A stretch of DNA of 64,000 bases from Scenedesmus sp. PABB004 (taxonomy: Eukaryota). Below are positions 1 through 64,000 of the stretch, piece after piece. Below the pieces are notes generated by a model, which saw only the letters and a list, made by a program, of their open reading frames with translations, did not search any database and was not told the origin of the DNA. Location: NCBI GenBank assembly GCA_014905635.1, contig JABVCE010000003.1, positions 806,001-870,000 of the forward strand. The letters run 5' to 3'. Within the stretch, counting starts at the first letter, position 1; each line of letters begins with the position of its first letter. Both the position numbers and the translations under genes were made by a program.

Positions 1-79
1 GCCGCGGCCGCGCTGTCTGCGCGGCGCGCGCCGGCGCGACGTGACGCGCCTCCCCGCCGCCGCGGCGCCCGCCGCGCAG

Positions 80-2133
80 GGCAAGGGCCCCGCCGCGACG
101 GCGGTGCGCGACATCCTGGTCAAGCTGCGCCGCGAGAGCCCGCTGCCGCCGGCGGCCGCGGCGGCGTGCCGCATCCACCGCGCGGTGCTCATCGACCGCG
201 AGGTCGACCCCGTGACGCCGTTACTGACGCAAATAACGTTCGAGGGCCTCATTGACGAGGTCACCGGCATCCGCCACGGCAGCGCGCCCGTCACGCCCGG
301 GCGCCGCGACGGCGGCGGCGCCGGCGGCGGCGGCGGCGCCGCCGCGCGCCCCGCGGCGACGCTGCTGAACAGCTCGGATCCCTTTTACAAGGAGTTTCGC
401 GACCTGCCCTATTACATCACCAGCCAGCGGTGTGTGCGGCTGCACCGCGCGCTCTCTCCCTCTCTCTCTCGGCACGGCGCGCGGCCCGGCGCCTCGCGTC
501 AGCGCGCCGCCCCGCCGCGCCGCCGCCGCGCAGGCTGCAAGCGTACGCGCGCGACGCGCGGCGCGAGTACGCGGAGCTGGGCAGCAAGGACCTCAGCGGG
601 CTGAAGACCTTTGTCAAGGGCCTGCCCAAGCTGCTGCTGCTCGACCGGCTCAGCGACCTCGCGGCGCCCGTCGCCGCGGTGGTCAAGGAGCAGGCGCGGC
701 GCCGGCGCCGGCGCCGGCGCGGCGCGGCTTGGCGCGTCGGCGCGGCCGTGAGCTGAGCGTGCGCGCGCGCTCAGCGCCGCCGCCGGGGCTGCCCCGCACG
801 CACGCAGGCCTTCCACGACCGGCTGAAGACCGAGTCGGACACGCTGGAGGGCTACGACGCGGAGGAGAGCGTGGCGTTCATCACGGTGCGCGGCGCGTTG
901 CGGCGCGCGGCGAGCATATGGGCCGGTGGCGCGGCGAGCGACAGGGCCAGCGCGCGCCGCGTGCGTGCGCGCGCCCCGAGGCTCGCCCGCGCGCCGACCG
1001 GCGCGCGCCGCCGCCGCCGCGGCAGGGCCTGATGTGGCGCCGCGCCGACCCGGTCGTCGTGCTGCGCCTGCTGTGCCTGCTGAGCTGCACCGGCGGGGGC
1101 CTGCCCAAGAAGCACGGCGACGCGCTGCGCAGCGAGTTTCTGTCTGCGTACGGCCACCAGCACCTCCTCACACTCAACAACCTTGAGCGCGCGGGTGCGC
1201 GGCCCCAGCGGCGCCAGCGCCGGCGCCTGCGTGGCCGTCGCCGAGCGAAGGGCGGGCGGGCCGCGCCGCGCCGGCGCCGCCGCACGCCGCGCGCGCTGAG
1301 CGGCCGCGCTGAGCAAGCGCGCCGCGCCGCGCCAGGCCTGCTCAAGCCGGCGGGCGGCGGCGGGCGCGGGCACTGGGCGTCGCTGCGCAAGGCGCTGCGC
1401 CTCGTGGTGGCCGACCCCGAGGGCGCCGCGCTCGCGGCGGGGAGCCCCACCGACGTGTCGCAGCTGTACAAGGGCTACGCGCCCGTCAGCGTGCGCCTCG
1501 TGCAGGCGGCGCTCAGCGGCGGCTGGGCCCCGGTCGGCGAGGCGCTCTCGCTGCTGCCGGGCGGTCAGTTTGACGCGCTGCAGGTGCTCGAGCCGTCGGG
1601 CCTCGTGACGGACAGGCCCTGCAAGGCCTCCGGTGAGCCCTGCAGCACGCGCGCCGGCGCGGCTGTGGCGCCGGGCCGGGCGGGAGGGAGGGGGCGGCGG
1701 CGCCGCGCGCTCGCGCCGACCCGCGCCGACCCGCGCCGCCGCCGGGCCGCCCCGCCGCCGCAGCCGCCGCGGCCGGCGCCGGCGGCGCGGGCGGGGAGCC
1801 GGAGACGGTGCTGGTGGTGATGCTGGGCGGCATCACATTCACCGAGGTGCGGCGCGCCGCCGCCCGCCACTGCTGCCGCGCGCTCGGCGCCCCCGCCCCA
1901 GCCGCTGCGCCCGGCGCCGCCGACCCCGCCTGCCGACGCCGCCGACCGCCCGCCGCCGCCGGCGGCGGCCGCCCCGGCGCGCCCGCGCGCAGATCAGCGC
2001 GCTGCGCTTCCTGGCGTCGCAGCCGGAGGTCAACGCGCGCTTTCTGGTGCTCACCACGCGCGTCGTGAGCGGGCGCAGCCTGGTGGAAAGCTTCATCGAC
2101 GCCCCCGCGCGCAGCGTGCGCGCCGCCGCGTGA
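80..2133 (+). CDS. VPS33: Vacuolar protein sorting 33 (Sec1/Munc18 family), 5'-partial, multi-exon
   Basis: Spliced exons give LIDREVDPVTPLLTQITFEGLIDE, LNSSDPFYKEFRDL, LRLLCLLSCTGGGLPKK..LRSEFLSAYGHQHLLTLNNLERAG, YKGYAPVSVRLVQ and VMLGGITFTE|ISALRFL, all typical Vps33/Sec1 motifs. Stop TGA at 2131-2133; the gene starts upstream of the window. Confidence 0.9.
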
Positions 2134-2500
2134 GCGACGCGCCCGGCTCGGGGCGCGCCCTCCGCGCCAGGGGCGCGTCCCGGCGGGCTTGTGCGCGCGG
2201 CAGCCGCTGGGACGGGCGGCAGGGGCGGCAGGGCTGGCGCGGCCCGCGCGGGTGATGACCGGCTGAGGCTGTGCAGCACGCTGGCGGCGCCCGCGTGGTG
2301 ACCGCCACCCCCGGTGCTCTCGCGACGCGCCCCAACCCATTCCCGTGAGCTCCCTGCATCCCGACAGCCCGACCAAGCAGCGCGGACAGCCCGTTGCGCG
2401 CGCGGCCCGCGGCATCGGAACTCCGGCACTCGCCCCGGCCGCGCCCAGCCCCGGTCCGTCTCGCGCGCGCGTCATGAGCCACACAGCTGCACGACGCGCC

Positions 2501-3393
2501 ATGCGCGCCAGCGCGCTGGTGCTCGTCTGCTTCGCGGCCGCAGCGGCGCGCGCCGCTGCCCAGCAGGCCGGCCCGGCCGCCCGCGCGGGCGGCGCGGGCT
2601 GGGGGATGATGGGCGGCACCGGCGGCGGCATGATGGGCGGCAGTGGCGGCATGATGGGCGGCAGTGGCATGGCCGCCATGCAGGTGGGCGCGCGCGGGGC
2701 GGCCTGGCGCGGCTGCCTGGCCCAGCGCGCCCCCGGCGACGCGCCGCCGGCCACGCCCGCCGCGCGCGCGCGCGCCAGACCATCCACGCCCTGCTCAGCG
2801 CGCACGGCGACGTCAAGCGGACGGTGGTCGACACGCCGGTCGGGGTCGTTTCCCGCACGTGGTCTGCGCAGCCGGCCGTCGCGCGGCTCATCCAGACGCA
2901 CGTCGCGCAGATGCACGAGCTGCTGTGAGCGCGGCGCGGCAGCGGCGCTCGCCGGCGAGCGCACAACAGCCGCGGCGCTCGGGCGCGTGCGGGGCTCGAC
3001 CCCCTGCCGGCACGCGCGCGCAGGGAGGGCTGCCGCGCGGGCGCCGCCACGTGCGCGCGGCTGCGCTTCTGGGACCCCCTGTTTGCCGCCGTCTACGCCA
3101 ACGCCGGGTCCATCAGCATGCAGGCGCGCCGCCGCCGGGGCGGCGCGCGCGGCATGGGAACGGGTCGCCGCGGGCGGCCGTCGCGCGCCCCGCTCACCCA
3201 AGCGCACGCGCCGCGCTGCGCGACCGCCCGTGTGGGCCAGGTGACCGACACGGTGCAGGGTGTCAAGGTGACCGAGACCGGCGCCACCGCGTACGCCAAG
3301 CAGCTGGTCAAGGCCCACGCGGGCGTGGTGAGCAAGTTTGTGGCGAGCGGCCAAGCCGAAGCGATGCGCGCGCACGCCGCGCCGACGGCGTGA
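2501..3393 (+). CDS. Small secreted protein with Gly/Met-rich linker and an internally duplicated bacterial-like domain (4 exons: 2501-2683, 2779-2924, 3024-3123, 3241-3393)
   Basis: Signal peptide [23 protein letters not shown] repeats, then TIHALLSAHGDVKRTVVDTPVGVVSRTWSAQPAVARLIQTHVAQMHELLEG..RLRFWDPLFAAVYANAGSISMQVTDTVQGVKVTETGATAYAKQLVKAHAGVVSKFVASG. All splice junctions keep the frame. Confidence 0.75.
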
Positions 3394-3909
3394 GGGGGCG
3401 AGGTGTGGGGCCAGGGGCGGCCAGCGAGTGGGACGTGAGGGGCTGTGGCGTTGCAAGCGACGTTGAGGCCCGGCGACGTCCGGCCGCGCGGCGCGGCTTG
3501 TGCCCTGGCGGTGCGCCTGCCGACAGCGGCGTGGCGGCCACCATGGCGCACGCGTCGCGTCGCCGCGCTCATACACAACAGCTCCACAGCCGGCGCCGGC
3601 CCCACGCACGCAACAGCCCGCCTGCGCGACGCCGCAGCAGCAGCAGCAGCTCGCGCCGGCGCCGCAGCACGCCCGCCCCCTGCGGCCGCCTGGGCGCCCG
3701 CTCGCCCCGCCGCATCGATCGCCCCCCAGCGCTCCGCAGCCGCAGCGCCCCGCGGGCCGCCGCGCCTCGCCGCGCGCCGACAGCAGCGCCGGCGCCACAA
3801 GAGCGCGCCGCCCGGCCGCCGCCCGGCCGCGCCCTCCCCGCCGCGGCCTCGCGCGCGCCAGCGCCCAGCGCCGGCAGCAGCAGCAGGCGCAGGCGCAGCA
3901 GGTGGCGCC

Positions 3910-5506
3910 ATGTTTGAGGCGCGGCTCGGGCAGGGCATCCTGCTGGTGAAGCTCGTCGACGCGATAAAGGACCTCGTGACGGATGCCAACTTCGAGGCCA
4001 CCTCCGAGGGCATCAGCCTGCAGGCCATGGACACCAGCCACGTCTGCCTCGTCGCGCTGTCGCTGCGCGCCGACGGCTTTGACCACTACCGCTGCGACCG
4101 CGCGATCACGCTCGGCATCAACCTCACCAACCTCGCAAAGCTCCTCAAGTGCGCGGGTGCGTCCCGCCGGCGCGCCGCGCGCCCCGCGCGCCGCGCTCGC
4201 GCACGCGCGCGCGCCCGCTGCGCCCCCGTGCCGGCGCAGCCGCGCCCAGCTCACCGCGGCCCCGCGCCCCGGCGCCCGCCGGCCCGCCGCCCGCCCGCGT
4301 GGCGGGCAGGCAAGGACGACACGATTGCGCTCAAGGCGGACGACCAGCCCGACATGCTGAGCCTCATGTTTGAGGACCCCAAGCAGGACCGCGTCGCGGG
4401 TGCGCGCGCCGCCGCGCGCCGTCTCCTCTCCCCCCCTCTCTCTCTCTCGCTTTCTCCCTCGCTCTCTCTCTCTCTTCCTCCTCCCTCTCTAACTCCCCCT
4501 CTCTCCTCCCTCTCTCACTCCCCCTCTCTCCTCCCTCTCTCTCCCCCCCTCTCACCGCCTGCTCCTCCCACCCCCCCGCCCCGCGCCAGACTTTGCGCTG
4601 AAGCTGATGGACATCGAGGGCGAGCACCTGGGCATCCCCGAGACCGACTACTCCGCGACCGTGCGCATGCCGGGCGGCGAGTACGCGCGCATCGTCAAGG
4701 ACCTCGCCAGCATCGGCGACAGCGTCGTCGTCGCGGCGGCCAAGGACGGCGTCAAGTTCAGCACCGCGGGCGACGTCGGCACGGCCAACATCACGATCCG
4801 GTGCGCGCGCCGCGCGCGGGAGGGCGCCCGCGGGGCGGCGGCGCCGGGGAGGGAGTGGTGGGCGCCAAGGCTCCACGCCCCGCGTGCGACCGCCCGCCCA
4901 CCGCCGCGCTCGCGCGCGCCCGCCGCGCGCGCGCAGCAACTCGAGCGCCGCCGACCTCAAGCCCGAGCAGCAGACCACGGTCGAGCTGCAGGAGGCCGTC
5001 AGCCTGTCCTTTGCGCTGCGCTACCTCAACAGGCGCGCCGGGGTGGCGGCGGCGGGCGGCGCCCGCGCCCGCCCACGCACGGCGCGGGCGCCGCGCGGCA
5101 CCCACACACCCGCTCGCGCCCACCCGCTCGCGCGCCCGCCGCCGCGGCGTGCCCGCCGCCGCACAGCTTCTCCAAGGCCGCGCCGCTGTCGAGCCAGGTG
5201 CGGCTGAGCATGAGCAAGGACCTGCCCATCGTGGTGGAGTGGACCATCGGTGCGCCGCGGCGGGGCGCCCGCGCGCGCCGCGCTGCGGCGGCAGGCCCGC
5301 TGTGCAGCCCGCTGCGCGCCCCGCGCGCCGCCGCCTGCAGCTGGGCCCGCCCGCCCGCGGCCGCCGACGCGCGGCGGCGGCGCGCCCGCCCGTTGCTGCT
5401 GCGCGGCGCGCAATCAGGCGACATGGGGCACCTCAAGTTTTACCTCGCGCCCAAGATCGACGAGGACGAGGACGAGGCCCTCGGCGACGCCCCGCAGGAC
5501 GACTGA
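3910..5506 (+). CDS. PCNA: Proliferating cell nuclear antigen, multi-exon
   Basis: [73 protein letters not shown] (across a GC-AG intron), [11 protein letters not shown], stop TGA 5504-5506. Confidence 0.98.
4422..4580 (+). repeat. Pyrimidine-rich (CT)n/(CCT)n tract in a PCNA intron
   Basis: Directly visible ctctctc/ctccc low-complexity run. Confidence 0.8.
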
Positions 5507-5513
5507 GCGCTGG

Positions 5514-5693
5514 GCGGCGGGGGCCGCGGGCGGCCGAGTGGGGCGGCGCTGGTTAACGGCGGCCGCGGCGGCAGCGAGCGGCGCGGCGCGTGGCGCAGCG
5601 CGGCGGGGGCCGCGGGCGGGCGAGTTGGGCGGCGCTGGTTAACGGTGGCCGCGGCGGCGGCCAGCGGCGCGGCGCGCGGCGCAGCGCGGCGGG
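5514..5693 (+). repeat. ~86-bp imperfect tandem duplication in the PCNA 3' region
   Basis: Unit gcggcgggggccgcgggcgg..gag..gggcggcgctggttaacgg..ggccgcggcggc..gcggcgcggcgcg..ggcgcagc occurs twice, with GGTTAACGG at ~5551 and ~5637. Confidence 0.75.
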
Positions 5694-6007
5694 TCTCAGC
5701 GCGGCGCACGCCCTGTCGCGCCCCTCCGTCGCCGCGTGCGCCGCACACCCCTCTTCCTTGCTGTCAAATCGCGCCGCGCCAGCGCCTCGCGCACCGGGCG
5801 CCGGGAGCGTGCTGTGCGGGGGCAGCAGCAGCAGCAGTTCTCAGGCCAATCGCGTCGCCCTTTGGCGCCACGACAAGCGCAGTGTTGGCGGGACTTCGCG
5901 GCGAACGCGCGGGGCCCGTCGGCGCGCGCACGTCGCCGTCGGCGCGCGCAGAGGATTGCAGCGGCCACGCCGGCCGCGCGCGGCCGCGCGCAGCCGATCC
6001 CCCCAGG

Positions 6008-9000
6008 ATGAGGATCGAGGTGACAGTGGAGATTGAGCCTCATGAGTACGAGGCGGCAACGGAGCTGCTGCGCACGCTCAAGTGCGCCGCGGCGGCACGA
6101 GCAGCGGCTGATGCGCCGCGCCGGCGGTGGCGCTGCGGCCGCGCCGTGCGGTGGCGCGCGGCCGGGGGGTGGTTCCCGCCGGCTCGCGCCAGACGCCACG
6201 CCTGGGAGGGCGCGCCGCGCCAGCCCACGGCCTGGCGAGGCAGCCCGCCGCGGCACGGCCGGCGCAGCGCCAGCATCACGTGCCGCGGCGCCGCCCGGCG
6301 CGCGGCGGCACGGCACGCTGCTCAACCCGCGCCGCCCGCGCCGCCTCCGCCCCGTGCCGTGCAGCCAGCTCACGCAGCATGTGAGCGTGCGGCGGCGGCC
6401 CGCCGCCGACGGCGGCGCGCCGCCCGCGCCGGCGGCAGTGGCCGTGCCCGCGCCGCTGCCCGTGCCCATTCCGGTCCCGGCACCGGTCCCGGTGGCGGCG
6501 GCGCCCGCGCCCGCCACCGAGATCGAGGTGCGCGCGATGTTCACCGGCCTGCTGCGCCAGCTCGCCGACGGCCAGCGCCTCGACAGGGTGCGCGCCGCGC
6601 CGCCCGCGCGCGGGCGCCGACGCAGCTCCCCCGCGCTGCGCCGCGCCGCGCCGCGCCGCGCCCGCGCCGCCCACCCCGCGCCCGCGCCCGCGCCGCCCGC
6701 CGCCCGGCGCGCAGGTCGCCGCCGAGGTCGCGCGGCTGTTTGCGGCGTCGGCGCTGCCGGCGGCCGCGCTGCAGGCCGAGTTTGTCGAGGCGTTCATGCT
6801 CGCCGCGTTCGACCCCGCCAACATCAAGGGCCGCGAGACGCCCATCAGCGTGGTGCGCGCCCGGCGCGTTGGCGGCGCGGGCGCGCCGCCGCCGCTGGCG
6901 CGCCGCCGGCGCGCGGCGCCGCGGCGCCCACGCGCGCGGCCGCCGCCCGCCGCCCGCTGTCGCCGCGGTCGCGGGGCGCAGGTTCCGTTCATGCAGGTGC
7001 TGCCGCGACTGCCGGACGCGAGCCGCGAGGCGGTGAAGAGCAAGGTCATCGCCAAGGTGCGCACGCTGCGCGCGCGGTGCCGCCGCGGTGCGCGCCAGCA
7101 CGCGCGCGGCGCCCGAGCCCGCGCACCCGTGCGGGTGGCTGGTGCGGGGGGCTGGGCGCGCGCGCGGAACCCGGCGCGCCCCGATCGCGCCCGCGCGCTC
7201 CCGCGCGCAGGTGCTGGGGCACCTCAACATCAAGCGCCCGGGCGTGTCGAACCGCGAGGAGTTTTACCTTCAGGCCGAGGCGTTTGCGGGGCTGGTGGAG
7301 ATGGGCCTCGTCGGCATCGACGGCGCGCTGCAGACAATGGCCAAGCTGCTCAAGAACGCGGACAAGCGCGCCGCCGCAATCACGACGCTCGGCAAGACGG
7401 TCGAGCGCTGCAAGGAGCAGCTCGGCGGCGCCAACCCCACGCACCTCAGCGCGCTGCTGGAGCAGCTCGACGGCGTGGCGGAGGCGGCGTTCCAGTATGA
7501 CATCACCTGGATCAACTCCACGCTCGGCCGCACGCGCGGCGCGGCGCCCGCGCCGGCGCCGGCGCCGCAGGTGCGCGCGCGCGTGCACGTGCGCGGGCGG
7601 CAGCGCGCGGGCGGCAGCGCGCCGGCGAGCCGCGCGCCACGCGCCCCATCCCACGCCCCGCCTCCCCGCCTCGCCGCGCGCCAGGCGCTGCCGCCGGCGG
7701 GCTCGTCGGCGGCGGCGCCGCCGCGCCGGCGGCGGCGGCGCTGCCGCCGAGCGTCGCGGGCGCGCCGCGCAGCGCGCTGCGGCTCAACACGAGCGGCGCG
7801 TTCAGCAGCCCCGCGCTGTCCCAGAGCGTGGGCGGCACGTTCTTCGCGCTCGCGTGGGACCCCAAGGGCCAGCACCTCGTCGCGGGCGGCAAAAACCTCC
7901 CCGTCGTCGTCTGGGGCGCCGACGGCAGCGTGCAGCACAAGTGCGCGGGGCGCGCCGCCGCGCTGCCGCGCCGCCGCGCCGCGCCCGTGCTGGGCGGCCG
8001 CCCGCGCCACCGCGGGGTCGCCCACGCGCACGCGCTGCTGCCCACCCCCGCCGCAGCATCGACGCGTCCGGCATCTACGTGTGCTGCGTCGACGTGGAGC
8101 TCGCCAACCAGCTCGTGCTGATGTGCGGCATCTACGAGACGCCCCCAGGGCCCTGCAAGTCGCGCATCGCCGTCTACGACGGCCGCCCGGGGCAGGGCTT
8201 TGCGCTGTGGTGCGGCGGCGGGCGGCGCGCCGGCCGATGCTCTGCGCGCGCCCGCGCGCCGTGCCCGCGCGTGCGCCGCGCACGCGCGGGCACGGCGCGT
8301 GCGCCGCGCCCACGTGACGTCCGCTCGCCGCGCCGGCCGCGCGCCGCAGCGGCGACATCCTGCGCCCCGAGGTCGACATGACCGCCGTCGTGCGCGCGCT
8401 GCCAGGCACGCCCAACCTGGTGACGGGCGAGAGCGTGCGCACGCACGGCGTCGCGCCCGACGGCAGCGCTGTGTTTGTGGAGCAGATCAGCCTGTATGAC
8501 CTGAACCGCGTCATGACGCCCGGCAGCGGCGGCGCGGTCGACCCGGTCATGGTGTTCCGGGACCACCACAACCTGGTGACCTGCCTCGCGCCGCTCGGGC
8601 TGCACAGCCCCGGCGTGTTCGTGTCGGGTGCGCCGCCGCCGCCGCGAGTTGCCGCCGCGCGGCGCCCGCGCTGGGGCAGCTCGGCGCGCGGGGCGGGGGC
8701 GCGGGCCGCTCACGCGCGGGCGGGCGCCGCGGCGCGCCCAGGCTCGCGCGACAACACGGTGAAGCTGTGGGACATCCGCTCGGGGGCCAAGGCGGTCGCG
8801 ACCATGGGCGTGGCGGGCAACGGCGCCGAGTTTGCGGCCTCCACGCACAGCGAGATGGTGACCTGCGTCGACGTGGCCGGCCAGCTGGTCGTCAGCGGCA
8901 GCCTCGACGCGAGCGTCGCGGCGTGGGACCTGCGCGCCACCACGGCGCGGCCCGTCGCGTCGGCGGGGCCCAACTCGGTGCGCGCGGCGCGGGGCCGCGG

Positions 9001-9280
9001 CCGCCGGCCGGGGGCGGCGGGCGTGAGGCGCCCCGGCCGCGCGCGCGCATGCCGGCGACCGCCGCGGCCGCCGCGGCCGCCGCCGGCGTGCGCGCAGATC
9101 TGCACGCAGCACGGGCAGCAGGCGGTGTGGACCAACAGCGGCATCCTCAAGGTCAGCCTGGACGGCACGCCCCTCGACAAGCTCGTCGCGGTCGCCACTG
9201 TGCAGGGTGCGGCGGCGGACCGTGTGCTGCGCCGGCCCGTGGCCGCGGCCGCGCGCGCGACCTTGCCGCTCACGTGTTTT

Positions 9281-9313
<33 letters not shown>

Positions 9314-9515
9314 GCACCCGCGCCGGCGACGCGCAGGGCTCTACACGGTGGACTTCAGCGGCGCCACGCCGATCATCAACGCCGCGAGCGCGTACGACGG
9401 GAGCGGCAAGCCGAAGCAGTACAACGACATCAAGTGGACCGCCGGCAGCGGCCGGCTCTACGCCGCGTTCGGCGAGACCGCGAGCGTGGACGTGCTGGAC
9501 CTCGCCGCCGCGTGA
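6008..9515 (+). CDS. Protein with N-terminal helical (MIF4G/HEAT-like) region and C-terminal WD40 beta-propeller; multi-exon, apparent 1-nt indel near 7724
   Basis: Starts MRIEVTVEIEPHEYEAATELLRTLK; helical block AEAFAGLVEMGLVGIDGALQTMAKLLKNADKRAAAITTLGKTVE; WD repeats FVSG|SRDNTVKLWDIR and VVSGSLDASVAAWDLR; stop TGA 9513-9515. Confidence 0.75.
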
Positions 9516-10109
9516 TGCGCGCGGCCGCGCGCGGGCGCGGGCGCGGCGCGGGGCGGGCGCGGGCGCGGGCGCGGAGCGGGCTTCTGATGAGAGTGACCAA
9601 GAGCTTCCCGCGCGTGCTGCGCGCGGCGCGCGCGCGCGGACGGCCGGGAGCCTGCTGCAGCGAGCGCGCGCGGTGTGGCGGGGGTCGAGTTGTGCGAGTT
9701 GGAGCGCTGGTCTCAATCGGACGACGCTGGGTGCCGGCGGCGAGCTCCGGTCAGCAGCGCTGGCCGCCAGCGGCGGCGGCTCTCGGGTGCGCCTGCGCGT
9801 GCGGGGGCAGGTGCCGGGTGTCGGGCGCCCAGGCCGGCTCGCCTGCGCGCGCCTCTGCGCGCCTCGGTGGCAGTGACATCGATGTGCCCCAGTGCCTTCC
9901 GCTCTCAGCAGCCCCGGTACACACCGCCGCTCTCCCCTCGCCACACACATTCAATCTGCGGCACGCGGTCGCGGCTCCAGCAGCTCTGCAGCGCGCACAC
10001 AGCAGACCCCGCCCGGAGCAGCAGCACTCCCGCATCGATCGCCGCCCGTGGCCGCCATGCGCGCGGCTCGCAGCGTGGCCGTGCCGACGCGCCGCGCGCG
10101 AGGGCGCGC

Positions 10110-13100
10110 ATGAGCGCAGTGAGCTGCCGGCGGCCGATGGGGCCGCCCGGAGCGCGCAGCGCCGCGCTGGCGGCCCTGCTGGTGCTGGGCCTGGCGCGTG
10201 TAGTCGCGCTGCCGACCGGTCCCGACCACAAGCCGTGCCCCGGCGTCGCGCGGGGCGTGTGCAGTCGAGCTTGCCGCCTGCACGTCTGTGAGTCCCTGGC
10301 CGCGTTCTACAGGGCCACGCTCAACGACACCGACCCCTGGGACAACGAGGAGGGCTGGTCGGACACGCTGGCGCGGCCCTGCGAGGCGCTCGTCGGCCCC
10401 GGCGGCGGCGCGCTGCCGCTGCCCGCCTACTGCTCCTGGTGGGGCGTCTCGTGCTGCACGCCCGGCGGCATGGCGGTCGGCAACTGCTCCGCCGTGGGCG
10501 CCGTGACGGAGATCCGGCTGCCCATCAACAACCTCAACGCGAGCGTCGCCAACGCGAGCATGGTGCGCCCGCTGCAGCGCCTGCACGACTGCGGGCTCAC
10601 GGTGCTCGACCTGGAGGCCAACAACCTCGTCGACGCGATCTCGGAGGCCTGGGGCGACATGGTCCACCTGCGCCTGCTCAACCTGGGTGCGCGCCGTGCG
10701 CCGGCCGCCGCGCCGCCTGCCAGGCTGCGCGCGCGCGCCGCGCCGCGCCGCGCCGCGCGCCCATGCCCGCGCGCGCGCGGCAGGCAACTGCTGGATCGCG
10801 GGCAGCATCCCGTCGACGCTGCGGCGCATGACCAACCTTACGTTCATCAACCTCTCCAACAACTGGCTCAACGGCACGCTGCCGAGCTGGCTGGACAAGC
10901 TCACCGAGCTGCAGGTGCTCAACCTGGGGTCCCAGTTTGGCGACAACGCCGGCACCGACGGCGTCGTCGGGCTCATGGGCACCGTGCCGGGGCAGCTTGG
11001 CAAGCTCAAAAAGCTGCGCGAGCTCAACCTGGAGGCCAATGCCCTCACCGGGACGCTGCCGCCCAACCTCTGCTCGGGCGGTGCGCGGCCCGCGGCGCGC
11101 GGGCGGGCGCGGCAGCAGCCGCCGCCGCCGCGCACGGCGCCACCGCCGCGCGCGCGCTGCGGCTGACCGCGCCGCGCCGCGCCGCGCGGCGCCGCGCCGC
11201 CGCAGACGACAGCGAGCTGCTGGTGCTCAACCTGCGCGGGAACCAGCTTGAGGGCGACGCGCGCGCGGTGGAGGAGTGCGGCAACCTGGTGCAGCTCGAC
11301 ATCTCGAGCAACGCCTTTGACGGCCCGCTGCCCGCGAGCATCCACTGGGACGAGCTCGCAACATACCGCGCGTCGCACAACGCGTTCTCCGGCGCCTTCC
11401 CGCTCACGCTCGCGACGCACGGCCGCATCCTCGAGCACCTGGACATCTCCAGCAACGCGCTCACCGGGACCTTTCCCAACCAGATCACGCTCCTGAGCGG
11501 GCTGAAGAGCCTCGACATCGCCGACAACAGCTTCACCGGCACGCTGACCGAGGACGTCTACTACCTGCCCGCGCTTGCGTCGATCGCCATCTCAAACAAC
11601 GCCTTCGTCGGCACCATCCCGCAGGCCATCGGGTGCGCGGCCGCGACCGCGCGCGGCGCGGCGTCCGAGGCGCGCCGCCGCGCGCTCACGCGCACGCTGC
11701 GCGCCGCGCGCGTGGCTGGCGCGCGCCGCAGGCTCGCGTACAGCCTCGAGCTAGCCGACCTGAGCAACAACCCCGGCCTCACCGGCCCGATCCCGCCCGA
11801 GATGGGCCTGCTGGAGGGGCTGTCGATCGTGCGGCTCCAAAACACGAGCTTCTCGTGCGCCGGCATCACGCGGCCGTTCACAATCTCGACCAACGCGAGC
11901 TGCACCAACGTGACCAAGTGCACCACGCCGCACCTCTTCTCGACGCCCGGCGCCAACGAGCACGTGTGCAGCGAGGCGGAGCAGCTGCCCTGCTTCCTGC
12001 ACTTCAGCGACTTCCTCGTCCCCCGCGACGACGCGCAGTCCAACATGCGCTGCCGCGTCATTCAGCGCCTGCCCCTCGACGCCGCGCGCACCGCGTGCGA
12101 GGGGTCGTCGCCGACCGAGCTCGCCGAGCAGGCCGCGCTGCTGCCGGAGCTGCACCAGACGTACGAGCAGACCTGGTGCGGCCGCGGGCGCGCGGGCGCG
12201 GGCGCGCGCGATGGGCGCGCCGGGCGCGCCGCGCGGCGGCGGCCCGCTGCGCGCCCCGGCCCGACCGCAGCCGCCGCTGCCGCTGCTGCCGCCGCTGCGT
12301 CAGGTCTGTCGACCCCTCCTACTACCAGTACCAGGCCTGCGAGTGCCTCATCGTGAGCCAGCGCCGCGGGCCGCGCTGCCGGGGCGGCCGCGCGGCGGCC
12401 CCGCGCGCGCGGCCGCCGCCAGCCTGCTGTGCCGCGCCGCGCCGCGAGCGCGCCGCGCCGCGCCGCGCCGCAGGGCTACGAGGCGCGCTGGAACGAGCAC
12501 CGCACCAAGCTGACGTGCGTGCCCGACTCTGGCGGCTCGTTTGCGGAGTACAAGCGCACCGCGGGCATCGTCGGCGGCATCGCGGCGCTCGTCGTCGCGG
12601 TGCTGTGCGCGCTGGTGTGGCGTCAATACCTCACCACGCGGCCGCGCTGGCTGCGCGAGCGCGTGATGCAGGCCAAGCGCATGAAGGGCGCGCCAAAGTG
12701 CACCAAGCCCGGCGACAAGACCGTCGTCTCCATCGTCGTCACGGGTGAGCGCCGGCCGGCTGCGCCGCCGCGCCGCGAGCCGGCCCGCCGCGCCGCGCCG
12801 CGCCGCGCCGCGAGCCGGGCCGCCGCGCCACGCCGCGCCGCGCCGCGCCGGCTTCTCGCGCCCACCTGCCGCGCCGCGCCGCTGCGCCCACTCGCCGGCG
12901 CCGCCAGACGTCAAGGACTTTAGCGAGCTCACGCGGCGCTGCCCTGAGCTCATGAACAAGGCCATGGGCGGGCACAACAACATCCTGCGCAAGGCCTGCC
13001 ACACGCACGCCGGTTACATCATGGACCAGGCGCGCGCGCCGCGCCGCGCCGCGCCACCTCTGCGCGTGCCGCCGCGCCGACGCTCGCCGCGGGCCGCCGC

Positions 13101-13603
13101 GCCGACGCTCGCCGCGCCGGCGCTCGCCGCGCGCCGTGCCGCGCGCAGGAGGGCGACAGCTGGACCATCGCGTTCCACGACGCCGAGGACGCGGTGGGCT
13201 TTGGCCTGCAGGTGCGGGCCCGGTGCTGCTGACCTGAGCCTGCTGCTGGCTGCCGCGCGGCGCGCCAGCTGGGCGGCGCCGCCGCTGACCCGCCCGCCGT
13301 CGCTCCGGCCGCCGCTGACCCGCGCGCGCAGGTGCAGCAGGCGCTCGCGCAGAAGGTGTGGGGCATGCGCCTCGGCCCGAGCGACGCGGCGCTCGCGGAG
13401 CTGCGCAACATGACGGGCATGCGGGACGAGGGCTTCTCCACAAAGTACAGCGCGACGCTCATGCGCGCGAGCACGGCCTCCTCGCCGCGCGCAAGCAGCA
13501 GCGAGGGCTCGTTCGCCATGGACCGCGGCGCGCGCGGCGCCGCGGCGGCGGCGGCGGCGGCGGCGGCGGTCGCCGCCATCGAGGCGGTCGGCGCCGGCGG
13601 TGC

Positions 13604-13650
<47 letters not shown>

Positions 13651-16600
13651 CCGGCGCGCAGGGCGACGCGGGCGCCGGCGAGCGGAGCTTCACGTCGGCG
13701 TCGTGGCACGGCGGCGCGGCGAGCAGCGCGAGCAGCCACAGCGACCTCCAGCAGCTGGGCAGGTTCGGCAGCAGCGCGGGCGACCTCCTCGCGGCGCACG
13801 GCAGGCCGCCGGCGGGCGCGTCGCCCGCCAAGACCGCCGGCGGCGGCGGTGGCGAGGGCGGGTCGTTCACCGGCGCCAACGGCCACCGCGACGCGGGCGC
13901 GCCGCGCGGAGGCACGGGCGCGCCGCCGGGCGGCGCGCCTGCCGCCGTGGCCGACCGCAGCCACAGCCACAGCCACAGCGCGCCGCTGCCGGCGCCGGGG
14001 CAGGTCGCGGTGGTCCAGCCGAGCGGCGGCAGCTGGGAGATGGGCCCCGTGCCCGTGGGGCTCACCACCCAGATCATGGCGTCGCACTCTAGCTTTGGCT
14101 CCGGCCCCGGCCTCGGCGACCGCGTGACCGCGACGGGCAGCCACGTCTCGCGCCACATGAGCGAGGACCGCTCGAGCAGCCGGCTGTGGAGCGCGGTCAT
14201 GCGGCGGTTCAGCGCGCTCGGCCGCACCGGCGCGAGCTTTGGCAAGGTCGGCGGCCTCTCGGCGGACCAGCAGCCCGTGCAGGTGCTGCGCCTCGCGATC
14301 CGCGTGGGCATCGCCACGGGCGCGCTGCCGTACGCCTGCGACGTCAGCAACTGCACCGTCAAGGACCGCGCCAAGGGTGCGCCGCGCCGCGCCGCGCCCC
14401 GCCGAGCGGCGGCGGCGCCCGCAGCGAGCGCGCAGCCGGCACGCCCCGCCGCCCTCCCGCCCGCGCCGTGCGACGCCCGTGCGCCGCCGCCGCCGCCGCG
14501 GCCGCCGCAGAGCTGGTGAGCGACGTCGCGGCGGGCGGGCAGGTGCTGGTCGATGAGGGCACGTTCCTGCTCATCAAGGACAGCCTCAGCGTGCTCGGCA
14601 CGGTCAACGAGGCAGGCTACGACGACAAGATGCTGCAGCGCCTCATGCACGCCCAGGTCGTGGACATGCTGCAGCGCCGCATCGGCTGCAACGTGTGCAC
14701 AAAGTGAGGGCCGCGGACGCGGCGCCGTGCGTTGAGCGCCGCAGCGGCGGCGCCCGCGCGCGCGCCAAGCCGGGGCCGGGCGCGGGCGCCGGTGCGGCGC
14801 GCTGCTGCTCACCGCCGCCCGCCGCCGCCCGCCGCCGCCCGCCAGGGAGCACCGCGAGGCGTCGTTCACGAGCGAGGCGGCCGACCGGGGCGTGCAGGAC
14901 TACGACAACGACGCCGTCGTGGTGCACATGGGCTGCTTTGAGGTGCCCGTGGACGCCGAGGACGGCAGCCGCAACAACAGCGACGCGCACGCGGTCGACC
15001 TCGCCGCCGCCGTGGCCGGCAGGGCGCCGGCCCAGGACGCGGGCGCGCGCGACCAGGCGGCCAAGGCGGCCAAGGCGGCGGCCAAGGCGGCCAAGGCAGC
15101 CAAGGCCGCGGCGGCGGCGGCGGCCGCGGCCGCGGCGCCCGCGGCCGCGGCGGCGGACGCCGCCGGCGCGCCCGCGCGGCGGACGGTGCGGCAGCAGCTG
15201 CAGCTGTACTCTGTCGCCGCGCCGGGCATGCGGCGGCCGGCAGACAACACCGTCGACCTTCAGCGCTACCTGAGCTGGGCGGAGCCGGTCAGCATGAAGC
15301 CGGGCTGGCAGCAGATGCAAAAGGGCTTCTTCGACGCGCCAGGTGCGCGCGGCGCGGCGCGGCACGGCACGCTCGCCGACTGCGAAAGCTCGCGCCCGCG
15401 CGCGCGCGCGTGCCGACGCGCGCCCGCCGCCGCGCCCGCCGCCTGGCGCGCAGGCGCGCGCCAGGTCGACCTGTGCGCGTCGCTGCCGGGCACGGCCGCG
15501 CCGAGCCACGCGCCGCTGCCGGACGTGACGATCGTGTTTGCCTGCGTCGCGGGCGCGAGCAGCTTTACGTTCAAGCGCAGCCGCAGCGAGACGCACTTCC
15601 TGAACAAGGTCATCCGCCGCTGCCTGCTGCAGCAGCTCGCCGCCGTGCAGGACGGCGACGGCTACCTCTGCAGGCGCGGCGCGGCGCGGCTGCCTGCGCC
15701 GCGCGCGCGGGCGCGGCGCGCGGCGGCTGCCCGCCGCGCCGCCGTTCACCGCGATAGCGCCAGGCCTCCTGACGCGGCTCCCGTGCGCCCTGCCCGCCTG
15801 TCCGCCTGTCCGGCTGCCCCACGCGCCTGTGCAGGTGCCAGGAGGCAGACCTGAAGTACATGATCGCCTTTGAGCAGCCCCACCGCGCGGTGCAGTGGTG
15901 CCTGGCCGTGCAGGTGCGGCGCCGCGCCGCGCCGCGCCCTTCGCCGGCCGCTGGCCGCAGGGGAGCCTGCTGCAGCTGTTGCAGCCCGTGCTGTGCTGCA
16001 GCAGTTTGAGCAGGCTCCCCTGCGGCCCGCGCCCGCGCCCGCGCCCGCGGCGCCCGCGTGCCGCGCCCGCGTGCCGCGCCGCCCGCCCACCGCGCCGCCG
16101 CCGCGCCGCGCCGCGCAGGAGGCGCTCATGTACGTGCCCTGGCCCGCGCACGTGCTGGCGCACCCGGGCTTTGAGGAGGTCCCCGACCCCGCCACGGGGC
16201 TGCCGCTCTTCCGCGGCCCCCGCCTGCGCATGGGCCTCGCCGAGGGCCAGCCCACGAGCGTGCTGCCCGACCACACCGGGCGTGCCAACTACTTTGGCGG
16301 CAGCGTCAACCGCGCGGCGCGCTACATGGACGCCGCTGCGCACGGGGGGCAGGTGGTGACGGACGTGGAGCTGCTGCGCAAGCTCTGCCGCGTGTGGGCG
16401 GCGCAGGACCGCGAGGACAGCGTGTGCCCGGAGGGTGACAGCAACGACAGCAACGTGCAGCACGCGCCCGCGCTGTCGCGCGGCGGCAGCTCCTCCGGCC
16501 GGCACGGCTCACTGCCGCTGCCGCCGAGCGAGCACTCGCAGGCGTCGCTCGGCGGCAGCCACCACGGCGCGGCGGCGGCGGTCAGCCCGCCGCAGTCGCC

Positions 16601-17405
16601 GCCGCCGCGCGGGCGGCTCGCACTGCAGCTGCAGCAGCAGGTGCAGCGCCAGCGGCACGCGGCGGCGCAGGAGCCGCCGGCCGTGCGCGCGCCGAGCTCG
16701 GTCGCGGGCAGCGAGCTGGGCGCGCTGCCAGCATGGAGCCGCGGCCGGCGGCAGCACCGGCTGTCGGGCGACGAGGTCAGCGGGCTCGACCCCGCGGGCC
16801 TGCTGGTGCCCGCTCTGCGCACGCGCAGCGAGACCCACGCGCAGCGCGTCAGCTTTGGCCCCGGCGGCACGCCGCCGCTGCGCCTGCCGCCGCTGCACTC
16901 GCTGCACCACGGCCCCGCCGGCGGCCTCGCGCCGCACGGCGGCGGCAGCAGCAGCTTCACCTACGGCAGCGCCTCGCGCGGCCAGGCGCTGCTCGCGCTG
17001 CCGGAGCGCGGCCCCGACGCCGCGCCGCACGGCCTGCGCGGCCTGCCCGAGGCGGGCGCGCGCGGCGGGCCGGCGGTCGTCGTCGCGGCGCAGGGCGAGG
17101 CGGTGCTGGTGCGGCACCTGGGGACGTACCACTTCAAGGGCTCCGGCGAGTACGAGATGGCCCACCTCGTGCACGCCACGCTCGCCAAGCGTGTCTTCCC
17201 CGACGACGCGCCGCGCGGCAAGGGCAACCGCCTCTCCCCGGGCTGGGGCCCGGTGGAGGACTGCGACGCGGTGCAGCTGCAGGTGCCGCTCACGCTGCTC
17301 GCGGCGCGGGAGGAGTTTGCCGCCGAGGCGGGCACGCACGCGCACGAGCCGGAGCTGCTGGGCGTGCGGCGCACGTTCAGCCGCACGCTCACCGGCCGCC
17401 ACTGA
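10110..17405 (+). CDS. LRR receptor-type class III adenylate/guanylate cyclase (signal peptide, plant-type LRRs, Cys-rich region, single TM, two cyclase homology domains)
   Basis: Signal ALAALLVLGLARVVA; LRR N-cap CSWWGVSC; LxxLxLxxNxLxGxLP repeats; TM GIVGGIAALVVAVLCALVW; cyclase 1 VSIVVTDVKDFSEL..IMDQ|EGDSWTIAFH..IRVGIATG; cyclase 2 GPRLRMGLAEG..HTGRANYFGGSVNRAARYMDAAAHGGQV..LGTYHFKG; stop TGA 17403-17405. Confidence 0.85.
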
Positions 17406-18132
17406 GCGGCGCGCCGCCCTGGCCCGGCGCGCTGCGGGCGCGCGGGCGGCGGCAGCTGCACAGCATGCACTGGACGGTGATGGTGCCCGAGGACTGCGGC
17501 GTGCGACGCGGAGGCGGCGGCGGCCGGGCGCCGGGCGCACGGCCGCGCCGACGACCTCCGCCAACGCCTGGACTCGCCGAGAGAGAGAGAGAGATCATTA
17601 GGGGGGGGGGCGACCTGCGCGCGGCGCGGCTTGAGGCGATCACTTGTCGCCCGGCCTTGCGTGTGTTCGTTGTGGTTGGCGTGGTCGTGCGCCCCGTGAT
17701 CTCGTGCCGGGCCCTTGCGGTGATGGCGCGCCGTCTGCGCGCAGCCCCACCCTGTCGTGCGTTGCGGGGCCGATGCGATCCTCCCTGTCGGGCGGCTCGC
17801 GCGGCGTGGCGGCCCCAGCCTGCGCGGCTGTGGGGCAGCGCCCGCGGCCGCGCGCGACGCCGCATTTGCACCCGCTCTGTCTGCCCTCGCCCGGGCGCAA
17901 CTCAATCCACCAACAACACCTGCAAGACACTGGCAGATCACCCTGGGTGGTGCGGGCACGCACCAGCATCTTCCGAACGCGCGGGCAGGCGGTAAAACCC
18001 CGCGCCCAACGCCGGTCGTGCCGCCGCCGCTCACGGCTGTGCTGCTGTGCTGGCCCAGCCCGACGCGTGCTGCAGGGCAGCGGCGCACGCGGAGCAGCGC
18101 ACGCAGCGAGCGGCGCGGACCGCCGCCGAACA

Positions 18133-21100
18133 ATGGACGACCAGGTGGTCCTCCGCATGTGCAAGAAGATCGCGCAGCTCACCAAGGTCATCTACGGCCT
18201 GCAGACCCGCGTGGAGGACGGAGATTTCGAGCGCCAGGAGGCGGCGGAGGCGGCCGAGCGCGACGCGGCGGCCTGGGCCGCGCAGCTCGCGCGGGCGAGC
18301 GAGCAGCTGGAGTGCGCGCAGCAGGAGCAGCGTCGAGCCGCGGAGGAGGCAGCGGTGGGTGGCGCGCGCGGGGGCCGCGCCGCCGCTGCTCTCGCCGCCG
18401 CCGCCGCCGCCGCGCGGGCACAGCAGCAGCGTGACAGCCGCCGGCTGCCTTCGTTTGTGGCCGCTCTTGCGCGTGAGAACGCTGGCGAGCCGCTGCTGGC
18501 TCGCGCGCGCGCGCTGCGCAGGAGGTGCAGGCGCAGCATGCGTCGGAGCTCGGCCGCGCCGGCGAGGAGCTGGCGGCCTGCCGCCAGCACCTGGCTGACA
18601 AGGCTGCGGCGCTGCAGGTCTGGTTGGAGGGACGGGGCTGAAACTGGCGCGCGCCAGCGGCCAACGCCCGGCGCGCCGGCAGCGAGCGGCGGCTCACGAG
18701 CCTGCCCGGTACGCCCCCGCCCCCTCATGCAGGCGGCGCAGCGCCAGTGCGAGGAAGACGCCCAGTGCGTGGCGCAACTGCAGCAGGCGGCGACGACGGC
18801 AGCAGCGCAGCTGCGGGGCCTGCAGCAGGCCGAGCAGGTGGGGGCGCGTGGGCGAAGCGCGGCGGCCGCCAGGCGTGCGCCGCACCACGCGCGCCGCGCC
18901 ACTGCCCCGACGTGCGCAGGCGCTGCGGGACGAGCTGGCGGCGGCGCGTGCAGAGACCGCGGAGGCCGTCGCAGCCGGCAGCCGGCGCTGCGACGAGCTC
19001 GTGTCCGCAAAGCTGGTGGGCGAAGCAGACCTGCGGGCAGAGCTGCGGCAGGTGCGCGGCGACGCGCGCACGCGCTCATACGCGCAACAGCCTGCGCGGC
19101 CAGCTCTGCGCGCCCGCGCGCTCAGACGGCGCCTCCGCAGGCGGCCGCGGCGCTCGCCGAGCAGCAGGCAGCCGCCGACGCGGCCAGCCGGCAGTGGGAG
19201 GCCGAACGGCTGGAGCTGCAGGCGGCGGCGCAGCAGCTGCAGGATGCCGCGGGCCTGGCGGAGCGCGCGCAACGTGTGCAGCTGCAGGAGCTCGAGCAAG
19301 CGGTGGGCGCTGCGGAGGCTGCGCAGCAGGTGCACGCCGCAAGGGCGGCGGCGGCGGAGCAGGCACTGGCGGCGAGCGCGCAGGAGCTGGCGGCGTGCCG
19401 GCAGGAGCTGAGCGGAGCGCGCGCCCAGCAGCAGCAGCTCCAGGGCGAGCTGGCCGGCGTGCAGCAGGCGCTCGCGAGCAAGGCCGAGGCCGCCGACAGG
19501 CGCGTGCGCGCGCTGTGCGTGCTGCGCACATGCCCTTGCTCGCCTGCCGCGCTGACATCTGCCCGGCGCCGCGTGCTCCCCGCTGCGCCCAGGCTGGAGA
19601 AGCAGCTGCGGCGGCTGGAGCTGGACGGCTGCGAGCAGCAGCAGGCGCAGGGGCAGCAGGTGCAGCAGCTCCAGGCGGAGCTGGACGGGCTCAGGAGCGC
19701 GGCGTCGGCAGCCGCGGCGGCGGCTGCCGCCGCGGCCCAGCAGGCAACGGCCGAGGCTGGGCAGCGGGAGTCGCGCATCGCGCAGCTGCAGGCGGAGCTT
19801 GATGGCGCCGCCTCGGCGCGCGGCGAGCTGGAGGGGCAGCTGCGAGAAGCGCTGGCGGCGGCCGGCGCGGCGCGCGAGAGCGGCAGCGCCTGCAGGCGGG
19901 AGGCGGACCGGCTGCTGGCGGACGCGCAGGAGCAGCTTGTGTGTGCAAGGGTGCAGGTGCAGGCGCTGCAGCGCGCCGCGGATGAGCAGCAGGCTGCCGT
20001 GGCGACCGCGGCGGCGGCGGCGGGGGCGGCGGCGGAGCTGGCGGACGCGCGCGCGGCGGAACGGGCGGCGGCAGCGCAGCAGGCCGCCGCCGCGGCCGTT
20101 GCGCAGGCCCAGCGCAGCGCGGCGGCGGCGCTCGAAGCCAGGGAGGCGGAGCTGCGGGCCGACGCTGAGCAGGGCATGAGCGTGCTGCGTGCAGGGCACG
20201 CCGACGAGGTGGCGCGCCTTCGCGAGCAGATGGCAGACGCTGCGGGGCGCGCCGCGGCCGGCGGCGCGGCGGCGGGGGAGCAGCTGGCCGCCGCGGAGCG
20301 GCAGCTGTGCGAGCGGGAGCGGGAGTGCGAGCGCCTGGGCGCGGAGGTGGCGCAGCTGCAGCAGCAGCTGCACGGCGCGGCGGGCGCGACGCGCGACGCG
20401 GACGCTGCCACGGTGAGCGGGCGACCCGTGCGGCGGCGCCGCCGAGGCTCTGCCGCTGCTGACCCATCATCGCCCGCGCGCCCTGTGCAGGCGCGGCTGG
20501 CGCAGCAGCTGCACAACTCGCAGGCCAACGAGCAGCTGCTGCAGGGCGAGCTTGGGGCTGCCAGGGAGCGGCTGTCGGCGGCGGCGGCGCAGCAGGCGCT
20601 GCTGGAGGCGCGGCTGGAGGAAGCGCGGGAGCGCAGTGAGGCAGAGGCCAAGGCTGCGGCGGCGGCTCACGCGTGCGCGCTGCAGCAGCTGCGCGACCGG
20701 GTGAGCAGTGACGCGGGCGCGCAGACGCGCGCAGCGCTGGAGCAGCAGGCGCAGGAGCTGTGCGCGGCCGCGGCGGCGGCAGCGGCGGCGGCTGCGGCCG
20801 AGGCAGGGCGCCTGGAGGGGCGGCTGCAGCAGCAGGCGGCGCAGCACTGCCAGCAGCTACAGGCGCTGGAGGCGGCGCACCAGCAGCAGGTGGCGGCGCT
20901 GCGGCGGCAGCACGAGCAAGCGGCCGGGCTGGCGGCGGAGCAGCACGCGCGCCAGCTCGCCGACGCACTGGCGTCCGCTTCTGACAGCCAGCGCGAGAGC
21001 GAAACAGCGCTGAGGTGAGCGCAGCCGGGCGCGCTGGCCGTGCCGCGCTGGCCAAGAGCCTGCTGCACGCCGAGTGACCCCCCCCCTCCCCGCCGCCGCC

Positions 21101-22349
21101 GCTGCCCCCGCACCGCCGGGCAGGCAGGAGCTGGCCGGCGCGCTGGCCGCCGCAGAGCAGCAGGCAGCCGCCGCGCTGCAGCAGCAGGCGGGCGAGCTCG
21201 CAGCCGAGGCGGCGGCAAGGCTGGCAGCGGCGCAGGCAGACGCGGCGCAGCAGCGGGAGCAAGCGCAGGGCGCAGCCCAGCAGCGCCTGGCGGCGGCCTT
21301 GGAGGACGCCGCGCGGCAGCAGGAGCAGGCGCTGGAGGCGTGCGCCGCGCAGCACACGGCGGACGTGCAGCGCCTGCAGGCCGAGCTCCGGGCCGCGGGC
21401 GCGGCTGCGAGCGCCGCGGTGCGCGGCGGCTGGCCGGCCCGGCGGCAGTCATTGCCGCCCGCTCAGCCGCGCCGCGCCCGCGCACCCGCGCGCAGGCCTC
21501 GGAGCTGCAGGCCAGGCTCGCCGCGCTCGGCGCCGCCGAGGCGGCTGCGCAGGCGCGCTGCCGCGAGTTGGCGGCGGGCCAGGCCGAGCTGGTGTCGGCC
21601 AACGGGCAGCTGCAGCAGGCGCTCATGGACAAGGCCCTCGAGTCCGGCGCTGCGCTCGACTGCCTGCGCCAGCAGCACAGCGGCCAGCTCGCGGCGCTGC
21701 GGCAGGGCGCGGCCGCGGCGCTGGAGGAGGCGCACAGTGCCGCCGTCGCCGCAGCCGCGCAGGCGCAGCAGGTGCGCGGCGGCCGGCAGGGGGCCTGGCT
21801 GTGGGGGGGGGGGGGCATGCGCCGACAGCGCCCGCCGTGCCGCCGGCCCCGCAGGACGCGGCGCAGCTGGCGGCGGCCGCGGACGCGCGCCACGCCGAGC
21901 TGGCGGGCGAGCTCGCGGCGCTCCGCGCGCGCTGGGACGCGCGCGAGGCGCGGCCCGAGGACGCGGCGGCGATCGCGGAGCTGTCCGCCGCGCTGGCGGC
22001 GCGCGAGGCCGCGCTGCGGGGCGCGAACGAGCGGCTCGCGGCGCTGCGGGGCGAGATGCTGCTCCGCGAGGAGAGCTACAACCGGCGCTTCCGCAGCGGC
22101 GGCGCGGGCGAGCGCATGCTGGACGTGGCGGCGGCCGCGGGCGCGCAGGGGGAGGTGCTGGGCTGGATGCTCAAGGGCGGCGGCGGCGGCGGGAGCGCGA
22201 GCGGCGGGGGCCCGAGCGGCGGCGGCGCGCGGCGGCACGCGACGTCCGAGGCTGTGGGTGCGTCGCCGCCCGGCGGCAGGGCGGGCGGCGCGCCGGCGCC
22301 GGGCGGCTTGCGCGCGCCGACGGGCTCGTTCAAGCGCACGGGCCTCTAG
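18133..22349 (+). CDS. FAM184-like long coiled-coil protein, multi-exon
   Basis: N-terminus RMCKKIAQLTKVIYGLQT and C-terminal EMLLREESYNRRF match the FAM184A/B signatures as I recall them (MSKKIAQLTKVIY; LxNRExxFNxxF). A/E/Q-rich heptads lie between. Stop TAG 22347-22349. Confidence 0.75.
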
Positions 22350-22431
22350 GGGGTGCGCCGCGCGGCCTGATGCAACCGCCCACCAACAGTCGCCCGCTGC
22401 GTGCGCTCAAAAGCAACGCGCTGACTGCGGC

Positions 22432-23374
22432 TCACGCGCCGACGACGCGGCCGACCGCGCCGACGACCGCGGCGCGCACCGCCGCGAGCGCGCCCACCAC
22501 CGCCGCCCACACGCCCGCGAGCCAGTCGCCGAGCACGCCGCCCGCGCTGAACATCTGCTCGTGCAGCAGGCGATGCAGGTTGGCGATGTGCCCCGCCGGG
22601 CTCGCGCGCGGCAGCGGCACCGGCAGGTCGGCCGCCGCCGCCGCCGCCGCGGCCTGGCCCTCTGAGATGTCCTGGTACGCGGTCGCCATCGCGGCGGCCG
22701 CCGCGGCGCGGCTCTCCGCGTCGGCGACCATCTCGACCGCGCGGTTCATGCGCTGCACCGCCGCGACCATCGCGTCCTCCGCCGCCGCCTCGAGCGCAGA
22801 CTGCGGGCGCGGGCGCGCGGCGCGCATGGGCGCGCAAGCGCGCGGCCAGCGCGGCGCGGCGCGGCGTGCGCGCCGCGTCGCCGCGCGCCGCCGCCGCGGG
22901 GCGCCCTGCCCACCTGCACCGCCGACGCCGACGCCGACGCCTGCTCGGCCGCCTCGGCCGCGCGCGACGCCGCGCTGCTGGCGGCCGCAGAGTAGGCGGC
23001 CGCGCGCTGCGACGCCTCGACCGCGGCGCCGCTCGCGCGCATGGCGACGTGCGCGCGCTCGCGCAGGCTCGGCAGCGAGGGGTCGGCCGGCAGCGCCGCC
23101 AGCTCCGCCTGGCCCACCGCGCGCGCCGGCGCCTCCACCTGCACGCTCGGCAGCTCGGGCGGCGCGGCGAAGTCGAGCCGCCCCAGGTCGGCGCCCGCCC
23201 AGGGCGGCGGCATGCTGCTGAACCCCGCGTCCAGCGGGCTGGGCTGCGGCGCGCCGGGGATGCCGGCCGGCGGGAGGTCAAAGCCCGGGCCGAGGCCAAA
23301 GCCCGGCGCCGCCGTCGTCGCCGCCGCCGCGGCCGCCGCAGCGGCCTCGGGGGCCCCTCCGCCCGGCTGCTGCG

Positions 23375-23415
<41 letters not shown>

Positions 23416-24424
23416 GTGCCCACGGCAGCTGCTGCGCCGCCGCTGCCGCTGCTGCCTCTGCTCTTGTGCTTGCCCTTGATTTTGCTCTTGGGCGCCGCCT
23501 GCTCCTGCTGCTGCCGCTCCTGCTGCTGCCGCTCCTGCTGCTGCCGCTCCTGCTGCTGCCGCTCCACCACCGCCGTCACGCGGTGCTGCTGCGGCCGGGA
23601 GGTCTGGTACACGCCTGCGGGCGCCGCCGCCGGGCGCGCGGGCGGCGCGCGCGCGCGTCGGGCCCAGCGCCGGCAGCGCCGGCGCCGGCAGCGGGCGCCG
23701 GCGGCGGGCGGGACCCCCCGCGGCTCCGCGCGCGCGAGTGCCCCGCTCACGGAAGTGGTTGAGCACGCGGTACGCGCCGAAACTGAGCAGCAGGATGATG
23801 CCGAGCAGCCCCGCCAGCCCTGCAGGCGGCGCAGCGGCGCGGCGGCACAGGCGGCAGGGCAGCACGGCGTCGTCGGCGCGCGCGAGAGGACGGGCGCGGA
23901 CGCGGGCGCGCCCGGCCGCGCTCCCAGGTGCCGGCGCGCCCGACTGCGCCGCCGGCGGGCGCCGGCGGGCGGCGCCGCCGCGCGCGCATCGCTGGCAGCA
24001 GCGGCGTCGCGCGCAACTGCGCGCGGCGCGCCGCGGCGCCCGCGCGGCGGCGCGCGCGGTGCTGCGCGCGCGCACCCCAGTCGACGTCCTTGAGCGTCAG
24101 CGCCCGGGCGCCGCGCCACTCCTCCTCCTCGCCCGGCGCGGGCGCCTCGCCCCACGACTGCCCCGGCGCGGTCCCTGGCGCGCCCGCATCCACCGCATCC
24201 GCGGCGTGTCCGACATGGGCGCCGTTGGCGTCGTCCGCGGGCGCGCGCCCGGGCTCCTGCGCGGCCTGCGCGCTCAGCGCGGCGGTCGCCACGCCCGGGC
24301 CGCGCGTGCGGGCCGCCAGGAGCGGCCGGCGCAGGTCCCCAGGTCGCTGTTTGGTCAGGGGTATCCACCGCCGGCCGTGCGCGCCCAGGGCGGCGCCCTG
24401 GGGCGCGCGGCAGGCCGCGGCCAT
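22432..24424 (-). CDS. Hypothetical membrane protein, probably plastid-targeted (transit-like N-terminus, one TM, Q-rich and Ala-rich coiled-coil regions)
   Basis: Exons MAAACRAPQGAALG..LTLKDVDW, GLAGLLGIILLLSFGAYRVLNHF, GVYQTSRPQQ..SASAVQ and SALEAAAEDAMVAAVQRMNRAVE..GRVVGA*, with coding-like codon use and GT/AG ends. Internal exon structure is partly uncertain. Confidence 0.6.
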
Positions 24425-24726
24425 GCGGAGTGCGCTCTCGCGAGCCGCGTGCGGCGTGGGTGTCGTGAGCGAAAGTGAACGCGGCCACGACCCGATCAAG
24501 TGGCGTGCGGTGTCCCGAGACCGGCAGCGACTGACACGGCTGCCCCGCCGGCGCCGGCGCCGCCGCCGCCGCTGCACCGCCGCGGCGCAGTGTGCCCTGG
24601 CGGTCGTCGGCCCATGCCGCCCGCCCCCTGTGGCGCACCGACAGTCCACACGCTGCCCGATTGCTGGCTGTGCCCACGGCACGCGCAGAAGCGAGCGAGG
24701 GCGGTCGCTCGACAGCCCCCACCACG

Positions 24727-26528
24727 ATGCAGCGCGCCACGCTGCGGCCGCTGGCCAGCAGCGAGCGGAAGGCGAGCATCTCGCGCGTGGGCCTGCGCGA
24801 GGAGCAGAGCACGTCGTCCCAGCGCGGGGCGCGCCGGGCGAACTCGGCTCAGAAACAGAAGCTCCACGGCTTCGCCTCGGTGCGCCGATCGTTCGATGAG
24901 CGGCCTGGCGGGTCCCGGACGGGGCGGTGGGGCGGCGGGGCGGCGGGGCGGGCGCGGGATCGGCCCCGCGCATCCCTCCCCCTCCCACACGCGGGCGTTG
25001 GCCGCCCCCCGCGCGCAGCACTGGCTGCCCCGCCTCCTGGACGTCCAGGACGCCGCCCTGAGCGCCAGCACGCGCGCCAACGGCTTCAGCGAGGTGCGAA
25101 AGCTGAGGGCCAGGCGGTGGTCGTTGCGGACTTTTGGCCCGGACGGCGCTCTCGCGTCCCGAGCCGGCCCCGCGCCAGCGCCGCCGCCGACCTCGCGCCC
25201 GCCCGCCCGCCCGCCCGCGCGCGCGCGCGCCGCCGCAGCGCCTGGCGGCGGAGGTCAGCAAGGCCCAGTCCGCGCTGTCCGATGTGATGGGCGGCGTGCT
25301 GGCGCCCTTCCAGGGCGAGGGCATCGCGGCGGTGCGTGCCCGCGCGCGCCGCCGGCGGACGGGGGCGAGCGGGAGCGGCGCGGCAGGCCGTGCGCCGCGC
25401 GAGACCCCGGCGGGCCGACGACCCGCGCGCCGCGTCCGCCGCCGCTCGCCGCCCGCCGCCGCTGCGGCGCAGAACTTTTTTGCGGCGTCGCGCGCGCCGG
25501 CGCTGCTGGAGGACCCCGAGCAGCTCGCGAAGCTCGCGGCGCGCTCGCCGTCGCCGCCGGGCGCGGGCGAGGGCCCGCCCGACGAAGAGCTCAACGGAAT
25601 CGTCGGCCAGATCCAGGCCACCAACCAGCGCGTGCGCGCGCTGGAGCAGCACTACAGCGCCGTCGACACGACGCTGCTGGTGCTGCAGGAGGGCGCCGAG
25701 GCGCGCGACCAGCAGACGGCGGCGTATGCCGACGCGCTGCTCGCGCTCGCGGAGGACCTGGAGGTGCAGGAGGCCGAGGAGCGCGCGGCGGCGGAGGCCA
25801 CGGCGCGCGCCGCGGCCGAGGCTGCGCGCGCCGCCGCCGAGGCGCGCGCCGCGGAGGAGGCGCGGCGGTGAGCGGCGCGCGCGCGGCCCCGGGGGCGGGG
25901 GACGCCGGCGGCGCGGGCCGCACCCCGCGCGGCGGCGGGCGCCGGCGCCGCTCACGCCGCGCCCCGGCCGCTCGTCCCGCCCGCGCGCCGCAGGGATGAG
26001 GCGATGCGCCGCGAGCTGGAGCACCTGGTCTCTGAGGCGTCGGCCGTGCAGGCGGCCGAGGGCGGCCCCGCCGCGGACGGCGCGGCCGCGGGCGCGCCGC
26101 GCGTCGTCAAGGTCGAGGTGGGCGTGCAGGCGCAGACCAAGTTTGGGCAGCGCGTGGTGCTCGTCGGCGACCACCCCGCGCTGGGCAACTGGAGCGTGGA
26201 CGGGGCGCTGCCGCTGACCTGGAGCGAGGGCCACGTGTGGAAGGCGAGCCTGGAGCTGCCGGCCGACAGCGCCAGCATCGAGTACAAGGTGCGGCCGGCG
26301 GTGCCGCGGTGCTGCTGCAGCGCTCGGCGCGGCCGGGCGCGCCCCCGCGCCCTGCGCGCGCGCGCGCACGCGAGCAGCCGCCGAGCCGCGCCCGCCCGCC
26401 CGCCGCCGCCGCCGCCGCAGGCCGTGCTGTGCGGCGACAACAGCGCGGTGTGGGAGCGCGGGAGCAACCACGTCGCGGAGCTGGGCGGCAGCGCTGACGT
26501 GGCGCTGTTCCATGTCTTCAAGGCGTGA
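24727..26528 (+). CDS. Coiled-coil protein with C-terminal CBM20 starch-binding domain, likely plastid-targeted
   Basis: S/R-rich transit-like N-terminus, coiled coil IQATNQRVRALEQHY..EARAAEEARR, and CBM20 QTKFGQRVVLVGDHPALGNWSVDGALPLTWSEGHVWKASLELP..IEYK|AVL..VWERGSNH. Stop TGA 26526-26528. Confidence 0.85.
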
Positions 26529-27431
26529 GCGATGCTGACGCGGCGCTGCTTCGGGCCTCAGGCCCAGGCACAGGGCGGGCGGGGCGTGCGCTGCAGGGCC
26601 CGAGCACGGGCCCACACCCAGCAAGAGGGGCGCCGGTGGGTGGGGGGGGGGGGGGAGTCTGGCTCGTCGTGTCGCGGCGGGAGGAAGGAGGGCTGTGTGT
26701 GCTCGCGGCGTCGCGGCCTGCGCTGCAGCAGGCCTCAGCGGGCGCCCGCGTGCGCGGTGCGTCGCCGCCGGGGCAGCGGCAGCAGCGCGCGCCGCCGCGC
26801 CCGCGCCAATGCTAGCGGCCGCCCTGTGGTGGGCTGCAGCATGCAGCGCGGGCCGGCGGCGATCGCGCGCGCGTGCGTGTGTTTGCGCTGAGCGAGTGCG
26901 CGTACGTGGCACGGCGGCCATCGTGCCCGCAGCGGCGCTCGATGCAGCCTCGGCGACCGTGGGCGGCGTGTGGGCGTGGGCATCGGTGGAAAAAGTGGCG
27001 CGTTGCGCGGTGGTGGTGTCGTGCTGTGTGTTCTGTGTGCGGTGTCACGTGCGGCGGTGTCGGGCCTGGCGTTTGTTTGTTTGTATACGTGCCCGCGTTG
27101 CGCCCCGCCCCCGGGGCGGCGCGGCGCGGCACCCTCCCGCCGTCGGCGCGGCCCCTGCGTGCTCCCTGTGTGCTCTCACCCCTCTGCGTGACCAGGCCTC
27201 TGTCGACTCGTCTTGTCTCGTTTGCGTCGGCCGGCGGTGCTGCGCGCGCGAACGCCGTAGGTGGGTGTGACGTTGGCAGGCACCGGGCAGGCGCCAGGTG
27301 GGGTGGGGACGGCGTGGTCGGGGGCCATTTGATGCATCCATCCACGTGACGGCGTCGGCGCGGAGTTGGAAGACACTCGCGGCCGCGGGGCGGGCGGGTG
27401 GGCGGGCGTGCGCGCGTCTGCCAGGGCGCCC

Positions 27432-27436
27432 TGTAA
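27432..27436 (+). promoter_or_regulatory. Candidate chlorophyte polyadenylation signal TGTAA downstream of the CBM20 gene
   Basis: TGTAA is the established green-algal poly(A) signal and is rare in this GC-rich sequence. It lies ~900 nt after the stop, so the assignment is tentative. Confidence 0.35.
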
Positions 27437-27585
27437 CAACAAAGCGACACCTTCGGCGCGGTCCAGCAGAGCAGGACGAGGTCGTGGACGAGGTCGGGAG
27501 GGCCGCCCACACTCGCGCACGCGCACGCAGCGGCGCCGCTGCGGCAGCGGGACCGCGCGCGCCCCGCGGCCGCGGGACCGCCCTG

Positions 27586-28560
27586 ATGGCGTGCGCACGC
27601 ACGCGCAGCGCGTGCAGGCTGCAGGCGTTCGCCTGGCTCGCGGTGCTGGCCCTCGTGGGGCGCCTCGAGCTCGCCGCCGCCGGCGCCGCTGGTCCGCGGC
27701 CGTCGCCGTCGCCGCCGGCGCGGCGGCCCCGGGACGCCGGCGGTGGCGTCGTGCGGCGCGTCTGCTACGCCCCGCCCCCGTGGCTCGTGCCGGCCGCCAA
27801 CCTCACCATCGCCCTGGCGCCGCTCAACACGACCGTCGAGAGCCGCCTCGCGCTCGCGCCCAACCCCGACTGGGCGCGCTGGAGCCGCTCGCCCGCCGCC
27901 GCCGCCGCGCGCGCCGCGGGCTGCGCGGTGCCCGACGAGGCGGCGGGGGCGCCGCCCCTGGTGCTGGACGGCCGCCACCTGGCGCTGCGCGACATCCGCC
28001 TGGACGGTGCGCGGGCATGCCGCGGGCGCAGGGCAGAAGCGCCTGCTCGGCGCGCGCCGCCTCGCTGACCGCCGCCGCCGCCCCCGCCTCGCGCCCGCCG
28101 CCCGCCCGCCAGGCGCGCCGCTGCCGCCGGCCGCGTACGAGCTCACGCCCCGCGCGCTCGCGCTGCGCGCGCCGCCGGCCGCGCCCTTCACGCTGCGCCT
28201 TCGCGTCGCGCTGTCGCCCGCGCTCAACCCGGGGTCTGAGGGCATGTTCCAGCCCGACGGCGGCGGCGGCGGCTACGCGACCCAGTGCGAGCCGCAGGCG
28301 CGTGAGAGCGCGCGCGGGGCGCGGCGCGGCGCGGCGCGGCGCGGCGCGGCGCGGCGCGGCGCGGCGCGCCCCGGGCGCCGCTGGCCGCGGCCCTGCGGCC
28401 AGCGTCCTCCTGTACCTCGCCCGCCCTCGTCGCACACCCACGCACCCTTGCCTCCCCGCGCGCCCGCCCGCAGGGCTTCCGGAGGATCACCTTCTGGCCC
28501 GACCGCCCCGACGTGCTGAGCGTGCTGCGCGTGCGCGTGGAGGCCGGCGACGACGCCGGC

Positions 28561-28602
<42 letters not shown>

Positions 28603-31600
28603 CCGCTGCTGTTCAGCAACGGCAACCCGCGCGCATCCGGCGCGGCGCCGGGCGGGCGGCGCTTCGTCGAGTGGGCAGACCCGCACCCCAAGCCGTCGTA
28701 CCTCTTCGCCGTGGTCGCCGGCGGCGACCTCGCGCTGCGCGAGGCGGCCCACATGAGCGCCGCGGGCGTGGCGACTGCGCTGCGCGCCGCCGCGCCGGCC
28801 GCGCTCGCGGGGCGCCTCGGCTACGCGCTTGCTGCCGCGCGCCAGGTCATGGCCTGGGACGAGGCGGCGTTCGGCCGGCAGTACGACCTGGAGGTGTGGC
28901 ACATGGTGACGGTGCCGGGCCTCAGCACGCCGGGTGCGCGCGCGCGCGCGCGGCCCAGCGCGACCGGCGCGCCCCCGCTGCGTGCAGCGCGCCGCGCGCC
29001 GCGCCGCGCCCCAGCGCCCCGGCGCCGCGCTGCCTGGCCAGGCATGGAGAACAAGGGCCTGGCCACGTTCCGGCCGGCGCTGCTCGCGGTCGCGCTCGAC
29101 AGCCACACCGACGACGCGGCGGCGAGTGTGCGGGGCCTCATTGCGCACGAGTACCTCCACAGTGAGCCCGCCGCCGCGCTGCGCGCCGCCGCCGCGCGCG
29201 GCGCCGCGGCCTGGGCCGCCGAGAGCGCGGCCGCGCCGCCGCGCCGCCGCCTGCGGGTGCAGATTGGTCAGGGAACCGGGTCACGGTGCGCGATTGGTTC
29301 GAGCTGACGCTCAAGGAGGGCCTGACCGCCCTGCGTGAGCAGCTGTTCTCCGCCGACGTGGACGCGGCGGGCCTCGCCGCCGCGGCAGCCGCGGCGGCCG
29401 CGCCGCCGCGCGCGCCCGGCGCCAACAGCACCGGCGGCGGCACCGACGCGGCGGCGCTGCAGGAGCTGCGCCGGCTGGCGGCGCCGGGCGCCGCCGCGAC
29501 GGCCGGCTCGCCCGGCGCGGGCTGGGGCCGCGTCTCGCAGGCGCAGCAGATCCGCGGCGCCGCAGCGTCCTGGGACGCGCAGGCGATGCGGCCAGACTCC
29601 TACGAGAGCGAGAGCCCCGACGAGCTCTACTCAGCGGCGGCCTACTCTAAGGCGCGCCGCCACCGGCGCGGGCGCCGCAAGCGCTGCGTGGAGCGGGCGC
29701 GCACGCCGCGCGCCGCACGGAGCGCCGCCCGCCCGCCGCGCCGCTTTGGCAGGGCGCCGAGGTGATCCGCATGTACCGCACGCTGCTGGGTCCGGCGGCG
29801 TTTGCGGTGGGCCTGCAGGCCTACTTCACACAGCACGACGGCCAGGCGCGTGCTGCGCGGCGGCCGCCAGCCGCGTGCAGGTCGCCGCCCCTGCCGCCCT
29901 GCCGCCGCGCCGCCGCGCCGCCGCGCCGCCGCGCCTGAGTCGCGCGCGGCGCCGCCAGGCGGTCGTGTTCGAGGACCTGCACGCTGCGCTCGCGGCCACC
30001 GCGCCCCGCGGCCTGGACCTGTCGGGCCTGCTGCCCTGGCTCAGCGCGACCTCCACGCCGCGGCTGCGCGCCTCGGCCTCGCTCGACCGCGCCGGCGGCG
30101 CGCTCATGCTGCGCGTCGCCTGCGACGCCTGCACCGACCGGGGCGGCGCGCACCGGCTCGTCCCGCTCACGGTCGGCGTCCTGGACGCCGCGGGGCGCGA
30201 CATCGCCCTGGCGCCCGCGCCGGGCGCGCCCGGCGCCGCCCCGGCGCTCCCCGCCTGCTGGCGGCCAACGGCACCGCGGAGGCCGCGCCCTCAGACGCCG
30301 CCCGCAACGCCTCGTCCGGCGGCAGCTCGCTCGTGCTGCTGGTGTCAGGGCCGTCCCAGACCTTCACGCTGCGCCTGGGCGGCGGCGCGCCAGCAGGGCC
30401 CGCCGCGGTCAGCTGGCTGCGCGCCTTCTCCGCGCCCGTGCTGCTGGCGCTGGACGCCGACGGCGGCCTCGCGCCGCCCGCCGACGGCGGGCCCGGCGGC
30501 GACGCCTTCCTCGCGCTGCACGACGGCGACGCCTTTGCGCGGTGCGTGCGGGCGCGGCGCGCGGCACCGGCGGCGGCGGCGGCGGGCGGGGGCTCGCGGC
30601 GAGCACGCGGCGCGCCTGCCGCGCCGTCGCCGCGCGCAGCTGGGACGCGTTCTCGCGCCTCGCAAACGGCACGCTGCTGCGGCTCTACGCAGCGGCCGCG
30701 GCGGCCGGCCCCGACGCGCCCGAGCCGTCGGTCGCCGCGGCGCTCGCGGCCGCGGTGGACGCGCGCGGCGGCGAGGGGGACGGCAGCGGCGGCGGCGGCG
30801 GCGTGGGCGCCGGCCGGCGCACGCCCGCGCGCGCGGGCGGAGGAGGCGAGCAGCCCGGCGCCGGCCTCGCCGCGCTGCGGCGCGCGCTGGCGGCCGTGCT
30901 GGACGATCCGGCCCTGCCGGGCCAGTTCCAGGCGCGCCGTGCGCCGCCGCCTGCGCAGCCGGCACTGCCAGTGGCCCGCGCCGTGCTCACGCGCCCCCGC
31001 GACCCTGCCCCTCGGCAGGCGCTGTTCCTGGAGCTGCCTGGCGCCGACCTGCTGATGCCCCACATCCCCGCCGCGGACCCGCTGCTGCTGTACCAGGCGC
31101 GCGCGCCGCCGCAACGCGCGCCCATCGCCAGGCGCGCGCGACCACGGGTGTGCAGCCGGCGGACCCGCCCGCCGCCGCCGCCCCGCGCAGGTGCGCGCCT
31201 GGGCGACGCGGCGGCTCGCGGCGGAGCTCCAGGCGCCGCTGCAGGCGGCCGTGGCGCACGCGGACGCGACGCTGGCGCGCCTGCGCGCACTGCCGCGCGG
31301 CGCGCTGGGCGCGCCGGAGGACGCGGGCGGCGCCGCTGCCACCGCGCCGGACGGCTTCACCCCAGCCGCCATGCACGCGCGAGCTGTCAAGAACGGCGCG
31401 CTCGGCATGCTCGCCACGCTCGGCACGCCGGCGCTGCGGCGCGACCTCGAGCGCCGGTGGGTGGGTGCAGCCTGCCTGGCCGGCGCGCACCACGGCCCTG
31501 CGAGGCTGCCCCCCACACCTGCGGCCGCAACGCCGCGGCCGCCGCCGCCCAGCTGCTCACCCCCACTGCTCCCCGTCGCTCCCCTCTCCCTGCGCCCAGG

Positions 31601-32134
31601 TACCGTGCCGCGGCTGGCCTCACCGACGCGCTCGCGGCGCTGACGGCCCTCGCGCCCTGGCCCGCGGCGCAGGCGGCCGCGCTGCAGGACTTCCAGGCGC
31701 GCCCCGCGCCGCCCGGCGTCGCCGCCGAGCGGCTGCGCGTGCAGGCGGCCGCGCCCGGCGCGGCGGCCGCGCTGCGCGCGCTGCTGGCCGGCCCGGCCTC
31801 GGCCTTTGACGCGTCTGACGACGAGCAGTGCGACGCGCTGCTGCTGGGCTTTGCGGACGACGCCTCGCCCGCCTTCCACGCGCGCGACGGCAGCGGCTAC
31901 GCGCTCGCCGCCGACGCGGTGCTCGCGGTCGACACGGACAACCCCGACTGCGCACAGGCGCTCGTCGGCGCGCTGTCGCCCGCCGGCGACGGCCTCGCGC
32001 CGGCGGTCGGGGCGCGCATGTGCGCCGCGCTGGCGCGGCTCGCGGCCGCGCGCGCGCGGCTCAGCCGCGGGACCGCCGAGGCGGTCGCCGGCGCGGCCGC
32101 CGACTGCGCGGCCGGCAGCGGCGGCTCGGCGTGA
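27586..32134 (+). CDS. M1 family zinc aminopeptidase N (PepN-type) with N-terminal signal peptide; apparent 1-nt indel near 30250
   Basis: [83 protein letters not shown] (HEXXH-18-E), [37 protein letters not shown]. Stop TGA 32132-32134. Confidence 0.9.
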
Positions 32135-32218
32135 GCCGGCGGCCGGGCGCGGGGCTGCTGTTGCTAGGGAGTTGCCCAGAATCGGCCCACAGGCAGGCCG
32201 CGTGCTGGGGGGGGGGCA

Positions 32219-32243
32219 CAAGGTAACACGCTGTGTTACCTTG
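32219..32243. terminator. Perfect 11-bp inverted repeat between the convergent aminopeptidase and cpSRP54 genes
   Basis: CAAGGTAACAC-gct-GTGTTACCTTG places GGTAA, a TGTAA-like element, on both strands. The terminator role is inferred. Confidence 0.4.
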
Positions 32244-32273
32244 GAGCAACGCCGCGCGCCGCACGCCGCGCCG

Positions 32274-33788
32274 CTACCGCCGCGCGCTGCTGAATCCCTT
32301 GCTCTTGTCCAGCGGCGGCGCGCGCTTCGCGCCCGCGTCGGCGCGCTTCCGCCGCACCTTGCCCGCCGCGACGGGGCGCTGCGCGCTCTTGATCAGGTCC
32401 TGCATCAGCTTCTCGTTGTCAGCGCCGCCTGGCGGCGCGGCGCGCCGCGGCGCGGCCGCGGGGCGCTCTCAGCAAGCGACGCGCGCCGCCGCGCCCTCGC
32501 CGCCGCGCCGCCGCCCCCGCCGCCCCGCCCCCACACACCCACACCCACCCACACACCCACACACAGCCACACCCACCTTGTCCGAGCTTCATGAGCTTGC
32601 TCATGTTGCTGGCCTGGGCCTTCATCTGCGTGAACGCGCCCATCATCTCCGCCACCTCCTGCTCGCTGCGCCCCGACCCCACCGACACGCGCCGCCGCCG
32701 GCTCGGGCTGTTGATGAGCAGCGCGGGGTTGGAGCGCTCCTGCGAGGGCGCGCGCGGTGGCGGCCGCGGCGGCGGCGGCGGCGGGACGCGTCGGCCGCCG
32801 GCCCCTCACCAGCAACCCCCTTCCCTCCCTCCCTCTCCCGCCTCCCCTCTCCCTCGCCCGCCTCTCCCTGCCTCCCTCCCACCGCGCTCCCTCCCTCCCC
32901 TGTCCCCCCGCGCGCCCTCCGCCTCCGCCGCCGCCTCTGCCGCTGCCCAGACAAGGCAGGGGCCCTGATGCCCCCCCCCCTCCCGCCCTGCCCGCCCACC
33001 TCTGGCGTCATGCTGCTGATCATGCCCTCATACTTCTTGAGCTTCTTCTCAACCTCGTACAGCTGCTTCTCACTCACGCCGCTAAACCCCGGCATCAGCT
33101 TCAGCATCTGCGCGCGCCGCGCGGGGCAGCCGCGCGAGGCGGACACGTCGGCGCGCGCCGGCGCGCCGCCGCGCAGCGCGCGCCGCCTCCGCGCGCTCGG
33201 CGCGCGTGCGGCGGCGTGCGACGCGCAGCGCGCGGCCGCGCGGCGCGCGCAGAGCGCGCAGTTCAAACAAGCGAGCGCGCCTGGAGGCCGCCCATGTTGT
33301 TCATGCGCTTGAACTGGTCGAGGAAGTCGTTAAAGTCAAACGCGTCCGCCTCGAGGCGGCGCTGGAACGCGAGCACCTCGTCCTCCTGTGTACAGCACGG
33401 CGGTGCAGCGGCGGGGCGGGCGGGGGGGGGGGGGGGTGAGGGGCGTGAGGGGCCGACCCAGGTGGCCACGCGAGCCTCGCCCTCGCACATTCACACGCTC
33501 CTCAAACTCATACACTCACACACTTACTCGCACTCACCCACACACACCCACACACCCACACCCCCACACCCACCCACACACACCCACCCACCCACCCACC
33601 CACCCACCCACCCACCCACCCACCCACCCACCCACCCACCCACCCACCCACCCACCCACCCACCCACCCACCCACCCACCCACCCACCCACCCACCCACC
33701 CACCCACCCACCCACCCACCCACCCACCCACCCACCCACCCACCCACCCACCCACCCACCCACCCACCCACCCACCCACCCACCCACC

Positions 33789-33837
<49 letters not shown>

Positions 33838-35797
33838 CTTAATCGCCTCCTGCGCCTTCTCATAGAGCGTGAGCATGTCGCCCATGCCCAGGATGCGCTG
33901 CGCCATGCGCTCCGGGTAGAACGGCTCCAGCGCGTCGAGCTTCTCGCCCGTGCCCACAAACTTGATGGGCTTGCCAGACACCTGGGCAGACGTGCGGCGG
34001 CGCGGCGCGGCGGTGCGCGTGGTCGCGGGCGCGGGCGCGCGGCAGCGCGTTAGCTTGGGCGGGGGAGGCAGAGGCGCGGCGCGGCGCGGCGCGGGCCGCG
34101 CACCTCGCGCACGGAGAGCGCGGCGCCGCCGCGGCTGTCGCCGTCCATCTTGGTCAGGATGGCGCCTGCGCCGCGCGCGCGGGGGTGAGCGCGGGGTGGG
34201 CGCCGGCGGCGCCGCCGCGCGCCGCCGCCCGCGCTGGCCGCGCTGCCCCCGGTGCGGCGCGGGGGGTGTCTGTGGTGCTGGCTGCGCCGTGCCTGTGATG
34301 TCGACCTGGTCGTTGAAGGTCTTGACCAGCGTCGCGGCCTCCTGGCCCGTCATCGCGTCGACGACGAGCAGCGTGTCGCTCGGCCGCACCGCGGCCTTGA
34401 TGTCGGCGAGCTCCGCCATGAGCTGCGTGTCAATCTGTGTGTGCGCGCGTGTTGGTTGCGTGCGTGTGTGTGTGTGGGGGGGGGGGGGGGCGCGGCGGTG
34501 GGGGCAGGCGCGGCGGTGGGCGACGGCCGCGGGCCCCGCCGCCGCGCGCGCCGCCCCCGCCGCGCGCGCCGCCGCCGCGCCTGCAGGCGGCCGGCGGTGT
34601 CGACGATGACCGCGTCGACGCCGAGCTCCTTGCCGCGCGCGACGCCCTGGCGCGCGATCTCGACGGGGCTCACGCCCGTGCCGAGCTCAAACACGGGGAC
34701 GTCAATCTTGAACCCCAGCTTGACGAGCTGGTCGATCGCGGCCGGACGGTACACGTCCGTGGCAACGAGCAGCACGCGCTTGCGGCGCTTGGTCAGGTAC
34801 GACGCGAGCTTGCCCGCCGCGGTCGTCTTGCCGACGCCTTGCAGCCCCGCCATGAGGATGACCTGCGGCGACCCCGCGTTGAGGTCGGCCGCGCCCGCCG
34901 ACCCCATGAGGCTCACGAGCTCGTCGTTGACCAGCTTGACAAACGCCACCTGCGGCGTCACGCCGTCCAGCACCTGCGGCGCGGCGCGGCGACGTGGATG
35001 GCGCGGGTGCGCGCGGGTGTGCGCAGGTGGGCGCGCGGCTGCTGGCGCGCGGCGGCCGCGGGGGCGCGCGGCGTGGCGCGCACCTCGAGCCCCAGCGCGC
35101 GCTCCTCGACGCGCTTGATGAACCGCCGCACGACCGGCAGGCTCACGTCCGCCTCCAGCAGCGCGCGGCGCACGTCGCGCAGCGGGGCCTTCATGTTCTC
35201 TGCGCGCCGCGGCGGCGGCGGCGGCGGCGGCGGGCGAGCGAGCGCAGCTCAGCGGCGGGCGGCGGGCGCCGGCGCGCGCGCGGCAATTGGCGCCTGGCGG
35301 CGGGCGGCGCGCGTGCACGCCGCGCACCCGCCGTGAGCTTGGCGTCGGCGTTAAGCGACTTGAACGCGCTCGAGAGCGACGCGGAGAGCGTGTCAAACAT
35401 CGCGCCCGCGACGAGCCGCTCGCCGCGCGCCTGCGGCCGTGGCGCGGCGTGCGCGCGGTGAGCCGGGCGGCGCGCCGCCGCCAGCCCCGCTCGCGCGGCG
35501 CTGGCGCGGCGCTGGCGCGGCGCAGCGCTGCGCCGCGCGCCGCCGCCGGCGCCGCCGCCGGCGCCGCACCTGCTGCGCTGCGCCGCCGGGCCGTGCCAGG
35601 CCCGGCACGCGCGGCGCGGCCAGCGGGCGGGGCAGCGCCGGCGCCCGGGCGATGGAGCCGGCCGCCAGGCAGGTCACGCGCACGCCAGCGCGGCGGGCCA
35701 GCGCGCGCGCGGCGCAGGGGAGGCCAATCTTTGCGCCGCTGCTGCTGCCGCCGCCGCCCAGCGCGGCGGCGCGGCCGCGGGCGAGCGCGCCCTGCAT
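32274..35797 (-). CDS. cpSRP54: Chloroplast signal recognition particle 54 kDa subunit (Ffh homolog), multi-exon
   Basis: Transit peptide, then [37 protein letters not shown]-loop, [50 protein letters not shown] domain FDFNDFL and C-terminal VRRKR..KGF. Stop TAG at 32274-32276. Confidence 0.97.
33536..33832 (+). repeat. (CACC)n microsatellite followed by (CA)n inside a cpSRP54 intron
   Basis: Directly visible long cacc tetranucleotide array ending in a (ca)n run. Confidence 0.95.
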
Positions 35798-36151
35798 GGC
35801 TGACAGTTTCGGACCAGATGCGGATCGCGGAGGGTCAGGACGCGGCCGTGGCGCGCGGGCTCGCTCGCCAGGATGTGCGGCCCCTGCACGGCTGGGCGCC
35901 CGCACTGACTCTCAATTTGGGACGCTCGTGGCGGCGAGGGTGGCAGCCGTCATTCGCGACAGCGCGGGCGGCCCCAGCGGGCAGCCCTGTGCCCTGGGGG
36001 CCAGCCGAACCGCGGCGCCCCGCTGCGCCGCCGCCGCTCGCCGCTGTGCGCCCAATTGAGCAAGCGCCCTGCCACTCCCGTAGCGCAGCGGACCTCTCCT
36101 CGCCCGCGCAGCCCGCCACGCGCAGCTCCAGGCCCCACAGCACCACAAACA

Positions 36152-37749
36152 ATGCTGGGCGCCACGCGCGGCGCTGCCGTGCGGCCGGCCGGCGCCGCCC
36201 GCGCCCAGCCTGGACGACGGGCGCTGGCCGTGCGCTGCGACGCTGCAGCCAAGAAGAAGGCGCGCGGCGGCGGCAACGGCGGCGGCACGGCGCCCGCGCG
36301 CCCGCGCGCGTCGGAGGCGGCAGCGCCCGGCGCCGATCGCCGCTGATCGCCGGGCGCGCCGCTGCTCCTGGCGCGCCGCTCCCGCGCCGCCCGCGTCCTG
36401 CTCCTCACCGCCGCCCGCCGCTCGCCGCCGGCCGCGCAGGTGGTCGTGACCGGCGCGGGCGGGCGCACGGGCGGGCTCGTGGTGCAGAAGCTGCTGGAGG
36501 CGCGGGAGCGGTTTGACGTCGTCGCGACCGTGCGCAGCAGGGCGTCGTCGGGCGCCAAGCTCACGGCGGCGGGGCTCCCCGAGTCGGCGCTGGTCGAGTT
36601 TGACGTCGCCGCCGCCGCGGCGGGCGCGGGCGCAGCGGCCGACAACCCCGCGGCGTCGGCGTTCGCCGCCGCGCTCGCCGGCGCCGACGCGCTCGTCATC
36701 TGCACGAGCGGCGTCCCGCAGGCGCGCGATGCTACGCAGCTTGCGCGCGCGCGGCCGCCGGCGGCGGCGGCGGCGCGGGAAGCAGCTGCCCGCCTCGCAC
36801 ACACGCGTCTGTGACGCACGCCTCCTGCTGCTCGGACCTGCCACCGCCTGAGCTCCTTCCCTGTCTCCCTGCCCCGTCTCCCTGTGTGCCCCGTGCGTCG
36901 CCCTGTGTGCCGCGGTCAGATCAAGTACCTGAGCCTCATCCCTGTCATGCTGGCCAAGCTCACGGGCAAGGAGGGCGTGCGCCCCCAGTTCACCTGGAAG
37001 GCGGGCCAGCGGCCCGAGCAGGCGCGCGGCGGGGGCAGGCAGCGCGCTCCACGCCGGCCGCCGGCCCCAACTGGGAGGCCGGGCAGGCGCCATCGGCTGG
37101 CCGCCAACACTGGGCCGCGCCGCGCCGCCGCCGCCGTGCGCAGGTCGACTGGCTGGGGCAGAAGGTGCAGATCGACGCGGCCAAGGCGGCGGGCGTGAAG
37201 CAGGTGATTGTCATTAGCTCCATGGGCGGCACCGACCCCAACCACCAGCTCAACTCCCTCGGGGAGGGCAACATCCTGCAGTGGAAGCGTCGCGCGGAGC
37301 AGTACCTGGTCGCCAGCGGGCTGGACTACACGATCATCCACCCAGGGGGTGAGCGCCGCCTGCCCGCCCGCCTGCCGCGCGCTGGCCGCGCTTGCCGCGC
37401 TGTGCACGCTGCGTGCGCCGCCCGCGGTCGGCGCGCCACGCCTGCCCGCGCCGCCCGCGCGCCCACGCGACGACGCGCAGGCCTGATCGACGAGGCCGGC
37501 GGCGCGAAGCAGGTCGTGCTGGGCGTGGACGACAAGCTGCTCGAGAACAACCCCCGCAACATCCCGCGCGCGGACGTCGCCGCGCTCGCGGTCGGCTGCA
37601 TCGGGCAGCCCGCCGCGGCCAAGCGCAGCTTTGACTGCATCGCCGTGCCCGTCGCCGCGGGCGGCGCGCCGCCGAGCAACGACCCCGTCGCGCTGCTGGG
37701 GGGGCTGGCGGGCGACTGCGACTACAGCATCAACAGCCAGCTCGCCTAG
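36152..37749 (+). CDS. Atypical SDR / NAD(P)-binding Rossmann-fold protein (At5g02240/At2g37660-like), probable plastid transit peptide
   Basis: VVVTGAGGRTGGLV, ALVICTSGVPQ, PEQ|VDWLGQKVQIDAAKAAGVKQ, SSMGGTDPNHQLN, ILQWKRRAEQYLVASGLDYTIIHPG|GLID, IPRADVA. Stop TAG 37747-37749. Confidence 0.9.
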
Positions 37750-37795
37750 GCCTGAGCTGTTCCCTGTGCAGCTGCGCGCTGACACAGCTGTAGAC

Positions 37796-37800
37796 TGTAA
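37796..37800 (+). promoter_or_regulatory. Polyadenylation signal TGTAA for the Rossmann-fold gene
   Basis: Canonical chlorophyte signal 47 nt after the stop codon. Confidence 0.6.
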
Positions 37801-37994
37801 TCGTTGTGGTTGGTGCTGCCCCGTTCGCGGCACGCGCGCGTCAATTGTTGTTGCTGCAGCGCCCGGCCGCTCGCGACGCAGCCACAGCGCGGCCGCTGCT
37901 CAGCACCCACGCAGCAGCCGCGCGCTGTGCCCTCGCGTCCAGGCACGGCGGCGGCGGGCTGCCACGTGCATTACCAACGGCAGCGCCGCGGGCG

Positions 37995-40194
37995 TCACAG
38001 CGCCGAGCGGCTGCCGACCGCAGCGCCGTCCACGCTGCCGGCGCCGCTGCCGTCGGCCGCGCCGCCACCGCCACCGCCGCCGCTCCCGCCGCCGCCGCCG
38101 CCGCCGCCCTCCTCCTCCTCAATCGGCGTGAACCTGCGCGGCGCGCGGCGCGGGCAGCGCGGCGCCGGTCGCGCCCCCGCGGCGGCCCCACGCGTGCGCG
38201 CGCCGCCCGCCCGCGCTCCCCCGCACCATGGCTCGTCGCGGCCCGCCCACGCGGCGATGAGGTGGTGCGCAACCGCAAAGGGCGGGGGTATGAAGAAACC
38301 CAGGCTGCTCCAGCTGCGCTTCTGGATCTCGGGGAGCGGCCCCGCGCGGCCGTAGAGCCCCACCGCCGCGCGCAGCTCCGCGCGGTCGTACCACTGCGCG
38401 CGGCGCCGCCGCGATGCGCGGCGCGGCGTGCGCGGCGCGCGGTGCGCGCCGGCGCCCCGCCGCCGCGCCGCCAGCCCCTCGCCGCCGCGCCCCGCGCCGC
38501 CGCCGCCGCCGCCGGCGCCCTGCAGCGCCGCGCCGCGCCGCGCCGCTGTGTCGCACCTGCACGTCCTCCATCTCCGCCGGGTTGAGCATCACCTCGTAGC
38601 TCGTCGCGCGCGCGACGCAGCCGATCATGAGCTCACACGACCCGTACCGCCCGATCGGCCACGGCTGCGTGCCCACGATCTGCACGTCGCTCACCTGGCG
38701 CGGCGGCGGGCGGCGACGCGGACGACGCGGACGCGCCGGCGGCGGGCCGCGCGGTGGGCGCGCGCTCGCGCGCGGCGCGCGCCAGCGCCGGCGGGGCCTT
38801 GCCGGCGGCGCGCCGTCACGGCCCGCACCTGCACGCGCGCCTCCTCCATGACCTCGCGCCGCACCGCCTCCTCGATGCCCTCGCAGGGGTCGATGAAGCC
38901 TGAGAGGCAGGTGTACATGCCGGGCGTGCTCTTGGCGCTGCGCCCGAGCAGCGCGCGGTGGCCGTCGGGCGACTCGACCAGCATGATGACCTGCGCGCGA
39001 GGGCGTGTGTGTAAGACACTGTGTGTGATGAGACTGCGTGTGAGACTGTGTGTGTGTGACCGTGCGTGGGGTGGCGCGCCCCAGCGCGCGCGCCGCGCCC
39101 GTGACGGCCGGCGGGCCGGCGGCGGCGCAGCCGCCTGCGCACCACCGGGTCTGTGCGGGGGTAGAGCTTGTGTTGCTGCTTCGCGGTGCAGCGCCGCCGC
39201 GCGCCGCCCTCGCTCGGCAGGGTCTCGCTGCCGCAGCGCGGGCAGAACAGGTGCATCTGCGGCGCGGCGCGGCGCGGCGCCGCGCCCTGTCGGCGGACGC
39301 GCCGCCGCCGCTGCGCGCGCCGCGCGCCTGAGGTTAGGCGGGCCACGCGCCTGGTGCCACTGGCTGAGCGCGACCGCCTGGCCCGCGATCGCGGCGGCGT
39401 CGAGGCTGAGCGTGGGCAGCAGCAGGCGCAGGTCCTTGAGACTCACACGCAGGTCGCACCCGTTGCGCAGAAAGTCCTGCAAGCGCGGCGCGCGCCGCGT
39501 CGGCGCGCCGGGGCGGCGCCCCGGCTGACCAGCCGGCCGCCGCTGGTGGCTGCCGACGCGGCTGCCGCAGCAGCTGCCCCCGCCCCGCTCCACCGACACG
39601 CACATACACACGCACGCTCGCGCACGGCCCACTGCCCCTCCCGTCCACGTCCGCGCGCCGCTGCGCCGCGCCGCACCATGAACAGCTCGCGCGCGGGCGA
39701 GATGTCCACCGCAAACGTCCAGCGCTCCTGCACGTCCAGGCCCAGCAGGTATAGCGGCAGCGGGATGGACTCCGCGCCGTCGCCTGCGCGGCGGGCGGGC
39801 GCGCGGCGCCGGTCGTGGCGTGCGCGCTGTGCGCCCGCGTCCGCGGCCGCTGGCGAAGCCGCCGCCAGCGCCGCGGCCGCGGCCGCCGCCGTCGCGGCCG
39901 CTCACTCGGCGTCCAGCGCAGCAGCAGCTGCTCGCCCTGCAGCTCCAGCTCGGGGTCGTCGGTGCGCAGCAGCAGCGCCTGCAGGTCCTGCGCCACGCCC
40001 GGCGAGCTGTCGGGGCCGACCGGCCGCACCACGACGTCGCGGCCGGCGACCACGATGAGGCTGACCTCGCTGTCGGGGTTGAACGTCGCCTGGAAGCGCT
40101 TGAGCAGGTCGCTGTGCCGGTCGAGCGGGTTGCCCGTGAAGTGCTGGCACGGCAGGAAGCCGCTCAGCACCACGCCGCCGCCCGCGCCCGCCAT
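37995..40194 (-). CDS. NADH pyrophosphatase / NAD-cap decapping Nudix hydrolase (NudC/NUDT12/AtNUDT19-like), multi-exon
   Basis: FTGNPLDR, AGQAVALSQWHQ, zinc ribbon FCPRCG..RRRC, YPRTDPV|VIMLV, Nudix box SGFIDPCEGIEEAVRREVMEEA, TQPWP, IPPPFAVAHHLI. Ends ..SRSAL*. Confidence 0.92.
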
Positions 40195-40626
40195 GGTGGG
40201 TGGCGCCAGGCAGCGAGGCTCCACGGAAGTGGTGGCGGCAGCGGCCTGCTGGTCGCGGGCCGCCTGCGCGGCGCGGCGCGGCGCGCCGCCGCCGCTGCTG
40301 TTGCCGCCGCGGCGCCGCAGCCGCCAATCCGGCGCGAGCGAGGCGGCGTGCGAGCGTTAGGCGGCTATCTTGCGCGGGTGACGGCCGGCTCGGCAGCGGT
40401 TGCGCGGCGTCGCTGGGGCCGGGGCAGGGCGGAGGATGCAGGCCGAGCGCGGCCCTGGCTGCTGGCGTGCGGAGAGCGCGAACTGGTGCGCTCGGCAGGC
40501 GGGGTACAATACGGCGTTCTAGCAGACGCGCGCGTGGGCCCCCCGCGGCACCGCCGCCGCCGCTGGACCGCCGCTGCACCGCGGCTGGACCGCCGCCGCA
40601 GTCGCCCCGGGCGCGCTCGCTCATAA

Positions 40627-43474
40627 TCACCTGCCCCAGAGCACCATGTCCAGGAACACGAAGAACTGCGCCGCGATGACGAGGAGAACGAGGGCGATCA
40701 GCGCCCAGCCGCGCGCGCTGAGCCGCGACGCGCCGGCCTTGGCCTTGGCGTGGCGCGCCGCCGCGCGGTGCGCCGCCTCGCCCTCGTCGCCGCTGCCGTC
40801 GTCGCTGTCGTCCGCCTCGTCCTCGCTCTGCCCCCCGCGCTCCCACGCCGCCGCGTCGCCGGAGGGCGTGTCGTCGTCCGGCCAGCCCGCCACCGCGCCC
40901 CGCGCAAAGATGGCGCCCGCGCGCAGCAGCAGCTCGCCGTGCAGCGCCATCAGCAGCTCCGTCTCGAGCGCGCTCGCCTCCGCCTGGACCTCGCGCTCCG
41001 GGCCGGCCAGGTTGAACGCGTACTTGCCGCCGCCGGGCCGGAGCAGCTGGAACAGGCTGGCCGCGGGCCGCGCCTTGCCGTCGGCGCCGGCGCGGTGCGT
41101 GGGGTCGCGCGCGGGCGAGGCCCACGTCGGCGGCGCCGCGACGCGGCTCGAGCGCAGGAAGGGCTCCCCGCCCGCCCCGAGCTCAAACGTGTAGTCCTTG
41201 GCCACGCGGGCACAGCCGGGCGCGAGGTAGGGGTTCGGGCAGAACTCGAGCTCGACTGCAAGGCGCGGCGCGGCGCGGCGCGGCGCGGCGAGTGGGCGCG
41301 CGCGCTGCGCCGCGCGTGGGCGGCCAGGGGCCACGTGCGCCGCGCCGCGGGCCGCACGCCGTCCGCGCGCCGCGCACGTTTGCCGTGCGCCTCTCTGCTG
41401 CTGCCGGCGCCGGCCGTGATGCTCAGCCGCACGTCGGCGAGGCTCGCCAGCACCGCGGCGTCCCGGCTGCTGATCGCGAGCGCCGCCGCGTCGGCCGAGC
41501 GCAGCACGCGCAGCCAGAAGCGAGGCACGCTGGGCTCGCTCGCGCCCGGCGGCAGCAGCAGCGCCCGGCGCTTGACCGCGAGCTCCTGGCGCAGCTTGTC
41601 GCCCGCCGCGGTCGCCTCCGCGCGCTGCCGCTGCCGCTGCGCCGCGAGCTCGTCCAGCTGGGCCTGCGGGCACGCGGGCGCCGCGGGCGCTCGGCACGGG
41701 CCTCGGCCGGCCCCTCCCTGCGTCGCGCGCGCCGCCCCGCCCGCGCGCCTGGTTGTGCCGCAGCGCCGCCAGCACCGCCTGCACGGGCGGCGGGAGGTCC
41801 TCGTGGCTGCCGCCGCCAGACACGACGGCAAAGTCGTCGTCGTCCTCGTCGCTCAGGCTCTGGGCGGCGGCGGCGCGCCGCGCGGCCGGCGGTCAGGGCC
41901 AGCGGCGGGCCGCAGGCGCCCCGCGCGCGCGTGCACGGGCGCCGGCATCGCCCCCGCGCTGCGCCACAGTGGGGCGGGGCGGGGCGGCGTCGCGCGCCTG
42001 GCGGCCCGCCCACCTGCAGGGGGCCAGCCATGAAGAGCGCCGCTGCGCGCGGCAGGACCTCGCCCAGCAGCGCCGCCATCACGGCCGCGTCGGCCCGCGC
42101 CTTGGCCGACTTGGCGGCGCCGCCCTGCGAGCGCGCGGGGCACCACGCGCGTTGGAACGGCGGCGGCACCACGGACACGTCGGCAAGCAGCAGCCGGCCG
42201 CTGTTGGCACGCCCGGAGGCGCCGCGGGGCACGCGCACCGCGTCGCCCTCCCCGTCCGAGGCGTCGCTGTCGCCGCCGACCAGCGCCGCGGGGTCGTGCA
42301 GCGCGCCGCGGCGGGCCGACGTGGTGGTGTCTGGCGCAAAGAACCGGAAAAAGGAGGGGCAGGCCTTCAACCGCACGCCGGCGCCCGCCCCGTCGTCGGC
42401 GCCGCCCTTGGCCTTGCCGCCCTTCTTGCCCTTCTTGCCGCCGCCGCCCTTCCGCACCTCCTGCGCCGCGCGGGCGCGTGAGCGCGCAAGCTTGCGGGTG
42501 CTGCCCGCCGACGGCCCCTGCGCGCGGCCCAGCCCGTGCGTGGCGCCGCGCGCCCCGCGCGGCCGCGCGCCTTGACCGTCAGCTTGTGCTTGGTGTCCTT
42601 CCAGTCAATGGCGGTTGTGACCTCCAGCGCCCCCGCGTCGCCGAGGCAGCGCCGCAGCGTGGAGTTGGTGAAAAACGGGTTGGCCGCAAACGCCATCTCC
42701 AGCGTGGGCGGGCCGCCGCCTGCAGCGGCGTGGAAGCGCGGCGGTGAGCTGGCGCGCGGGCCGCCTGCAGCCCGGCCCGCCGCCTGCGGCTGCTCGGCCG
42801 CCTGCCGCCCTGCCAAAGCAGGCAGGCGCCGCCGCGTCGCGCCTGGCGGGTGCACGGCCTTGATGCTGGTGCAGTGGCTCAGCGCCAGCCTGTCCCGGCT
42901 GCTGATCTCCTCGGCCAGCCCGTCCTGCAGCGCAGCGGCGGGCAGCCGTGAGCTCGCGCGCGCGCGTGCGGCGCGCAGGCAGCGGCGGCGCGCCCTGTGC
43001 CGCCGGCGCGCCGCACGTGGTTGCAGAGTGCGTTGAGCCAGAACTGCGGCACGCCCCGGGGGCTCTTGCCCCCGCCGGCGGCCGCGGCGGCGCCGCCCTG
43101 CGGCTCAAAGCCCGCCAGCTCCTCGCTCGTCGGCAGCGCCTTGCCCGACACCAGCTCCTGCCTGCAGCGCCACGCGGCGGCTTGGTCCAGGGCTCGGGCT
43201 GCGGCGCGGCGCGGCGCGGCGCGGCGCGGCGCGCCAGCAGCGGCGACCGCGCGGCGCGGGCGGGCGCACCGGCGCTTGAACAGCGAGTCGAGCGCCTTTG
43301 CGTGGCCCGCCCCCGCCACAGCAAACGAGTCCTCGACCGCCTGCAACTGCGCGGCCACCGCCGCCTGCGCGGCCGCGGAGCAGCGGCGGTTGGCGGCCGC
43401 TGCTGCACCCGCCGCCCGCGCGGCGCCGCGCCGCACACCTCCAGCTCCTGCATGGCCTGCAGCGCGGCCTCCAT
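40627..43474 (-). CDS. Tandem NAP/SET (nucleosome assembly protein) domain protein with C-terminal transmembrane tail, multi-exon
   Basis: Domain 1: PQFWLNALCNH|DGLAEEISSRDRLALSH, FAANPFFTNSTL, IDWKDTKHKLTVK, CPSFFRFF, EVLPRAAALF. Domain 2: VPRFWLRVLRS..ISSRDAAVLASLADVR, LEFCPNPYL, SLFQLL, ELLLRAGAIF. Then an acidic tail and WALIALVLLVIAAQFFVFLDMVLWGR*. Confidence 0.8.
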
Positions 43475-43764
43475 GGCGGCGCGCTCGCGCAGCGGCGGGG
43501 CGGGTGGCTGCAGCAGTTCTGGCCGCGGACGACCGCCGCGCGGGAGCGGCGCGCAAGGCCGGTGCGCGGCGGCAGCGTGCGGGTGCGGCTTGCGGGTGCT
43601 GGTGTCGGTCCGGAGACTCTGGTCGTGCGGACAGACGGGGCCCGCGGCGGCGCGGTATAGACCGCGGGAGCGCGGCGGCGCAGCGCGGCGGTCTGGCGGC
43701 GGGCGCGGCGGCGGCGCCCGGGAGGCTGCTCCGCCGGCCCCCACACACCGGGAACTGCACCACC

Positions 43765-43923
43765 ATGGCGTCCGAGGAGTGCACAAAGCTCAGTTTGCCC
43801 TTAATCACAGAGGCGTGCAGCATTTTCTTCCGCGATGTGTACGCTGACGAATTCCTTGCCCCAATCTACAAGGGCGTCAACATGGTGGTCCTCAGGCGGC
43901 ACGTCAGCTATTTCCTCTTCCAG
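43765..43923 (+). pseudogene. Duplicated exon 1 of the truncated hemoglobin gene (orphan or alternative first exon)
   Basis: Reads the same as 44795-44953 (MASEECTKLSLPLITEACSIFFRDVYADEFLAPIYKGVNMVVLRRHVSYFLFQ) with an intact CAG|GT donor. Confidence 0.7.
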
Positions 43924-44036
43924 GTCCGCCCGCGCTCGCCGCGCATGCTGGGGCGGCGCTGCCGGCGCCACGCGCCGCTCCGGGGCGGCTCGCGCCCGCC
44001 CGGGGGCGCGACCCGCCGCGCCCGCCCGGGCGCGCA

Positions 44037-44504
44037 CGTGGTTGCAGAGAGCGTTCTGGTTCAAGAGCCAGAACTGCGGCGCGCCCCGAGGGCTCTTGCC
44101 CCCGCCGGCGGCCGCGGCGGCGCTGCCTGGCGGCTCAAAGCCCGCCAGCTCCTCGCTCGTCGGCAGCGCCTTGCCCGACACCAGCTCCTGCCTGTGGCGC
44201 CACGCGGCGGCGGCGTCCAGGGCTCGGGCTGCGGCGCGGCGCGGCGCGCCGTGCCAGCCAGCAGCGGCGACCGCGCGGCGCGGGCGGGCGCAGCGGCGCT
44301 TGAACAGCGAGTCGAGCGCCTTTGCGTGGCCCGCCCCCGCCACAGCAAACGAGTCCTCGACCGCCTGCAACTGCGCGGCCACCGCCGCCCGCGCGGCCGC
44401 GGAGCAGCGGCGGTTGGCGGCGGGCGCCGCTGCTGCACCCGCCGCCCGCGCGGCGCCGCGCCGCACACCTCCAGCTCCTGCATGGCCTGCAGCGCGGCCT
44501 CCAT
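44037..44504 (-). pseudogene. Duplicated exons 1-3 of the tandem-NAP gene (orphan or alternative 5' exons)
   Basis: MEAALQAMQELE|AAVAAQLQAVEDSF..LFKRR|QELVSGKALP..PQFWLLNQNALCNH with frame and exon-3 donor intact. Confidence 0.7.
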
Positions 44505-44794
44505 GGCGGCGCGCTCGCGCAGCGGCGGGGCGGGTGGCTGCAGCAGTTCTGGCCGCGGACGACCGCCGCGTGGGAGCGGCGCGCAAGGCCGGTGCGCGGC
44601 GGCGGCGTGCGGGTGCGGCTTGCGGGTGCTGGTGTCGGTCCGGAGACTCTGGTCGTGCGGACAGACGGGGCCCGCGGCGGCGCGGTATAGACCGCGGGAG
44701 CGCGGCGGCGCAGCGCGGCGGTCTGGCGGCGGGCGCGGCGGCGGCGCCCGGGAGGCTGCTCCGCCGGCCCCCACACACCGGGAACTGCACCACC

Positions 44795-46013
44795 ATGGCG
44801 TCCGAGGAGTGCACAAAGCTCAGTTTGCCCTTAATCACAGAGGCGTGCAGCATTTTCTTCCGCGATGTGTACGCTGACGAATTCCTTGCCCCAATCTACA
44901 AGGGCGTCAACATGGTGGTCCTCAGGCGGCACGTCAGCTATTTCCTCTTCCAGGTCCGCCCGCGCTCGCCGCGCATGCTGGGGCGGCGCTGCCGGCGCCA
45001 CGCGCCGCTCCGGGGCGGCTCGCGCCCGCCCGGGGGCGCGGCCTGGGCCGGGGGTCTCGAACCGCCGGCCGCCGGGCGCCCGCGGCCGGCGGCTGGGCGG
45101 GGGGCCGGCGCCACTGCTGCGGGCCTCACCCGACCTGCCGGTGACGCCCGCCCGCAGCTGTCCCAGTTCGAGTGCCCCATGACCCCGCGGCAGATCGAGT
45201 ACCTGCGCACCGCGCACCTGCCGGTGGTGCTGCAGCGCGGCGCGACAATGGCGCACGTCGACCGCATCGTGCAACACCTCGCGGCGGCGATGCTCTCCTG
45301 CGGCGCGCAGGTGCGCGCGCCGCCGCGGGGCGCCGCGTGGGCGCCGCCCCGCAGTCGCGCCGCCCCGTGCGCATGCGCGCGCGCGCGCAAAACTGCGCGG
45401 GCCTCACCCCGCCGCCGCCGCCGCTGCTGCCGCTGCTGCTGCTGCTGCCGCTGCGCAGGAGTCGCAGATCAACATGGTGGCCGCCAAGCTGAAGCCCTTT
45501 GTGATCATGTTCCCCGAGACCCCGCACCCCGCGCCCAAGGGCATGCGGGCGAGCATGGACGGGTCGAGCGCGTCGGACGTCGAGGCCGTCCTGCGAGAGC
45601 TGACGTGCCCCGCGGGGACGTGCGCCGACCCCGCGTCGTGCCCCGCGGCGATGGCGTGCCCCGTGGCGGCGGCGGCGCGCCCCGCAGCGGCGGCGGCGTG
45701 CCCCGCGGCGGCGGCGGCGCGCCCCGCAGCGGCGGCGGCGTGCCACGCCGGGGTGTGCGACAGCGCGGCGGATGCGGAGGGCTCGTGCCCCGTCGCGGCC
45801 GGCCCTGGCTCGTCGCCCGCCAAGCCAAAGGCCGGCTGCGGCGCGCAGCGCTGCGCCTGCGACGCGGACTGCCGGTGCGGCTGCGCGGCGAGCCCGTGCG
45901 CCGGCGCGTGCCCATGCGCCAGCGCGGCGCAGCAGGCCGTGGGCGGCGGCGGGGGCGAGCCGGCGGCCGCGAAGCCGTCGTGGCTGCAGCGCGTGTTCGG
46001 GTGCGTGCGCTGA
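44795..46013 (+). CDS. Group I-like truncated (2/2) hemoglobin fused to a Cys/Pro-rich, metallothionein-like C-terminal tail (exons 44795-44953, 45158-45310, 45459-46013; 288 aa)
   Basis: FFRDVYADEFLAPIYKGVNMVVLRRHVSYFL resembles the trHb FYxxVLAD..LAPFFxGVDMxxL pattern; LRTAHLPVV carries the proximal His; HVDRIVQHLAAAMLSCGA resembles HFDAVxxHLxxxL..GV. Three phase-0 exons with canonical GT-AG; the tail has 18 Cys. Confidence 0.8.
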
Positions 46014-47531
46014 CAAGGCGCGCGCACGCGCGCCGCGCCTGCGCGCGACGTCTTGAGGCGCCCGGCAGCTCCCCGCGGCCGTCGGGCCGCCCCCGCCCAC
46101 GGCGGGCCTAGCTCATTCCTTGACACACAGCACTTGCAGCCCGCATCCCTTCATCTCTTTCTGTGCGTGCCCGCGCAGTGGCAGCCGCTGCCACCCCCTT
46201 GGCGGCAGCTGCGCAGCGGGTGCGTGCGCGCGCGCTGCCGCGCCCGTCGGCGGCGGCGCGTGGCCGCGCTGTCCTCCCCTGTATGTGTGTGTGCGTGTGT
46301 GTGCGTGTCGCGTGGCGTCTTTGGTTGTGTACTACGGCGGCGCCCCCAAACAAACGGCGCGCCACGGGTCCTCGAGGTCCCGCCGCGTGTGGCCTCTTCG
46401 GCCGCACGACAATCAAAGCAAACCTCGCATCGCGCCCAACAAAACAGAGGTCTCCACAAAACGGGAGGAGGGGTGGAGGGACCGGCCGCGCATGTTCGTT
46501 TGGGCGCAAGACTCAACGGGCGCTCCTCGGCGGCGGCCGCTTGCGCGGCCCGCGGCGGCCGCGCCTGGCGGCAGCCGCCGGCTGCCTGCGGCTCAATGCA
46601 CTCACGAGCACGCAGCGCGTTCACTTGCACGTCGTTTGATCACCACGCGCCTCCTTCACCCGCGCGCCCGCCCGCCCAGCCAGACTAGCCGGGCGCGGCC
46701 GCGGCGGCGCTCCCCTCAAGCGTCACGCCATCCATCACTGCGCTTGCTGCGGCCGCTGCCGCCGCCGGCAGCAGGCAGTCGCGGCTGCGGCTGCCTCCTG
46801 CCGCGCGCTGCACTCACCACCACTGGGTTTCAGCTTTCCAGCCCTCGCTCAGCATGACGACCGCACGGGCGCGCCTTGAACGGCCTGCCTCTGCATGCAT
46901 GCACGGGCGACGGCGATGACTGCCCGTCTCCTGCGCGCGAGGAGGAACCGCGCGCGGCGCGGTTCGCGCGCTGGCCACGTTGTCGCGTTGCTCTGTTGTC
47001 CGTGTCTGACAAACCATCCCTTGCCGCCAGCTCGCGGCCCTCGAGGTGGGCGCCCGACACGCGCTCGCGCTTCGGACTGGGGTCGACTCGAGTCTGAGTT
47101 GACAAGGTTAACTCTCGTCACCGCCCCGGCCGCCCGCAGCCCCCATACCCCGGCGAACAGCGCGAGTTTGCGCGCGCCCGCGCAAGCAAACAAACCACCA
47201 CAGGTCAGGCGACACAAAGCGATCGAGCTGCCTCGCGGGAGTGCAGCATGCAACGACGACGACAGCTAGCTGGCTAGTCAAACAGCGACCTAGCAGCCCG
47301 GTTTGGCGACAGCCACTTGCCTCGAGTTGGGTGCCCGGCGCACGCGCGCGAGCTGCAACCTCTGTCTCGCTCTCACTCTGCCTCTGCCCCTCTCACTCGC
47401 CGCCCCTCTCTCTCTGTTCAACGTGGCGTGCGTTCCAACAATCCCGAGGTCGAGTTCCCGGCGGTGCTGCACATAGCACTGCTTGCCCGGACGCCGCAGC
47501 ACATGGGGTTGGGGTTGCGCGGTCTGCGCGC

Positions 47532-50290
47532 TCAGCGGTCCGTGTCGGTCCTGGCCTTGCCCGTCACGGCGCGACCGGCGCTGCCGCCCGAGGCCGCGAC
47601 GGCCTTGCCGGCCTTGCTCCAGCGCTCAACCAGCTCGCCGTCGCCCTTGTTGACGGCGCCCAGCCACGCCTCGCTGCGGTGCGCGGGCGGCGGGCGCGGC
47701 CGTCGGGGCCGGGCGGGGCGCGGGGGGGGGGGGGGGCGGCGGGCGGCGCGGTGCGGCCCCTCCCCCGATCTGCCCGCGCGCCGCGTCTGCCGCCCGCACT
47801 CGTTCAGCGCCTGGTGGCCGCCCGGCTCGTCGTCGCCGCCGTCCGCGGCGTCGCCGCGCAGCTCCGCGGCCATGATGCCGGTGACTTTGAACTTGGTCGC
47901 ACCGCTCGAGCTCCGGGCCGCAACCGTCACCGACAGCCGGCAGCCAGCAGCCCCGTTCCGCATGGGCGCGGGCGCGGGGAAGAGGCGCAGCAGGTAGATG
48001 GTGGACGTGCGCTGCGCGTGGTGCGCGTCGATGAGCACCTCGCCGCACGCGCAGCCGCCGGCGCACCTGCGCGGCGCGGTCGCGCGGTCGGGGCGGCCGC
48101 GGCCGCGCGGGCCGCGGCACGCGCGCGCGCGCGTGCACGGAGCCAGGGGCCGCGCGGCCGCGCCCACCTGACCACGGCCGTGCCCATGCCCGCGTGGCTG
48201 CGCAGGTATGCGAGCTGCACCGCCAGCCGGCCGCCGCCGGCGCCGCCGCCGCCGCGCCGCGTCGCGTTGACTGAGAGCGGGATGACGAGCTCAGCGCCGA
48301 CCTGGCGCGGCGCGGCGCGGCGTCGGCCGCGGGCTGCGCGGCGCCGCGCCCGCCCGTCCGCGTATGCGCGGGCGACGCCGAGCGGCCTGCGCGCCGCCGC
48401 CTGCGGCCCCACCTGCCGCGTCACAAAACCAAACTTGGGTTTGAACGCGTCGCCCTCGTTGACCATTGCCCAGCCGCGCGACGACGACACGGCGCCCTCA
48501 AACGCCTTGCCGTGCACGCACAGCAGGTTCACCTCCTCCCAGTTGCCTGCGCGCCGGGCGGGCGTTGGCACGCGGCGCGCGCGCGCGGCGGCCGGCGGGG
48601 CGGGCGGGCGCTGCTGCTGCTGACCGCTGCCGCCCGCCGCGCCCGCCCGCGCACCCTCAAACATGGGCGGCGGCAGCGGCGCGGCGAGCTCGGCGTCGTC
48701 CGTGGCGCCCATCGGGTGCAGCGCCAGGCCCAGCGCGGCGGCCTGCAGGCCAAACATGGCCATGTCGGCGACGAGCGCGTGGCCCTGCTCCAGCACGTGA
48801 ACAAAGTCGTACCTGCACGTGGGGTTAAGGGAGGGGCAGGCTCTCAGCTGCTGCAGGCGCCGCGCCGCGCGCTGCAGGCGGCGGCGGCGGCGCCGGCGCG
48901 GCGGCGGCCTGCGCGCGCCCGCGCAGGCGCGCCCGCGCGCGCCGCTGGGGCAGGGTCCCGCCACCCACCCCTGGCCGTAGTAGTGTGTCCAGTTCATGCG
49001 GTGGTGGTGCAGCTCCGCGAGCCGCCACGCCGCGCCGCGCATGGAGAGGCTGGGCAGGTCGTAGTAGGAGGCGAGTGCGGCGTACGCGTCCTCCACGGTC
49101 GCGTCAAACCCCACCTTGCGCGGGTGCCCGCGCGCAAACGCCTGCCCGACCGTCGGCAGCTGCACCAGCACGACCGCGGGGCGGCGGGGCTGCGCGAGCA
49201 CCTGCGCGGCGCGCGCGGGCGGCGTCGCCCGGCGGCCCGGCGACGGCGGTGGCGGCGCGCTCGCGCGGTGCTGCTCCGGGCGGGCCCGACCTTTCGCAGC
49301 AGGCGCTCAAAGGTGCGCCGCTTGGCCGCGCTGGCGGTGTGGCCGTCGTTGACCGCGTACTCGACGAACACCAGGTCTGCGTCTGCGTCGAGGTGCTGCG
49401 AGGGCAGCATGCGGTGCATCGGCAGCGGGGCGGCGGGGCAGGGCGGGGTGGGCATGAGGGGGGGGGGGGGGGAGCGGGCACGCCGTGCCTGCCGTCGGGC
49501 ACCGCCGGAGCCGGCGCCGAGCGCGGCGAGCGCGGCGCGGCGAGCGGGGCCCGCACTTGCTCCAGGCACAGGCTCATCCACCCGCTCGGCGTCGCGGGCA
49601 CGGCGCCGTTGCGGGCGGCGACGTTGGCCGCAGGGAACGCGGCGCGCAGCCGCGCGGCGACGAGGGAGAGCCAGTCGGCCTCGCCGCGCTCGACGGCGCT
49701 GCCCCAGCTGATGCTGCCGCCGAGCACGGCCAGCTTGACCGGACGCCCGGCGCTGAGGTCGCGCAGCACTCTGCGCGCGCGGCAGGCGCGTTGGCGGGGG
49801 CGCGTGGCGGCACGCGCGGCCCGCGCGCGCGCGCGCGCGCGCGCGCTCACCGGCGCAGCCTGTGCATCGGCCCGGCGTGCGTGAGCGCGCGCTGCAGCTG
49901 CGTGGGGCTGGCGAACGCGGAGCCGTTGAGCAGCGGCCGCGCGACGCCGGCCAGGCTCGCGCCGCCGGGCAGCTTCACGCGCTCGAGCTGCGCAAAGTGC
50001 TCCGCCCAGAGCCTCGGGAACGCGGTGTGCCACGGCTCTTGGAACGCGGCCGGCAGCGCCGCGTCGGGCGTGAGCAGCGGGTCGCCCGGGCCCGGGAACG
50101 TGGCCTTGCCCAGCAGGCGGCGCAGCAAGCTCGGCGCTGGGCGGTGCCTCCAGAGCCACCGCGGCGACGCGTGCCGGCCCCGGTCGCCCGCCGCCGGCGG
50201 CGCCGCTGCCGCCGCGCTGCATGCCAGCAGCGCCAGCAGCAGCAGCACCGGTCGGCAGCACGCGGGGCCGCCGCGCCGGCACGCCCTCAT
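47532..50290 (-). CDS. Secreted/lumenal SGNH-hydrolase (GDSL-like) esterase/acyltransferase family protein, multi-exon
   Basis: Signal VLLLLALLACSAAAA; block I AVLGGSISWG; block II RNGAVPAT; block III DLVFVEYAVND; block V YDFVH..GHALVADM; C-terminal LAYLRSHAGMGTA..KFKVTGI as in algal members. Confidence 0.85.
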
Positions 50291-51150
50291 GTGCGCCCCC
50301 GGCCCTGCGCGCGTGCGCGGCAGCGGGTGAGCGGCGGGTGAGCGGCGCGCGGTGCACTCGGCCAGGCGGGTCTGGTCTGGGCAGGGCAAGGTGTTGCTGC
50401 GGCACGTGCACGATCTGGGGGGCGCTGCGGCCGGCGGCGGCAGCGGCACTCACCGGCAGCGGTTGCTGCTGCTCTCCAGGCGCCCGCAGCGGGGGTGGGG
50501 ATCGCTGCGCGGCGGCGCGTGGTGGAGGACAGCCCCGTGCCGCGCCACCCACGGCCCGGCGCGGCCCGCGCTGCGCCCAGCGCGCGGGGTGCTGCACGGC
50601 GCGGTGCGCGGACGCACGCAGAGAGCGCGTGTGCCGCGCGTGGGGCCGCTCTGACGGCCTTGCACGGAAGCGGCGGGGCGCTGGCTGGAACGCGGGCGGG
50701 GCGGGCTCAGCAGGCCGGACAGCACGGTCACCCGGCAGCAGACCTGCACGCGGCGCCCGTGCACGGTGGCGCCCCCGCCTCGTGCTCGGCAGCTCGATGC
50801 GACCTCCCACGCGCGGCACGCCCGCGCGCCGGGCCGGCGTCACCCGCGCCGCGCGCCGCTGCCCGCCGCGGCGCGTTGCCGGGCGGGCCCCTCTGAACGC
50901 GCCTTCGCGGCGCACCTACATGAGTGCGTCTTGTAAGGGCACTTGCGCTCACGCCAGCAGAGAAAAACTCACCCTCGGGTGCGCTCACAGCACAAACGCG
51001 CCGCGCGCGCGCCGCGCGCGCATTTACACTGGGCGCGTGTGCGCATCAGGGCCGGCTGGGGTTTCTCTTTCGCCGAACCACGGGCGCACTGCCGCCCTCT
51101 CTGCCACGATCGCGGGCCCGGCAGTCAGTCGCCGTCCACCCCGGGCGACG

Positions 51151-51995
51151 ATGGACGCCGCCGCAGCCGCGTTGTTGCTCGCTCTACCCGCTGCCTCCGC
51201 CCCTCTACCTGTCCGGCCTCACCCGCCGACGGTCCTCGCTGCTGCGTGACATGGGGCCGATCATGCTCGCGGCGGCAGCCTGGTACGACCCAGCTCGGCG
51301 ACGACGACCGCAACGAGGGCGACGACGACCACAGCGACGGTGAGGCGTGGGGCGAGCACGAGTCGTTCTACCCCGGCAAGCGGCCGCGGCACAACCTCGA
51401 CGCCGGTACGTCCGCCGCCGCCGCTGCCGCGCCCCCGGCCGGCCGCGGCGGCGGCCGCGGCGGCGGCCGCGGCCGCCGCCCGCGCGGCGGCGGCGGCGCC
51501 GGCGGCGGTGGCGTGGCCGCTGCCGCCGCCGTGCCCCCAGCGATGCCGCCCGCGCGGCCGGTGGTCAGCGGCGGCAGCCACGTGTCGGCGCTCACCCCAC
51601 TGGCCTCGGCGGCCGAGGTCGAGTCCAGCGAGCTGCTGGACCCGGTGGTTGCGGCGATCAGGGAGGCCGTCCAGGCTGACCTGAGCCGCCGCCGCGAGGA
51701 GATGCAGCTCCAGATGGACATGCACAGGTCGACTATGGAGTTGCACAGGTCGACTATGGAGTTGCAGGTGACGATGCACAACGAGCGAATGGAGCTGCTC
51801 AAGCAGCACCACGAGCTGCTCAAGCAGCACCAGGAGCAGCTCCTCAAGGTGCTGAGCTCCTCCTTCGCCGGTCACGGCGGGTGGCGGGCCGAGCCGGCGG
51901 CGCCGCCGCCCGCGGGCGGCGGCGCTGCCGCGGGCGCGGGCGCCGCGGACGGCGCACCAACCGCGGGCGGCGACGGCGCGGAGGCGGCCGAGTAA
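51151..51995 (+). pseudogene. Intronless, apparently frameshifted ORF with acidic/basic/RGG region and C-terminal coiled coil; possibly transposon-derived
   Basis: Coding-like 3' part ([65 protein letters not shown], stop TAA 51993-51995). Upstream ATGs at 51151 and 51251 are in other frames. Confidence 0.45.
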
Positions 51996-52134
51996 CTGCA
52001 GTGAAGACTATTACTCGGCCGCTTGCGCTTGCAGCGTGGCGTGCGCTTGCACATGCGTCGCTCGCAAGCGCCGCCGCTGCGCGTCACAAACGCGAGCGCC
52101 CCCGCACGACGGCCCCGGTGCAAACGCCCCACAG

Positions 52135-54185
52135 CTAGCCGCGCAGGCCGAGCAGGCGCCGCGCGTTGGCCATCTGCGCGCCGCACATGCCGCTCCAGTC
52201 GCAGGGGCCGAAGAACATGGGGTTGGCCACGACGATGAGCAGCAGGTTGGTCAGCGCGACTGCGGCCGGCTGCGGCAGCCGCCAGCCGCGCGCGGCGCAC
52301 GCGCGCGCGAGCGCGGCCTCGGCGGCGATGATGGGCGCCTGCACCGCGAAGAACGCGGGCCAGTGCGGCGCCCACAGCCCGGTCGCAAAGCGGAAGATCA
52401 GCGCGTGCTGCGGCCGCGCGGCCGCGCGGCCGCGCGAGGCGGGCGGGGCGGAGCGGGCGGGCGGGGACGCCGCTGGTGGGTTGGAGCGCGGCGGCGGCGC
52501 GCGAGCGGGCCTGCAGGGGCGCGGCGACGCAGCGCCGTGCCCCGGCCGCGGCGCGCCGCGCACCCAGAGGCCGGAGAAGGCAAACGTCGCCTGCAGCGCC
52601 GCGAAGCGCCGCAGCGTGCGCGAGCGGCGGCGGCCGCCGGCGCCGGCGCTGGCGCCGCGGCCGGGCGCCGACTGCGGGCGCGGCGCGGCGCCGGCTGGGC
52701 TGCTGCCATTGCTGCTGCCCGCCGGCGATGCGCCGCCGCCGCTCGCAGCGCTGGCCGCGATGCGGACGGCGCCGCCGCCCTTGGCGCCCGCGCGCGTGCG
52801 CGGCCCGGCGGCCGCGCCCTCGGACGGCGCCGGCGGCGCGCCGGCGAGCTCGGGCCCGGCCGGCGCCGCCGCCGCGGGCGCGCGCTGGGCGGCGCCGGCC
52901 GCTGGCGCGGCGGCCTGCTGCCCAGCCGGCAGCAGCCGGCCCTCCATGATGGGGTCATAGATCAGCACCCTGCGCGCGCCGGGCGGCGGCGGGCGGCAGC
53001 GCCGTCGCCGCAGCTCCCGGGGCCCGGCACCGCAGGGCGGCGCGGCCGAGCTGCCGCCCGCGCGGCGCTCGCGCGTGCGCCGTGCTGCCCCCCGGCGCCG
53101 CCCCGGCGCCGCGCGCGTCGCACCGCAGGCAGTAGGTGGCGGTCAGGTTCCAGCGGCGCGACCAGTAGTCGGCGAACGAGGTTGACAGCCAGGGCTTGTC
53201 GAACGACGGCGCGAGGCGCAGCCCGAGCGACAGCGTCACGGCGAGGCACCACGCGTCCCAGATTGCGCCGAGGCTGAGGCTGAGGCAGAGGGCATAGAAC
53301 CAGTGGCGCGCGAGCTCCGGCAGCACGGGCCACGTCGCGAGCGCCGCGGCGGCCGCCGCGCCGGTGGCCTTGGCGGCGTAGCTGCGCCCAAACGCGGCCG
53401 CCGTGGCCGGCGCGGCGCTCGACAGGCCCGCCGCGGCAGCCCCGGCGCCGCCGCCGCCGCTGAGCTTGAACGCTGCGGCACGGGCGCCCGCGGGCGGGCG
53501 GGGACTGAGGGGTGTGGCTGCGCACGGCGGCGCGGCGGCAGCGCGGTGCTGCGGTGTCGCGGTGCTGCGGCGGCGGCGGAGGGCCGCACCCGCGCTGGGG
53601 ATGACGGGCGCACACATGACGGCGCCAAAGTGCGGCAGCCGGTCCAGGCCCGGCAGCGCGAGCGGGCCGCGGCCGAGCGCAAACGCGGCGACCTGCGGCG
53701 GGCGCGCCGGCGGGCGGGCGGGCGCGTGCGGGCTTCAGAGAGCAGGCCTGCAGCTGCCGCGGCGCGGCCAGCAACGCGCCGCGCCTTGAAGGCAGCCAGC
53801 GAGAGCATGCCGGCGACGGGGACTGCGGCGCGGGCGGCACATGGCGCCGGCATCGGCGCGCGGGCGGGCAGCGGCTGCCGCCCTGCAGCGCCGCAGCGCG
53901 CACGGGGGCCCCTCCTGGAGTCTGCGCGCGCGCACCGATGAGCACCGGCATGCGCCGCCGGTCGACGAGCGCAGGCGTCGCGGCCAGGAGCGCGGCCACG
54001 ACCGGCGCGCAGGCCGCGGCGCGCGCGGCGCCGGGGCGCGCGCGGCGCGCGACGAGGAAGACCCACGCGCTCGCGGCGGCGGCGAGCGCGGCAAACAGCA
54101 CCCACGCGCGCGCGAGCTGCGCCGCGTCGCCGCCGCCGAGCGCCGCGCCCGCGGCTGCCAGCGCGGCGCCGAGCGGGCCGGCCAT
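52135..54185 (-). CDS. MBOAT-family wax synthase / long-chain-alcohol O-acyltransferase-like membrane protein, multi-exon
   Basis: FK|VAAFALGRGPL, LAPSFDKPWLSTSFADYWSRRWNLTATYCLR|VLIYDPI, ATFAFSGLW|HALIF (catalytic His), FFAVQA, several TM helices. Stop TAG 52135-52137. Confidence 0.9.
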
Positions 54186-54724
54186 GCCGTGCGTACGCCT
54201 CGTCGAGCCCTGGCCGCGTGCCGCGGGCGCCGCGGCGCTCGCGAGCAGGCCGAGGTCGGCGGCGGCGGCGGGTGCGAGGCGGCACGTCGCGCAACGGAGG
54301 GGCGTGCGTGGCGCGGTCGACGCGGTACGGCGGGACGGCAGGACCCAGCCGCCGCGGACGCCGCGCGCCGCCGCGGGCGTCGTCGCTGCGGCGCAAGGGC
54401 TCCGCCGCCGCCGGCGCGCGGGCGGCTCGCGCCCGCCGGCGTCGTAGCAGCAGCACCTGCGCCCGCCGTCGCCGCGTGTGGTTGCGCCAGCGCGTGGGAC
54501 GGCCCTCCGCAGAGCCAGCTCGGACCGACCTCGCGGCATGCGCACGCAGGAGGCCCCCCAGCAGTGCCACCGGCGGTGATCGTCGCTGGTGAGCTGCCGG
54601 GCGCGGGGGAAGGGCTGGGGGGCGCCTGCTGCTCTGCTGCTCCGCCGCTCCGCTGCTGCCGCCCGCGCCGCCGCACCCGGCCCCGCCCGCGCCGCCCCGG
54701 GACCGTCCTCAGGGCGGGGGCGGC

Positions 54725-55143
54725 ATGGCGGGGGCGGTGGACCTGCGGCAGCACCTGGTGCGCATCAACGCCGCCCGGCGCGCGGCGGAGGACCTGCGGT
54801 GCGAGGCGGCCGCGGTGAAGGCCGCGTCGCTGCGGGATGAGGCCCAGAAGCTCGTGGCCGAGGGCCAGGAGGTGGTGCGGGAGATAGAGGCGACGGTGCG
54901 GCGCGGCGGCGCTGCCGGCGGCACGCCCGCCCGCGCTCGCAGCCCCGCCGCCGCCCACGGCGCCGCCGCCCCGGCCGCGCAGGCGATGTCGCCCGACTGC
55001 AACCTGCTGCCGGAGACCATCGGCCGCGCGGCGCACAAGGCGGAGGAGGCGCTGCGCGTGCTGCAGGCGCGGGCGCGCGCGCGCGCGCCGCGGCGCGCGC
55101 CCTCCGCCGGCGCCGGCGCTGGCGCGGCGCGGCCGGCGCCCAC

Positions 55144-55174
<31 letters not shown>

Positions 55175-57768
55175 AGGGCAAGGTGGTCACGGCGGCGCGC
55201 GAGTCCAAGGGCAGCTTTCTGAGCAAGCTGGGGCTCGGCGGCTCGCACAAGAAGATCTTCAAGGTGCGGCCCGCCCGCCCGCACAGCTGCCTGCCGCCGC
55301 CAGCTGTGCGCCCACCACGCGCACGCGCGCGCGCGCCCGCCGACCCGCCGCGCCGCCCGCGGCCGCGCCGCGCCGGCGGGGCAGGAGGCGCGCGACGCGC
55401 TCGCGGCGGCGCGCGCCGCGCTCGCGGCCGAGGCGACGGGCGACCCGCTCACCGACGACGACGAGCCGGGGCCCGACCCCTCGGTCGGGCGCGGCGGCGG
55501 CGGCGGCGGCGGGCGGCGCCGCTGCGGCGGCCAGCCCCGGCGAGCTGCACCTGAGCTGGGAGCGCGGCGCCAAGGTGTCGGCGGTCGGGCTCGTGCCTGG
55601 TGAGGCCAGCGCGACGCTGTGGGTGGGGCTGAGCCGCAAGGTCGAGTTTTACGTCGGCTGCAGCGCGTCCGCGCGGCACGAGTACCCACTGCCTGACAAG
55701 GTGCGCGATGCAGCACGCCAGGCAGCGCGCCAGGCGGATCGCGACGGCGGCGGCTGGCGCACAGCGGCTGGCGCGCCGACGCACGCCCGCGGCGCGCGCG
55801 CCCGCGCGGCGGCGCCGCAGGCGCAGGCCATCACCGCCGTGGTCTGCGACGCCGCGCTGGGGCACGTGTGGACGGGGCACGCCGACGGCACGGTGCTGCT
55901 GCACGCGCGCGGGCAGTGGGGCGTCGGCGCGTGCCCCAGCGCCGTGGGCCTGCCGGTGCGGTCGCTCGCGGTCGACGCGCGGCACTACGCCTGGGCCGGC
56001 GACGACGCGGGCATCATACGCGTGCTGAGCCTCGACCCCGCCACGGGGCGTCTCGCGGCGCGCATGCAGCTGACGCCGCCGCAGGCCACCGGGCTGGTGC
56101 AGCTCGCGGCGCGGCGCGGGCCCGCCGAGGCCGCCGCCGCGGCGGCCGCCGCGGCGCCCAGCCCCGCGAGCGCGCCGCCGCCGCCGGGCGTCGCGGGGCG
56201 GGGCTTCCCGGTGGCGGCCATGCTCGGCCGCGCGGGCGTCGTGGTCAGCGCGGGCGGCAAGTGGGCGACCGCGCTCACGGTGTGGCACGCCCAGAGCTAC
56301 AGCGAGCTCGAGGTCGCCGCGTGCGACAGCTTTGGCGCGACGCAGGCGCTCGCGCTGCTGCCTTGGGCGGACGACGACGGCGGGGAGGAGGGCGACGGCG
56401 GCGCGGCGGCGGGCGTGCCCGCCGCCGGCATTGCGGTCGGCTGGGCCGCCGGCGCGCCGCGCGCGACCGTGCCGCAGCGCGTCCTCGCCGCGAGCGCGGC
56501 CGGCGCCGGCGGCGGCGCCGCGCGCGGGCCCGGCGGGGCGGGCTCCTTTGGCGCCAAGGCCGCCCCGGACGGCGCGGAGTATCGGGGCTGGCGGCTGCTG
56601 TCGGGCCACGAGCGCGGCCAGGTTCTGGTGTGGCAGGTGCGGCCGGCGGGCCGCGCCGGCGGGCCGCGCCCGCTGCACCTGGTCGCCGCCATCGGCGACG
56701 CGCGGCCGCACTGGTGAGCGCGCGCGGACAGGGGCGGCGCGTGCGGCGCGCCGCGCCGTGCGCCGGGTGCCGCGCCGGATGGTGCTGGGGCTCACCCGCC
56801 GCCGCGCCCGCCCGCGCAGCGCTGTGCGCGGCATGGCCGTCTTGCCCGACTGGTCCATGCTCGTCCTGGCGCACGCCTCGGGCGCGCTCTCGCTGCTGCC
56901 CGCGCCCTCCGCGAGCAACGGCGCCGCGCCGGCGCCGGGCGCCGCGCCCAGCGCGTTTGCGGCGGTCGGCGTGCCCGCGCTGCCGGGCGCGCCGGCGCTC
57001 GGCCACGCCAGCGGCGGCGGGCTGCACGTCTGGCGGCCGCGTGTGGCGAGCATCAAGGCACACAAGTCGGGCATCGTTGCCACCACCGCGCTGGTGCGTG
57101 CTGCAGGCCGCCGCGCCGCCCCGCCGCGCGCCCGCGTGCCGCCCGCGTGCCGCCCGCGGGCCCTCGCCCGAGCCCCCGCCGCCGCGCCGTGCCGCGCCGC
57201 GCCGCGCCCCGCCGGGGCAGGGCGAGCTGCTGGTGACGGCGAGCGCTGCGACGGTCAAGTCCTGGACGGCAGAGCGGCTCAAGCTGGAGGCGCAGGGCGA
57301 CGGCGTGATGTTTGCCCGCGCCAGCTCGGCCGCGGGCGGCAGCGCGCCGGCGTCGGGCGGCGGCGACGCACCGAGCAGCGCCGGCAGCGAGCTGCCCGAC
57401 CGCGCCGCCGCGGCCGCGGCCGCGCTCGCGGCGGCCGAGGCGGAGCTCGCGGCCGAGGCGGCGGCCGAGGCGGCGGCCGCCGCGAGCAGCCAGGACGGCT
57501 CCGGCGCGCCGCCGCCGGCGGCGAGCAGCAGCGACGCGACGTCGGGGTCGTCCGCGCCGCCGGCGCGGCTGCCTGCGCGGTGCAGCGCCAGCAACCCGAT
57601 GTCGCGCGCCGGCGCGGCGCAGCGCGGCCTGCGCGTCGACGCCAAGGGCACCGTGCTGCTCAGCGGCCCGTCCAGCGGCAGCGCGCCGCCGAGCAGCGCG
57701 TTTGGCGCCTTCCCCGGCGGCGGCGGCCTGGCGGCCATGCCCACCACAATGGGCTTTGGCGCCCAGGT

Positions 57769-57817
<49 letters not shown>

Positions 57818-60800
57818 GCGCGCGCGTGCCCGCCGGCCGAGGCTTCACGTCGCACCGCGCCGCGCGCGCGCGCAGGCGCACCCGCTGCCGCCGGGCGTCT
57901 CGATCGGCCTGTCGGGCGCGCCGAGCGGCGGCGGCGGCGGCGGCGCGCTCGAGCCGTCGGGCAGCGTCGCAGAGGCGATCAAACTCTGCCACGTCATCTG
58001 CAACAGCGAGCTGGTGCTTAAGGACGTCATCGGCAGCGGCGCAGAGGGCAAGGTGGGGTCTTAGGCCTCAACCCTCTAAACCCTAAACCCTGCGCCGCGC
58101 GGGGCCGGCGCGCAGGCGCGCAGGCGCGCGGGCGGGCGGCCGACGCGCGCGCGCCGCGCCGTGCCGCGCAGGTGTACCGCGGGACGTGGACCAACATCGA
58201 CATCGCCGCCAAGGAGTACCTGGCCGTTGACGACGACGCGCCGCCCGGCGGCGCCGGCGCCGAGCCGGGCGCGCCGCCGAGCGACGCGGGCATGCAGCAC
58301 GCGCGGGTGCGGCGCGGCGCGGCGTGGCGCGGCGCCGCCGCCGCCCTCCCCGCCGCCACCGCCCCCTCTCGCCGCCCCGCTCGCCGCCCCACCGCGCCCG
58401 TTCTGTCCCTGCCCGCGCGCCGCGCTGCGCCCGCGCGCCGCGCTGCGCCCGCGCGCCGCGCGCCAGGACGCGCTGCGCAAGGAGGTCGCGCTGCTGACGA
58501 CGCTGAACCACCCCAACCTCGTGCGCTTCTGCGGCGTCTGCCTCGACCCGCCGCTCGTGGTCATGGAGTTTTACCGGTGCGCACGCACTAGGGTTTAGGG
58601 GCCCTAGCACAGGGACCCTGGGCAGGGCCGCGCGCCGGGCCCGGCGGGGCGGGGCCGCCAGCGGGCGGCGCGGGGCGCGGCCCGGGCGCTCAGCGCACAC
58701 CGTATGCCAGCGTGTGCCACATGCCAGCAGCCCTCGCCTTGGTGCACGTTCTTGAGGTACCTGTCCCTCTGTGAAGTCGTCGGCGCAATGCCTACGACTA
58801 CATGGAGGGACAAAAAACTCGAGAAGGGCATCAAGCTGAGGGCTGCTGGCATGTCGTGCACCCGCGAGGGCGGGCAATCGTCCCGCAGCACGCGGCCACG
58901 GGCGCGCCCGCCCGCCCCTCGCGCTGGGCCCCGCCCCGCGCCGCCGACGCGGCGGCGGCGCCGGCCGGCGCCGCCCGCCCCTCCCTGCGCCGCGCCGCGC
59001 AGGCACGGCAACGTGTTCAGCATGCTGGAGAAGGCCCGCCGGCAGTGGTGCAACGTCGCGGGCGCCAAGGCCGGCGCCAAGGGCGGCTCGACCAAGGCGC
59101 GCGCGCGCGGGGGCACGCGGGCACGCGGGCGCTCGGGCTCTCGGGCTCTATTCAAACGGCCCTTTTCGAACGCCGCAGTACATGGCCTACTTCAACTGGG
59201 ACCGGCGGCTCGAGATGCTGCACGACGTCGCGTCCGGCATGATGTACCTGCACAAGCGCCACTACGTCCACGGCGACCTGCGCAGCCCAAACCTCTTCGT
59301 CGGCTCCGACGGACGCGTGAGACACACCGCGCGCGCCGCGCGGCCGCCGGCTTGACTCACACGCACGCGCGCGGCCGCGCGGCGCGCGGCGCGCGGCCTC
59401 GCACGCGCGCTCACGTGTGCCGACGCGGCGGCTGCGCGTTCTGCAGGTGAAGATCGGCGACTTTGGCTTCACCAAGCGCCTCAGCGGCAGCAAGGCGAGC
59501 ATGCAGGTCAAGCGCATCACGCACCCGCGCTGGGTCGCGCCGGAGCTGATGACGCACAACCGCCTCAGCACCGCCAGCGACGTCTACAGGCGCGCTGCCC
59601 GGCACCGCGCACCGCGGCGGCCGCGCTGGGCCGGGTCGCGAACCGCCGCCGCGCCCACGCGTGAGGCTGCGCCGCGCGCCGGCTCAGCACCGCGCCGCCC
59701 CGCTGCGCGCCGCCCGCGGCCGTCTCCGCCGCCCGCCTGTCTGCCTGCTCCCTTGCAGCTACGGCATCATCATGTTTGAGATGCTCACCTGGGCGCTCCC
59801 CTTCAACGAGCTCAGCAAGGAGCAGGTGCGCGGCGCGGCGAGCGGCGGCGGCGGCGGCGGCGGGAGACAGGGGCCGGACGGGAGTCCAGCGCGCACGCGC
59901 CCGGGCGCGCGCCGCGCACCCTGAGCGCGGCCGCGGCGCGCGCGCGGCGCGCAGGTCGTGCTGCGCGTGATGTCTGGCGGCCGCCCCGACATGCCGGGCG
60001 ACGAGGAGCTGCCGCCCGGCACCAGCAGCAGCACATGTGCGCGCCGCGCGCCGCCACCCGCGCCCGCGCCCGCGCCTGCCGCGCCGCGCCGCCGCGCCCG
60101 CCGCGCCGCCAGCTCGCCGCCAGCCCCGCCGCGGCGGCTGTTGAACCCCGCCCGCCCGCCACCGCCCGCCACCGCCCGCCACCGCCCGCTCCGCACAGGC
60201 CTGGGCAACTACAAGAAGCTCATGGCCGAGTGCTGGTCGCAGGACCCGGAGGCGCGCCCCGGCTTTGACAAGATCGCGGCGCGGCTCAAGGCCATGATCC
60301 GCTGGCGCATGGTCATCGCGCGGAACAAGATACTCTCCTCCGTCGCGCGCCGCCTGCGCGACGCGCCGCGCGGCGGCGCCGGCGGCGCCGGCGGCGGCGC
60401 GGCCGCCGCGGGCGCGGCCGCCGCGGCCGCCGCCGCGCGGCGCCCGCCCTCGGCGACCGCCGCGGTCGCGGCGGGCGCGGCGGCGGCGGCGGCCGCCGCC
60501 GCGGGCGGCCGCGGGCAGGGCACCGGGCGTGGCGGCGGTCGCGCCGGCGCCCGCCGCCGGAGCCGCGAGCGCGGCGGCCGCGTCGGCGGCCGCTGCGGCC
60601 GCTGCGGCGGCTGCGGCGGCCGCGGCGGCGGCCGGCGGGGAGCCCGAGCACGAGCCCCTGCCCGTGCCGGACCACCCCCTGGTCGCTGTGGACGGCAGCG
60701 ATGTGGAGCTGCCGGTGCTGCCGGGCGCTGCGCTGCCGGCCGGCGTCGTGCCGGCGGCGCCTGCGGACGCAGTCAGCAGCCCCCCCAGCGGGGGTGCGCT

Positions 60801-63701
60801 GGGCAGCGCAGACGTGGCGGCGCAGGCCGGCAGCGGGCTGGGCGGCGCGCCGGCCGCGGCCGCCGCGGGCGCGGTGAGCGGCGGCGGCCAGCCCTCGACC
60901 CTCAGTGGCGCGCCGTCCAGCCGGTCTGTCACGTCGCCCCTGGGACCGGCGGGGCTGCACCTGCCGCCCCCTTCGCAGGAGGCCGAGCAGCGCGCCGCAG
61001 ACGGCGGCCCGGCGCTGTCGGCGCCCGCGCTGGCGGCAGTGGGCGGCGCCAAGCAGCCCGGCGGCCGCGACGTGGAGGACTGGCTGGCGCACCAACAGGG
61101 TCCGGCAGCCGCGCCCCAGGCGCAGCCCGGCGGCGCGCAGCAGGCGCCCGCGTCGGGTGCGGCGCCGGAGCAGCAGCAGCCGCAGCAGCAACAGCAGCAG
61201 CCGCCGCAGCAGCAGCAGGCGCCGGCGCCGCAGGCCGACGTGTTCACAGCCCAGGACTCGCCGTTCTGCGGCTTTGCCGCCCCGGCCATCGGCTCGGCCA
61301 GCGCGGGCGGCTCGCTGGGCGGCGCGCTCGGCGGCGGCAGCCTGCCGGAGGACGAGAGCCTGCCGCTCGCCGACGGCGGCCCCGCGCTGGGCGCGGCAGT
61401 GACGCTGATCTATGCCGAGGGCCTGACCCCCATGGACGCGGCGCTGCGCTCGAGCGCGACGACGCGGGCGGGCACGCTCAGCGGCGCCACGCTGCCCAGC
61501 CTCGAGGCCGGCCTGGCCAGCGGCGGCGCGCCGCGCCGGGACCCCTTTGACGCGCCGTTCCAGGAGGACAACTTCTGCAGCGCGGGGCCGTTTGGCGCGG
61601 CCGTGCGCGGCGGCGGCGGCGGCGACAACCTGGCGAGCGTCGGGCCGTTTGCCCGCGGCGGCTTCGGCGACAACCTGGCGAGCGTCAGGCCGTTTGCCCG
61701 CGGCGGTGCCGGCGGCGACAACTTGGCAAGCGTCGGGCCTTTCGCCCGCGGCGGCGGCGACAACCTGGCGAGCGTCGGGCTGTTTGCCCGCGGCGGTGCC
61801 GGCGGCGACAACTTGGCAAGCGTCGGGCCTTTCGCCCGCGGCGGCGGCGACAACCTGGCAAGCGTCGGGCCGTTTGCCCGCGGCGGTGCCGGCGGCGACA
61901 ACCTGGCGAGCGTCGGGCCGTTTGCACGCGGCGGTGCCGGCGGCGACAACTTGGCAAGCGTCGGGCCTTTCGCCCGCGGCGGCGGCGACAACCTGGCGAG
62001 CGTCGGGCCGTTTGCACGCGGCGGCGGCGGCGGCGACAACCTGGCAAGCGTCGGGCCGTTTGCCCGCGGTGGCGGCGGCGGCGGCGGCGACGACAACCTG
62101 GCGAGCGTCGGGCCATTTGCCGCAGCAGGCAGGGCCCCGCCCACCAGCATGGGCGCGTCGCCGTTCGCCACCTCGCCGCGCTCGCACCCCATCGCGGTTG
62201 CCGGCCCCGGCGGCCAGCCGGGTCTGGGCGGCGGCTACGCGGGCGGCGGCTACCTAGGTGGGGCGTACCCTGGCGGGGCGCACCCTGGTGGCGCGTTCCC
62301 GGGCGTCATGATGCCGCAGCAGGCGTACCCGCCATACGGCTACGGCCCTGGCCCCTGGGGCGGCGCCGCCATGGCGGCGCAGGGGCACATGGCGCCGCCG
62401 GCGATGCCGGGCCAGCCCGGCGGCCCCGGCGGGGCCGCGCCCGGGGCGCCTGGGCCGCAGGCCGCGCCCGGCGGCGCCCGCCAACCCTCGCCCGCGCCCC
62501 GCGGCCCGCAGCCGCGCAGCCCCGTGCTCGGCGCCGGCGGCGGCGGCGGCGAGCACCCGCCGCCCGGCGGGCTGCCGGGGACGCCGCAGGGCAGCCTCAC
62601 GCCCGGCGGCGCGGGGCCGGCGTTCAACCGCCCCCTGGATGATGCCTGCCTGAACAGGCGCCTGGGCGCGGCAGACGAGGGCGAGGACCTGATGGAGAAA
62701 GCTCAGCGCGACCTCGCGGCCTGGCAGCGCACCGGCGCGGCGGGCAGCCGCTCGGGGCGGCAGCGCGCCGCGTCGGGCTCGGCCGACACGGTGCGTGGCA
62801 GCCAGGACGAGCTCGCGCGCGTGTCGGGCGACGGCAGCGGCGCCGGCGGCGGCTTTGCGGGCGCGGGCTGGGCGCCGCCGGGGCGAGCCGGCAGCAGCTT
62901 TGACGCGCCGCCCGACGCCGCGACGCTCGCGGCGCTGGGCATGCCGGGCGGCGTCGTGCCGCCGGCCGCGTTTCGCCAGATTGCCCCGGGGGAGCGCGTC
63001 ACCGTGGTCAACCGCCCCGGCGGCCCCGGCGCTGCGCCGCCGGGCATGGACGGCCTGGGCGGCGGCGGCGGCGGCGCGATGGCGCCCTTGGGCCAGGCGC
63101 CGTGCTGGCCGCCGCCCCAGCTGGGCGCGGCGCAGCAGCAGCCCGGCGGCGGCTACGCGGACCCGGGCCAGCTGCAGCAGCAGCTGCAGCAGCAGATGCA
63201 GCAGATGCAGCAGCAGATGCAGCAGCTGCAGATGCAGCAGCAGGGGCAGCCGCCGCTGTCGCCCACGGCGCAACGCACTCAAAGCGGCTTCGGCCCGAGC
63301 GGCCCCCCAGCGGCGGCGCGCAGGCCGGCTGGGCGCACGCGTGCCTGGGCAGCGGCGAGGCGCCTGCGGTGCCGACGGACGGGCAGGGCACGGCGGCGCA
63401 GCAGCAGATGATGTGGGCGGCGATGCAGCAGCAGATGCAGCAGCAGATGCAGCAGCAGATGCAGCAGCAGATGTTCATGGCGCAGCAGCAGCAGGCGATG
63501 CAGCTCAGCCCGGGGCCGCAGCAGCAGATGATGATGCAGCAGATGCAGCAGCAGGTGCTGCAGCAGATGCAGCAGCAAATGCAGCAGCAGATGCAGCAGC
63601 TGCAGCTGCAGCAGCAGGGGCAGGCGCAGGCGCAGCAGCAGGTGCAGCAGCAGCAGGGCTACTCGCAGCAGCAGCCGCAGCAGTGGCCGCCCAACGCCTG
63701 A
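54725..63701 (+). CDS. Large TKL/Raf-like Ser/Thr kinase: N-terminal helical bundle, WD40-like propeller, kinase (~58000-60300), long disordered tail with tandem repeat and poly-Q/M end; apparent 1-nt indels near 55511, 60503 and 63305
   Basis: IGSGAEGK|VYRG, IAAKEY, LRKEVALLTTLNHPNLVRFCGVC, HGDLRSPNLFV, KIGDFGF, PRWVAPE, SDVYS|YG, ECWSQDPEARPGF; propeller blades VWTGHADGTV, AWAGDDAGIIRV, LLSGHERGQVLVW. Stop TGA 63699-63701. Confidence 0.88.
58070..58091 (-). repeat. Short interstitial plant-type telomeric repeat (CCCTAAA) in a kinase intron
   Basis: aaccctctaaaccctaaaccct. Confidence 0.6.
58589..58600 (+). repeat. Short interstitial plant-type telomeric repeat (TTTAGGG) in a kinase intron
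   Basis: tagggtttaggg. Confidence 0.55.
58714..58861 (+). ncRNA. Long unbranched stem-loop in kinase intron 58577-59002; candidate intronic pre-miRNA
   Basis: Hand-paired arms: 58719-58735/58838-58854 (17 bp perfect), 58738-58745/58828-58835, 58749-58756/58818-58825, 58762-58773/58801-58812, 58775-58780/58794-58799, 58782-58784/58790-58792, with a small terminal loop. Several G:U pairs on the + strand; GC much lower than the flanking intron. Confidence 0.65.
61609..62124 (+). repeat. Coding minisatellite: 11 copies (mostly 42-48 bp) encoding G(3-7)-DNLASVGPFAR
   Basis: ggcgacaacctggcgagcgtcgggccgtttgcccgcggc repeated with mostly synonymous variation and in-frame length changes. Confidence 0.95.
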
Positions 63702-64000
63702 CACTGACGCAGCGTCCACTGCGGGACGGGTGACTGTTGCCATCCCACGGCGGGGCGGTGATTGGCGCTGAACGTGCTGAACTTACCGCAGCCCCCGCAC
63801 CCGCAGACACTGCTCACCCGCGCGCCGAGGCAGCCCGAACATGGCTCTCAGCGCCACGCCCACGCCGGCCTGCTCGCAGCGGCGCGGGTCGGGGGCGGGG
63901 CCGTTCCAGGGCCCGCGAACAAACGTTGTCGCCACGCAGCAGGACAACAGAACACCGCATATCACGCTCAAGCGCCGCCTCGCGCGCTGGGCGCGCGGGC

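Follow-up and report, generated by a model that had tools for sequence, protein, structure and literature searches.

Does the green alga Scenedesmus sp. PABB004 encode a hemoglobin that carries a metal-binding thiol domain of its own? The question is raised by a locus on the plus strand of a 64-kb stretch of its DNA (hereafter the window), which an initial annotation had described as a truncated hemoglobin fused to Cys-Pro repeats and to a metallothionein-like cluster of nine cysteines, and which it did not recognise as a known fusion. Below we consider the gene, its globin part and its tail in turn, and weigh the explanations for the abundance of cysteine.

A transcribed three-exon gene

The gene has three exons and is transcribed (Table 1). 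Scripted joining of the exons yields a protein of 288 residues with 22 cysteines, and the sequence, the NCBI gene model and a spliced RNA contig agree on the splice junctions that the initial annotation had drawn. The RNA contig, 257 nt long and assembled from a freshwater metatranscriptome (run X1), joins exons 1, 2 and 3 across both junctions with no mismatch, including the joining of exon 3 to exon 2, which the initial annotation had treated as decisive for its reading. Its blocks lie at 43871-43920 (identical to 44901-44950), 45155-45311 and 45462-45509, and cover the last ~50 nt of exon 1, all of exon 2 and ~51 nt at the start of exon 3. Clean RNA cover from run X1 is absent for 45510-46013, which includes the Cys-rich part; other contigs of the run, considered as transcripts of the tail, matched over 35 GC-rich nucleotides with 3-5 mismatches and mostly diverged from the window, and were set aside as presumably coming from other organisms. 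The NCBI model (P0001; KAF8069511.1, hypothetical protein HT031_001627) has both junctions and the stop codon identical to ours; it comprises 249 residues and begins at Met40, that is, 39 residues too late. The position of intron 1 is common to P0004 and P0005, whose models run into the intron after YFILQ, and that of intron 2 to P0002, P0012 and P0014, whose models run into it at G-A-[QE].

Exon 3 has the properties of coding sequence up to its stop codon. GC3 in frame is 0.90-1.00 throughout the exon, GC1 and GC2 being lower over most of its length, and after the TGA the GC content falls and UTR-like sequence begins. Since the C-terminal motif of the protein is conserved and in frame, the reading frame must be kept to the end, and as the H helix and this motif share one frame, the length of a hidden intron could only be a multiple of three. 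The 5' part of the gene is tandemly duplicated (1030 bp; copies at about 43012-44010 and 44042-45040), along with the shared upstream region and a minus-strand neighbour's 5' end; the exon-1 block of the RNA contig matches both copies of exon 1 equally.

Table 1. Features of the hemoglobin locus, in positions of the window
Feature	Position	Strand	Description
Second copy of exon 1	43765..43923	+	Identical to exon 1; within the 1030-bp tandem duplication
Exon 1	44795..44953	+	53 codons, ATG at 44795; aligned over its whole length with the N-termini of P0003, P0006 and P0009; pre-B stretch, B helix with Phe21-Phe22 (B9-B10), Tyr35 (CD1), first half of the E helix with Leu43 (E7), His46 (E10), Val47 (E11) and Phe50 (E14)
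Intron 1	44954..45157	+	GT..AG, 204 nt, stop-free and in frame; skipped in the RNA contig
Exon 2	45158..45310	+	51 codons; end of the E helix, F helix with proximal His73 (LRTAH), G helix
Intron 2	45311..45458	+	GT..AG, 148 nt, with a (GCC/GCT)n run inside; skipped in the RNA contig
Exon 3	45459..46013	+	184 codons and TGA
Start of exon 3, globin H helix	45459..45518	+	Residues 105-124; RNA contig over 45462-45509
Tail island 1	45573..45611	+	Residues 143-155; helix S-D-V-E-A-V-L-R-E-L, then T-C-P (Cys154-Pro155)
21-nt (7-residue) tandem repeat	45624..45770	+	Five copies, A-A-x-A-[CR]-[PH]-x
Tail island 2	45741..45758	+	C-H-A-G-V-C (Cys199, Cys204), C-x4-C followed by acidic residues
9-Cys cluster	45837..45917	+	Residues 231-257, with CAC, CRCGC and CPC; between islands 2 and 3
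Tail island 3 and TGA	45972..46013	+	K-P-S-W-L-Q-R-V-F-G-C-V-R; amphipathic helix, residues 279-285, and Cys286

Homology to group-I truncated hemoglobins

Judged by its homologs and by a family profile, the region of residues ~9-124 is a divergent group-I (N-type) 2-on-2 hemoglobin, which bears out the truncated-hemoglobin assignment of the initial annotation. An exhaustive search returned 28 matches, with homologs at E values from 1.7e-17 to 1e-10. Taken alone, the PABB004 protein has weak globin similarity in single-sequence tests: its best matches in the PDB were the Chlamydomonas reinhardtii hemoglobins THB4 (E 0.025) and THB11 (E 0.51), and Pfam Bac_globin (PF01152, gathering cut-off 21 bits) scored 14.4 bits (E 0.044) with the read-through of exon 1, intron 1 and exon 2 as query, which is below the cut-off, and gave nothing for single exons or for P0001. 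The same model scored 29.8 bits in P0006, 28.2 in P0035, 22.5 in P0002 and 21.7 in P0003, homologs with 45-52% identity. The family profile, which was built with rows of the PABB004 protein included, matched THB4 (6.4e-9), the Synechocystis cyanoglobin GlbN (8.4e-8), THB11 (8.8e-8), THB1 (3.4e-7) and HbN of M. tuberculosis (1.6e-5), and 20 of the 21 profile matches listed are globins. The predicted structure of a homolog points in the same direction. In the AlphaFold2 (AF2) model of P0006 from T. obliquus, pLDDT is at least 87 across residues 1-120, and Foldseek matched this model to THB4 (E 2.1e-4, TM 0.76) and also to HbN. The model of P0001, in which the first 39 residues are missing, has its E to H helices at pLDDT 76-93; this N-terminally short model had no Foldseek match at E<=0.001, the best being THB4 (E 0.85, TM 0.51), followed by THB11.

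By its sequence matches the clade is small and centred on Scenedesmaceae, with a few green algae from outside that family. Scans of metagenome contigs for closer relatives gave 592 pattern stretches with P0001 and 157 with a smaller alignment, none of which was confirmed (by tblastn in the case of P0001). In the family tree, the PABB004 protein has a branch of 0.93, while those of the Tetradesmus and Hariotina copies measure 0.05-0.23; six of the nine inner branches are open, and the protein stands in a polytomy on its long branch. The globin tree does not, as a result of this polytomy, tell which of two candidates is the ortholog: the P0006/P0035 group, which has the three tail islands in common with the PABB004 protein, or P0008, which shares its Phe-Phe and Q-F-E-C-P. 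Given the long branch and the unplaced position, it is conceivable that the PABB004 copy has lost its function.

Nine invariant columns of the family are kept in the PABB004 protein. His73 (F8), which the initial annotation had correctly named as the proximal histidine, corresponds in the alignment to the F8 His in Y-M-R-E-A-H of cyanoglobin and is kept in all 11 members. His46 (E10) is likewise kept in 11 of 11, and aligns with the histidine of cyanoglobin QRAH and with the lysine of THB4 and THB1. Leu occupies E7 in every member and Val occupies E11 in 10 of the 11. The family alignment also agrees with the initial annotation on Phe in place of Tyr at B10, a position at which 8 of 10 homologs have Tyr and T. 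obliquus P0008 also has Phe. In group-I hemoglobins the B10 Tyr of a Phe-Tyr pair (B9-B10) stabilises the bound ligand. Tyr at CD1 is found only in the PABB004 copy among the 11 members; both it and the invariant E10 His had been overlooked initially. Gly-Gly hinge motifs at the AB and EF corners are typical of truncated hemoglobins. They are absent from all 14 aligned rows, and the F-G-G position of cyanoglobin reads F-[DE]-x-P in the clade. The H helix closes with the family motif K-L-x-P-[LFV]-x-x-x-F-P.

A predicted disordered extension with three short islands

According to the structural models, residues ~125-288 are a disordered, fast-evolving, low-complexity extension in which three short islands are embedded. 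In the AF2 models of both P0001 and P0006, pLDDT is below 50 over most of the tail. Of the 28 matches of the exhaustive search, 27 came through the globin part alone and the remaining one was the protein itself, which was also the sole match among 8000 scored candidates in a tail-only search. ESM Atlas gave no usable feature match for residues 110-249 of P0001, with structural matches at TM of at most 0.31 to unrelated bacterial and viral proteins.

The islands are what the tail shares with those of some relatives. The helix of island 1 (residues 104-113 of P0001, pLDDT about 50-55) is followed directly by Cys-Pro in four of 11 tails (P0001, P0006, P0035 and P0011), and its motif D-G-x-x-[VI]-[VLM]-L recurs in P0003, P0007 and P0034. 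Island 2 is found in three of the 11, as C-G-S-S-I-C in P0006 and C-C-S-S-I-C in P0035 from Scenedesmus NREL 46B-D3. The helix of island 3 (residues 240-246 of P0001, pLDDT about 66) belongs to a C-terminal motif, [K]-x-W-[LAF]-[KQR]-[RKA]-[MVL]-[LFVI], that six of the 11 tails share (P0001, P0006, P0035, P0010, P0016 and P0011), so that the amphipathic end pointed out in the initial annotation is real and is a conserved family feature; Cys286 has a counterpart in P0010 and P0016 only. A CaaX prenylation box was considered for this terminus and rejected, as the cysteine occupies the third position from the C-terminus, whereas such a box would have it in the fourth. We infer that this basic amphipathic W-x-x-R helix might act as a docking element, or as a membrane or oligomerisation element.

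The cysteine counts of the initial annotation are accurate. Exon 3 encodes 18 cysteines, all TGC, and six Cys-Pro dipeptides, with nine of the cysteines in the 27 residues that form the cluster. Taking the tail as 167-184 residues, this is about sixfold the baseline of 1.8%, a crude figure that derives from 23 crude coding-like stretches of 60 codons within the window. Conservation, which the initial annotation had also made decisive, is lacking for most of them: the ten other family tails have 0-4 cysteines each, three of the 18 (Cys154, Cys199 and Cys204) are common with the Tetradesmus/NREL 46B-D3 group, and 15 are not conserved among the family tails. In the 21-nt repeat, TGC (Cys) and CGC (Arg) alternate and three of the six Cys-Pro dipeptides lie inside, so these three are not independent of one another. 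Furthermore, Cys-dense stretches are frequent in this DNA of 78% GC: translated in six frames, the window has 16 regions with at least eight Cys in 27 residues, most of them runs of the (TGC)n type.

These observations would be accommodated if, in the very GC-rich PABB004, the spacers between the islands had been filled with Ala, Pro, Gly and Cys, part of a spacer having grown by the 21-nt repeat, whose copies differ by CGC or TGC, and another having become the 9-Cys run. The extra cysteines would make the tail chemically reactive (thiol, metal, heme), and the tail may have a metal or heme role. The 9-Cys cluster and the Ala-rich Cys-Pro heptads are, in the sequences compared, lineage-specific. 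A spliced gene with globin homology, conserved islands and a disordered tail, whose extra cysteines need not form a dedicated metallothionein domain, is in our judgment the probable explanation, which we hold with some reserve. Several points speak against the cysteines being mere filler, namely their sixfold excess, their clustering (a density matched by 145 of 20000 residue shuffles of the tail), the non-repeat DNA of the cluster, and the three tail cysteines that sit in islands.

Metal, heme and the cysteines of the tail

The same features bear on the proposal of the initial annotation that the 9-Cys run, maybe together with other tail cysteines, works as a metallothionein-like cluster of metal thiolates attached to the globin, serving in NO/redox-to-metal coupling or as a thiol/metal buffer. 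We consider this unlikely, and an NO-to-metal coupling in particular is speculation. The composition is as proposed: the cluster is about 30% Cys and contains no Phe, Tyr, Trp or His, it has four CxC motifs (a number reached in 1324 of the 20000 shuffles of the tail), and the run is in frame with GC3 of 0.97 in DNA that is not a simple repeat, which together with the excess and clustering of cysteine favors the metallothionein proposal. A family model and conservation in relatives, however, are both wanting. No Pfam family, metallothionein models included, matched the cluster (45828-45926), the last 137 residues (45600-46010) or all of exon 3 at E<=10, with HMMER filters discarding most matches above about 0.1; no structure was obtained for the cluster from ESM Atlas or AF2, where its pLDDT is mostly below 55; and exhaustive and tail-only searches and the ten family tails gave no relative with the cluster, the nearest relatives being about 50% identical. 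The profile misses and the low pLDDT are weak counter-evidence, since metallothioneins are short, vary widely and need metal in order to fold. Also against the proposal, the cluster is inserted into a tail that is partly built of repeats, with conserved islands on either side, and Cys-dense reading-frame regions abound across the window. Moreover, a full-text literature search, assessed by titles and abstracts, found no report of a truncated hemoglobin-metallothionein fusion, and in the available part of a paper on microalgal metal-binding proteins that names strain PABB004, neither globins nor HT031_001627 are mentioned (PMC9405338).

Another reading places the function in the conserved tail cysteines, that is, the Cys-Pro after the island 1 helix and the C-x4-C, and not in the 9-Cys run. 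These would form a heme-regulatory or thiol-disulfide switch beside the C-terminal anchor, the tail capturing or handing over heme, or ligating the iron, according to redox state, with the Cys-Pro heptads multiplying this capacity. We regard such a switch as improbable. It would be consistent with the recurrence of Cys-Pro behind the island 1 helix in three lineages (P0001; P0006 and P0035; P0011), with the presence of at least one Cys-Pro in six of the 11 tails despite a mere 2-4 cysteines, and with the preservation of C-x4-C between the PABB004 protein and P0006/P0035 at ~50% globin identity. Six Cys-Pro dipeptides arose in just 108 of the 20000 shuffles, and P0020, a truncated hemoglobin of five domains from the volvocine alga Astrephomene, carries three Cys-Pro in its N-terminal extension. 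On the other hand, five of the 11 tails have no Cys-Pro, including that of P0016, a close relative of the Cys-Pro-bearing P0010, half of the six dipeptides are copies of one repeat, and the codons for Pro and Cys (CCC, TGC) are favored by composition. Heme-regulatory Cys-Pro motifs usually precede a hydrophobic residue in a flexible region. All six dipeptides sit where pLDDT is below 50-55 in the P0001 model, but a bulky hydrophobic residue follows in two of the six (CPV), the others being three CPA, CPC and CPA-G. Furthermore, the tail is undocked on the globin in the AF2 models, and a literature search combining heme regulatory motif, globin and Cys-Pro found nothing on a truncated hemoglobin.

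Less probable still is that exon 3 is partly in-frame intron or untranslated, or that the gene is a decaying, non-functional paralog, whose Cys-rich peptide would never be abundant: the end of RNA cover at 45509, the long branch and loss of the B10 Tyr, the weak globin signal from the single sequence, the position of exon 1 within a tandem duplication and low-complexity DNA that is open in all frames would all fit, yet the conserved C-terminal motif in frame with the H helix, the codon-position GC pattern over most of exon 3, the GC drop with UTR-like sequence directly past the TGA, the retention of the F8 and E10 histidines and of the invariant columns, and the 100% identity of a spliced transcript from environmental RNA argue against it.

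Discussion

We return to the reading of a globin with a disordered, island-bearing tail, and to the chemistry that its pocket might allow. According to the accessible parts of two studies, His or Lys at E10 is the internal distal iron ligand in group-I hemoglobins (PMC11904497, PMC7082302). Since the E10 His is invariant in the clade and E10 is the sixth-ligand position in GlbN and the THBs, we infer that the heme binds and is bis-histidyl and hexacoordinate, and that the function may be NO-related. The heme would be held by His73, with Leu E7, Val E11 and Phe E14 forming an apolar distal side and His46 ligating the iron in the resting state, which would suit electron transfer and NO or nitrite chemistry over O2 storage. 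In the PABB004 copy, the pocket tyrosine has in addition shifted from B10, now Phe, to CD1.

Among characterized hemoglobins, the clade is most like those of Chlamydomonas and cyanobacteria. THB4 (PDB 6bme), the best match of the family in both sequence and fold, is green-algal like the clade, and both THB4 and THB1 (4xdi/6cii) have the F8 His and an ionisable E10 residue. In THB1, THB2 and THB4 this residue is a lysine that serves as sixth ligand, as stated in the available part of PMC7082302, whereas the clade has His. The differences extend to E7 and E11, which are Leu and Val in the clade and polar in the aligned THB1, and to B10, which is Phe in the PABB004 copy. THB1 and THB4 are, in addition, single-domain proteins with no long tail and about 19-26% identity. 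Cyanobacterial GlbN (Synechocystis 1s69/1mwb/2hz2; Synechococcus 2ksc) shares the group-I fold and the E10 His, L-R-x-H of the clade aligning with Q-R-A-H, but has Tyr at B10, Gln at E7 and E11, and no extension. The heme-His cross-link of GlbN uses a histidine of the H helix, one that has no counterpart in the PABB004 H helix. In GlbN, the consulted portion of PMC11904497 reports, the distal histidine ligates the iron and gives an endogenous hexacoordinate state.

The architecture has precedents as well. Chlamydomonas THB10 and THB11 (6td7) combine a globin with an extension that adds a few hundred residues at the C-terminus, and PMC7082302, in the part available, describes long C-terminal extensions as the rule in Chlamydomonas 2/2 hemoglobins and the extension of THB11 as flexible, promoting mixtures of oligomers and modulating nitrite reduction; the same text has THB11 keeping Lys at E10 and being pentacoordinate when reduced. 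The initial annotation treated the fusion as undescribed, whereas a globin with a long tail is already known in Chlamydomonas (PMC7082302, available part). Exhaustive and tail-only searches found no sequence similarity between the tail of the PABB004 protein and those of THB10 and THB11, and its cysteine content of about 11% and its three islands are features that the accessible text of PMC7082302 does not mention for either protein. More distant comparisons are instructive about layout. Plant, algal and animal beta-domain metallothioneins resemble the cluster, in which about one third of the 27 residues are Cys, in their CxC motifs, in their lack of aromatic residues and in having no fold while metal is absent, but they are free small proteins, whereas the cluster is embedded in a putative hemoprotein of 288 residues and is not conserved. 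Human heme oxygenase-2, which reportedly binds heme through Cys-Pro motifs, has a heme core, a disordered Cys-Pro tail and a hydrophobic or amphipathic C-terminal anchor; the likeness is one of layout alone. It is not related to the PABB004 protein, its core fold and chemistry are different, and half of the PABB004 dipeptides are repeat copies.

It would be tempting to unite these elements. A clade-wide cysteine control module, made of the Cys-Pro, the C-x4-C and the anchor helix, might set the bis-histidyl heme coordination and the NO or nitrite reactivity through heme, metal or a disulfide, and might have been amplified in PABB004 to an 18-Cys buffer, giving a natural globin-metallothionein-like chimera. 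This idea is doubtful in our view.

For a genome of 78% GC, our results suggest that a Cys-rich run in a disordered, repeat-built spacer is weak evidence of a metal domain unless it is conserved. The tail reduces instead to three islands, which leaves His46, Cys154, Cys199/204 and the last 13 residues as handles. A connection of green-algal truncated hemoglobins with the handling of NO during nitrogen assimilation and under hypoxia has been described (PMC7082302, in the part consulted), and the present clade, so far uncharacterised, adds a GlbN-like E10 His in a eukaryote. Full-text literature searches found no report of a heme domain paired with a thiolate buffer. We read the PABB004 protein as a variant on the known theme of algal truncated hemoglobins with long extensions; should its tail prove to bind metal or heme, nature would here have coupled a gas-binding heme domain to a thiolate buffer.

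Gene structure and transcript

The G+C content of the window is ~78% throughout and all six reading frames are open across it, so that lists of open reading frames are uninformative here. Read directly and with its exons joined by coordinates in a script, the gene at 44795-46013 agrees to the base with the initial annotation, and encodes 288 amino acids including 22 Cys. In exon 3, every one of the 18 Cys is encoded by TGC, Cys-Pro occurs six times, and GC3 is 0.90-1.00 in each in-frame 30-codon window, GC1 and GC2 being mostly lower.

Features of the gene (window coordinates) and of its 288-aa product; P numbers are handles of related database proteins, and pocket residues were read from the joined protein aligned to ten homologs
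Feature	Window position	Strand	This gene	Family
Exon 1	44795-44953	+	ATG at 44795, 159 nt (direct reading)	
Intron 1	44954-45157	+	GT..AG, 204 nt, in frame, stop-free	
Exon 2	45158-45310	+	153 nt	
Intron 2	45311-45458	+	GT..AG, 148 nt	
Exon 3	45459-46013	+	552 nt + TGA	
21-nt tandem repeat	45624-45770		five copies, part of spacer	
Island 1			helix D-x-x-x-V-L-R, then C-P within four residues (Cys154)	also P0006, P0035, P0011
Island 2			C-x4-C then acidic residues; C-H-A-G-V-C (Cys199, Cys204)	
Island 3			basic C-terminal [K]-x-W-[LAF]-[KQR]-[RKA]-[MVL]-[LFVI]	6/11 tails
B10			Phe	homologs: Tyr 8/10; P0008 also Phe
CD1			Tyr	ten homologs: all Phe
E7			Leu	Leu 11/11
E10			His46	His 11/11
E11			Val	Val 10/11
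E14			Phe	Phe 10/11
F8			His73	His 11/11

A protein search with the read-through (exon 1, intron 1 and exon 2 translated in frame) returned five proteins at E≤0.01 out of 1854 candidates, the best of which, at 100% identity, was P0001, the NCBI model of this gene in Scenedesmus sp. PABB004 (HT031_001627 'hypothetical protein', KAF8069511.1, 249 aa). P0001 has the two junctions and the stop of the initial annotation and starts at Met40; the 39 N-terminal residues that it lacks (window 44795-44911, including the B helix) are conserved in homologs, and because the NCBI start omits them, Pfam finds no match in P0001. The gene is already annotated, but its model is too short and without a name.

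One RNA run contains part of the gene, and one 257-nt contig from it covers 43871-43920, 45155-45311 and 45462-45509 without a mismatch and with GT..AG joints. Both the proposed exon 2-exon 3 join and the exon 1-exon 2 join are thus present in RNA. The first piece corresponds to the last part of exon 1 and was placed on an identical upstream copy, although 44901-44950 fits equally. Within exon 3 the contig reaches no further than the initial ~51 nt; island 3, being in frame with the globin, shows that exon 3 stays in frame up to the end. We conclude that both the gene and its unusual tail are genuine. The remaining RNA pieces, GC-rich and 35 nt long with 3-5 mismatches, continue unlike the window and were disregarded.

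The second exon 1 lies at 43765-43923. A 1030-bp tandem duplication (window 43012-45040, copies at ~43012-44010 and ~44042-45040) takes in globin exon 1 with the initial ~85 nt of intron 1, the region upstream and, from a minus-strand neighbour, its 5' end. The copies are identical over their last ~600 nt and ~94% identical, with small indels, over the first part, a pattern that favours genuine duplication with conversion over an error of assembly. The divergent neighbour (43016-43166, with a duplicate near 44046-44200) resembles a nucleosome-assembly-protein (NAP) gene, although its match to PF00956 in a P-Q-F-W-L-L-N stretch falls below threshold, at 20.6 bits (E 2.9e-4) where 28.6 is required; the putative NAP gene and the globin gene would have a bidirectional promoter region in common.

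Many models of related proteins (P0002, P0004, P0005, P0007, P0012, P0014, P0037 and P0040) read through introns, be it after G-A-[QE], the site of intron 2 here, after ...Y-F-I-L-Q, the site of intron 1, or into an additional intron after I-F-K, which this gene is without. Intron positions are conserved in the family and public models are poor. Retention of intron 1 would insert 68 residues in the middle of the E helix with no truncation.

Globin domain and predicted heme pocket

By itself, the protein of this gene is a weak globin match. The read-through, intron 1 included, scored 14.4 bits against Bac_globin of Pfam (E 0.044, cut-off 21), and the best PDB matches were the Chlamydomonas 2/2 hemoglobins THB4 for the read-through (E 0.025) and THB11 for P0001 (E 0.51). 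The putative globin identity comes from a series of homology links. In an exhaustive comparison by phmmer with 1.84 billion representatives, P0001 matched 28 proteins at E≤0.001 and 11 at E≤1e-10, the sole match at E≤1e-30 being P0001 itself. The family occurs in Tetradesmus obliquus (three paralogs: P0006; P0008; P0009/P0034), Scenedesmus sp. NREL 46B-D3 (P0007, P0035) and Hariotina reticulata (P0003), further members being JGI, ENA or Logan records. P0006 (29.8 bits), P0035 (28.2), P0002 (22.5) and P0003 (21.7) exceed the Bac_globin cut-off, and P0003 alone matches THB4 at 9e-6. A family profile of 14 rows, P0001 and exon 1 of the window among them, matches THB4 (6.4e-9), Synechocystis cyanoglobin (8.4e-8), THB11 (8.8e-8), THB1 (3.4e-7) and Mycobacterium tuberculosis HbN (1.6e-5), and 20 of the 21 profile matches listed are globins. 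In Foldseek, the AF2 model of P0006 (pLDDT at least 87 over residues 1-120) has nine matches at E≤0.001; each is a truncated hemoglobin of group I, and THB4 ranks first (TM 0.76). The P0001 model, in which the B helix is absent and the E-H helices have pLDDT 76-93, has none at E≤0.001, its best rows being THB4 (E 0.85) and THB11. It is through homologs, profile and the P0006 fold that the proposed truncated hemoglobin is supported. In the family tree the branch of this protein is long (0.93) and springs from a polytomy, six of the nine inner branches being open.

The Gly-Gly hinges typical of the truncated hemoglobin family occur nowhere in the clade in our family alignment. The initial annotation was right that Tyr at B10 is replaced by Phe; however, the invariant His at E10 and the shift of Tyr from B10 to CD1 are more telling than B10 alone. 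The E10 assignment is based on three alignments: the family L-R-x-H aligns with Q-R-A-H of cyanoglobin (GlbN), whose distal histidine we take to be its His46, and with L-I-A-K of THB4, and the L-R-R-H of this gene with Q-R-R-K of THB1. According to PMC7082302, LysE10 is the sixth ligand in THB1, THB2 and THB4, and PMC11904497 describes iron coordination by the E10 residue as possible, with GlbN using a distal histidine. Since His at E10 aligns with known sixth ligands, we infer that the resting heme may be bis-histidyl.

Cysteine-rich tail

The tail is predicted to be largely disordered (AF2 pLDDT <50 over most of P0001 residues 129-231), and short helices are predicted at P0001 residues 104-113 (143-152 in full-length numbering) and 240-246 (279-285). 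P0006 similarly has a disordered tail in its model, with a single helix at the C-terminus. Whole-tail relatives were absent: all 27 foreign phmmer matches align via the globin, P0001 residues 86-249 in a word-indexed search found nothing but P0001 itself among 8000 scored candidates, and the ESM Atlas gave no usable match to the tail. When 11 tails, each taken from after the H-helix motif, were aligned, three short islands were shared. The counterparts of island 2 are C-G-S-S-I-C (P0006) and C-C-S-S-I-C (P0035), and in this protein and P0010/P0016 a Cys follows island 3 by two or three residues. Of the five tails that lack island 3, several appear to be models that are incomplete or wrongly joined: P0007 carries a partial flag from its source, and a single gene underlies the differing models P0009 and P0034. 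The spacers between islands vary freely by species, being Gln-rich in Tetradesmus and Ala/Pro/Gly/Cys-rich here, where 18 of 167 tail residues are Cys, versus 0-4 in relatives' tails of 37-261 residues. In the 21-nt repeat, heptads with Cys-Pro and Arg-Pro alternate via TGC/CGC.

P0034 (WIA08758.1, T. obliquus) has an R-C-R-C-R-C run in its last 40 residues (compare C-R-C-G-C here), which may be a gene-model artefact because P0009, from the same gene, ends differently. P0020 (GFR44458.1), a five-domain tandem truncated hemoglobin of the volvocine alga Astrephomene gubernaculifera, starts with M-G-C, and its N-terminal extension (residues 1-30), rich in Ala, Ser and Pro, carries three Cys-Pro, recalling the Cys-Pro stretch here.

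The run of 9 Cys in 27 residues at 45837-45917 is present as the initial annotation had it, as an insert separating islands 2 and 3. It might be more than a product of composition, as the tail is ~11% Cys versus 1.8% in a crude local baseline of 23 coding-like windows, the cluster DNA is not a simple repeat, and shuffled tails rarely give 9-in-27 (145/20000) or six Cys-Pro (108/20000). However, four CxC arise in 1324/20000 shuffles, three Cys-Pro motifs are repeat copies, and 16 regions of the window hold at least 8 Cys per 27 residues in one frame or another. The cluster is conserved in no relative, although the nearest are only ~50% identical in the globin and metagenome scans returned none closer. 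The metallothionein HMM search that had been proposed gave no Pfam match at E≤10 for the cluster or exon 3. Neither homology nor conservation lends support to a metallothionein or NO-metal sensor reading, which keeps a low probability.

Most of the 16 Cys-dense regions, for example 13547-13711(-), 23314-23619(+), 61107-61271(-) and 63156-63658(-), are (TGC)n/(GCA)n-type microsatellites, with poly-Cys up to 19 in 27, which is a warning against calling Cys-rich frames of this genome metal-binding peptides.

Discussion

In the open-access literature we found no description of a eukaryotic clade with His E10, and none of the three tail islands or the Cys-rich tail. Searches there for truncated hemoglobins with metallothionein gave nothing relevant by title or abstract, those with HisE10 nothing, those with Scenedesmus only nitrogen/NO reviews or unrelated work, and those for heme regulatory motif, globin and Cys-Pro nothing on truncated hemoglobins. 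PMC7082302 describes twelve 2/2 hemoglobins in Chlamydomonas, several with flexible C-terminal extensions of 225-536 residues that favour mixtures of oligomers and increase nitrite reduction. A globin with a long tail is thus a known algal layout, whereas the initial annotation did not recognise the fusion as described.

In summary, the globin is a divergent, new member of a known family, and its tail is a new variation on a known kind of extension. Within the tail, experiments would be better aimed at the conserved Cys-Pro, C-x4-C and C-terminal helix than at the 9-Cys run.

Follow-up and report, generated by a model that had tools for sequence, protein, structure and literature searches.

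What kind of protein is encoded at 54725-63701 on the plus strand of the window (the whole stretch of 64,000 nucleotides analysed here)? An initial annotation had read this region as a candidate single-chain cell-death/immune signalling kinase, with an N-terminal executioner bundle of the MLKL/RPW8/HeLo type in front of a beta-propeller, a catalytically intact TKL-type kinase and a repeat tail. We therefore ask whether these parts belong to one gene, what each of them is, and whether the helical head can carry the function that was given to it.

Gene structure and coding signal

The region is a single multi-exon gene in DNA of about 80% GC, which runs from an ATG at 54725 to a TGA at 63699-63701 and has a product of about 2,200 aa. 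The GC content by codon position marks plus-strand frames as coding: over the 16 modelled exons GC1/GC2/GC3 is 0.74/0.59/0.96, with periodicity in all 16, and the 15 introns between them are near-flat by codon position, at an overall GC of 0.76-0.95. The start motif, MA.VD..., is common to eight relatives (P0003, P0004, P0005, P0007, P0009, P0010, P0012 and P0013). From the N- to the C-terminus, the product consists of a helical head, a WD40 propeller, a linker, a TKL-type kinase, a tail with 11 DNLASVGPFARGG repeats and a Q/M-rich end.

Related sequences hold the same parts together. P0001 unites exons 2 and 3, the propeller, the kinase and the tail in one sequence, the annotated Tetradesmus obliquus model P0013 has the head joined to the kinase, and in P0012, a transcript-derived ORF of a relative, exons 1-4 are spliced and run on into the first propeller strands. 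Because P0012 makes this last connection, the head is not a separate gene; a separate transcript for the head, which the initial annotation had named as evidence that would count against it, is thereby contradicted in a relative. Upstream of the propeller exons, the frame in which they are read contains no ATG. Head, propeller, kinase and tail are one gene, conserved in Scenedesmus/Tetradesmus-like green algae, and the order of these parts, as first proposed, is confirmed.

The reading frame has to change at three junctions (55484-55544, ~60500-60620 and 63258-63310), all of which sit in GC-rich simple repeats. The first of them is the following (here and below, a slash in a motif marks an exon boundary):

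55484-55544, plus strand: junction with a frame change, within a (GGC)n run between exon 4 and the propeller

An intron of 61 nt bounded by weak sites (TCG/gtcggg...gcgag/) or an assembly indel could explain this junction; at its counterpart, the P0012 mRNA passes from helix 4 directly into ...QLSWERG.... The three changes together could be weak-site introns of 53-61 nt, assembly indels or real frameshifts. A decaying or misassembled locus, in which real frameshifts have accumulated or unrelated pieces have been joined and from which no full-length protein is made, would account for the three changes and for the weakness of the splice sites there, the only ones present, which imply introns of 53-61 nt against 82-426 nt for the confident introns. 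We consider this very unlikely, since the GC-rich repeats at all three breaks make indel errors and hidden short introns plausible, strong third-position GC resumes in the new frame past each break, and all other exons are intact and follow the order found in the orthologues.

Kinase, propeller and tail

The kinase domain and its exons are as follows:

57980-60340, plus strand: TKL-type protein kinase domain, 9 exons
57876-58052, 58172-58306, 58467-58576, 59003-59096 and 59179-59316, plus strand: first five kinase exons
59447-59589, 59759-59825, 59955-60036 and 60199 onwards, plus strand: last four kinase exons

The Pfam family PK_Tyr_Ser-Thr matches 4 of the 16 translated window pieces, with three exon pieces scoring 26.3, 35.2 and 22.3 bits, above or near the cut-off of 23.1 bits. 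It spans the whole domain in P0001 (1.1e-48, 166.2 bits) and P0013 (1.6e-56, 192 bits), with which the joins between the kinase exons agree. In the spliced translation GSGAEGK (GxGxxG), IAAK (beta-3 Lys), HGDLRSPN, DFG and APE are all intact, as the initial annotation had stated for the Lys/HGD/DFG/APE set, and the catalytic loop is of the non-RD type (HGD). Judged by these motifs, the kinase is apparently catalytically active.

The best PDB matches of the kinase of the orthologue P0001 are TrkC, TrkA, CTR1, TNNI3K, MAP3K12 and RAF (E 1e-29 to 1e-22 for CTR1, RAF, MAP3K12 and TNNI3K). MLKL is not among its best 60 solved relatives, and the kinase is no nearer to MLKL than to other TKL/TK kinases. 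The likeness to Raf-like/CTR1-type TKL kinases extends to further features: PK_Tyr_Ser-Thr outscores Pkinase, the catalytic loop follows the pattern H.DL(K/R)SPN, and the kinase is placed after a long regulatory N-terminal region. However, the algal protein lacks EDR1, PAS, PB1 and any other regulatory domain known from N-termini. Its kinase stands behind the WD40 propeller and a helical head that matches no known family, its loop reads HGD instead of HRD, and after the kinase comes the repeat-rich tail of about 1,000 aa.

Ahead of the kinase lie the propeller and a linker:

55545-57300, plus strand: WD40-type beta-propeller, with exons 55545-55700, 55821-56713, 56820-57093 and 57221 onwards
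55701-55820 (in frame), 56714-56819 and 57094-57220, plus strand: propeller introns
57300-57980, plus strand: Ala/Ser/Gly-rich linker between propeller and kinase, which in the spliced translation takes up the remainder of exon 8 (to 57766) and continues into exon 9 (from 57876)

The AlphaFold2 model of 55536-56714 (pTM 0.66) contains 20 strands in five groups of four, which corresponds to five blades. In a Foldseek search with this model, PDB matches at E<=0.001 numbered at least 500, with WD40 propellers on top; Cdc20 came first (E 2.5e-7, probability 1.00), and Cdc20, WDR61, ATG16L1 and others lie between E 2.5e-7 and 1.7e-5, all with a probability of 1.00. As modelled, the propeller is a WD40 fold, which bears out the WD40-like blades noted initially, and two further blades, predicted from the sequence of exons 7-8, would close the ring. 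Pfam has no match in the propeller region of the window, nor in the linker, and its WD40 models stay below significance, the best being WD40_CDC20-Fz (E 0.28) in the orthologue P0001, to which the propeller region is 46% identical across 94% of its length.

A TKL-group kinase and a WD40 propeller within one large scaffold protein are also combined in the LRRK2/ROCO kinases, and the C-terminal half of LRRK2 ranks 41 and 48 among the Foldseek matches of the algal propeller model. In contrast to LRRK2/ROCO, the order is reversed in the algal protein, where the propeller precedes the kinase, and by Pfam the protein has no ROC GTPase, COR, LRR or ankyrin domain. The likeness is architectural only.

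The remainder of the product is made up of the following stretches:

60340-60620, plus strand: Ala/Gly low-complexity stretch with GC of at least 0.88 at all three codon positions and the second frame change
60620-63257, plus strand: long tail in one open frame, with conserved islands and a DPF.APF cluster at 61540-61575
61606-62121, plus strand: 11 tandem units, each 15-16 aa long, GGDNLASVGPFARGG
63169-63701, plus strand: Q/M-rich C-terminus and stop, with CAG-rich repeats and the third frame change at ~63258-63310

P0013 crosses the equivalent poly-Ala stretch into ...DHDPLPRP..., the window counterpart of which is ...EHEPLPVP.... Beyond this point the tail is disordered over about 1,000 aa, with short conserved islands, common to the window and P0001, and the 11 Gly-rich repeat units. 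No Pfam domain was found in the long tail, only IL11 at E 0.69. Tandem Repeats Finder (61606-62083/62121, period 48, 10.4 copies, 81% matches) and composition counts (58 Q and 16 M in the last 129 aa) agree with the 11-fold repeat and the Q/M-rich end described at first. DNLAS occurs 11 times in the tail, GPF 10 times and [DSA]PF 4 times, and RRDPFDAPFQ starts at 61540.

These motifs could suggest, by analogy, a membrane-trafficking or endocytosis kinase, in which the DPF.APF cluster and the 11 D.L....GPF units would be multivalent adaptor-binding motifs, followed by a Q-rich region, and the propeller would add cargo or coat contacts. The analogy is with the tails of Eps15, AP180 or AAK1, with DPF/FxDxF motifs and with the Q/P/A-rich region of AAK1. 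Here the sequence from 61540 is RRDPFDAPFQEDNF, the GPF and [DSA]PF motifs recur as counted above, units similar to those of the window, D..(Y/V)DAGPF, are present in P0001 and P0013, and the tail is free of folded Pfam domains. Nevertheless, the core of the repeat is GPF and not the canonical DPF/DPW/NPF, motif matches come cheap in low-complexity sequence, and the kinase is of the TKL and not of the NAK type, which makes a trafficking role improbable.

The helical head

The head is encoded by four short exons:

54725-54895, plus strand: exon 1, 57 aa, with the start codon and head helices 1 and 2, an antiparallel hairpin
54896-54982, plus strand: intron 1, 87 nt, in frame and without stop codons, with sites gtgcgg...gcgcag
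54983-55066, plus strand: exon 2, 28 aa, with PDCNLLPETIG and the start of helix 3, and a GC donor at its end
55177-55263, plus strand: exon 3, 29 aa, in which helix 3 ends, with a basic Gly-rich loop and HKKIFK
55385-55483, plus strand: exon 4, 33 aa, with helix 4 (EARDALAAARAAL...) and an acidic linker

The GC content of intron 1 is flat by codon position (0.93/0.90/0.93), and this stretch is missing from the spliced orthologues P0012 and P0013. The donor CAG/gcgcgg at 55067 is required by the junction ...RVLQ/GKV... in the same two sequences. Exon 3 (splice sites ccgcag/...AAG/gtgcgg, GC1/2/3 0.52/0.45/0.97) is conserved in P0001, P0012 and P0013, with 7 K+R against 1 D+E, and exon 4 has the acceptor ggggcag/ and a GC3 of 1.00; the join between them, KKIFK/EAR[DN]GLA.ARAA, is conserved in P0012 and P0013. 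Exons 1-4 tile onto the spliced N-termini of P0012 and P0013 without internal gaps, with 88 of 139 aligned residues identical to P0012 (63%) and 76 of 129 to P0013 (59%). The N-terminus spliced by hand in the initial annotation was thus correct, as it matches both.

The most conserved element of the head is PDCNLLPETIG, found as PDCN[LM]LPETIG in P0001, P0006, P0008, P0011, P0012, P0013 and the window, and strong conservation is also seen in the other connecting motif, SKG.F...HKKIFKEAR. Homologues of exon 1 or exon 2 occur in nine further short ORFs from metagenome or Logan contigs, while in a distant homologue, L001, a helix similar to that of exon 4 is contiguous with the propeller exon.

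The four N-terminal exons are mostly helical. The AlphaFold2 model, which covers only the contiguous stretch of exon 1, intron 1 and exon 2, has helices at 7-30, 34-62 and 96-113 (mean pLDDT 61.7, pTM 0.29), with the intron-coded part disordered and fair confidence for the exon 1 hairpin only. Foldseek found 0 matches to it at E<=0.001 and 67 at E<=10. The head is predicted to be a family-specific helical module, about 130 aa long, whose four helices would each span about 25 aa.

No relationship to an executioner bundle was detected by profile searches. With hmmscan against Pfam-A at E<=10, P0012, P0013 and residues 1-145 of P0012 gave no MLKL_NTD, RPW8, HeLo, Helo_like_N or related family: spliced P0012 matched 0 families, residues 1-145 matched solely SelB-wing_1 (E 0.046, 13.9 bits against a cut-off of 25), and among the 25 families shown for P0013 none lies before residue 268. 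The exons of the window gave 0 of these families at E<=1. A profile of the head run against all PDB sequences at E<=10 retrieved 7 sequences, with the phage tail needle gp26 as the best (0.0082) and no MLKL, HET-S or CC-type domain among them, and the ESM Atlas look-up of the head gave no usable match. By sequence, then, the head appears as a new small conserved domain that matches no known family in Pfam, PDB sequences or the ESM Atlas. Its first helix is polar and has no transmembrane propensity by Kyte-Doolittle hydropathy (19-residue means of -0.13, -0.58 and -0.39 for windows from residues 1, 5 and 10); the maximum across the head, on the same scale and window, is 0.67 at residue 119.

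These results bear on the proposal that the head is a diverged MLKL/HeLo/RPW8 four-helix executioner bundle that would permeabilise membranes when released, with the propeller sensing a signal and the active kinase controlling or relaying activation, in a single-chain cell-death/immune device. Like MLKL and the HeLo/HELL/RPW8 domains, the head is helical throughout its ~130 aa, in four segments that each measure about 25 aa, and it stands at the extreme N-terminus of a protein with a TKL-type kinase, which in this case is non-RD (HGD). Conservation is strong in its helix 3-4 connector and at the beginning of helix 4, and both may resemble the corresponding part of vertebrate MLKL. In the annotated T. 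obliquus model P0013 the head stands, putatively, about 130 aa ahead of the kinase, and the long low-complexity region after the algal kinase recalls the serine-rich extension after the pseudokinase of plant MLKLs described in 10.1101/681015. According to the same paper, HMM-HMM comparison was the only link between the MLKLs of plants and animals, and the MLKL/HeLo/RPW8-type families are linked to each other only via HMM-HMM or structure comparison, so that negative sequence-to-profile searches are weak evidence and the proposal is unsupported rather than refuted.

Even so, we judge it unlikely. In addition to the negative Pfam and PDB searches and the absence of MLKL from the best 60 solved relatives of the orthologue kinase, the N-terminal helix on which HeLo/HELL activity depends has transmembrane propensity and inserts into membranes (PMC10197012), unlike the polar first helix found here. 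In MLKL the bundle is joined by brace helices directly to a pseudokinase without catalytic residues, which are also missing from the kinase-like domains of plant MLKLs (10.1101/681015), whereas in the algal protein about 600 residues of propeller and linker intervene between the head and a kinase that has all catalytic residues and is not specifically MLKL-like. Moreover, conservation within the head peaks in its loops, a pattern that points to a surface used for binding and not to the core of a bundle. For plant MLKLs, 10.1101/681015 reports an occurrence in seed plants, and a chlorophyte MLKL-like protein was not found in the literature searched, as judged by titles and the beginnings of abstracts. 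The cell-death/immune label of the kinase rested on the executioner label of the head and shares its lack of support.

Little is understood of regulated cell death and immunity in chlorophytes. That the head belongs, as a highly diverged member, to the HeLo/MLKL/RPW8 four-helix-bundle superfamily, tied via a WD40 sensor to an active TKL kinase in chlorophytes, is unlikely; if it did, it would provide a concrete, testable candidate executioner in these algae. Such an 'active-kinase MLKL' would put a necroptosis-like executioner module into green algae, and would give a clue to the origin of death proteins that combine bundle and kinase, at a stage when the kinase had not yet turned into a pseudokinase.

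Proposed function

The gene most likely encodes a cytoplasmic, lineage-specific, scaffolded multi-domain Ser/Thr (TKL-type, non-RD) signalling kinase with a new small helical head, a reading that we hold with moderate confidence. As to its partners, regulation and pathway, the propeller and the multivalent tail would recruit partners or substrates, and the Q-rich end may contribute self-association. For the helical head, a role in regulation or targeting is our default assumption, and it may bind a partner or pack against other parts of the same chain; the proteins recruited by propeller and tail would then be phosphorylated by the active kinase. Non-RD kinases are linked to pattern-recognition signalling, and the non-RD catalytic loop is a weak hint of an immune-type function, of which the reading as a scaffolded signalling kinase makes no use.

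As an uncharacterised, lineage-restricted multi-domain kinase, the protein is of interest mainly for the annotation of green-algal kinomes, and its conserved head domain deserves a family entry of its own. For gene finding in genomes of 80% GC, the locus also carries a warning: introns without stop codons may stay in frame, and GC-AG introns are used.

Gene model and orthologues

The DNA surrounding the gene has a GC content of 70–86%, in which stop codons are rare, so that long ORFs are present in six of six frames. We assembled the exon chain by hand from codon-position GC frames and GT/GC...AG sites. Between 54725 and 63701 one class of codon position has a GC fraction of 0.93–1.00, while another falls to 0.3–0.7, and with rising coordinates the positions follow the order mid, low, high. 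This order indicates that the + strand is coding, and genes on the minus strand beneath the long ORFs found there were rejected on this basis. The coding frame switches every 70–900 bases, as exons would. Over the 16 modelled exons GC1/GC2/GC3 is 0.74/0.59/0.96, and in the 15 introns between them GC is nearly flat by position, with overall values of 0.76–0.95. Both gene ends claimed in the initial annotation, the ATG at 54725 and the stop at 63699–63701, were borne out. Two introns, 54896–54982 (intron 1, 87 nt) and 55701–55820 (120 nt), preserve the frame, contain no stops and lie concealed in long ORFs, so in DNA this rich in GC the continuity of an ORF is uninformative on exon structure. 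These introns are revealed only by codon-position GC and by orthologues.

The upstream neighbour (52955–54400) lies on the minus strand, so 54725 opens a divergently transcribed gene. This neighbour is a membrane-protein-like gene carrying a FADYWSRRWNLT motif, with a weak match to MBOAT_2 (E 0.0085, 16.8 bits, cut-off 25).

Searched by word index, the propeller stretch returned a single protein, P0001, a hypothetical protein of Scenedesmus sp. (1,838 aa), which is 46% identical to the window propeller stretch across 94% of the query. Its automatic model includes exons 2 and 3 of the N-terminal helical head, as well as propeller and kinase and a tail of considerable length. An exhaustive phmmer search of 1.84 billion representatives (E ≤ 0.001), with the contiguous translation of exon 1, intron 1 and exon 2 as query (114 aa), gave seven matches: six short genomic ORF fragments and a long protein, P0002. 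The short ORFs, located on contigs from JGI metagenomes and from Logan, match either exon 1 or exon 2 alone and diverge exactly at the modelled exon ends. P0002 (2,936 aa) was the top match of the head stretch (E 9.9e-13), aligning 17 short stretches to query residues ~39–64, and is probably a repetitive coiled-coil protein. Profile searches added two further short head fragments at near lengths and, among longer proteins, two with a spliced head: P0012, a 362-aa transcript-derived ORF from EukProt, and P0013, an annotated Tetradesmus obliquus protein of 1,968 aa.

Exons 1–4 of the window (54725–54895, 54983–55066, 55177–55263 and 55385–55483) tile on P0012 and P0013 with zero internal gaps at any junction, which confirms the head splicing done by hand in the initial annotation. 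The head is identical at 88/139 residues to P0012 and at 76/129 residues to P0013. In P0012, helix 4 is followed by an acidic linker and then by ...QLSWERG..., the first propeller strands, and the ORF terminates in a retained intron at the same position as window intron 5. This splicing of the head into propeller strands indicates that, at least in this relative, the head does not form a gene of its own, and that exon 4 is real. P0012, P0001 and P0013 each join the head to downstream parts, on which basis a separate head gene was rejected. The stretch is therefore one gene, encoding in order the head, a propeller, a kinase and a repeat tail.

The annotated model of P0013 has the head (1–130) joined to the kinase (268–559), with the propeller absent, and continues with another kinase-like stretch, ten Armadillo repeats and a RING-H2 finger (1450–1960). 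It could represent a true paralogue that lacks the propeller and is fused to an E3-ligase module, or else a gene model affected by merging or mis-splicing. A metagenome scan with the exon-1 alignment produced 594 pattern matches, none of which was confirmed, and a scan with the propeller alignment gave two loci. The first, L001, a contig of 2,319 bp, carries a distant homologue, in which an Ala-rich helix is contiguous with the first propeller exon and the start lies too near the contig end to show a head; the second, L002, is a chance match. Results of a tblastn search of P0001 on the window without low-complexity filter were dominated by Ala/Gly-rich chance matches and were used for the kinase exons only.

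The head and its relation to MLKL-type bundles

The AlphaFold2 model of exon 1, intron 1 and exon 2 contains helices at residues 7–30 and 34–62 (pLDDT 70–89) and a weaker helix at 96–113, with the intron-coded stretch disordered. Exons 3 and 4 complete helix 3 and add a basic loop rich in Gly and a helix 4 rich in Ala. The head is conserved, most strongly in the connectors PDCNLLPETIG and SKG.F...HKKIFKEAR.

From the sequence, the head had been proposed to be an MLKL/RPW8/HeLo four-helix bundle, in a cell-death or immune kinase. It does match MLKL-type bundles in size, position and helix count, and its conserved connector ahead of helix 4 may resemble the equivalent region of vertebrate MLKL, which provides a lead. 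However, the tests of this identity (Pfam, PDB profile, ESM Atlas, helix polarity and architecture) were negative or uninformative. No MLKL, RPW8 or HeLo family was matched by Pfam hmmscan of spliced P0012, P0013 and P0012 residues 1–145 (E ≤ 10), or of the window exons (E ≤ 1). The head profile gave seven matches among all PDB sequences at E ≤ 10, with no MLKL, HET-S or CC-type domain and with a phage coiled-coil needle as the best, while phmmer of the window head against the PDB gave chance matches at E > 1 only. The ESM Atlas held no usable match for the window head stretch or for P0012 residues 1–135. Foldseek and VIA-align found nothing specific with a partial head model; as this model is missing helices 3b and 4, the absence of MLKL from its match lists is no evidence.

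The failure of these searches has to be weighed against the high divergence of the MLKL, RPW8 and HeLo families, in which plant and animal MLKLs were linked by HMM–HMM comparison (10.1101/681015). The first helix of the head is polar, whereas HeLo/HELL domains act via an N-terminal helix with transmembrane propensity (PMC10197012). The architecture is also unlike that of MLKL, as ~600 aa of propeller and linker intervene between head and kinase. In addition, the kinase is catalytically complete by its motifs, whereas plant MLKLs, reported across seed plants, are described as pseudokinases (10.1101/681015). Considering both sides, an MLKL-type executioner bundle is improbable, and as judged from the searches the head is a small conserved domain of no detectable family.

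We found no report of a chlorophyte MLKL-like protein in the literature, judged from titles and abstract openings. A review describes CC/RPW8-like bundles on NLR-like proteins of streptophyte algae and, for Chromochloris, a chlorophyte, TIR-NLRs (PMC10952240).

Propeller, kinase and tail

The propeller has no Pfam match. The AlphaFold2 model of 55536–56714 (pTM 0.66) contains five groups of four strands each, 20 in all, and WD40 propellers lead its Foldseek matches (Cdc20 first, E 2.5e-7), which identifies a WD40 fold. Judged by sequence, exons 7 and 8 probably form two further blades.

The Pfam family PK_Tyr_Ser-Thr was matched by 4 of the 16 translated window pieces, and as a full domain in P0001 and P0013. 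The motifs GSGAEGK, IAAK, HGDLRSPN, DFG and APE are all intact in the window, so that by motifs the kinase is catalytically competent. Among the best 60 of 2,259 PDB matches to the kinase domain of the orthologue, the closest solved relatives are TrkC, TrkA, CTR1, TNNI3K, MAP3K12 and RAF, and MLKL is absent.

The tail, which contains no Pfam domain, is disordered and multivalent: it carries 11 DNLASVGPFARGG units, has islands common to P0001, and ends in a Q/M-rich stretch (58 Q and 16 M in 129 aa).

The likeliest role of the protein is that of a scaffolded signalling kinase, in which the propeller and tail would recruit partners or substrates, the head would regulate or target, and the kinase would phosphorylate the recruited proteins. 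By type it is a multi-domain TKL kinase. Going by the libraries searched, only Scenedesmus/Tetradesmus-like algae seem to combine this head with a WD40 propeller, a non-RD TKL kinase active by motifs and a repeat tail.

Directly ahead of the 11-unit array, at 61540–61575, lies RRDPFDAPFQEDNF, a DPF.APF cluster with DPF- and FxDxF-like motifs. Clusters of DPF/FxDxF-type motifs in endocytic accessory proteins bind AP-2 appendages. As a variant of the scaffolded kinase, suggested by this motif resemblance, the DPF.APF and GPF units of the tail might bind coat or adaptor proteins in the manner of endocytic accessory proteins.

Splice sites, frame changes and intron repeats

Two or three of 16 introns in the gene are of the GC-AG type, a share far above the level of roughly 1% that is usual for eukaryotic introns.

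GC-AG introns of the gene
55067, + strand: donor AG|GCGCG, needed for the orthologue-conserved RVLQ|GKV
59097, + strand: donor AG|GCGCG, probable; the loop then has the same length as in P0001
59590, + strand: donor AG|GCGCG, needed for the orthologue-conserved DVY-S-YG

A one-base frame change is needed at three junctions (55484–55544, ~60500–60620 and 63258–63310), each inside a GC-rich simple repeat. The splice sites there are weak ones only, and the introns would measure 53–61 nt, compared with 82–426 nt for the confident introns of the gene. The frame changes may be very short introns with weak sites, assembly indels in the GC-rich repeats, or real frameshifts.

Telomere-like repeats of the plant type (CCCTAAA) are present in opposite orientation in intron 9 (58074–58090, +) and intron 11 (58591–58600, −), flanking kinase exons 10 and 11. 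With at most one mismatch allowed, CCCTAAA has five matches in the whole window against 0.44 expected, a count reached in 0 of 100 shuffles. These repeats could possibly represent a telo-box-like element or form a stem in the pre-mRNA.

Follow-up and report, generated by a model that had tools for sequence, protein, structure and literature searches.

The closest described counterparts of the locus reported here come from Chlamydomonas. Nine of 18 high-confidence microRNAs (miRNAs) of this alga were reported to derive from introns, to depend on DCL3, and not to be tied to splice sites in the way that mirtrons are (Valli et al. 2016, PMC4817775). In mirtrons, the hairpin ends are the splice sites themselves (Ruby et al. 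2007, cited in PMC4817775). An intronic location is also given for cre-miR1157, which lies within Cre12.g537671 of Chlamydomonas reinhardtii, while cre-miR909 was reclassified as a hairpin-derived siRNA locus (PMC4817775). The same authors describe DCL3 as reducing the levels of mRNAs that bear hairpins. Read-based criteria for calling Chlamydomonas miRNAs were presented by Voshall et al. (2017, PMC5511227), according to whom many of these miRNAs are young, not conserved between species, and processed imprecisely out of rather long hairpins. The name miR918 likewise occurs in two papers on Chlamydomonas. For the order Sphaeropleales, a supplementary AGO tree places AGO homologues in Chromochloris zofingiensis and Raphidocelis subcapitata (PMC10226591), hence RNAi proteins exist in the order. 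Compact and very GC-rich Sphaeropleales genomes have also been described, with a GC content of 72.4% (PMC7354681). A search of the literature outside subscription journals returned no small-RNA sequencing or Dicer paper on Scenedesmus or other Sphaeropleales.

Here, we describe a long hairpin in an intron of a kinase gene from a Sphaeropleales-like chlorophycean alga. The window, i.e., the whole stretch of DNA that was analysed, spans 64 kb and has a GC content of 78.6%. The anatomy of the locus is firm: the sense strand of a conserved gene carries, centrally in a GC-saturated intron, an inverted repeat unique in the 64 kb and of exon-like GC content. Its features, all on the + strand, are as follows.

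58467..58576: upstream kinase exon, DALRKEVALL...VVMEFY followed by the CG of an Arg codon
58577..59002: host intron, GT-AG, 426 nt, in the kinase domain, located by the tblastn junction and by the Pfam PK_Tyr_Ser-Thr profile, which is split after position 84
58577..58706: 5' intron flank, 130 nt, 82% GC, G-rich and of low complexity, resembling other parts of the window in composition only
58707..58869: full hairpin with weak outer pairs, from RNAfold and its pair list, 60% GC, with the core inverted repeat at 58714-58861
58719..58735: 5' strand of the perfect 17-bp helix, exact match, with its reverse complement at 58838-58854
58757..58761: 5' side of a symmetric 5x5 internal loop (partner 58813-58817), with two in-register C·A that are G:U on the - strand only
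58785..58789: terminal loop of 5 bases on a closing GGC/GCC stem of 3 bp
58838..58854: 3' strand of the perfect 17-bp helix, inside the candidate 21-mer 58837-58857
58870..59002: 3' intron flank, 133 nt, 90% GC, C-rich and of low complexity, pairing with the 5' flank when the whole intron is folded
59003..59054, 3' end approximate: downstream kinase exon, the G of the Arg codon followed by HGNVFSMLEKARRQWCN, with a donor GT at 59055

The locus resembles the intron-derived miRNA precursors of Chlamydomonas in being a sense-strand, intron-internal stem-loop of a protein-coding gene that is long, nearly perfect and unbranched. It differs from them in its Sphaeropleales-like host, in the lack of sequence similarity, in the ~79% GC of its surroundings, and in being known here from sequence alone. 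The likeness extends to the hairpin-siRNA and young long-hairpin loci of Chlamydomonas, with which it shares a stem of ~70 bp, room for several overlapping duplexes, lineage specificity and the lack of conservation. An intronic origin is common to mirtrons and the hairpin, whose ends lie away from the splice sites; the 130 nt and 133 nt in between rule out a mirtron.

The host gene is a conserved large TKL-type kinase that runs from ~54740 to past 63000 on the + strand. The frame ending at 58576 encodes positions 44-84 of the PK_Tyr_Ser-Thr profile, and the exon from 59179 encodes positions 99-142. In a protein search with this exon, the best relatives over the full length were a hypothetical protein from Scenedesmus sp. 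NREL 46B-D3 (P0003, 1,838 aa), a Monoraphidium neglectum protein, and three sequences labelled as transcriptome ORFs (P0005, P0006 and P0016). These matches place the host among chlorophycean algae close to the Sphaeropleales. When P0003 and the three ORFs were aligned to the window by tblastn, the motif VVME(F/Y)Y(R/K) ended at 58574-58577 and HGN(V/L) began at 59004. The residue numbers at this junction are adjacent in three of the four orthologues, with one residue unaligned in P0006, which also rules out a cassette exon. Since orthologous proteins run across the junction, the intron from 58577 (GT) to 59002 (AG) is well supported, and its placement within the kinase domain, as originally predicted, holds. 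The claim that this intron is much longer than most others was equally borne out by six neighbouring introns, which measure 119-169 nt. The hairpin lies midway in the intron, and 263 nt would remain without it. Given its sense orientation in an orthologue-supported intron, the hairpin strand would be transcribed together with the pre-mRNA.

We scanned metagenome contigs with an alignment built from exon-level relatives and recovered 58 loci, with a single close relative (L001) and one partial relative (L022) among them. The close relative is a contig of 1,014 nt with 53% GC and 89-91% amino-acid identity. It encodes CGVCLDPPLVVMEFYRHGNVFSMLEKARRQWGN uninterrupted and thus has no intron at the site of the hairpin, though another intron follows further on. 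The hairpin is therefore absent, together with its intron, from at least one relative. No orthologous hairpin in which to look for compensatory changes was found among the 58 metagenome loci.

The hairpin is exceptionally stable. The minimum free energy (MFE) fold of 58700-58870 by RNAfold places 58707-58869 of the + strand in a single unbranched stem of 66 pairs (40 G:C, 21 A:U and 5 G:U) at -114.3 kcal/mol. Dinucleotide-shuffled versions average -61.4 kcal/mol (z = -12.13), and none of 200 was as stable. This is the outcome of the folding check proposed with the original prediction, whose single unbranched hairpin at 58714-58861 is recovered by the fold with every listed pairing, including the 17-bp stem, the 5x5 loop, AGTCGT/ACGACT and GGC/GCC. 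The sequence of the 17-bp stem has exactly two matches in the window, one per arm. Further inward, the stem continues with an 8-bp helix with one G:U, an 8-bp helix with one U:G, a 12-bp helix with two wobbles, and helices of 6 bp and 3 bp. The - strand folds as well, at -99.1 kcal/mol (z = -10.03, again with 0 of 200 shuffles as stable), leaving the + strand 15 kcal/mol more stable; under DNA parameters, z is -10.3. We also scanned the whole + strand in 170-nt windows with a step of 15 (n = 4,256), with folding energy regressed on GC content. The top six outliers all overlap the hairpin, at -6.1 to -3.2 sd, and the runner-up locus at 15871 reaches only -2.8 sd. As the hairpin stands out after GC correction, it is real and not a by-product of the GC content of the window. 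Mismatches, wobbles and indels between the arms, which diverge at ~1 position in 6, along with a proper loop, rule out an assembly artefact.

The predicted shape is that of an algal miRNA precursor, and a miRNA interpretation is plausible. Under the Axtell-Meyers criteria for miRNAs, mismatches between miRNA and miRNA* are limited to 4-5 positions. Plant and algal miRNA genes are further recognised by strand-specific reads of 20-22 nt in discrete stacks with one or two dominant 5' ends, by a miRNA* with a 2-nt 3' overhang, and by Dicer-like dependence and Argonaute loading. The locus provides a single unbranched hairpin with duplex mismatches in the range expected of a precursor, and its MFEI is 1.11. 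Allowing at most five mismatched positions, at most three of them asymmetric, per 21-mer, 89 of 136 scanned start positions yield an acceptable duplex. Sixteen of those begin with U, among them the previously proposed candidate, which indeed lies at 58837-58857 and forms a duplex with two unpaired guide bases and one G:U. With so many 21-mers passing, structure alone singles out no particular mature RNA. Target prediction, suggested earlier as a further check, gave no enrichment in the window: complementary sites for all hairpin 21-mers with at most four mismatches numbered three, a count reached or exceeded by 14 of 20 shuffled hairpins.

No Rfam miRNA family is homologous to the hairpin by sequence. 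A search of 57000-61000 (4 kb) against Rfam gave no match at E values up to 1. With 211 bases searched against Rfam 15, the best match was MIR918 (RF04104) at 43.7 bits (E = 8.9e-07), below the family gathering score of 268. The alignment runs end to end with few identical bases, skips 121 of 265 model positions, and is found on the - strand as well (37.3 bits). Homology to MIR918 is ruled out on these grounds, and the resemblance is one of shape only, i.e., one long unbranched hairpin.

Base composition sets the hairpin apart from its intron. The prediction of a lower-GC island was confirmed, at 60% GC against 82% and 90% in the flanks. The six neighbouring introns range from 77 to 90% GC, two of their boundaries being off by 1-2 bases with no effect on the composition and length figures. 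The exons range from 57 to 77%, so that the GC content of the hairpin is exon-like. Other low-GC islands inspected in the window are coding sequence. Where non-coding DNA is driven to 80-90% GC, a tract of 60% must be either very young or constrained, and an arm divergence of about one in six is compatible with youth.

Changes between the arms offer a view on selection for RNA structure. The five G:U pairs of the + strand fold (58736:58837, 58742:58831, 58753:58821, 58770:58804 and 58771:58803) are all A·C on the other strand. The original prediction had read such sense-strand wobbles as a sign of selection on structure. The wobbles are present, yet the argument from them is weaker than stated. 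The - strand fold gains two U:G pairs of its own at 58760/58814 and 58761/58813, which correspond to the two in-register C·A of the 5x5 loop. The + strand is thus favoured in five of seven in-register transition differences (one-sided binomial p = 0.23), or in five of five if the 5x5 loop is ignored (p = 0.03). Transcription is associated with mutation that favours C-to-T and A-to-G changes on the coding strand. Such mutational asymmetry could produce the same G:U bias without selection, and the sense-strand G:U argument for selection on structure is weak.

We suggest that the hairpin is a young, lineage-restricted inverted repeat that acts as a Dicer substrate and yields hairpin small RNAs, as a proto-miRNA or hairpin-siRNA locus. 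We hold this reading tentatively, at a probability of roughly 0.4, and a precise, functional miRNA might account for perhaps about a quarter of it. A young, imperfect inverted repeat of ~150-163 nt would have come to lie in an otherwise ordinary GC-rich intron of a Sphaeropleales-like chlorophycean alga. Judging from its sense-strand position, every pre-mRNA would carry the ~66-bp stem. If the alga has a Dicer, the stem would most likely be cut into small RNAs of 20-22 nt. The hairpin would then be a small-RNA precursor akin to the DCL3 products of Chlamydomonas introns, and its products might be loaded into Argonaute, act on targets and affect the kinase mRNA. Consistent with a small-RNA precursor are the structure and its stability, the sense-strand intron, the acceptable duplexes, the chlorophycean host, the composition, flanking direct repeats of no more than 4 nt, which give no sign of a target-site duplication (TSD), and the higher stability of the + strand. 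Arguing against it are a G:U bias that is not significant (five of seven), the lack of conservation given that L001 has no intron at this position, and the lack of target enrichment in the window.

MITEs and foldback elements, as well as miRNA genes derived from MITEs, are short, non-coding inverted repeats from end to end, with a composition foreign to their surroundings. The hairpin shares both properties. Apart from a tiny loop, the inverted repeat takes up the entire island, a feature that does not discriminate between readings, and near-perfect pairing over ~70 bp characterises MITEs and foldback elements no less than small-RNA precursors. The hairpin might thus be a single copy of such a transposon, inserted into the intron and without an RNA function of its own, and any small RNAs would be generic transposon siRNAs. 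This is the most credible of the alternatives and a serious rival, if somewhat less likely than the small-RNA reading. A composition sharply unlike that of the surrounding intron, which would otherwise be 263 nt long, points towards insertion. So do the generic GC-rich flanks around a complex and unique island, and the divergence of the arms would suit an insertion that is not very old. However, the hairpin differs from MITEs and foldback elements in that no second copy was found in the DNA searched. Within the 64-kb window, blastn-short returned the hairpin itself, the arm-to-arm match, and otherwise matches of at most 12 nt. A 26-nt degenerate arm pattern had 0 exact matches in three collections of metagenome, prokaryote-genome and viral contigs, weak evidence because these may not contain this alga. 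Flanking direct repeats do not exceed chance either. With candidate element ends varied over a 26 x 30 grid, the maximum is 4 nt, and random grids in the same window reach at least 4 nt in 290 of 300 cases and at least 5 nt in 242 of 300. Nothing TSD-like stands out, although the grid test cannot judge TSDs of 2-4 nt.

A neutral, one-off palindrome provides a further explanation, less likely but still a serious rival. Replication template switching or an inverted micro-duplication, for example, could have produced an unprocessed and functionless inverted repeat. It would have been tolerated since a self-looping hairpin keeps the effective intron short. This would fit the single copy in the window, flanking repeats that are not above chance, and a strand bias that is not significant. 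When the entire intron is folded, the hairpin is retained as an independent arm, and base pairing between the G-rich 5' and C-rich 3' flanks draws the splice sites close to each other. The window contains no visible source for a duplication, though: blastn gave no match above 12 nt, and tblastx of the hairpin against the 64 kb found nothing significant and no parent gene for an inverted duplication. A neutral palindrome would also have to be very young to retain its 60% GC amid non-coding DNA at 80-90%, or else be constrained.

Selection for a cis-acting RNA structure that influences the host gene appears very unlikely as an explanation. The stem might tune splicing or, as a Dicer or RNase III site, throttle the kinase mRNA without a small RNA acting in trans. 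Structure on the sense strand, where the hairpin is 15 kcal/mol more stable, would favour such a role, as would the lowering of hairpin-bearing mRNAs by DCL3 reported for Chlamydomonas (PMC4817775), and low GC may mark sequence constraint. Yet the relative L001, which lacks this intron, indicates that the host gene does not need the hairpin, comparative support is lacking among the metagenome loci, and the strand bias is not significant. Similarly improbable is an authentic intronic miRNA that is diced with precision. In such a case, the 60% GC would be kept by selection on the mature sequence, and dicing would compete with splicing and so couple the small RNA to kinase output.

Introner elements are introns created by a repeated element whose ends supply the splice sites, with near-identical copies in other genes; the hairpin is internal to its intron and the intron flanks have only low-complexity, GC-rich matches of 72-88% in the window, which rules out such an origin.

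Origin and function are partly independent, since Dicer can process a MITE or a palindrome as well. Should the hairpin be no more than a transposon copy or neutral palindrome, it would be an ordinary feature, of use mainly as a marker of recent insertion in a repeat-poor, GC-saturated intron. If small RNAs do arise from the young, Dicer-accessible inverted repeat that we favour, they would make it a clean case, at one locus, for testing how young hairpins turn into miRNAs under an extreme GC drive. The production of miRNAs from introns of coding genes, as in Chlamydomonas, would then extend to a second chlorophycean order.

The catalytic-loop motif of the TKL-type kinase gene, encoded in the exon at 59179-59316, reads HGDLRSPN rather than HRD. 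The H, G and D of this motif are invariant in 12/12 aligned sequences of exon-level relatives, which indicates a kinase clade without the arginine of RD kinases. A further intron of the gene (59590-59758) has the junctions TACAG/GCGCGC ... TTGCAG/C, and no frame-keeping GT donor was found for it. The alignment of orthologous proteins to the window (SDVY/SYGIIM), read together with the window sequence, implies that this intron is of the GC-AG type.

The telomere-like motif GGTTTAGGG occurs twice in the whole 64 kb against 0.04 expected, a count reached in 0/100 shuffles. The copies lie in opposite orientations, each close to the 5' splice site of a different intron of the kinase gene:

58081-58089, minus strand, GGTTTAGGG copy
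58592-58600, plus strand, GGTTTAGGG copy

Across the window, non-coding sequence is more GC-rich (~80-90%) than exons (57-77%), and low-GC islands thus mark coding sequence in the places read. Upstream of the kinase gene, a tandem duplication of ~1.03 kb spans 43035-45090, with copies 93-99% identical:

~43035-44060, duplication copy 1
~44065-45090, duplication copy 2

Both copies carry the same low-GC first exon, beginning MASEECTKLSLPLI..., with its ATG at 43765 and 44795, respectively. Hence, a gene start has been duplicated head to tail.

The close relative L001, a metagenome contig (1-1014, 53% GC), was compared with window positions 58467-59825. Three kinase-domain introns of the window, at 58577, ~59317 and 59590, are absent from L001, which has introns at other positions. 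Among related algae, the placement of introns in the kinase gene is thus subject to turnover.
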